IMG/VR virus record: IMGVR_UViG_3300006114_000763
Span: 1-30,337 of that record
DNA: 30,337 nucleotides
Source of the DNA: a virus
Lineage: Duplodnaviria > Caudoviricetes
Strand: one strand, 5' to 3'
The translations under genes were made by a program, and so were the position numbers. The notes beneath the pieces were generated by a model. It had not been told where the DNA came from. It did no database searches and was given only the letters and a program-made list of their open reading frames with translations. Of this stretch, positions 1 to 30,337 are shown in pieces (within the stretch, counting starts at the first letter, position 1; every line of letters starts with the position of its first letter).

Positions 1-4
1 TATA

Positions 5-87
5 TGGAATCCATTGTGTGTAGGGCATCGAAACCTACATTAAGCCCCATAACGGGCCTTTATTACCACTTATAAGAACACGGATTC
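5..87 (-). pseudogene. Degenerate tRNA-like element (isotype not assignable)
   Basis: The minus strand has a GAATCC.../...GGATTC closing stem ending in CCA, a TGG-containing D-like loop and a T-like hairpin TGTAGG-TTTCGATGC-CCTACA. Arm and loop lengths are non-canonical. Confidence 0.3.
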
Positions 88-136
88 TTGAGGTCATGAC
101 TCCCCAATATGGACAGGGTAATTACTCCTGTTTTTA

Positions 137-206
137 CCATATAGAAACACACTACTCTCTTTATAGTCGAAGCCCCGGACGCTTCTCGTAATGTGTTTTT
201 ATATGG
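137..206. other. Long imperfect hairpin (about 19 bp stem) starting at the CCA end of tRNA-Ile; possible processing stem or small RNA
   Basis: CCATATAGAAACACACTAC (137-155) is near-complementary to GTAATGTGTTTTTATATGG (188-206). Confidence 0.45.
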
Positions 207-277
207 TACCCAGTAGAGGTAACGCTCCTCTGTCTTTCGATTATCAGTCGAGTGCTCTTCTTTTGAGCTAACCGGGT
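204..277 (-). tRNA. tRNA-Ile (GAT)
   Basis: Cloverleaf read by hand: acceptor ACCCGGT/ACTGGGT, anticodon loop CT-GAT-AA, encoded CCA. The T-loop AGCGTTA is atypical. Confidence 0.85.
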
Positions 278-282
278 AAACT

Positions 283-308
283 TGGCGGAATGGACGGGAC
301 TCGAACCC
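283..308 (-). pseudogene. 3' fragment (T-arm + acceptor 3' strand + GCCA) of a canonical tRNA, probably tRNA-Asp
   Basis: The minus strand reads GGGTTCGAGTCCCGTCCATTCCGCCA, closely resembling the 3' end of bacterial tRNA-Asp (G73). There is no tRNA sequence immediately upstream. Confidence 0.75.
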
Positions 309-342
309 TAGTGCAAATTAAAAATACATTCGAACCCCAGAA

Positions 343-349
343 CTAAATA
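343..349 (+). promoter_or_regulatory. T4-like late promoter motif (CTAAATA)
   Basis: Variant of TATAAATA, 5 nt before the ATG at 355. Confidence 0.5.
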
Positions 350-354
350 GTGTT

Positions 355-996
355 ATGAAACACTGTCCTAAATGTGGAGCCGAACACGATAAACCAGGCA
401 TTTTCTGTTCTCGCTCTTGTGCTAACTCAAGAGTCAGAGACCAAGCCTTCAAGGATAATGCCAGCGCTTACGCTAAAGCCAATCCAGTGGGCTGGGCCGC
501 CAATCCAAAAAGCCCTCGAAGTGGGGAGGGGATTAAGAAAAAGTGGGCCGCTTTCAGAAAAAATTTAAAATGTTGCGAATGCGGTATCGAATTTGAAGTA
601 CCATATTCGCAACGAAACAGAAAATACTGTTCTGTTGATTGTAGCAACAAAAATAAATTCCACGTAAATTCAAACAGAAAGAAAACATCAATTCACAACG
701 GATTTAAAATGGATTCTGGCGCAGAACTCGCATTCGCTCAGTTATGTGATAAAAATTCAATTCATTGGGTCAAAAATACGACCGTGTGGTTTGAATACTT
801 ACCAGGTAAAAGATACTACCCTGATTTCTATCTTAAAGATTTTGATCTATGGGTGGAAATAAAAGGCAAGCGTTATTTTAGAGAGGATGATCCAATCAGA
901 TGGGCATCGGTACCAAACCACGAAGTGATATGGTCCAATAAAATAACATTACCTACTAAAATAATGGCGACCGAGAAGGGGATCGAACCCTCCTGA
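355..996 (+). CDS. Putative free-standing homing endonuclease: two Zn-binding repeats plus a PD-(D/E)XK nuclease domain
   Basis: CxxC...[FY]CSxxC occurs twice and the C-terminal region has a YYPDFYL...WVEIKG catalytic motif. The gene lies antisense within a tRNA array. Confidence 0.75.
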   Translation: MKHCPKCGAEHDKPGIFCSRSCANSRVRDQAFKDNASAYAKANPVGWAANPKSPRSGEGIKKKWAAFRKNLKCCECGIEFEVPYSQRNRKYCSVDCSNKNKFHVNSNRKKTSIHNGFKMDSGAELAFAQLCDKNSIHWVKNTTVWFEYLPGKRYYPDFYLKDFDLWVEIKGKRYFREDDPIRWASVPNHEVIWSNKITLPTKIMATEKGIEPS

Positions 997-1044
997 ATAT
1001 CCGCAGTGACAGTGCGGCGACCACACCAAGCAGTCCCCTCGGCC
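965..1044 (-). tRNA. tRNA-Asp (GTC)
   Basis: Acceptor GGCCGAG/CTCGGTC, G73, CCA; anticodon arm CCGCA-CTGTCAC-TGCGG; T-loop TTCGATC. Confidence 0.88.
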
Positions 1045-1117
1045 TATAGTTATAAAGAAGCCCTGAGTTAGTGCAAACAAGATAGACTTGAGTGGTTCGC
1101 TTTCGGGCGGATGATAT

Positions 1118-1193
1118 TGGTGGGCTATCGCGGATTCAAACCACGCAACAACTCTATGTTGTAGAGTTAGGATTTCCAATCACTCTAAAGCCT
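1118..1193 (-). pseudogene. Degenerate tRNA (76 nt, non-canonical anticodon loop ACAACAT)
   Basis: Has a CCA end, T-arm CGTGG-TTTGAAT-CCGCG and central stem ACTCT/AGAGT. The acceptor is mismatched, the D-arm is poor and U33 is absent. Confidence 0.5.
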
Positions 1194-1267
1194 ATAAATT
1201 TGATCCAGATTACACGGCGTTAAGAATAGGTACCCTAGCTTAACTTCTGTCCGGTGGCAGGTCTTTC

Positions 1268-1292
1268 CGCTAACCAACTACGCTACCATTCC
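1268..1292 (-). pseudogene. 5' fragment (acceptor 5' strand + D-arm) of the tRNA whose 3' end is at 283-308
   Basis: The minus strand reads GGAATGG-TA-GCGTAGTTGGTTAGCG. GGAATGG pairs 7/7 with CCATTCC in the 283-308 fragment. It begins 5 nt after the tRNA-Met CCA. Confidence 0.7.
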
Positions 1293-1297
1293 TAAAC

Positions 1298-1371
1298 TGG
1301 ATGCAGGACCTAGAATCGCACTAGGGACTGGAGCTTATGAGACTCCCGAGATACTACTTCTCCATCCTGCG
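1298..1371 (-). tRNA. tRNA-Met (CAT), initiator-like
   Basis: Anticodon loop CT-CAT-AA, with a C1:A72 mismatch and A11-U24 as in fMet tRNAs. It lacks the three consecutive G-C pairs in the anticodon stem. T-loop is TGCGATT. Confidence 0.82.
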
Positions 1372-1378
1372 GCAAACT

Positions 1379-1453
1379 TGGTGGACCGACGGGGATTCGA
1401 ACCCCGGACTCTAGAATGCAAATCTAGTGCGTTCCCAATTACGCCATCAGCCC
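1379..1453 (-). tRNA. tRNA-Ala (TGC)
   Basis: G3:U70 acceptor pair, anticodon arm CTAGA-TTTGCAT-TCTAG, TTCGAAT T-loop, CCA. Confidence 0.93.
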
Positions 1454-1459
1454 AAATTT

Positions 1460-1544
1460 TGGTGGATGCGGTTGGAGTCGAACCAACAGTGCCAAGGGCG
1501 GGAGATTTACAGTCTCCTGGGGTTACCAGTTTTCCTACACATCC
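1460..1544 (-). tRNA. tRNA-Tyr (GTA)
   Basis: Anticodon arm GGAGA-CTGTAAA-TCTCC, long variable arm, TTCGACT T-loop, CCA. Confidence 0.93.
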
Positions 1545-1553
1545 ATATAACTT

Positions 1554-1582
1554 ATTATACACTCTACCAGCTATGCTGTCAA
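1554..1582 (-). promoter_or_regulatory. sigma70 promoter immediately upstream of the tRNA array
   Basis: TTGACA-17 nt-TATAAT, perfect consensus. Confidence 0.8.
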
Positions 1583-1616
1583 CATCTAGTTTATCTTTCT
1601 AGTGCTGTAGTAGAGT

Positions 1617-1686
1617 GTGTATTAAAATGCTCTAGACTATGTCTGTTCCGGCGCTTTCGGGACGCTATGAGAACATTTTAATACGC
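1617..1686. other. Long imperfect hairpin (about 17 bp stem)
   Basis: GTGTATTAAAATGCTCT (1617-1633) versus AGAACATTTTAATACGC (1670-1686). Confidence 0.45.
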
Positions 1687-1707
1687 TACCATTTTCTTTC
1701 CACAAGA

Positions 1708-1773
1708 GGAAATGCCATCCGGTAGGCCGCCCATTTGCTAGTTATTATAGTGTCTAGCGTGGATCTCGTTTCC
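1708..1773 (-). ncRNA. Candidate small structured RNA
   Basis: GC-richer non-coding island closed by GGAAA/TTTCC with an inner GCTAG/CTAGC stem. It lies directly downstream of the attenuator terminator. Confidence 0.3.
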
Positions 1774-1788
1774 ACTTTTTAACACTTG

Positions 1789-1825
1789 AAAAACAAAAAC
1801 CCCAGGGTGTTTAGTCCTGGGGTCC
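1789..1825 (-). terminator. Intrinsic terminator of the leader (attenuator)
   Basis: The minus strand has the hairpin ACCCCAGG-ACTAAACAC-CCTGGGGT followed by TTTTGTTTTT. Confidence 0.8.
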
Positions 1826-1872
1826 TTTGGAGTTAGAGTGTAGTTGTATTACACTTTGGTCTCCCGGACCCC
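1819..1872 (-). promoter_or_regulatory. Predicted antiterminator hairpin, mutually exclusive with the 1789-1825 terminator
   Basis: Stacked helices GGGGTCC/GGACCCC, GGAG/CTCC and AGTGTA/TACACT. GGACCCC overlaps the terminator 5' arm. Confidence 0.7.
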
Positions 1873-1992
1873 GATCTTAATCTCTGGTGTGCGATCATTA
1901 TTTGACATTTCGAACGCAGACCATAAGGCGGCAGGGCAATAGCCTAGCTGACTTGCGGTTCCTTGTATCAAATGTTTATGTAACGACTGCAT
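1849..1992 (-). CDS. 47-aa leader peptide MQSLHKHLIQGTASQLGYCPAALWSAFEMSNNDRTPEIKIGVRETKV
   Basis: Translated by hand (below the ORF-track cutoff). Purine-rich AAGGA/GGA lies upstream, and the stop codon sits within the antiterminator, just before the terminator. Confidence 0.65.
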   Translation of the reverse strand: MQSLHKHLIQGTASQLGYCPAALWSAFEMSNNDRTPEIKIGVRETKV

Positions 1993-2049
1993 TTTAGTTT
2001 CCAATTTTTCCTTAAAATTTATACGTCTTTTTATATAACGTATGCTTCT

Positions 2050-2078
2050 ATTGTAGTGCCTTTCAACACCACTGTCAA
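2050..2078 (-). promoter_or_regulatory. sigma70 promoter upstream of the leader peptide
   Basis: TTGACA-17 nt-TACAAT. Confidence 0.7.
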
Positions 2079-2117
2079 CAACTTTTGGTATCTTTTTTGT
2101 TGTTTTTTTACAACAAG

Positions 2118-2125
2118 TATTTATA
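2118..2125 (-). promoter_or_regulatory. T4-like late promoter
   Basis: Exact TATAAATA in an intergenic region. Confidence 0.55.
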
Positions 2126-2147
2126 CCTTGCTTGCTAACATGTATTT

Positions 2148-2176
2148 ATTATATGTTTATTTAGTCTTTGTGTCAA
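2148..2176 (-). promoter_or_regulatory. sigma70 promoter upstream of the leader peptide
   Basis: TTGACA-17 nt-TATAAT. Confidence 0.75.
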
Positions 2177-2183
2177 CCACTAT

Positions 2184-2813
2184 TTAGATATTTCCTGGAT
2201 CTTTTAGGCCTAGTTGCTCAAAACCCCAAGATCTTTCATTGCAGCCATTGCAATTATAACATCTTCCTACTTCTTGAGAGTTGCAGGTATGTGTGATGTA
2301 ATATAGTTTATTTTGTTCCAAACGGTTGCACAGGTCGATGATATGAGTCTTGTTTAATTTTTCTAGCGGTGCTCTGAACCAGTAACTTGTTTGATAGGGA
2401 ACAGGATCCCACCCAATCATATGTTGTGGCTGTTGATCTATCAACCCTAAAAAAGCCATGTGATACCCTAAACGCCATGCTTCTCTTACTCCAGATTCTA
2501 CCTGTTGTTGTTGCGGTAGATCGGGATTGCCCACAGTAATAGGGTCTTGATAAGGTAACCCAAAGTTATCATTGATGTGTGCCACCACTAACTTAGAAAA
2601 AATCTTAGACCCTTCTGTTCTTTGAATAGTCAACGGCACTATGGTATGTGGATTTCCAAACTCTTTGTTTACCTGTAGAAGGATATGGTAAAGTAATGCA
2701 CTATCAATACCACCACTGAGAAAAACGGCAATCCTGCCAGGAGTTTCGGGTAACTCTATTTCTACAGTTCGCTGATCTTTTTTTGGACCGCACTGAAAAC
2801 TCTTTGTCAACAT
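2184..2813 (-). CDS. QueC-like PP-loop ATPase (7-cyano-7-deazaguanine synthase family)
   Basis: LSGGIDS PP-loop and a C-terminal Zn site TCN...CYNCNGC..R. Confidence 0.7.
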   Translation of the reverse strand: MLTKSFQCGPKKDQRTVEIELPETPGRIAVFLSGGIDSALLYHILLQVNKEFGNPHTIVPLTIQRTEGSKIFSKLVVAHINDNFGLPYQDPITVGNPDLPQQQQVESGVREAWRLGYHMAFLGLIDQQPQHMIGWDPVPYQTSYWFRAPLEKLNKTHIIDLCNRLEQNKLYYITHTCNSQEVGRCYNCNGCNERSWGFEQLGLKDPGNI

Positions 2814-2814
2814 A

Positions 2815-3594
2815 TTAAAAATAAGTTACATTAGATTTAAAAGGATACAAAATCTCGTTGTTTTCCAAAGGTGTGTTCTTGCGTGTTTCAATCCACAAAG
2901 TTGTTCCGATACCTAATGCCAATGTTGCCGGCATACTTTGATTGCCAATCATCATCTTAGCACCTGCAATCAATCTAGCCAATGCTAGTCCGTCGCTGGT
3001 AGGTTCATAGTGTACTTTGACTTTCATTGTTTCTTCAAACCAAGCATGGTCTTCAGGTAAGCCCACAAAAAACGCTTGGTCAACAAGATTACGCTCAAGC
3101 CAGTTGACCCATTCTTCTACCTTACTAACATCATCAGTGCCCTGCAAATAGTGAGGGTTTCTTGAAATACAAATAGGACGGCCTGGTATCACTGTGGGCT
3201 TATCTACTTCAACATAGGGATCTATTTGTAGTGTTCTAAAGTTTTCTTGTAGGTCCACACCCATGGCATTGGCATATTGGTTAGCAAAGTTGCGTGGCCA
3301 AATGGGATCATTCATATGATGAGCAACTCGTTCTAACTCAAAATCCACTGTTTCGCCTTGCCATACAGCAAACTTGGTTAGACAACTTTGTATTTCCATA
3401 ATAGGAGCAAGGAAATCAAAGTCGCCCTGTGTCATACGACCGCTGTGACGACCTGCGTTGCCCCAACCAATACTGGCCGCTACCTTGTCCATATAGTTAA
3501 GACGAAGATAGTAGTCACCACCTCCTTGTGTTTTAACAAAGGCTAGGCTGCTAAATGTATCTCCAGTACTACCCGAATGTGTAAATGATGCCAT
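2815..3594 (-). CDS. Putative glycosyltransferase, GT9 (heptosyltransferase)-like
   Basis: N-terminal GxxGD and C-terminal LARLIAGAKMMIGNQS...LALG resemble GT9 motifs; located in a glycan cluster. Confidence 0.5.
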   Translation of the reverse strand: MASFTHSGSTGDTFSSLAFVKTQGGGDYYLRLNYMDKVAASIGWGNAGRHSGRMTQGDFDFLAPIMEIQSCLTKFAVWQGETVDFELERVAHHMNDPIWPRNFANQYANAMGVDLQENFRTLQIDPYVEVDKPTVIPGRPICISRNPHYLQGTDDVSKVEEWVNWLERNLVDQAFFVGLPEDHAWFEETMKVKVHYEPTSDGLALARLIAGAKMMIGNQSMPATLALGIGTTLWIETRKNTPLENNEILYPFKSNVTYF

Positions 3595-3595
3595 A

Positions 3596-4444
3596 TTACT
3601 CTGGATAAAAATCGTAAACAGAATGTGTTGCGTTGGGTACGATCATGTCTTGGTATTTTTCTAAATTCTCAACAATGATACGGGGAAAATAATCATCAAC
3701 AGTGACATATTCAAAACGCTCAACATAGTTGAATCCTAGAAATCCTACCTTGTTGGCAATCATGTAGTCAACATCAACTGTGTCTGCCAAGCCCTTAGAT
3801 TCTGCGTGGGCAAAGTTCTTTAGTTTATTGGCTGCAAAATCATTGTGTCCGAAGTAAGTCCAGTGCCAGCCGCCGTGGTCAATGATAACGCTGTTGGTAT
3901 TGGTATCAACAATGGGCAAGTTACTTCTATTAAAAGTAAACTTACGTTCACGTTGAGCATCTGTAAACTCACTGGCACGAGTCACAATAATGTTACGTTG
4001 TCTTGCATGTGGTTGTACCATTAGGAAGTTAAGTTTGAAATAAAACAACGGGATGCCTAGAACATATCTAGAATATCCATTAGTGTCTTCTTTGATAAGT
4101 TCGATGGCTTCTGGGCGAGGAATCTCGTCACAGTCTGAAACAATGACTAAATCATCAGGTTGTAAGTCAGTTAACCCTCTACGCAGTTCTCTACGTTGGA
4201 AGTTTTCGTTTACCCAAGTATTAGGATCACCGGGCATGTCATCCAACATGATGTGTCTAATCTTACTGCTATATTTTTCAAATCGTTCCCAGTTATCTTT
4301 TAGATAAAAAGGTTTGGGGTTACTTTGGTGTGTAAGGTTGCCTTCGGCAATAACAAAGAAGTCTACGGTATCCCATAGTTCTTGTAGTCTAAGTTCTAGT
4401 ATATCAAACTCGTTATAAAATGTAAAACAATCAAAAACTCTCAT
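3596..4444 (-). CDS. Glycosyltransferase family 17 (beta-1,4-N-acetylglucosaminyltransferase-like)
   Basis: DCFTFYNEFDILELRL, SDCDEIP and GGWHWTY motifs. Confidence 0.85.
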   Translation of the reverse strand: MRVFDCFTFYNEFDILELRLQELWDTVDFFVIAEGNLTHQSNPKPFYLKDNWERFEKYSSKIRHIMLDDMPGDPNTWVNENFQRRELRRGLTDLQPDDLVIVSDCDEIPRPEAIELIKEDTNGYSRYVLGIPLFYFKLNFLMVQPHARQRNIIVTRASEFTDAQRERKFTFNRSNLPIVDTNTNSVIIDHGGWHWTYFGHNDFAANKLKNFAHAESKGLADTVDVDYMIANKVGFLGFNYVERFEYVTVDDYFPRIIVENLEKYQDMIVPNATHSVYDFYPE

Positions 4445-4455
4445 TTATTCTCTCT

Positions 4456-5013
4456 TTATGGTATTTGTACAAAGGCGTGGACGTCATTAAATTCTACTGA
4501 CAGATTTGGTAAAGCATCTCTAAATGCTTGGGCAACATCGGGACTCCATGCGTCGTCGCCTACAATCAATCCTCCCGATTTCATTTTTGGAAAAAAGTTT
4601 TGAATATCTTTAATAACACCTTGGTAACTATGGTCACCATCGACAAGCAAAAAGTCTATGCTATTATCTTCGTAAAGTGCGGCTGCTTCTTCACTGGTCA
4701 TAGCATGTAGATTATACAGGCCTGCTACTGGTGCTAGTCTTTCGTGAAACCCCTCAATATGATAATCCTGCCATTCTTCGGGCTGCGACTCTGCTGATGC
4801 AGCATAGTGTGACAAAGGTTTCATTGGATCTATACAATCAAAACGAATCTTTTTACCGCTGTTAACAATCTCAACGCACATATATGCTGTGGACTTACCT
4901 TTGAAGCTGCCTATCTCAACAAACAGAGCTCCGTCGTCTGCTTGAGCAACTACATCTTTATATACATAGTCATAACTGAACCAACCGTGTATATTTTCAT
5001 AAAAATGTTCCAT
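4456..5013 (-). CDS. Class I SAM-dependent methyltransferase (Methyltransf_24-like)
   Basis: VEIGSFKGKS, DGDHSY and GDD motifs. Start moved to the ATG at 5013, which has an AAGGGA RBS. Confidence 0.82.
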   Translation of the reverse strand: MEHFYENIHGWFSYDYVYKDVVAQADDGALFVEIGSFKGKSTAYMCVEIVNSGKKIRFDCIDPMKPLSHYAASAESQPEEWQDYHIEGFHERLAPVAGLYNLHAMTSEEAAALYEDNSIDFLLVDGDHSYQGVIKDIQNFFPKMKSGGLIVGDDAWSPDVAQAFRDALPNLSVEFNDVHAFVQIP

Positions 5014-5044
5014 ATTTCCCTTTAAATGGTTGTTATTTAAAAAA

Positions 5045-5104
5045 TATTTATAGTATACTATAACACATGGAAATATTTTTAGCAACCTAGCGGCTCACTA
5101 AATA
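5045..5104. promoter_or_regulatory. Divergent promoter region of the glycan cluster
   Basis: TATAAATA on minus (5045-5052), TTGCTA-17-TATAGT on minus (5057-5085) and CTAAATA on plus (5098-5104). Confidence 0.5.
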
Positions 5105-5129
5105 TTTCTAAAATAGTTAAAGGATTACA

Positions 5130-5777
5130 ATGAACATAGCAGTCGTAAGTTTGAACAATCAAGGATACCAGCCGTTGGCTGATTTGACCTGGGATCAAAA
5201 TAAAGCACTTTACGCAGAACGACATGGATATGCATACGCTTGCAAAACTGACAACTTTTACAATGTAAACATTGGGTTTGAAAAGATTTGGTTTTTGAGA
5301 GACATGCTGGAAGGCTATCCAGACATCGAATGGATTTGGTGGACCGGTTGTGACACACTGATCACTAACTTTACAATCAAGTTAGAGGACATTATAGATA
5401 ACAACTATCATTTTATCATTGCCACAGACTGCAATGATATCAATGCAGACAGTTTTCTTGTTAGAAACAGTCCAGAGGGACGAGCTTACATTCAAATGAT
5501 CATTGACCAGTACCCACTGTATTATAATCACAACTGGGCCGAACAACAAGTTATGATTGATACCTATGAGGACAATAAAGGCATTATCAAAATCGTTCCT
5601 CAAAAAACATTTAACTCCTACGATTGTAAACTATATCCTAACCAAGCCGCAGTTGATCGCCACGGTAACTCCAGTGATTGGACCAAGGGCGACTTATTGA
5701 TTCACTGGCCAGGAACAAGTTTGCCACATCGTATGCAACTAGCACAATACTATCTAACTCAAGTTGTAACAGAATGA
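5130..5777 (+). CDS. Glycosyltransferase family 34 (GMA12/MNN10-like)
   Basis: NKALYAERHGY, WIWWTGCDTLI, AEQ and GDLLIHWPG motifs. The DxD motif is altered to GCD. Confidence 0.75.
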   Translation: MNIAVVSLNNQGYQPLADLTWDQNKALYAERHGYAYACKTDNFYNVNIGFEKIWFLRDMLEGYPDIEWIWWTGCDTLITNFTIKLEDIIDNNYHFIIATDCNDINADSFLVRNSPEGRAYIQMIIDQYPLYYNHNWAEQQVMIDTYEDNKGIIKIVPQKTFNSYDCKLYPNQAAVDRHGNSSDWTKGDLLIHWPGTSLPHRMQLAQYYLTQVVTE

Positions 5778-6589
5778 AAATCTATATAACTGGTGCTTCT
5801 GGGTTTATTGGTAAAAACCTTGTTGAGTTTTATCAAGGCCACAAGATTCTAACGCATACTCGAGATTCTTATATAGAAAAACAATGTGATTATTTCAAAC
5901 CGGATCTAATCATTCATTGTGCCGCAGAGATATACAAACCTGAAGTTATGATGAGTAGTAACATCATACTAACTTATAACTGCTTGGAGTATGTAAGAAA
6001 GAACCCTACAACTCGAATGGTACATATTGGATCTAGTGCTGAATACGGACCAATGCCCAGAGCCAGTGCTGAAACAGATCGTATCAATCCTGTTGATATG
6101 TATCAGGCCACTAAGGGTGCAGCCACTCTATTGTGTCAAGGCTATGCTAGACAATATGAATTAGATATTAAGATTGCCCGTGTTTATAGTGCGTTTGGTA
6201 ATCACGAGAAGCCACACAGGTTGTTTAGTAGATTATACGATGCATTCTTTAATGACCAACCTATGAATTTGTTTAGTGGCGAGCACGATTTTATCTACAT
6301 TGATGATTTTGTTAGGGGCATCGATATATTGGCCAATGCTCCTGCTGAGCCCGGTGATATTGTAAACTTCGGTTCAGGTATTCAGACCAGTAATCTAGAA
6401 GTATTAAATGCTTGGCAAGAAGTTACCGGACGTACCGGACCAGTCACCTATGTTGATAAAATGGCCAAGGCCTTTGAAAGTGATGTTTGGATCTGTGATA
6501 CAACATATGCCAAACATAGATATGGGTTTGAGGTTGAATATAGCCTTAAACAAGGTATTGAAGAACTGATTAGGAATAAACAAAAATGA
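5774..6589 (+). CDS. NAD-dependent nucleotide-sugar epimerase/dehydratase/reductase (extended SDR)
   Basis: ITGASGFIG, GSSAEYG, YQATK and DFIYIDD motifs. The start at 5774 forms an ATGA overlap with the upstream stop. Confidence 0.88.
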   Translation: MKIYITGASGFIGKNLVEFYQGHKILTHTRDSYIEKQCDYFKPDLIIHCAAEIYKPEVMMSSNIILTYNCLEYVRKNPTTRMVHIGSSAEYGPMPRASAETDRINPVDMYQATKGAATLLCQGYARQYELDIKIARVYSAFGNHEKPHRLFSRLYDAFFNDQPMNLFSGEHDFIYIDDFVRGIDILANAPAEPGDIVNFGSGIQTSNLEVLNAWQEVTGRTGPVTYVDKMAKAFESDVWICDTTYAKHRYGFEVEYSLKQGIEELIRNKQK

Positions 6590-7146
6590 GACTAATGGCT
6601 ATTACTATTTTTGATTACTTTAAAGATCGTCTTTCTTCTTTGGAAAACAACTATTTAGAAATCGGTATATGGCATGGAACGAGTGTATCTGAACTTGCTA
6701 AACTTTTTCCTAATAAAACTATATATGCGATTGATCCGTTTATTGAGGACGGGTTTACTTCCCACGAATCATCTATACAGCAAGGTGATCAACTATCTGA
6801 TAATCGAAATATCGTTTTAGAAAATATCAAAGGTCTTACTAATCTCCACTTGTATGAAATGACCAGTAAAGATTTTTTCGATTCTCTTACACAGGATACA
6901 ATCTCCCAAATGAATGTGTCTCATGTTATGATAGATGGTAGCCATCATTATGATGATGTTATATTAGATACACAACTAGCAATGACAGTTATCGGTAATA
7001 AGGCAGGTACTGTAGCATTTGATGATACTAATCTAGAAGGAGTTGAAAAAGCAATGAATGAGTTTCATAGCAATACACTTAATAGAATTGAATCATTTGA
7101 AGATATGCACCCAAACACAAGAATATATAAAATTAAATCACTATGA
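6586..7146 (+). CDS. Class I SAM-dependent methyltransferase (Methyltransf_24-like)
   Basis: LEIGIWHG, IDPF, IDGSH and FDD motifs. Confidence 0.78.
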   Translation: MRLMAITIFDYFKDRLSSLENNYLEIGIWHGTSVSELAKLFPNKTIYAIDPFIEDGFTSHESSIQQGDQLSDNRNIVLENIKGLTNLHLYEMTSKDFFDSLTQDTISQMNVSHVMIDGSHHYDDVILDTQLAMTVIGNKAGTVAFDDTNLEGVEKAMNEFHSNTLNRIESFEDMHPNTRIYKIKSL

Positions 7147-7760
7147 ACGAACTTGAAAAACGATTAGTTGATATCACATATCAAGAAAAACTAAGCCACC
7201 TTAGCAGTACACTTAGTGCGCTGCCTATTATTGAAGAAATCTACGCAAAACGTCGAAACGACGAAGTGTTTATTCTCAGCAATGGACACGCAGGGCTGGC
7301 CTTGTATGTAGTTCTGGAAAAATACTACGGTGTTGATCCAGTAGAAATGATACACAAACATGGCATCCATCCAGGAAAAGATTTGCCTAATCATTTGTAT
7401 TGCTCAACAGGCAGTCTAGGTAGTGGTCTTCCTGTTGCTGTTGGACACGCATTGGCCACACCTGATAAGAAAGTCTACTGTATGATCAGTGATGGTGAAG
7501 CCGCAGAAGGTAGTATTTGGGAAAGTCTACGCTTTATTCAAGAGCATCCTGTTGACAATCTAGAAGTATATGTTAATATTAATGGTCTAAGTGCATATGA
7601 TCCTGTGGACATCGAATATCTAACAGCAAGATTAAAGGCATTCTTGCCACGCATTAATATTCGTATTAGTACACCACCGAGTTGGTCGTTTGCTCAAGAC
7701 CTATTGACACATTACTATGTGCTGAAAGACAACGATTATAAAGAGGTATTAGCATCATGA
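7143..7760 (+). CDS. Transketolase-like protein, N-terminal TPP-binding subunit
   Basis: SNGHAG, STGSLGSGL and the SDGE..EG..WE...N TPP-binding motif. Confidence 0.88.
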   Translation: MNELEKRLVDITYQEKLSHLSSTLSALPIIEEIYAKRRNDEVFILSNGHAGLALYVVLEKYYGVDPVEMIHKHGIHPGKDLPNHLYCSTGSLGSGLPVAVGHALATPDKKVYCMISDGEAAEGSIWESLRFIQEHPVDNLEVYVNINGLSAYDPVDIEYLTARLKAFLPRINIRISTPPSWSFAQDLLTHYYVLKDNDYKEVLAS

Positions 7761-8239
7761 GAAAAGAATGTGCTCAACTATTGTTAGAAGAAATGTCAGT
7801 GAACGACCGTATCCGAGTTGTTACTGCTGATTTGGGATTTGGTATTCTGGATCACATTCGCAATGCTTATCCGGATCAATTTTATAATGTAGGCGCCGCC
7901 GAACAACTCATGATTGGTGTAGGTATCGGTATGGCTGAACAAGGATTGATTCCAGTTTGCTATTCGATGAGTTCGTTCTTATTGTATCGCCCTTTTGAGT
8001 TCTTGCGTAACTATGTCAACTATGAAAAGATTCCAGTCAAACTACTTGGATCTGGCAGAGACTATGATTACAGTCACGATGGTGTTACACACTGGGCACA
8101 TGATGATGAAGCAGTATTAAGTTCATTGCCTAACATCGACATCTATAAACCTAAAACCCTTGAGGATTTGAACACAGATTTTGCGGAATGGATCAACAGT
8201 GACCGTCCTGCTTACTTAAACTTAACGAGAAAACTATGA
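7757..8239 (+). CDS. Transketolase-like protein, pyrimidine-binding subunit
   Basis: TADLG, NVGAAEQ and GVTHWA motifs; it ends at PAYLNL without the usual C-terminal domain. Confidence 0.85.
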   Translation: MRKECAQLLLEEMSVNDRIRVVTADLGFGILDHIRNAYPDQFYNVGAAEQLMIGVGIGMAEQGLIPVCYSMSSFLLYRPFEFLRNYVNYEKIPVKLLGSGRDYDYSHDGVTHWAHDDEAVLSSLPNIDIYKPKTLEDLNTDFAEWINSDRPAYLNLTRKL

Positions 8240-9186
8240 ACACCAAAGTTGTATATGTAACTGGTTGTTTAGGTTTTATTGGATATCACGTTACCAAGGC
8301 CTGCCTAAATCAAGGTTGGTATGTGCGTGGTGTAGATAAAATGACCTATGCTGCCAATGTTAATCTATTGCCCGAGTTAGAAAAATATGGCAATAAGTTT
8401 ATTTTTGAAAATAAAGATATTAATGATTTAGATATTCTGTATGAATGTGACTATGTGATTAACACCGCAGCAGAGACTCATGTAGATAACTCTATTGCCA
8501 GTAGTGAAGTATTTGTTCGTAGTAACATTGACGGTGTTCATCATTTGTTGGAACTTATTAAACAAAAGCATAAGTTTAAAATGCCTACATTGTTACACTT
8601 TAGTACAGATGAAGTATATGGTGATATTGTTGAAGGATTTCATAGTGAAACAGATTTGTTGAAACCCAGCAATCCTTATAGTGCTACCAAGGCTGCTGCC
8701 GATATGCTGGTCACTGCTTGGGCAAGAACCTATGGAGTTCCTTATGTTATTGTTCGTCCTACCAACAACTATGGCATTGGGCAGTATACAGAAAAGTTTA
8801 TTCCTCACACAATCAAATATTTAAGCCTAGGTAAACCGGCTCCTTTGCACGATGCGGGAACACCTAGACGCACTTGGTTACATGCCAGCGATACTGCTAG
8901 TGCTATTATCACTATTATCAATCACGGTGTTACTAATGAAATTTATAACATCTCGGGCAACTATGAAGAGTCTAATCTAACAGTGGCAAAGATGATTATC
9001 AAGGGCATGGGACTTAAAGGAGATCCTATGCAATACCTAGATACTAGTATTCGCCGAGCTGGTCAGGATGTGCGGTATGCTATCGATGACACTAAACTAC
9101 AAGATCTAGGATGGAATCCTGTGGCTGATTTTTCTAAAGAACTTAAATCTATTATTAAGTATTATACCAAGAACTTTATTTGGTAA
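8236..9186 (+). CDS. rfbB: dTDP-glucose 4,6-dehydratase
   Basis: TGCLGFIG, AAETHVDNS, STDEVYG, PYSATKA, NNYG and R.GQD.RYA motifs. Confidence 0.9.
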   Translation: MNTKVVYVTGCLGFIGYHVTKACLNQGWYVRGVDKMTYAANVNLLPELEKYGNKFIFENKDINDLDILYECDYVINTAAETHVDNSIASSEVFVRSNIDGVHHLLELIKQKHKFKMPTLLHFSTDEVYGDIVEGFHSETDLLKPSNPYSATKAAADMLVTAWARTYGVPYVIVRPTNNYGIGQYTEKFIPHTIKYLSLGKPAPLHDAGTPRRTWLHASDTASAIITIINHGVTNEIYNISGNYEESNLTVAKMIIKGMGLKGDPMQYLDTSIRRAGQDVRYAIDDTKLQDLGWNPVADFSKELKSIIKYYTKNFIW

Positions 9187-9202
9187 GTTAGATAAGTACT
9201 TG

Positions 9203-9913
9203 ATGCTTACAACAATTCTATATACACTCATAGTCACACATATTACCATAGTATGTGTGACTTTATTTTTACACCGTGGTCAAACACATCGAGGGATAGA
9301 GTTTCATCCTATACTCAGTCACTTTATGCGACTTTGGCTATGGCTAACAACTGGTATGGTTACTAAACAATGGGTGGCCATACATCGCAAACATCACAGA
9401 TTCAGTGACCAAGAAGGAGATCCACATACTCCTCACATATATGGTATATGGCGTGTATTGTTTACTGGTGCAGTATTTTATTCACGATCCGCACGGGATC
9501 AAGCACTAGTAGAACAATACGGAGCAGGTACTCCTGATGATTGGATTGAACGCAACATATATACACCCTATAACTTCTTAGGTATTGTAATCATGTTGGC
9601 CATTGATCTAGCACTCTTTGGCAGCATAGGCTTAATAGTATGGGCAGTACAAATGTATTGGATTCCATTCTTTGCCGCAGGTGTTATTAACGGTGTTGCC
9701 CATTATATAGGATATCGTAATGGCGAAACTCGAGACCAAAGTCGTAACATCAGTCCTTGGGGTATTATTATAGGTGGCGAAGAACTACACAATAACCATC
9801 ATTTAGATCCAGCAAATCCTAAACTGAGCCGTCGTTGGTTTGAGTTTGATATAGGATGGATGTGGTTTAAAATATTTAATTTACTGGGTATTGCAAAATT
9901 GCGTTCACAATAA
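9203..9913 (+). CDS. Membrane delta-9 acyl-CoA/acyl-lipid fatty acid desaturase
   Basis: His boxes HRGQTH, HRKHH and GEELHNNHH, plus hydrophobic segments. Confidence 0.9.
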   Translation: MLTTILYTLIVTHITIVCVTLFLHRGQTHRGIEFHPILSHFMRLWLWLTTGMVTKQWVAIHRKHHRFSDQEGDPHTPHIYGIWRVLFTGAVFYSRSARDQALVEQYGAGTPDDWIERNIYTPYNFLGIVIMLAIDLALFGSIGLIVWAVQMYWIPFFAAGVINGVAHYIGYRNGETRDQSRNISPWGIIIGGEELHNNHHLDPANPKLSRRWFEFDIGWMWFKIFNLLGIAKLRSQ

Positions 9914-9971
9914 TCTTAGTGTAATATAGTAAGACTTAAATATTGTTGTATAACACAACAACACCTACACC

Positions 9972-11033
9972 ATGTCAAAAAAAGTCTTATTCATTCTCAA
10001 ACGTCGTGAAGATTATAATGCTATCACACACTCACATATCGGTCTAAGTACAGGACTTTATAACTCTGCTAACTTCATGAATGAAATGTTAGCAAACAAC
10101 GGAGTTGAAAGTAACCTAGAAGTTGCTATTGATAACAACTGTATTGATAGGCTGGTAAACAAACATAAACCCACTCATGTTATTATTGAAGCATTATGGG
10201 TAGTGCCTCAGAAGTTTGTTATATTACAAAAACTACACCCTAATGTAAAATGGATCATACGCCTGCACAGCGAAATGCCGTTTATGGCTGGAGAAGGTAT
10301 GGCCATGGATTGGTTAGGTGATTACGGTCTGTTAAAGAATGTTATCATCGGGGTTAATGCTCCTCGTATGATGCGTGAAGTTAGAATGTATTTGCAGATT
10401 AAAAATAGTTGGACAGATAAACAAGCCGACGAGCGTGTTATCTATATGCCTAACTTCTATCCACAGGACTATGCTAAACCTAAAAAGATAGATAAGAAAA
10501 AAGATACTATCGATATTAGTTGTTTTGGTGCTATCCGTCCCTTGAAGAATCATTTATTGCAGGCCTTTGCTGCTATAGACTTTGCTAATAGTATTGGCAA
10601 GAAACTACAGTTCCATGTAAATGCTGGACGTATTGAAATGCAAGGACAGTCTGCACAGAATAATCTTCGTGGATTATTTGAACAACTTATAGATCAAGGG
10701 CATGAACTAGTTAATCATCAGTGGTGCCCGAGGGAAGATTTTTTAAAAATCTGTAGTCAAATGGATATCGGTATGCAATGTAACTTCAGTGAAACATTTA
10801 ACATTGTATCAGCGGACTTGATTAGTCAGGGTGTACCTATTGTAGGCTGTACTGAAATACCGTGGGCAACAAATCCTTGGTGTGCTGATCCAACAAGCAG
10901 TAAAGAAATGGCAGAGAAGTTAAAATCTGCATACACATGGTCATGGGCTAATGTTAAAACAAATCAAATAAGTTTAACAAAATATACAAATACTACAGTT
11001 AAAATCTGGACTAAATATTTCAAAGGGAACTAA
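9972..11033 (+). CDS. Putative GT-B (family 4-like) glycosyltransferase
   Basis: FGAIRPLKN and SETFNIVSADLISQGVPIV resemble the GT4 donor-binding motifs. Confidence 0.6.
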   Translation: MSKKVLFILKRREDYNAITHSHIGLSTGLYNSANFMNEMLANNGVESNLEVAIDNNCIDRLVNKHKPTHVIIEALWVVPQKFVILQKLHPNVKWIIRLHSEMPFMAGEGMAMDWLGDYGLLKNVIIGVNAPRMMREVRMYLQIKNSWTDKQADERVIYMPNFYPQDYAKPKKIDKKKDTIDISCFGAIRPLKNHLLQAFAAIDFANSIGKKLQFHVNAGRIEMQGQSAQNNLRGLFEQLIDQGHELVNHQWCPREDFLKICSQMDIGMQCNFSETFNIVSADLISQGVPIVGCTEIPWATNPWCADPTSSKEMAEKLKSAYTWSWANVKTNQISLTKYTNTTVKIWTKYFKGN

Positions 11034-11034
11034 A

Positions 11035-11229
11035 ATGGCAAGACATCGAGTAAGATCGCATCAATGGGAAAACGGAAGATTACGAATCACCGATACTTGG
11101 TTTGAAGAGTTTGAAGATGCATTTTCATTTGCAAATAACTTAAGAGAAGCACATAGTGTTAAGGTTTTTAACGATGACGGGGCAGTTGTACACTCTGGAA
11201 AGCCTGCACCTGTTGATACCTACGCTTAA
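11035..11229 (+). CDS. Hypothetical protein
   Basis: AAGGGA RBS; directly follows the upstream gene. Confidence 0.6.
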   Translation: MARHRVRSHQWENGRLRITDTWFEEFEDAFSFANNLREAHSVKVFNDDGAVVHSGKPAPVDTYA

Positions 11230-11378
11230 CGCTTACACATCGGCTTAATGCCGTTCATATGTATGCCGACAATGTCCTTGATGTTATCGGCATTTCCTAT
11301 TACAAAGTAAGGCCAAAAGTAAGCCATAACGAATCCAGCCGCGCACTGGTCTAATAAAGTGTCTAAGTATGTGTTCAT
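11226..11378 (-). CDS. Small hypothetical protein (50 aa) with a hydrophobic segment
   Basis: Hand-translated ORF starting 1 nt after the lysin stop and filling the gap. Confidence 0.35.
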   Translation of the reverse strand: MNTYLDTLLDQCAAGFVMAYFWPYFVIGNADNIKDIVGIHMNGIKPMCKR

Positions 11379-11379
11379 A

Positions 11380-12048
11380 TTAAGCCCGTTTAATAATGTT
11401 CATAATACCAGCAAATGTTTGGCTGCGGTCTTCTAATCCGTGTAGTCCAGAATTAATGTGACGAGTAACTGCTGATGTATCACTAAAGTTAGTGACTTTG
11501 TTGGCCACATGATTTTGCCAATACCATACTGCTACTTTGGCAGCAACATCTAGACGCTCTACTAGTTCGGGATGATTAACTAGGTCCAGGCCCAGGGCTT
11601 TACCAGCACGGGCATAGTTATCTCTACCTGTTAGTTGAATATATCCACGACCGTGGTACTTGGCACCATCACCTGCTTGTGTGTTGCCCAGCATTTTGGC
11701 CTTGCGTGGATTTACCTTGGGATCATATTTCTTGAAGTCTAACTTGCCACCCTTCTCGCCCATACTGGTAAAGTTAGCAGTTTCGTGAGCACATTGGGCA
11801 ACAAACTGAGCAAGTTCAACGCCGCGTATGCCCGACTGATGTCCAGCCTTGATCAGTGCCTGTGCTTCGGGCTTGTTGAGTAAATGAACGATTTTGGTGT
11901 CGTTGGGAGCAGGTTGCGGGGTGGGCTGCGGTGCGGGTTGATGTTTTGCTTGGGCACTGCCGGCAGCACCTAAAGCGGCAGAACCAACGAGTCCTCCCAA
12001 AAATCCTCTACGACTAATATCCTCGTCAATGACTTCGTTAATTCTCAT
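11380..12048 (-). CDS. Glycoside hydrolase family 19 lysin/chitinase-like protein with a twin-arginine-like N-terminus
   Basis: AQCAHET, YHGRGYIQLTGRDNY, TRHINSG and GLEDR motifs; SRRGFL followed by a hydrophobic stretch and AQA. Confidence 0.88.
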   Translation of the reverse strand: MRINEVIDEDISRRGFLGGLVGSAALGAAGSAQAKHQPAPQPTPQPAPNDTKIVHLLNKPEAQALIKAGHQSGIRGVELAQFVAQCAHETANFTSMGEKGGKLDFKKYDPKVNPRKAKMLGNTQAGDGAKYHGRGYIQLTGRDNYARAGKALGLDLVNHPELVERLDVAAKVAVWYWQNHVANKVTNFSDTSAVTRHINSGLHGLEDRSQTFAGIMNIIKRA

Positions 12049-12079
12049 AGTGATATTTATTGTAAATTAACAATAAATC

Positions 12080-12691
12080 TTATTCGTAGTCCTGTCTCAA
12101 ATCTGGATCAATTAGTTGTCCCTGCATCAAATATAAAGGACTTTTACGATAAATCCAAACATCATGGAATGGATCTGTTAGGATTTTAATACACCAAGTA
12201 ATGGCCACTCTGCGTGTTTGTATAGCAGTTAGTTGAACCATTCTAAAAGCAATGGCAATGACACCTAACCATAACCAACCTATACCCACACGATTTAGGA
12301 ATGTTTCGGCATCTTGGTGTGGTACTAGATAGTTCATAAACTCTAGATCAAAATAAGCCAGTATGGGCACTAGCACAAAGCAAGACATCAATACTCGTTT
12401 GCGTTTTAGATTAAATCCTACTTTGATTTTTTCTTTATAATCAAAAGTGGCTTTATTGTATTCATCGTAGCCCTTGGGTTCAAAAAAGAAGTGTCCTGCT
12501 TGACGTGTAGTCATGGCGATTAACCAAGCAATATAAGCACTGACTACAGGATCAATAAACAAATATACATAAGCAATTAAAAAACTCGAAGCCGATATTA
12601 AATGTAAAAACTGATTGATTCTACTGTGATGATAGTATCTATGGTCGTCCCATCGTTGTTCTCGTAAATTAGACAATATATCTTTAATCAT
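12080..12691 (-). CDS. Mpo1-like (DUF962-related) membrane protein
   Basis: YYHHSRINQFLH and QAGHFFFE His motifs with several TM segments. Confidence 0.55.
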   Translation of the reverse strand: MIKDILSNLREQRWDDHRYYHHSRINQFLHLISASSFLIAYVYLFIDPVVSAYIAWLIAMTTRQAGHFFFEPKGYDEYNKATFDYKEKIKVGFNLKRKRVLMSCFVLVPILAYFDLEFMNYLVPHQDAETFLNRVGIGWLWLGVIAIAFRMVQLTAIQTRRVAITWCIKILTDPFHDVWIYRKSPLYLMQGQLIDPDLRQDYE

Positions 12692-12707
12692 ATCTTTCCT
12701 TGTTAAA

Positions 12708-13712
12708 TTAATATTTAGTGGGCACTAGATTATCACGGAAGATGTGCCAGCATTTCTTCCACGACCATTTGTGGCTACGGATTTCTACTCGTTGTCTATC
12801 TAATCTCAATGCTCGATCTATATTAGATTTTAAATCATCACCATAATAGCCTGTAATACCATTTTCGATAATGTCTTTGGGTCCAGGTACATCGTAGCCC
12901 ACTACGGGTGTTCCGCAGGCCAATGACTCTATGATAACAACACCAAATGTATCTGCCTTGCTGGGAAATACAAATACATCAGCATTGGCATAGTATCTTG
13001 CTAGTTTCTCACCAGTCAATGCGCCTACAAAATGTACATCAGGATATCGACGTTCTAACTCTCGACGATATGGGCCATCACCTACTACAACTTTAGTAGC
13101 ACCGTGATATTTTAATTCACAAAAAGCATCTATGTTTTTTTCTTTACTAACACGACCGACATTTAATAATACAGGTCTATTAGGACAGCTCTGACGCAAA
13201 CTACTTCTAAAGACACTACGATCAACACCTCGAGTCCATGCTATAACACCGTTACGAAATCCGTGTTTCTGTAGTTCTTCTACCATAGTCTGTGTAGTGG
13301 TCAACACACGGCCGCTGTGATTGTGAAACCAACTGACATATCTATAGGTCAGCCACTCAGGGATATGATACATCTTCTTTAAGAACTCGGGAAACTTTGT
13401 ATGATAACTGGTATTGAATACTATGTCATGACGCCAGCACCATAGGTTTGCGGCTAGACCCAACGGGCCCTCCGTGGCAATGTGTATATGATCCGGATTA
13501 ATCTCCTTGATCTTCTGACCAATTCTCCACGGCCAGGAAAGTTTAACTTCAGGATAACCAGGAGCGTCAATATGGTGAAACTGCCCGGGGTCAAGATAAA
13601 CAACATCGTAGCCATCAGCCACAGCATGTCGCTCAATATTGGAAAATGTTGTAACCACCCCGTTGATCTGTGTGCGTTCATTATCAGTTATGATGAGGAT
13701 TTTTTTTGACAT
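12708..13712 (-). CDS. GT4 glycosyltransferase (diacylglycerol glycosyltransferase Agt-like)
   Basis: QINGVVTT, HIATEGPLG, YHTKFPE, VGRVSKEKN and DTFGVVIIE motifs. Confidence 0.85.
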   Translation of the reverse strand: MSKKILIITDNERTQINGVVTTFSNIERHAVADGYDVVYLDPGQFHHIDAPGYPEVKLSWPWRIGQKIKEINPDHIHIATEGPLGLAANLWCWRHDIVFNTSYHTKFPEFLKKMYHIPEWLTYRYVSWFHNHSGRVLTTTQTMVEELQKHGFRNGVIAWTRGVDRSVFRSSLRQSCPNRPVLLNVGRVSKEKNIDAFCELKYHGATKVVVGDGPYRRELERRYPDVHFVGALTGEKLARYYANADVFVFPSKADTFGVVIIESLACGTPVVGYDVPGPKDIIENGITGYYGDDLKSNIDRALRLDRQRVEIRSHKWSWKKCWHIFRDNLVPTKY

Positions 13713-13867
13713 TGTGCGGTTACCTTATAGCCACTGTATTTAATACTATATTGTAACGTGGCTGCAGATTGTTCGCAACTGGTTCTATCAGGGAAGGTAA
13801 GAGTTAGAGTTGCAGGAATGTCGTTGGGATTAGTTAGACTTATTGCCACTAGTAACAGCGTCCACAT
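13688..13867 (-). CDS. Small putative exported protein (59 aa, 2 Cys)
   Basis: AAGGAG RBS 7 nt before the ATG, hydrophobic N-terminus MWTLLLVAISL; overlaps both neighbours. Confidence 0.5.
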   Translation of the reverse strand: MWTLLLVAISLTNPNDIPATLTLTFPDRTSCEQSAATLQYSIKYSGYKVTAQCQKKSSS

Positions 13868-14621
13868 CGTCGTGCTCCTTGGTCCAAGTTACTATTTCCC
13901 AACGCCCGTCGTGATGTTCTACTAGGGCAGTCATAGACTCTACCCAGTCTCCATCGTTCATGTAGATGACGTCATCTATCATTTTAATTTCGGCGTGGTG
14001 TATGTGTCCACAAATAACACCATCAAATCCGCGTTTCTTGCAGTACTTGGCTATGTTCTTTTCAAACTGGAACATGAAGTCTGCTGCTTTTTTTACTCTA
14101 TGCTTAAGGAATTTACTAAGACTAAAGTACCCAAAACCCATACGGTGGCGTAGCCAATTAAGTCTGCTATTGAGCCCAAGAACAAAATCATATGCTTTAT
14201 CTCCTAAGAATGCCAGCCATGGTGCTAGTTTAGTAATACCATCAAATAAGTCGCCGTGAGTGACTAGATAATGCTTACCATTGGCACCAATATGTTCAGT
14301 TTGATTATGTATTTCCACCGAACCGAAGCCTAGTCCGTAAGGTATTAGGGGTCTTAAAAATTCATCGTGATTGCCGGCAACATATATAACTCTAGTGCCG
14401 CGTTTGGCGTGGCCTAATATACGGCGTACCACATTGCTGTGGCTTTGTTTCCAGCGCCATTTGTTTTGCTGTATTTTCCAAGCGTCAATAATATCGCCCA
14501 CTAGGTAAAGTGTTTCGCAGGTATTATTTTTAAGAAAGTTATTTAGGGCTTCGGCTTTACAGTCTCTAGTTCCTAAATGGACATCCGAGATGAATATGGA
14601 ACGATAAGTTTTTGGCTTCAT
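13830..14621 (-). CDS. Metallophosphoesterase, LpxH/PlcP family (UDP-2,3-diacylglucosamine diphosphatase-like phospholipase C)
   Basis: SDVHLG, GDIID, GNHD, HGD, GHIH and NDGDWVES motifs. The second ATG was chosen because the first overlaps the late promoter motif. Confidence 0.85.
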   Translation of the reverse strand: MKPKTYRSIFISDVHLGTRDCKAEALNNFLKNNTCETLYLVGDIIDAWKIQQNKWRWKQSHSNVVRRILGHAKRGTRVIYVAGNHDEFLRPLIPYGLGFGSVEIHNQTEHIGANGKHYLVTHGDLFDGITKLAPWLAFLGDKAYDFVLGLNSRLNWLRHRMGFGYFSLSKFLKHRVKKAADFMFQFEKNIAKYCKKRGFDGVICGHIHHAEIKMIDDVIYMNDGDWVESMTALVEHHDGRWEIVTWTKEHDDVDAVTSGNKSN

Positions 14622-14665
14622 AGCCATATTTATCGCCCCATTACTGTGTGTAGATTACAGAATTG

Positions 14666-14824
14666 TTAAATCTGAACGGCTGTCCACTTTGGCCCAAAAG
14701 ATTTGCCTTCGGCGCGGTGCTTGAAGATTTTGCGGAATTCTTCTGTACGAAGTTCCTTTTGCTTTTCTACATCGTGTCGGACGCAAGCCTGATACAACTC
14801 TTTTAAAAGTTTCTTTTGTTTCAT
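14666..14824 (-). CDS. Small basic hypothetical protein (52 aa)
   Basis: Strong AAGGAGGA RBS and its own sigma70 promoter. Confidence 0.65.
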
Positions 14825-14857
14825 AGCAAGTTCCTCCTTAAAATAAACTATATAAAC

Positions 14858-14886
14858 AGTATACACTGTTCTTTTATTTATGTCAA
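14858..14886 (-). promoter_or_regulatory. sigma70 promoter
   Basis: TTGACA-17 nt-TATACT. Confidence 0.65.
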
Positions 14887-14909
14887 GAGAAAAATAATTA
14901 AGTATTATT

Positions 14910-15287
14910 TTAAAAGCGGATTTCAGCACCAATATTGAGATTATGTGCTGTAATGCCTAATTCAATAATAGTATGTGCTCGTAACCAAAGTAGTCTATTA
15001 TCGTGGGACAACCAATCTGAAAAATAATAGTCTCCAACTATAGTCGCTACTTCTGCTATATTAAGTTTACCTTGACTGGGGTGGCGGCCTAATAAGGGAT
15101 TAACTTCGTAGTAATTTTTCCATTTGGGTTTTTGGTATAATACATTTCTTGTAGTTTGGTAGTCTAGTATTTGACTTACCTCACTGGCCACAAACCATGC
15201 TTTTTCTTCATCAGTCCAACCTTCAAACGGCGCCGCATGTGCTAGACATGAAGTCAGTAGCAATAATAAGGCCGTTAGAGTTTTCAT
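14910..15287 (-). CDS. Hypothetical exported/membrane protein
   Basis: Signal peptide ending AHA, an EVNPLLG motif and a C-terminal Phe. Confidence 0.65.
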
Positions 15288-15391
15288 TCTTCCATTATGG
15301 ATCTAAGAATAAGCACAACAGCAAAGACTACAAATGCCCAAAAGAGACCTTGGCCCACATCTGATAAAGCATTAACTAGGGCATTAGACAT
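15284..15391 (-). CDS. Small single-TM hypothetical protein (35 aa)
   Basis: Hand-translated as [35 protein letters not shown]; overlaps both neighbours, with an ATGA overlap at the 3' end. Confidence 0.45.
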   Translation of the reverse strand: MSNALVNALSDVGQGLFWAFVVFAVVLILRSIMEE

Positions 15392-16067
15392 TTCTGTACC
15401 ACTCTAATGTACTTTTAACTAGGCTGTCTATGCTGTTGACCAAAGGAACACCGTACATTTCTTCTTCGGTAATGGCCAAGGGCAACTCTGTACAGCCCAA
15501 TACCACTGCGTCTGCTCCTCGATCGATTAGATTTTTAATCACTATGTTGAGTATGTCTTGAGCACTAGTTGTATCTCCGGCTTTGACATAATCGATAGCA
15601 GGCTGTACATATACATCCATTTCATATTGACTAGGTACTATACAGTTCCAACCCCGAGACTCTAACATCGTTTGATATAGTCCGAACTCTATTGTAGACT
15701 GAGTTCCCATGATACCAATAGTACCTGTGACATTTTGTTTGTTTAGTTGTACTGCTACACTTTCTACAATGTGTAATATAGGCACACCCTGATCGCTCAT
15801 TTGATCGTACCAAAAGTGTGCGGTATTACAAGGTATAACAATATGTGTGCATCCAGCAGATTTGAGTCCTTGGATACCTCTTAGAAGTCCTTCTAACGGT
15901 TCATTGGTACCTGCTCTTAATGCTAGACTGCGGTCTGGTATAGTAGGATCGCTCCACAATACTGTAGGTATATGTTCTTGGTCACATGTTGCCGGAGTCT
16001 GCTCAATCAAACGTCTTAGGAACTCCGAACTAGCCGCAGGTCCCATTCCACCGAGTATGCCTAACAT
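15384..16067 (-). CDS. PLP-independent aspartate/glutamate racemase family protein (RacX/YgeA-like)
   Basis: GILGGMGP, PCNTAH and LGCTELP; both catalytic Cys present. Confidence 0.92.
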   Translation of the reverse strand: MLGILGGMGPAASSEFLRRLIEQTPATCDQEHIPTVLWSDPTIPDRSLALRAGTNEPLEGLLRGIQGLKSAGCTHIVIPCNTAHFWYDQMSDQGVPILHIVESVAVQLNKQNVTGTIGIMGTQSTIEFGLYQTMLESRGWNCIVPSQYEMDVYVQPAIDYVKAGDTTSAQDILNIVIKNLIDRGADAVVLGCTELPLAITEEEMYGVPLVNSIDSLVKSTLEWYRNV

Positions 16068-16068
16068 A

Positions 16069-16665
16069 TTATTTGGCCTTATAGAGTATATTACTTGCTA
16101 CATTTAGTACAGGAGTTGTAGCATCTAGATCCTTAGGTTCTTCTTTCCAACCTACTGAAATCTGACCAATAAACAGTCCAGGTTCAGCAGGCACACTGAT
16201 ACGACACATATAGTTAACACCACTTTCCTTGTAGACGAATCCTAGGTAACTTTGTGCTGTCTTGTATTCACTACAGGGAACCTTGCCACTCATTAGGCCA
16301 ATAACATCATTGTTGTTATTATAGTTTTTGGTTAGCAGTCCTACATCATAACCATCGTAGTCTTTGTTATGACCACCTTTACGTGTGACAAAATACACTA
16401 GCTTTCTAGTATTAAGCAATGTGTTTACTTCGAATATTGCTACTAATTCTGCTTCGCTATGTTTGAATATGAAATCGGTAGCTTCTCTATATTGACCATT
16501 CATATGTGGCAACTGTTGCTGAGCCCTATAACTGGCCATGAATGAATCTTTCTCAGTGTAGACAAACCAAGCACCGCCGAACATCAGTACTACTGCAAAT
16601 AGTACTAATACTCGTGCAGGGCTTTGGCCTACCCACTCTAATATATTAAGAAAGATTTTGTCCAT
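16069..16665 (-). CDS. T4 gpT-like holin (single TM + periplasmic domain)
   Basis: Colinear resemblance to T4 holin T as recalled: RV..TM..DSF..Y, SEA..A.[FY], NYM, G.I..W and C-terminal IL..AK. Confidence 0.6.
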   Translation of the reverse strand: MDKIFLNILEWVGQSPARVLVLFAVVLMFGGAWFVYTEKDSFMASYRAQQQLPHMNGQYREATDFIFKHSEAELVAIFEVNTLLNTRKLVYFVTRKGGHNKDYDGYDVGLLTKNYNNNNDVIGLMSGKVPCSEYKTAQSYLGFVYKESGVNYMCRISVPAEPGLFIGQISVGWKEEPKDLDATTPVLNVASNILYKAK

Positions 16666-17911
16666 TATCCACTTCTGCTACGAATGCTGTTACACCCATA
16701 TTGCCAATAACATGGCTGGCTGTACGAATCATATCCATCAAAGGATCAACTGCGATAAACAATACTAAAACTGCTTCGCTAGGGAGTTTCAATAAATCAC
16801 AAACCACTGCAACTGTTGCAACAGTTAATATACCTGTAGTACCAGCACTGGCTAGGCCTGCGAGAATACTACCAAACAAAACAACTACCAAGCCAGCAAC
16901 ACCTAGATGTAGATCATAGATGCCGGCAATAAACGCTGTGGCAATGGCATAATAAACAATACTACCAATACGATTTACTGTAAAACTCAGTGGTGTAGTT
17001 AGTTCAACAGCATCCTTGTTGTAGCCTAGTTTAACTAGAGCATCTTGGCTGTAAGGGATACAGGCTAAACTTGAACGGCTGCTGATAGCAATCATAAATG
17101 TTTCTTGTATGCCTTTGACGGTGGCCACAATACTCCTACGGCATTTCCAAGCAATGTATGCTGTAGCAATGGCAGCGATTAAGAAACCACCCACTGTTTG
17201 TTGAATAATAAAATCAACCATGGTACCAAAGATACCTACGCCTACCTTGGCTACCTGCGTTGAAATCATGGCAAACAAGGCAATGGGCAGGAAGTAGTTT
17301 AAGAACTTGAAGATGCTAATGCTGGCCTGTTGTACACTCTTAAACACATCAATCATTATTTCCTGACCCGCTGATTTAATATTACCTAGGGCAATACCAA
17401 AGATCAAACAGAAGATAACAATCTTCAAACTTTCACCAGCGTCCAAACTTTGGAAAATATTTTCAGGAATAAACTTTTGGATTACGGCACCAGCACTGGG
17501 CTTGGGTGCAACAGGCATAGGCTCTTTGAGTGTAATCGTCATTTCAGAACTTTGGTCTTTATTGTTGACCAAGGCACCTAGTTGTATTTTCTTTTCTGCT
17601 GTCATTTCACTGCCAGTAATCAGTGTAGACCCTACACCCACTACAGCGGCCAAGGTCATACTGGCCAGAAAGCCAATGACGATTTTCTTAATCATTGTTT
17701 GGCTACCTTCTTTTTGTAACAAGCCAACTACACCTACTAGAATAGTGGCAAACAAGAATGGTAGTACAACTACTTTTAACAGGCTAATATAGATTCCGCC
17801 AATAGGCTCTAACGCCATAACTTCGTGTGGCAAATATACACCACCCGCAACGGCCAGCAAAATGCTGCCAAGAATAGTCCAAGGACTAGATAGAAATTTC
17901 TTTAAGTTCAT
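16646..17911 (-). CDS. Dicarboxylate/amino acid:cation symporter (DAACS, GltP family)
   Basis: IPENIF, SSRSS.A..P, P.S.TVN..G and D...DM.RT..V.G motifs; multi-TM. Confidence 0.9.
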   Translation of the reverse strand: MNLKKFLSSPWTILGSILLAVAGGVYLPHEVMALEPIGGIYISLLKVVVLPFLFATILVGVVGLLQKEGSQTMIKKIVIGFLASMTLAAVVGVGSTLITGSEMTAEKKIQLGALVNNKDQSSEMTITLKEPMPVAPKPSAGAVIQKFIPENIFQSLDAGESLKIVIFCLIFGIALGNIKSAGQEIMIDVFKSVQQASISIFKFLNYFLPIALFAMISTQVAKVGVGIFGTMVDFIIQQTVGGFLIAAIATAYIAWKCRRSIVATVKGIQETFMIAISSRSSLACIPYSQDALVKLGYNKDAVELTTPLSFTVNRIGSIVYYAIATAFIAGIYDLHLGVAGLVVVLFGSILAGLASAGTTGILTVATVAVVCDLLKLPSEAVLVLFIAVDPLMDMIRTASHVIGNMGVTAFVAEVDNGQNLS

Positions 17912-18723
17912 TTGTTTTCCTTGTATCTATTCATTAATCGTTTAACATCGATGTTATTATATTCGCTGGCTATAACAAAGTTAGCAATACCTAATAGTTG
18001 TAGATTGGTGGGTCTAACTGCCACAGCAATATGGTCAACACTATCACTGATAGTAATGGTCTTTGTACTCAATGCTGCTTCAGGATGTTCGAAACTAATC
18101 TTTTTAATTTCAAATTCATCACGGTAAGCGGCATCAATCTTGCCTGACATAACATTGTTCATAACCGTGGGCCATGTATCTTCAGGAACAAATGTGGCCC
18201 TAGGAAAGTTAATACGAGCATAGGTGTCGTAACTGCTGTTACGAATAAAACTGATCTTACCATCGAAGTCACGAATGACTTCATAGGGCTCGCGTCCCCT
18301 ACTGTTTTGACTCAACCATAGTCGGTTAACAATAAGACTTTGACGCAGTACAACATAGGGATTACTAAATCGTAATACCTGTAAGCGTGGGCCTGTGATA
18401 CTTAACTTGCTGACAGCAATGTCCGCACGACCATCACGAACCTGTTCTGCTACTTCAGCAAAACTTTTAGCATCTCTACGGAACTCCGCAGGTACTCCAA
18501 GTTGTTTGGCAATGCTTCGAGCAATCTCGACATCTAGACCATGTAGGTCATCACCTTGTCCGCTGAAGAACGGAGGGCTGTCTGGGCCGTTCATGGCCAC
18601 CACTAACTTACCTGCTTTTTTAATAGCAGCAATATCAGCGGGTAATGGTACTTTAGAATCGGGGACTTGTCCATAGACTGCCAACGACACTAAGAAAGAT
18701 AGTAATATAAGTAGTTTTTTCAT
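17908..18723 (-). CDS. Polar amino acid-binding periplasmic protein (SBP family 3)
   Basis: Signal peptide, PPF, G.DVEIA..IA..LG, G.AD...S...T..R and FS.PY motifs. Confidence 0.88.
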   Translation of the reverse strand: MKKLLILLSFLVSLAVYGQVPDSKVPLPADIAAIKKAGKLVVAMNGPDSPPFFSGQGDDLHGLDVEIARSIAKQLGVPAEFRRDAKSFAEVAEQVRDGRADIAVSKLSITGPRLQVLRFSNPYVVLRQSLIVNRLWLSQNSRGREPYEVIRDFDGKISFIRNSSYDTYARINFPRATFVPEDTWPTVMNNVMSGKIDAAYRDEFEIKKISFEHPEAALSTKTITISDSVDHIAVAVRPTNLQLLGIANFVIASEYNNIDVKRLMNRYKENK

Positions 18724-18728
18724 AATAG

Positions 18729-18736
18729 TATTTATA
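18729..18736 (-). promoter_or_regulatory. T4-like late promoter
   Basis: Exact TATAAATA, 5 nt before the ATG at 18723. Confidence 0.6.
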
Positions 18737-18757
18737 TACTACTATATTAAAGGTAGA

Positions 18758-19345
18758 TTACTTATTAGCCAAAGGATTGTCGACGGCCTTTTGGATTTTG
18801 GCATCAACTTCTTTCTTCAATGCTACTAGTTCTCGATCGATTTCTTTCTTTAGTTGAGCATTTTCTTGACGCATAGATTGAAGTTCAGCACGCTCTTTAT
18901 CCAAATCTTCACGGACACCTTTACGCATATCACGCATTTCTGAATCTGATTGGCGGTTTGCATCCTTAACATAGCGTTCAACTTGTTCTGTAACTGTTTC
19001 AGTTCTACGAATATCGCCCTTTAAGTCGTTTTTAATGTCACGGGTATAGTCATTGGTTTTTCCAATGGTTTCTTCAATCACCGCTAGACGCTTATCAAAA
19101 CCACTTAGGTCTGGTGCAGAATAATCAGCAATCTTTTTCTTCATGCTTTGGTAGTCTTTATACACTTCAAAACATCCATACAACCCGCCTAGTGTAGAAC
19201 TCACAATAGTAAATGCTACCATTAGTTTGGCTGGCGTGAACTCATAGCCACCAATACTGATAACAGTATCCTTGCTGGCATATTTTTTCATTGCCGCTTC
19301 AGCTTCGTCAATCTTTGCATTAACGTCTTTAATTTCTTCGGTCAT
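18758..19345 (-). CDS. Membrane-anchored coiled-coil hypothetical protein
   Basis: One TM segment near the N-terminus followed by a long charged helical region. Confidence 0.75.
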   Translation of the reverse strand: MTEEIKDVNAKIDEAEAAMKKYASKDTVISIGGYEFTPAKLMVAFTIVSSTLGGLYGCFEVYKDYQSMKKKIADYSAPDLSGFDKRLAVIEETIGKTNDYTRDIKNDLKGDIRRTETVTEQVERYVKDANRQSDSEMRDMRKGVREDLDKERAELQSMRQENAQLKKEIDRELVALKKEVDAKIQKAVDNPLANK

Positions 19346-22227
19346 TATTTTGCTCCTTGTTTATACTGTAGATCAACCATTTCTTGGTGCAATCTATCAC
19401 TTCCTCTTGTTAAACCTCTTAATACACGCTCGTTATCTATAGTCTTTTGATTCTTATATACTTCTTCCGACTTATAGAATTTTGCATCTAATAATGTCAA
19501 TTTTGCATAGGCATCAAACCCCTTGGGCTGTGTGGCAATACTAGCTATGTCAACACCGCCTGCAACTTCATTAGGCTGTACATTACGTTTGATCTGTCCG
19601 TCCTGTGTTTGTTCTGCACCCTGTAGTGTCATAAATGCTTGTTCATTTACATAATCGTTGATTGAACCTCGACTACTTGCACGAGCGATTTCTGTCTTAG
19701 GTATTTCAACTTCAGTTACAGGAGATGGAAATGTTTTCTTCATAGTATCTAAATTAGTTGTGGTAAAAATTGAATAGTCAACAAAAGAACTTGATTGGTT
19801 ACTTTCAGGCTGTGGCGGCGGCATATATTGAACCACCGGCTGTTGAGCAGTCACAGATTGAACTATTTGTTGCTGTACCATAGCCACAGTAGTTACCTGT
19901 ACAGGTACTTCGGCTTGAGTTTGTTTAGGAGGAGTTGGAGCAGTATTTATTACTGTGCTTTGTTGAACTACCTGTTGTACAGCTTCTTGTTGTCGAGGTA
20001 CAGGCGGTGGTAAACTAGCAGTTTGAACCTGTTGTCCTGTGGCCTGCGATGTTGTTGCCTGCTGTTGAGGTGCCGTAGGCAATGCATTTATAGTCTGTAC
20101 TTGTTGTACAACGGCCTGCACTAGTTCTTGTTGGCGTGGTGCCTGGGGTGGTAAACTACTAGTCTGTTCCTGCTGTGTGGAACTTACTACTGCTTCTTGC
20201 TGTTTCGGAGCAGGGGGAAGTGTTTGAGTGGTAGTTTGTTGAACGACTACTGTGGTATTTTGTGTGCTTGAAACATTGTCATTTCTTGCAGGTAAAGAAG
20301 ATTGAGAATTAGATGTAGTTTCAGCTACTTGTGTAGTAGAGGCTTGATTACTTGCTGTTCGTTGATTATTAATGCTGGCCAAGGTAGTTGGGGTATTGGC
20401 CTGTAGTGTGATCACACTGGTTGAACTGCTACTGGCAGTTTTAGTAGATGTCGATGATGTAGAACTGGCTACAGCAGTGGCAGCAGTGATACTGGCCGAT
20501 TGTGCTGTGCCTGCTACTGCTTCTGCTATAGTTAATGCTGCTGATGTTGCTGTTGCCGCGGCTTCATTGGCCTGTGCTACTACTGCGGCTGCGGTAGCAG
20601 TAACTTTAGCTTGTTCTTTAGATACCACACTCATGGCTAGAGCACTTGGCCCGCTTCCTCCACCTTTACTTTCACTTGACGGTTTAGTGGATCCGGCAAC
20701 TTGCACATCGCCTGGTTTAGGTTGTGGGTTAGTAGCACTAGGTGCCGCACTAGTCACAGGGGCACTGGTAGCAGGTCCGGGACCAGCAGCCGCTTGTTGC
20801 TGCGGGGGAGGTTGTTGGCTATTAGGATCTGGACCAGCTGGTGCAGGTGCCACCGGAGCAGAGGCAACTGCCGGACCAGGTGCCGGACCAGGTGCCGGAC
20901 CAGCGGCAAGTGCAGGGGCGGCAGTATCTGGTGCAGGGGAATTAGGATCTGGAGCAGGACCGGCAACTGGACTAGCAGCAGGTTGGGCACTAGCAGCAGC
21001 CAATGCTTGTTGTTTAGCAAAGGCAGCACCGTAACCTGGACAACTGGTACTAGACAAGGGGTTGGTTGTACAAGGATCAGGAGTGTATAATGCTGTAACA
21101 CTCATATTCTGAACGGCAGCATTTCCTGATGTTGTTGCCCCCATTGTAAAATTACCCAATGACAAAGAATTTGTTGTAGAAGATAGCAAGAATTGACGCG
21201 ATACATTTTCAGCTGTATTAGGTGTTGAATAACTTTGTCCAGCAGTATAGACAGTTTGATTGTTACTATTTGTTAATAGCACTCGTACTTGAGCATTGGG
21301 ATTAGTAGTCATATACCAACTACAAGAACCATCTTGGTTAGTAGCAGTACAACCATAGGTACCGTTGCCTAGACTATAGTTATAACTGTAGTTAAATCCA
21401 TACACCTTAACACCTGCCCCAGAGTTTTCCAATGCTGTATTAACGGCGAATGTGTTATAAACTGTACTGCCACTGGATGCTACAGCATTTGGTTCGGGCA
21501 ATAGATTATTACTGGTTACAACATCCTTAAATCCAGCACAGGTTGGACTATAAGCAGGATTGGTAGCGCAGGGATTTGTAGTGTATAATAAATCTACGCT
21601 ATTGACATGGACTCTAGGACCATAGTAGCCTGCCCAGTAGTTTTGATCCTTACCTGTGAAACTGACCTGTAGGCCAGTGGCCGCAGTGGTGTCATAACGA
21701 TTGTTGAATAGTTGTGTGCCTGAGAATTGTTGAAAAATGCCCGAAGCAGTATTAACATTGCTATAGTTATAACCAAAACTTTCTAAGGTACTTCCGCCAG
21801 GTCCCAACAAACTAACCGTACCAGTTACGGTACCTCTATTACCATTTGATATACTTTTCTCATTGTTAATACCCCAAGAGTAAGTATAGCCTGCTAGTTG
21901 TATGCCTGTGCCCGCATTGGCCAGTGCTGTGTTAATAGCCGCAGTTTGACTAACAGTAACACCAGAACCGTTTGGGCCTGGGTTGTAGCCAAATATAATA
22001 TTGCCAGTGGAAGGATTATAGGCAGGAGTTGACCCGCCACTATATCCACCAGCTTGGCCTGTTACAGTATTAGACCAAGGCAAACCACCGCCAAGGTTTA
22101 GGACGTTGCTAGTTGAACTTAGTGGCAGCCCTGTAACAGGGTCTGTGGTTTGAGCATTAGTGGTTGAAGATGCGATAAGCAATAATGCCCAGCAAACTAC
22201 CGACGCCAATATTTTTGTAATAGTCAT
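19345..22227 (-). CDS. Large exported protein: two beta-rich Cys-capped domains plus a Pro/Ala and Ser/Thr/Gln low-complexity stalk
   Basis: Signal peptide, a PCxxNPxxSxxCxG motif twice, and a 960-codon open frame. Confidence 0.8.
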   Translation of the reverse strand: MTITKILASVVCWALLLIASSTTNAQTTDPVTGLPLSSTSNVLNLGGGLPWSNTVTGQAGGYSGGSTPAYNPSTGNIIFGYNPGPNGSGVTVSQTAAINTALANAGTGIQLAGYTYSWGINNEKSISNGNRGTVTGTVSLLGPGGSTLESFGYNYSNVNTASGIFQQFSGTQLFNNRYDTTAATGLQVSFTGKDQNYWAGYYGPRVHVNSVDLLYTTNPCATNPAYSPTCAGFKDVVTSNNLLPEPNAVASSGSTVYNTFAVNTALENSGAGVKVYGFNYSYNYSLGNGTYGCTATNQDGSCSWYMTTNPNAQVRVLLTNSNNQTVYTAGQSYSTPNTAENVSRQFLLSSTTNSLSLGNFTMGATTSGNAAVQNMSVTALYTPDPCTTNPLSSTSCPGYGAAFAKQQALAAASAQPAASPVAGPAPDPNSPAPDTAAPALAAGPAPGPAPGPAVASAPVAPAPAGPDPNSQQPPPQQQAAAGPGPATSAPVTSAAPSATNPQPKPGDVQVAGSTKPSSESKGGGSGPSALAMSVVSKEQAKVTATAAAVVAQANEAAATATSAALTIAEAVAGTAQSASITAATAVASSTSSTSTKTASSSSTSVITLQANTPTTLASINNQRTASNQASTTQVAETTSNSQSSLPARNDNVSSTQNTTVVVQQTTTQTLPPAPKQQEAVVSSTQQEQTSSLPPQAPRQQELVQAVVQQVQTINALPTAPQQQATTSQATGQQVQTASLPPPVPRQQEAVQQVVQQSTVINTAPTPPKQTQAEVPVQVTTVAMVQQQIVQSVTAQQPVVQYMPPPQPESNQSSSFVDYSIFTTTNLDTMKKTFPSPVTEVEIPKTEIARASSRGSINDYVNEQAFMTLQGAEQTQDGQIKRNVQPNEVAGGVDIASIATQPKGFDAYAKLTLLDAKFYKSEEVYKNQKTIDNERVLRGLTRGSDRLHQEMVDLQYKQGAK

Positions 22228-23950
22228 TGTCTTTTACCACTTCTTCCATTTTAGGTAACTTGTCTTCGTTTTCTTCCCAAGCTGCTCTAGCTTGTTCGCC
22301 GATCTTACCTTCGTAGGGGCAAGGTGTTCCTGCTGCCATCATGGCATCAAACACACGACGATCTTGACACATAGTGGCCACTGCGGCAACTTTCATGCCC
22401 ATGTCATATAGTGTTTTGCTTAACTTTAGTCGTTCGCAGTTCATATCGCGGTTTGTGCCGCCGTTGCTTACACCAAAGATCTGTGTTTGTACTGAGTTGC
22501 TTGTACCTGTAGTACATAGGTCAGCATTACCACCACTCATCATAGCAGGAGCAACAGCAGTTGGAGGAGGTTGAATAACCTTCTGTGTGATTGTGCTGTT
22601 GTTGTTATTGTTGTTGGTCAATGTACCGCTTTGAATGTTTTGGTTAACATTGTTGTTTGAACTTGTACTGTTGTTGGTATTGTTGTTGTTATTGGTAGCA
22701 GTACTGGTTGAAACATTATTGTTATTGTTGGTCATACTACCACTTTGAATGTTTTGATTAACATTGTTGCTGGTACTGGTGTTAGTATTAACATTGGTAT
22801 TGGCATTAACATTGTTGCTGGTACTAGCACTGGTACTATTAACGGTACTGGTATTGACATTGTTGTTATTGTAGGTCATTGTACCGCTGTTAATATTATT
22901 ATTGGTATTAACATTAGTGTTTGCGCTGGTAGAACTACTTGTATTAGCATTATTGTTATTGTAGGTCATTGTACCTGAATTAACATTATTGTTAGTATTA
23001 ACATTAGTAGAACTACTTGTACTAGCATTATTATTGTTATAAGTCATTGTGCCACTGTTAATGTTATTATTTGTATTAACATTGGTATTTGAACTAGTGC
23101 TGGCGCTGGTACTGGCATTATTGTTATTATATGTCATTGTGCCAGTATTAACATTATTATTTGTGTTCACATTGGTACTGCTACTTGTATTAGCGTTGAC
23201 ATTATTGTTATTATATGTCATTGTTCCAGTGTTGACATTATTATTAGTATTGACACTGGTACTGGCACTGGTTGAAGCATTGACATTATTGTTATTATAA
23301 GTCATCGTACCAGTATTCACATTGTTGTTATTATTGGTATTGACATTGGTATTGCTACTGGTTGAAGCATTGACATTATTGTTATTGTATGTCATTGTAC
23401 CACTGTTAATGTTATTATTTGTATTAACATTGGTATTACTGCTAGTAGACGCACTGGTACTGGCATTATTGTTATTATATGTCATTGTACCAGTGTTAAC
23501 ATTATTATTGGTATTAACATTGGTATTACTGCTAGTACTGCTACTAGTACTGGCATTATTGTTATTGTAGGTCATTGTACCACTGTTGACGTTATTGTTG
23601 TTATAAGTCATTGTACCAGTGTTGACATTGTTGTTGTTATTGGTTACTGTACCACTTTGAATATTATTGTTAGTGTTTACAGCAGTAGAACTTGATGTTG
23701 AAGTATTATTATTATTACTTGTACTATTCACTGTGCTTGTACTAGTAGCATTACTAGTACTGACATTATTGTTGTTACTGTTTACAGTACTTAAACTATT
23801 CGATGTACTATTAGTATCTACCAGTGATGTAGAACTATATCCACCAGTTATACTGGAATTTTGATTGATCAATGTAGGATCACTAGATTGGGCGAGAGAA
23901 AAAGTGCTAAGTGCTGTTAGTGCGGCTATTGCCAGTAATTTTCTTATCAT
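22157..23950 (-). CDS. Exported Asn/Thr/Ser-rich repeat protein with a Cys-containing C-terminal domain
   Basis: GGAG RBS before the ATG at 23950, signal peptide, ten GTMTYNNNN repeats, and C-terminal DLCT...NCERLKL...MCQD...TPCP. Confidence 0.82.
   Translation of the reverse strand: MIRKLLAIAALTALSTFSLAQSSDPTLINQNSSITGGYSSTSLVDTNSTSNSLSTVNSNNNNVSTSNATSTSTVNSTSNNNNTSTSSSTAVNTNNNIQSGTVTNNNNNVNTGTMTYNNNNVNSGTMTYNNNNASTSSSTSSNTNVNTNNNVNTGTMTYNNNNASTSASTSSNTNVNTNNNINSGTMTYNNNNVNASTSSNTNVNTNNNNNVNTGTMTYNNNNVNASTSASTSVNTNNNVNTGTMTYNNNNVNANTSSSTNVNTNNNVNTGTMTYNNNNASTSASTSSNTNVNTNNNINSGTMTYNNNNASTSSSTNVNTNNNVNSGTMTYNNNNANTSSSTSANTNVNTNNNINSGTMTYNNNNVNTSTVNSTSASTSNNVNANTNVNTNTSTSNNVNQNIQSGSMTNNNNNVSTSTATNNNNNTNNSTSSNNNVNQNIQSGTLTNNNNNNSTITQKVIQPPPTAVAPAMMSGGNADLCTTGTSNSVQTQIFGVSNGGTNRDMNCERLKLSKTLYDMGMKVAAVATMCQDRRVFDAMMAAGTPCPYEGKIGEQARAAWEENEDKLPKMEEVVKDNDYYKNIGVGSLLGIIAYRIFNH
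22590..23810 (-). repeat. Intragenic imperfect tandem repeats encoding (GTMTYNNNN...NTNVNTNNN) units
   Basis: Recurring gtcattgtacc and ttattgtt DNA units with synonymous variation; boundaries approximate. Confidence 0.85.
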
Positions 23951-24023
23951 TGTGTACTCCATTAATAAGACTTCACATCTATTTAAGTACAACCATATAG
24001 GAATAAACTACACACTTAACCAT

Positions 24024-24049
24024 AAAAAAAGGGCTACAAGAGCCCTTTT
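24024..24049 (-). terminator. Intrinsic terminator after rimK
   Basis: AAAAGGGCT-CTTGT-AGCCCTTTTTTT on the minus strand. Confidence 0.75.
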
Positions 24050-24063
24050 GTAATCAGTATGTT

Positions 24064-24948
24064 TTATTTTACCTTATATTTAATATATTCGGTAATCAAA
24101 TCTGCTACATCAACACCGCAATATTTTTCAAAACCACTGAAACCTGGATTACTGTTAGCTTCACATACACGGAATCCACGCTTGTCAAATAATAAATCAA
24201 TGCCTGCTATGGTCAATCCCAATGTGCGGGCAGTTTCGCTGGCAATATATTCAATCTCGGGAGTGACTTCAAATCCTTCCCCAGTACCGCCAGCAGTAAT
24301 GTTAGCACGGAAATCACCTTCGGGCGCTGTTCGTTTCATAGCACCAATAACTTTACCACCTATTACCAGTACACGCAGATCTTCACCTGGATGATCACCG
24401 AGATATTCTTGAACCAGTAGCGTCTTTTTATTGCCTAAACTCTCTATAAATTCAACGAGTTTCTTATAATCTCGCTTCTTTTCGCATAGGTATACGCCAG
24501 CACCATAACTGCCTGTAACTACTTTAATAACACAGGGATAGCCAATGTTTTCCGCAATGAGTTTTTCCTGTATGGGAAAACGCACCATCATGGTATTGGG
24601 GATAGGAATACCAGCACGACTTAGTAGTTGGCTAGTCATCATTTTATTTTTAGCAGTTTCTATAGATGAGCTACTGTTTATAACAATCACGCCTGCTTGT
24701 TCAAAGTGTCTTAATACTGCTACTTGGAATGGAAGAATACCTGCGCCTAATCTAACCAGCACAAGTTTAGGTAGTTCAATGTCCTCGCCTTTGTATTTGA
24801 TACCTTTGCGGATATCACGGTCCACAACAATATCAAAATCATCGGGATGACATATTCTTACGGCAATATCTTTAGTAGTAAAACTTTCAATCAATCTGCC
24901 AGTTTCGTAGTCTGTGGGAGATTGTTTAGTTATAATGATGACGCTCAT
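24064..24948 (-). CDS. rimK: RimK family ATP-grasp alpha-L-glutamate ligase
   Basis: GS.G.GV, VQEY, DLRVLVIG, FRAN...GG and EANSNPGF motifs. Confidence 0.88.
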   Translation of the reverse strand: MSVIIITKQSPTDYETGRLIESFTTKDIAVRICHPDDFDIVVDRDIRKGIKYKGEDIELPKLVLVRLGAGILPFQVAVLRHFEQAGVIVINSSSSIETAKNKMMTSQLLSRAGIPIPNTMMVRFPIQEKLIAENIGYPCVIKVVTGSYGAGVYLCEKKRDYKKLVEFIESLGNKKTLLVQEYLGDHPGEDLRVLVIGGKVIGAMKRTAPEGDFRANITAGGTGEGFEVTPEIEYIASETARTLGLTIAGIDLLFDKRGFRVCEANSNPGFSGFEKYCGVDVADLITEYIKYKVK

Positions 24949-24969
24949 ACTGTACCTATTATCTACACA

Positions 24970-24977
24970 TATTTATA
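24970..24977 (-). promoter_or_regulatory. T4-like late promoter upstream of rimK
   Basis: Exact TATAAATA in the intergenic gap. Confidence 0.5.
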
Positions 24978-25006
24978 TTAAAGTATAAGATAACTAGATT
25001 ACAGTT

Positions 25007-25669
25007 TTATTTAATCTCGGGAAATAGAACTTCTTCCACGAACTTCTTCATGGTATTTTCTTCTACGCCCATGGCAACCATACTGCGAACTACATGTGGA
25101 TTTTGTTTTTGCCAATAACAATAGCGATTTTGATGTTCTGTATTGTCAGTACCAGGCTGGTTATTTAGGCCAACATGTAACAAATAATATTCCAGTGTAT
25201 CTTTGGCAAGTTCGACAAGGCTGTCTAACTCCTCGCCGACTTGTACATTACCTGCTGCCACCATGCTGGTACTGAATATCTTTTGTGCCCATTCAGGTAA
25301 CTCGCGAGGCTTGTTCCAAGCAATATTTTTCACACGGTCAGCAAACCAAACTTCCATTTCAGAGCAGCCACCTGCCCAAGAAAAGTCATGAAAGGCTCCT
25401 GTGATCTTATTTGGTCCGCATACAGCATCGAAACCCCAAATAGGACTAGGGCTGTTGATGTGTGGGAATATGGTACAATGTAGGATGTAGAGTTTATGCG
25501 TGTCTCTATTATCTACAATTTCAATATGTGCCCTACGAAAACGCTGGCTTTCGTAAATTTTATTATACCAATCGTAGTTGTGTGGTGTATCTATTAAAAA
25601 CCCAGTATCATCAAAACGCATTTCAATGTGCTGGGCCAGCTTTTCAATCTTATCCCAAAGCTGAGTCAT
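25007..25669 (-). CDS. pcyX: Ferredoxin-dependent bilin reductase (PcyX/PcyA-like)
   Basis: FRRAHIE, LHC.IFP, GFD, RELPEWA..IFS and QNRYC..QKQN motifs; adjacent to heme oxygenase. Confidence 0.78.
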   Translation of the reverse strand: MTQLWDKIEKLAQHIEMRFDDTGFLIDTPHNYDWYNKIYESQRFRRAHIEIVDNRDTHKLYILHCTIFPHINSPSPIWGFDAVCGPNKITGAFHDFSWAGGCSEMEVWFADRVKNIAWNKPRELPEWAQKIFSTSMVAAGNVQVGEELDSLVELAKDTLEYYLLHVGLNNQPGTDNTEHQNRYCYWQKQNPHVVRSMVAMGVEENTMKKFVEEVLFPEIK

Positions 25670-26186
25670 AGTCTCTCATCATGCGGATAGCCCAGTCAAA
25701 GGCCACATTGGCTTCATCACCCATGCTGTCGTCTAGTTTAGCACGGATGTTAGTCATCAATGTACGAGCATCTTCAAACTCTAAGTTGCGATGCGGTCCA
25801 GGAACAATCTTCTTAATCATCTGTCCACCAAACATATCGCCCATGTGCCAAGTATACAAGTGGGCCATGATCTTGTTAGGGTCATTGCTGATGGACAGCA
25901 GGTAGTTATAGTAATCAACTACCACGGGACGGAACGAATGCTGTGGATTACCTTCATTCATTTCTCTGTAGTCCATGGCTAGATAAAAGGCTCTACGCAA
26001 ATCTGGTAGATCTGACAGTAGTCGATTAGCACCAGCGGCACCCTCGATAGCACCATAGAACAACCATTTTTGGTATGTCCAGTCTATCCAAAGTTCTCTG
26101 GGCAATGTTTGAGCAAACACAGCCTTCATGAATTTAGTGCCTTCGGCTAGGGTGTGTTTATCTTTGGTTAAATCTTTTAAACTCAT
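25650..26186 (-). CDS. hemO: Heme oxygenase (biliverdin-producing)
   Basis: LKDLTK..H..AE with proximal His, AHLY...GD..GGQ and EA..AF motifs. Confidence 0.88.
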   Translation of the reverse strand: MSLKDLTKDKHTLAEGTKFMKAVFAQTLPRELWIDWTYQKWLFYGAIEGAAGANRLLSDLPDLRRAFYLAMDYREMNEGNPQHSFRPVVVDYYNYLLSISNDPNKIMAHLYTWHMGDMFGGQMIKKIVPGPHRNLEFEDARTLMTNIRAKLDDSMGDEANVAFDWAIRMMRDYDSALG

Positions 26187-26482
26187 TCTGCTTGAGCTTT
26201 CAAAACAAGTGGATGTCCATGGCCTCTGGCCAAGGTTGTCGAATCGTTAACTTTTTGCTCTGCAATTTCGTGACTATAAATCCCAGCAACAGCGCTACCT
26301 TCTTTATGAATAGCCATTGTGAGTGCTACTGCTTGTTCTTTGTTTTTATGAAAAACTGTCATAAACAAAGCAATGACAAAATCCATTGGTGTAAAATCGT
26401 CGTTAAAAACCAAGACTTTATACTTGCTGGGTTCTTTAAATCTTTGTTTTGTTTTTTCTTCGAGGATAGTATCTGTGGTCAT
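26183..26482 (-). CDS. clpS: ATP-dependent Clp protease adaptor ClpS
   Basis: YKV...NDDFTPMDFV, IH.EG.A..G.Y..EIAE.K and HPL motifs. Confidence 0.93.
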   Translation of the reverse strand: MTTDTILEEKTKQRFKEPSKYKVLVFNDDFTPMDFVIALFMTVFHKNKEQAVALTMAIHKEGSAVAGIYSHEIAEQKVNDSTTLARGHGHPLVLKAQAE

Positions 26483-26493
26483 TTTAGTCTTTC

Positions 26494-26520
26494 AAAATGG
26501 GGGAGGAAAGGGCTCCCCCA
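26494..26520 (-). terminator. Hairpin/terminator after hsp20
   Basis: TGGGGGAG-CCCTTTC-CTCCCCCA-TTTT on the minus strand; the short U tract suggests it is leaky. Confidence 0.55.
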
Positions 26521-26525
26521 TCGGC

Positions 26526-26960
26526 TTACTCAGCCTTTAGTTTAAGAACTCGTGGTTTCAATGCTTCTGGAACCACACGCTTTAGTTCAATAGTTAGTAC
26601 ACCATTTTTGATTGTACCTTCCTCAACTTCCATGTGTTCTGCTAGTGTCCATGAACGAGTAAAATCACGGCTAGCCAATCCACGATGTAAGTAAGTAGGT
26701 TCATTCAAATCGACTTCTTTGCGTTGACCTTTTACAATCAATTGATTTTGGTCAATCTCAACAGTGATCTCATCTGGGTCAAATCCTGTAACCGCAACTT
26801 CGATCTCGTAAGTATCTTCATCGCGTTTCAAAACATTGTATGGAGGATAAGAGTTGTTGATTTGATTTGCAAAGCGTTGTTCAAAGTTATCGAACAAGTT
26901 GTCAAATCCTAGAAGTGCTCTATTAAGAGCGTTGGTGTCAAAACGAACGAGTTGATTCAT
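26526..26960 (-). CDS. hsp20: Small heat shock protein Hsp20 (IbpA-like)
   Basis: GFD..F, YPPYN, YLHRGLA.R.F.R and NGVL.I.L...PE..KPR motifs. Confidence 0.93.
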   Translation of the reverse strand: MNQLVRFDTNALNRALLGFDNLFDNFEQRFANQINNSYPPYNVLKRDEDTYEIEVAVTGFDPDEITVEIDQNQLIVKGQRKEVDLNEPTYLHRGLASRDFTRSWTLAEHMEVEEGTIKNGVLTIELKRVVPEALKPRVLKLKAE

Positions 26961-27032
26961 AATAATCTCCTTTAAAAGTAAGAATCATGTTAGGCACTAT
27001 GCCTATGTGTAGAAGCCATTAGGTCAACTACA
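26958..27032 (-). promoter_or_regulatory. ROSE-like structured 5' UTR of hsp20
   Basis: Three successive hairpins; the last pairs ATGATTCTTACTTT with AAAGGAGATTAT, which contains the SD. Confidence 0.5.
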
Positions 27033-27041
27033 CATTTATTT

Positions 27042-27069
27042 ATTATACACGAAATAGTTTTTGTGTCAA
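27042..27069 (-). promoter_or_regulatory. sigma70 promoter for hsp20
   Basis: TTGACA-16 nt-TATAAT, with an overlapping ATAAATA just downstream. Confidence 0.6.
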
Positions 27070-28067
27070 TTGATTTCAAATATTTCTGGATTTAGTTTTA
27101 CTCCAGATTTCTTTGACTTCTTTTCTTTTTTGGGTTTTTCTTCCGCAACAGGAGGTTGTACAACACAGTTCATTGAAATAATAAGAGGACTGTATAACAA
27201 GATTTCCCTAGCACCTTTAGCAGTTTGGCTAACGATCTTACCACTATCGTCTTTATTTTGTTTACGGCGGCCAGCTGTATAAGTTACATCGTAATAGCTG
27301 ATTGCCAACTGTCCTTGATTGTCTGTATAAAAACTGTCGCCAGCGTCCCTATTACAGTACATGACAATGTTGCCTTTAAGGTCTTCTTGTTTACAAAAGT
27401 CGATTAGTGCTAGATGTTGATTATCATCAAACACTTGACTATAACTAGTAAAACTATCCCTATACGGAGGATCAAAGAAAAAGAATGTTTTTCCTTCTAT
27501 ATTGCTAGTACAGGCGCTCCAATCTCCGCAACGAATATCGACCTTTTGTAAGAATACATTCCATTCTAGTACATTGTCTTTGTCATAGCATTTTGTAGTA
27601 TGATTAAGCAATCCGCAGGGTGTGGCGAATCTGCCATTGCTGGTTTGATTAGTCTGCCAAATGCCATTAAACGCAGTTTTCATTAAAAAGTATAATGTAG
27701 CAGATTCCTCAACAGAGTTCCATTGAGTCCAGTTAGTGGTATATTCTTTGCGTAAATCGTAAAAGAACTTTTTTCTATCTGCTTTATTAAGTGGCAAGTA
27801 TGCGGCTTGTAGTTGATCCATTCTAGCAATAAAATCAACAACATTGGTTTTGATTGCTCGATACACGCCCACGATTTCAGGATTGATATCGTTCATAACA
27901 AACCGTTTGACAGTGGGGTTATTTTCGTAGATATGAATCATCATAGCACCGCCCCCAAAGAAGGGTTCTACAAAGGTATCATATCCAGAATAGGGAATAC
28001 CGGGATCTAACCGGTATTTTGGAATCATTTTATTTTTGCCGCCAGCCCAGATATATAGTGGTTTCAT
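27066..28067 (-). CDS. DNA adenine methyltransferase (Dam/D12 class, alpha group)
   Basis: WAGGK, EPFFGGG, NDIN, FNG and DPPY motifs. Confidence 0.92.
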   Translation of the reverse strand: MKPLYIWAGGKNKMIPKYRLDPGIPYSGYDTFVEPFFGGGAMMIHIYENNPTVKRFVMNDINPEIVGVYRAIKTNVVDFIARMDQLQAAYLPLNKADRKKFFYDLRKEYTTNWTQWNSVEESATLYFLMKTAFNGIWQTNQTSNGRFATPCGLLNHTTKCYDKDNVLEWNVFLQKVDIRCGDWSACTSNIEGKTFFFFDPPYRDSFTSYSQVFDDNQHLALIDFCKQEDLKGNIVMYCNRDAGDSFYTDNQGQLAISYYDVTYTAGRRKQNKDDSGKIVSQTAKGAREILLYSPLIISMNCVVQPPVAEEKPKKEKKSKKSGVKLNPEIFEIN

Positions 28068-28073
28068 TTAGTT

Positions 28074-28102
28074 ATTATACACTATTTAGAATCAAAGGTC
28101 AA
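28074..28102 (-). promoter_or_regulatory. sigma70 promoter for the methyltransferase (probably leaderless mRNA)
   Basis: TTGACC-17 nt-TATAAT ending 6 nt before the ATG; no SD present. Confidence 0.6.
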
Positions 28103-29502
28103 TGTTTAATAAGTGTTTTTAATCTGGTAAGGCTTTCTTGATACATGTCATTTGATATTTCGGCTGCGATTTCTTCGTCAGAACTACCAGCGTTCATCAT
28201 ATCTTGTATTCTTTCTGTAGCCCATGTTTTTTGCTTTGGAGATACGGATCTTAAGGCCATGGTGATTGGATTGTTAGGATCCTTCATTGTATCTTTAAAT
28301 CTAGCGGGAGAAGGTACTGTTGCGGCAGGTTTTGGAGCAGGAGCCGGGGCGGTGGCTGGTTCAGAAAATAGTTCTGGATTTAGGGTTTTTTGTTTTTTCT
28401 CAGCGGCCTTGGGAGCCTTGATTTTGGCAGTAGGTGCTGCTTTTTCCACTTGAGCTTTACCCATGCCCACAAGAGCATAACCGTCTGCTACAGCATTGGT
28501 ATCTCCGCCTGCTTGAATATCATCAACATCACCCTTGCCGCGTTTTAGTTTAATGGTGACCTTTACTTCTGGAGGAAGTGTATTGAACGACACAAGATTG
28601 ATAAACTTAAAGTCGTTGTCTACTAGACAAATACTATTCCAACCGTGCGATTTTTGATACATTTCAAAAATATAAGGAGCAATGATTTTTGCTGTGCCAG
28701 GGTTGCCTAGATTGTCGTAGGCTTGAGCCACCAAGGCAGGTGGGATACCTTCGTACAGCGAGTTTAAATATTTTGAAAACTCGGCCTTGGAGGCAGCATC
28801 TCCCTTGATAGAAGCATATGTTTTAAAGAACTCAGGAATCCACCCGCCGTCAAAGTTTGGTCCTGATTTCAAGTTAAGTTGATTAAAGAACCCTTCTGTT
28901 CGGGCAATGTCCAAAAGATTTTTATTTAGGCTGTCTACAATGCGCTTACCTGTATCTCCTGGAGGAATAACACCGCCATTCTTTAGTTCAACAGTCCAAC
29001 CACCACCCACTTCTAGGTCTCCGCCTTTTTTGGTCGAGCCTTCCTTGCCGTTTTCTGAAAACAAGATAAGAAACATTTCGCCAGGACCCATACCACCCTG
29101 GCCACCGATTTTAAAACGCCATGCGGGTTCAACCAGTTCTTTAAATGCTAGGTTATTTTTAATACGGGATCCAAGATAACTTAAGATATTTCCACTGAGA
29201 TTGTTTTGAAAAGTAGATGCTGGAATCAAGTTTGAAGGATCTGCCATCAACTTCAATAGGTGTACCTTGTGTTCTAATGGTACTTTTAGTGTTTCTAACT
29301 TAGAAACAAACCATTCATAGGCTGGGCCACGAACTCTGGCATGAAGATCACTTGTATCTAGTGTAGAATGAAGATTTTTAGTAAACAGATTATTTTTAAG
29401 ATAATCTAACATTTTCATATCTTCTGGATTACTATCGTCAAGTTTATCTATGGCTTTTTTAATGCGTGCCTTAATGCGTGAATCTATTTCGAATATTCTC
29501 AT
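28099..29502 (-). CDS. Hypothetical protein with a candidate PD-(D/E)XK restriction-endonuclease-like core
   Basis: G.GE...GDL....VELK motif. Start set at MRIFEI (29502), downstream of ATAAATA at 29522-29528; 29532 is an alternative start. Confidence 0.6.
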   Translation of the reverse strand: MRIFEIDSRIKARIKKAIDKLDDSNPEDMKMLDYLKNNLFTKNLHSTLDTSDLHARVRGPAYEWFVSKLETLKVPLEHKVHLLKLMADPSNLIPASTFQNNLSGNILSYLGSRIKNNLAFKELVEPAWRFKIGGQGGMGPGEMFLILFSENGKEGSTKKGGDLEVGGGWTVELKNGGVIPPGDTGKRIVDSLNKNLLDIARTEGFFNQLNLKSGPNFDGGWIPEFFKTYASIKGDAASKAEFSKYLNSLYEGIPPALVAQAYDNLGNPGTAKIIAPYIFEMYQKSHGWNSICLVDNDFKFINLVSFNTLPPEVKVTIKLKRGKGDVDDIQAGGDTNAVADGYALVGMGKAQVEKAAPTAKIKAPKAAEKKQKTLNPELFSEPATAPAPAPKPAATVPSPARFKDTMKDPNNPITMALRSVSPKQKTWATERIQDMMNAGSSDEEIAAEISNDMYQESLTRLKTLIKH

Positions 29503-29524
29503 AATGTTGGTTCCAGTTGTATAT

Positions 29525-29773
29525 TTATTCAATCCACATTTCTATTATCTTTTTAGCCCGTTCCATATTGGGTTCGTACCAAAGTTTATCCAATTCAGCT
29601 ACACCCATATCCCCGCCAAGGTTTATATATTCTTCTGCCACTCGTCCAAACTTGTTTAAAAATGCTTGCCCAAAACGCTGATATTTGTCAGGATCGCGAA
29701 TAGTATCCATAAGGTATTGCTTTTGAAATAGTTCGTAGTCTGTTCTAGATACTTTATATTTCTTTCGATTCAT
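29525..29773 (-). CDS. Hypothetical protein
   Basis: Packed minus-strand ORF with a QRFGQAF motif. Confidence 0.65.
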   Translation of the reverse strand: MNRKKYKVSRTDYELFQKQYLMDTIRDPDKYQRFGQAFLNKFGRVAEEYINLGGDMGVAELDKLWYEPNMERAKKIIEMWIE

Positions 29774-29781
29774 CCAAATAT

Positions 29782-30066
29782 TTACTTGTTCTCACTCCAT
29801 CTCAAACTAAAAAGCGTGGCATTGGCGTCATCGCGGAACACAAATTTGGCACTGCCTATATTTGATGGTTGTCCGGCGATTCCCATAGCACCAAAGGCCC
29901 AGCCTTCTCTAGGATAGTTATTGCTGCTATACCACTTGGCAGGACCTTCCGGATTGTCCAACTGCTTGATCCAAATGGCTTCACGGCCAAATTGTTCTCG
30001 ACACCAAGAAAACATTTCCTCGTATTTGGCTCTATCCAAATCTTTAAACTTTACTTCTTGTGTCAT
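29782..30066 (-). CDS. Hypothetical protein
   Basis: Packed ORF with a WC.E.FG...F.D...A..F.LRW pattern reminiscent of small proteins of large phages. Confidence 0.7.
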   Translation of the reverse strand: MTQEVKFKDLDRAKYEEMFSWCREQFGREAIWIKQLDNPEGPAKWYSSNNYPREGWAFGAMGIAGQPSNIGSAKFVFRDDANATLFSLRWSENK

Positions 30067-30071
30067 ATATA

Positions 30072-30293
30072 TTAAAAAAATTCATCTGGTTCGGCAAAAT
30101 AATCCCAACCTTCGCCGCCTAATAGTTTGATAAGATCCCATTTGGCTTCTTCAATTTTACAGCGTGTGGGCATACTATCACTACCCACTACACATTCACA
30201 TTGGGCACAGAAATAGTTCATACCATACTTGGGTTCGTCATAGTAGGCCACACCACCACAGGGCAGAACCATATAATCAGTATAGTCGATCAT
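30072..30293 (-). CDS. Hypothetical Cys-rich (possible Zn-ribbon) protein
   Basis: PCGG...CxxC...GS...P..C pattern. Confidence 0.65.
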   Translation of the reverse strand: MIDYTDYMVLPCGGVAYYDEPKYGMNYFCAQCECVVGSDSMPTRCKIEEAKWDLIKLLGGEGWDYFAEPDEFF

Positions 30294-30337
30294 TATTCTT
30301 TTGTCAATCCCAGCAGTATTTGATATTGTTCGTAGGC
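30293..30337 (-). CDS. 3' end of a gene truncated by the window edge
   Basis: Reads AYEQYQILLGLTKE-stop with a TAATG overlap to the next gene. Confidence 0.45.
   Translation of the reverse strand, partial: AYEQYQILLGLTKE

Follow-up and report, generated by a model that had tools for sequence, protein, structure and literature searches.

The window (the whole 30,337-nt stretch of viral DNA analysed here, from a source record of 30 kb) carries on its minus strand, between positions 2180 and 1460, a compact series of features leading into a tRNA array. Reading in the direction of transcription, the series begins with three stacked candidate promoters, all proposed at these sites in the original prediction and recovered here: a predicted distal sigma-70-type site (2148..2176, 12/12 consensus positions), a candidate phage late promoter with the sequence TATAAATA at 2125-2118 (presumably of the T4 late type), and a predicted proximal sigma-70-type site (2050..2078, 11/12), whose -10 box ends 57 nt 5' of the ATG of a leader ORF (1849..1992). 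The last codons of this 47-codon ORF run into a predicted three-helix antiterminator (1819..1872), the 5' arm of which is formed by codons 41-43 and the third helix of which includes the stop codon. There follow a predicted GC-rich intrinsic terminator (1789..1825; stem 1825-1816 with 1806-1797, a 9-nt loop, and a U-rich tail), a conserved structured RNA (about 1615..1787), and, directly 5' of the first tRNA, a predicted internal sigma-70-type promoter (1554..1582, 12/12) that would bypass the switch. On its upstream side, the leader promoter region adjoins a QueC-like (PP-loop) gene (2184-2813, minus strand).

The array itself, also on the minus strand, opens with tRNA-Tyr(GUA) (1460..1544) and continues with tRNA-Ala(UGC) (1379..1453), a tRNA with a CAU anticodon (Met or Ile2; 1298..1371), tRNA-Asp(GUC) (965..1044), and tRNA-Ile(GAU) (204..277), the last of which scores 51 bits with Rfam and is found by ARAGORN under relaxed settings (default settings miss it). 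The array runs beyond the end of the window; in a longer record that is identical to the window over the 4130 bases compared (G006), it comprises 23 ARAGORN tRNAs in 12.9 kb. An HNH/endonuclease-like ORF (PHROG 1271, 15137; 355-996, plus strand) forms an antisense insert in the array and overlaps tRNA-Asp, an apparent tRNA 3' fragment lies near it (~282-310), and a degenerate tRNA-like sequence, possibly a pseudogene, is detected at 1118-1193 (minus strand) at the relaxed ARAGORN threshold only.

The leader ORF (1992 to 1849) consists of 47 sense codons plus TAA, contains all 20 amino acids, and uses 38 distinct codons where 32.9 are expected under uniform use, in agreement with the earlier description of this ORF (about 33 expected). 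The chance of at least 38 codons is 2.0% under uniform use and 0.12% when judged against 5813 windows from the phage's own genes. A complete set of amino acids would arise by chance in 2.9-4.1% of cases, depending on the null, so that the all-20 content of a single leader ORF is weak evidence by itself and relatives are needed to decide. The window contains 132 ORFs that begin with ATG and span 25-65 codons; two of them contain all 20 amino acids, and only the leader ORF has a terminator behind it. No residue occurs more than four times (Ala, 4/47), and the RNA of the ORF is no more stable than its shuffled versions (z, -0.6). The only two valine codons, numbers 42 and 47, fall within or beyond the antiterminator arm, whose first codon is 41; because these positions lie in the masked zone, 19 of the 20 amino acids would be sensed in this copy.

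Predicted folds agree with the proposed competition between a three-helix antiterminator and the terminator at 1789-1825. The antiterminator pairs 1872-1866 with 1825-1819, 1864-1861 with 1832-1829, and 1855-1850 with 1842-1837 (-25.5 kcal/mol; z, -3.8 versus shuffles), and the stretch containing the terminator, which a terminator scanner had missed owing to its 9-nt loop (scan maximum, 8), folds at -22.5 kcal/mol (z, -3.5). Since 1825-1819 is common to both structures, the two folds are mutually exclusive. Equilibrium folding of the segment divides almost evenly between antiterminator (0.46) and terminator (0.54), implying that the default state of the switch would be set by kinetics. The antiterminator fold overlaps the last seven codons of the leader ORF; about the last seven codons are to be excluded from the original prediction that a stall at almost any codon would be sensed.

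Relatives were collected by three pattern searches of viral sequences, the leader peptide alignment being too variable to serve as a seed for locus search: one with a terminator pattern (119 loci from 56/64 database parts), one with an ORF-body pattern (120 loci, 33/64 parts), and one with a pattern for the downstream RNA alone (120 loci, 8/64 parts). We dropped five unrelated and three truncated loci from the first sample; 13 loci without a terminator, two truncated loci, and one chance match (L144) from the second; and 74/120 loci failing the RNA filter from the third, to which L427 and L465 were readmitted on inspection. The first two samples together leave a family of 144 distinct leader ORFs of 35-54 codons, confirming that a conserved upstream ORF precedes tRNA arrays in related phages, and those loci of the first search that have enough downstream DNA lead into such arrays. 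All five long records of the first sample encode a T4-like Gp23 capsid protein, and the three that are at least 90% complete measure 342-364 kb; the capsid protein of one of the family's genomes (G004) is nearest to those of Sinorhizobium phage Phosso (72%), Vibrio phage 2.275.O (69%), and PA5oct/Paride (68%). The element was sought in cultured phages as well: in 50,697 annotated phage records, blastn with the leader and with the downstream RNA turned up nothing beyond short, weak alignments, the downstream RNA pattern occurs in 0/5 of the large phages Paride, Phosso, Vibrio 2.275.O, GAP32, and XacN1, and no all-20 leader heads an array in 14 stretches (~251 kb) around most of the tRNA clusters of those five phages. 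No holder of the downstream RNA appeared among the matches listed. A scan of bacterial genomes with an overly permissive pattern (4/64 parts) gave 0/25 complete ORFs in 120 loci, a result compatible with a cellular version of the switch.

Both competing structures are maintained across the family, and both display the covariation expected if they are real. The outer antiterminator helix is 97% paired, with 18 cells of double-sided change (4.9 when shuffled; 0/500 shuffles as high), and the terminator is 99% paired, with double-sided changes at four pairs in 14 cells (2.1 when shuffled; 0/500 as high), the shuffle controls for both helices removing the effect of kinship among loci only in part. 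Because the first search pattern fixes the terminator arms, covariation was drawn from the other samples. One base covaries three ways, linking the antiterminator arm with both the 5' and the 3' strand of the terminator, and in 11 divergent leaders both folds are rebuilt from different sequence. Averaged over the family, the antiterminator, which is transcribed first, is the more stable (-24.6 versus -18.1 kcal/mol for the terminator). No conserved third competing helix was detected in the family. A covariation-supported antiterminator that excludes a U-tailed terminator is a feature of ribosome-mediated attenuators.

Several indirect signs suggest that the leader ORF may be translated and coupled to this switch. 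Its frame is open in 66/66 representatives (0-8 in other frames), 142/144 leaders contain an internal Met, and 137/144 end in TAA. From arm to stop codon the distance is 20-24 nt in 123/143 cases, even though the reading frame of the arm differs among leaders (66, 69, and 8 leaders in the three frames). Two further features of the attenuator class are present: a short ORF between promoter and tRNAs, and an antiterminator strand that overlaps the end of that ORF with a fixed spacing to its stop codon. In 19/55 leaders, only 6-10 nt separate the -10 box from the ATG, a spacing typical of leaderless messages. The Shine-Dalgarno signal is weak, with a strict match in 12/36 leadered copies.

It is the completeness of the amino-acid set that most clearly distinguishes these leaders. 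All 20 amino acids occur in 127/144 distinct leaders (17/144 are incomplete), and the excess, which gives meaning to the all-20 content noted for the single copy, lies far above four nulls. When residues are shuffled within alignment columns, 11.4±2.9 of 67 representatives are expected to be complete (maximum, 20 in 2000 shuffles), versus 54 observed (counts from 145 ORFs, L144 still included). Simulation along a tree from a complete root, with fewer changes than observed, leaves 32±16 (maximum, 88) of 144 leaders complete in 300 runs, and a second setting leaves 45±24 (maximum, 109; 300 runs); the other five frames are complete in just 0-4/66 cases. In the sample gathered through the downstream RNA, the ORF and terminator are present in 30/30 accepted loci having 900 nt of upstream sequence, and 17/29 distinct leaders are complete versus 1.0 expected (24 hold at least 19 kinds). 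Short divergent leaders of 27-38 codons contain just 14-19 kinds of amino acid. If the count is restricted to codons lying 8 nt or more ahead of the arm, 40/66 leaders are complete and 62/66 hold at least 19 kinds, versus 4.6 and 20.5 expected.

The individual residues are not fixed in place. Cys, when present once, falls in 20 different alignment columns across leaders, and any two complete leaders have on average 7/20 residue kinds that share no column (an alignment-dependent figure). Leader residues shift position while the full set persists, and by these comparisons of sequences it is the complete set that is under selection. Codon diversity behaves differently: the excess of codons in this copy (38 versus 32.9) is real, but across the family it follows largely from the diversity of amino acids (mean, 35.0 distinct codons versus 34.3 under uniform synonymous choice), and a maximization of codon diversity is rejected, 41.6 codons being possible. 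U-ending codons, which are reported to be read more slowly than C-ending ones (PMC4046918), are strongly preferred in two-codon boxes when counted raw, with the preference becoming modest at one vote per column and reversing for Cys. They are avoided in four-codon boxes (Ala, 0.09 versus 0.34; Pro, 0.07 versus 0.38; Thr, 0.10 versus 0.40; Val, 0.07 versus 0.36). Relative to the phages' own genes, the leaders likewise avoid U-ending four-box codons, and they favor GAG over GAA.

Incomplete leaders allow the amino-acid set to be compared with the tRNAs encoded nearby. Long flanks were examined at 26 loci, including 20 selected for their incomplete leaders, and the resulting cargo counts are somewhat blurred by tRNAs that ARAGORN misses by default (such as the Ile gene at 204-277). 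In 15 fully covered loci, 14/28 residues missing before the last seven codons have no downstream tRNA (5.9 expected under two nulls; P ≤ 0.0013), and the other 14/28 do have a tRNA downstream, generally toward the end of the array (mean rank, 0.77). For residues absent outright, the corresponding figure is 10/20 (14 loci; 4.1-4.4 expected; P = 0.0007 and 0.007). The tRNA for a missing residue is often found just upstream of the leader (17/25 residues in 8 loci; 5.4 or 9.5 expected). For example, no Glu, Tyr, early Asp, or AGY codons occur in the leader of G002, upstream of which lie tRNAs for Glu, Tyr, Asp, and Ser(GCU); within the same clade, G024 also lacks Cys and His and has the matching tRNAs upstream, and the leader of G029, which lacks Arg, Asp, His, Tyr, and Val, is preceded by tRNAs for Arg(ACG), Asp, His, Tyr, and Glu. 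Three dissimilar leaders without Phe all lack a downstream tRNA-Phe (3/3), and the tRNA for Val, unsensed in the phage of the window, is the last of its array as extended in G006. The correspondence has exceptions: TTA is kept in 4/4 loci with a tRNA-Leu(UAA) upstream, and Val goes unsensed in G001 and G002 even though its tRNA lies early or midway in the array. Dropping both loci of the strongest clade changes the P value of the match to 0.02-0.09, and dropping related loci, to 0.001-0.09. We regard the trend between missing residues and tRNAs as real, if not yet phylogenetically secure, given the few and partly related loci from which it is drawn. Phage tmRNA genes occur near leaders or inside arrays at eight loci (L390, L391, L516, L520, L523, L526, L532, and L533), and L532 also has a tRNA with a CUA anticodon upstream of its leader.

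Promoters are arranged in a manner that bears on whether the switch gates the tRNAs or adds to their expression. Matches to the sigma-70 consensus are treated here as candidate promoters, a match in itself not proving activity. In 61/63 loci, such a site (at least 10/12) precedes the terminator by 170-450 nt, and 35/55 representatives have ATAAATA no more than 200 nt from the start codon, versus 8.1 in shuffles. Between terminator and first tRNA, a consensus site of this type is present in 22/62 loci; the other 40/62 have none, and there the switch could gate the first block of tRNAs. In the phage of the window, the internal promoter at 1554-1582, together with nine sites of at least 11/12 inside the G006 array, makes it likely that the switch boosts rather than gates the array, just as the original prediction had cautioned on the strength of the internal site.

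The RNA between terminator and tRNAs is itself conserved. It is more stable than expected (z, -4.1 for 1590-1800), has double-sided changes at 8/10 consensus pairs, and meets a strict motif in 117/144 loci (12 give no match and 15 are too short); no Rfam family matches it in window positions 1-2400 or in seven loci, although catalogues of viral structured RNAs may already list it. Its unpaired AACG loop, GGGCGG, and AUG are invariant, visual inspection suggests an H-type pseudoknot at the 5' end, and our guess is that it serves processive antitermination or processing. In 80/117 loci, the first gene after the terminator, preceding the structured RNA, is a small ORF of 50-60 residues predicted to form two helices (e.g., L019:3051-3212 and L126:1622-1780); it is missing from the window and the remaining 37/117 loci. 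This protein has 441 relatives, one weak PHROG match to a family of unknown function and one sub-threshold Pfam match (none above a curated cut-off), and no Foldseek match.

Taken together, the conserved upstream ORF, the covariation of both helices, the excess of complete leaders, and the cargo trend support the attenuator reading originally proposed, and the element is very probably a real, conserved attenuator-type switch placed before phage tRNAs. We assign a probability of roughly 0.78 to the more specific reading that the leader monitors decoding of the whole set of amino acids and adjusts the supply of tRNA by feedback. Under this reading, host RNA polymerase would transcribe the leader with a ribosome following. 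With all tRNAs working, the ribosome would arrive at the last codons and mask the 5' strand of the antiterminator, allowing the terminator to form. The dimensions of the ribosome underlie the geometry of this masking: a ribosome at the stop codon would cover helices 2 and 3 and part of the arm, and one stalled about three or more codons before the arm would leave the arm free. If a ribosome waits there, or if none has loaded, the antiterminator would form first and remove the 5' arm of the terminator, such that polymerase could read on into the structured RNA and the tRNAs; newly made tRNA would end the stall, closing a negative feedback loop. The internal promoter would provide a basal supply of tRNA, on which the switch acts as a boost. 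The least secure step is the trigger, which we infer to be loss of host tRNA during infection.

The leading alternative, itself unlikely, is a general sensor of translation stress like those of toiL and whiB7, in which any block of translation, whether by antibiotic, toxin, shut-off, or late-infection uncoupling, would induce read-through and the full amino-acid set would merely widen the range of stalls without a link to tRNA supply. A two-state layout lacking a detectable third helix would indeed answer any stall, or an untranslated leader, and there are precedents for such breadth. In the toiL uORF of Escherichia coli topAI-yjhQ, stalls at many positions are sensed by one uORF, and five antibiotic classes are reported to act through different stall positions; toiL differs in occluding a ribosome-binding site, with Rho termination, and in controlling a toxin-antitoxin pair (PMC12121999). 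The trn operon of Anabaena, whose 26 tRNA genes form an array carried by a mobile replicon, is likewise induced by translational stress, including antibiotics, but through a protein repressor, TrcR, at the promoter, and the string "attenuat" does not occur in the main text of that report (PMC10272220). What a general sensor leaves unexplained is that single-copy Cys, Trp, His, and Tyr are retained at shifting positions and that residues are lost when their tRNAs have left the array. The link between missing residues and array cargo speaks for a feedback loop acting on tRNA supply and against a sensor of antibiotics or starvation alone; we consider the general sensor unlikely as a full account, noting that it and the tRNA-supply reading are compatible.

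Somewhat less probable is a sensor of amino acid starvation in the host, the main output of which would be the small protein or the structured RNA, with tRNAs transcribed from promoters of their own. The frequency of the two-helix ORF and of the RNA motif behind the terminator fits such an output, as does the 12/12 promoter separating the RNA from the first tRNA in the window. Yet the small ORF is missing here and in nearly a third of the loci assessed, most loci (40/62) have no consensus promoter before the first tRNA, and the residue set follows tRNA position.

It is very improbable that the peptide is itself functional, acting by ligand-dependent arrest or in trans, with its composition incidental. 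Trp is nearly invariant in one column (single-copy in 61/66), and DRTPE occurs in 49/66 leaders, as might be expected of a functional peptide; however, DRTPE is missing from divergent members, and the Trp and Pro codons are able to pair as RNA. Arrest peptides of the TnaC/SecM type have key residues at fixed spacing, whereas here the distance from Trp to DR varies from 6 to 13 codons and that from Trp to the stop from 17 to 29 (save one outlier), and the tail is read in three frames. No Pfam or PHROG family matches the leader. A T-box-like RNA that binds tRNA directly, with the ORF a by-product, is scarcely credible: the ORF body does fold better than synonymous recodings (mean z, -1.8; 27/66 below -2), but that of the window is no more stable than shuffles (z, -0.6), the frame is kept open throughout, no T-box or other cis-regulatory Rfam family matches at the leader, and the T-box covariance model has no match at E ≤ 5 in window positions 1-2400 nor at the gathering score in seven loci. 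A long hairpin in the ORF body was considered and rejected, as it appears in single folds only and the consensus retains just five pairs at ~0 kcal/mol.

The proposed sensing of decoding through a leader peptide, stalling, and alternative terminator and antiterminator folds is shared with the attenuators of amino acid biosynthesis (trpL, hisL, pheL, and the ilv, thr, and leu leaders). Those leaders contain runs of one to three cognate residues in a four-segment layout before biosynthetic genes. The phage leaders, in contrast, have the full set without runs and without a conserved third helix, and no biosynthetic or synthetase genes lie behind them, their place being taken by tRNAs, the structured RNA, and, optionally, the small ORF. 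Closer in logic is the mycobacterial whiB7 uORF, as the original prediction had suggested: its efficient translation leads to termination and stalling to an antiterminator, and its composition is reported to decide which starvations are sensed (10.1101/2023.06.02.543512). In the same report, the uORF of Mycobacterium smegmatis contains all amino acids except Cys, that of Mycobacterium tuberculosis lacks several, Ala accounts for 25-40% of residues, and the target is a transcription factor (10.1101/2023.06.02.543512). The analogy does not extend to membership, for the phage leaders show no enrichment of Ala (6.1% over 90 ORFs; 4/47 here), fit the full set into 35-54 codons, and have a tRNA array rather than whiB7 as output.

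The reason for phage tRNA arrays has been debated for >50 years (PMC10264068), and phage tRNAs are reported to counter anticodon nucleases (PMC10264068, PMC11464382, PMC11555353); such counter-defense is a likely reason for inducing them when host tRNA is lost, and there are about even odds that attack by a host anticodon nuclease is the trigger here. In the text examined of one of these reports, the word "promoter" is not present and regulation of phage tRNA transcription is not treated (PMC10264068). Among the top results of our literature searches, none deals with control of tRNA genes or phage tRNA arrays by leader-peptide attenuation, consistent with the view that the arrangement had not been described in phages. 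On the broadest version of the tRNA-supply reading, the phage monitors the whole host tRNA pool via a mini-gene that co-evolves with its cassette in residues and, partly, in codons, and attack by an anticodon nuclease induces the whole set; judged from sequence comparison, this version has an even chance of being correct. If the switch is indeed tuned to the amino acids of the array, phage tRNAs would represent an inducible remedy for decoding failure, beyond a constant supplement of codons, and the leader would be a compact reporter for the loss of any tRNA. The family also shows selection on the completeness of a residue set and not on a sequence.

Elsewhere in the window, a minus-strand gene cluster (24064-26960) encodes a RimK-like ligase, a ferredoxin-dependent bilin reductase, heme oxygenase, ClpS, and Hsp20, and a minus-strand gene at 22157-23992 encodes a 611-residue protein made up mostly of tandem repeats rich in Asn, Thr, and Ser.
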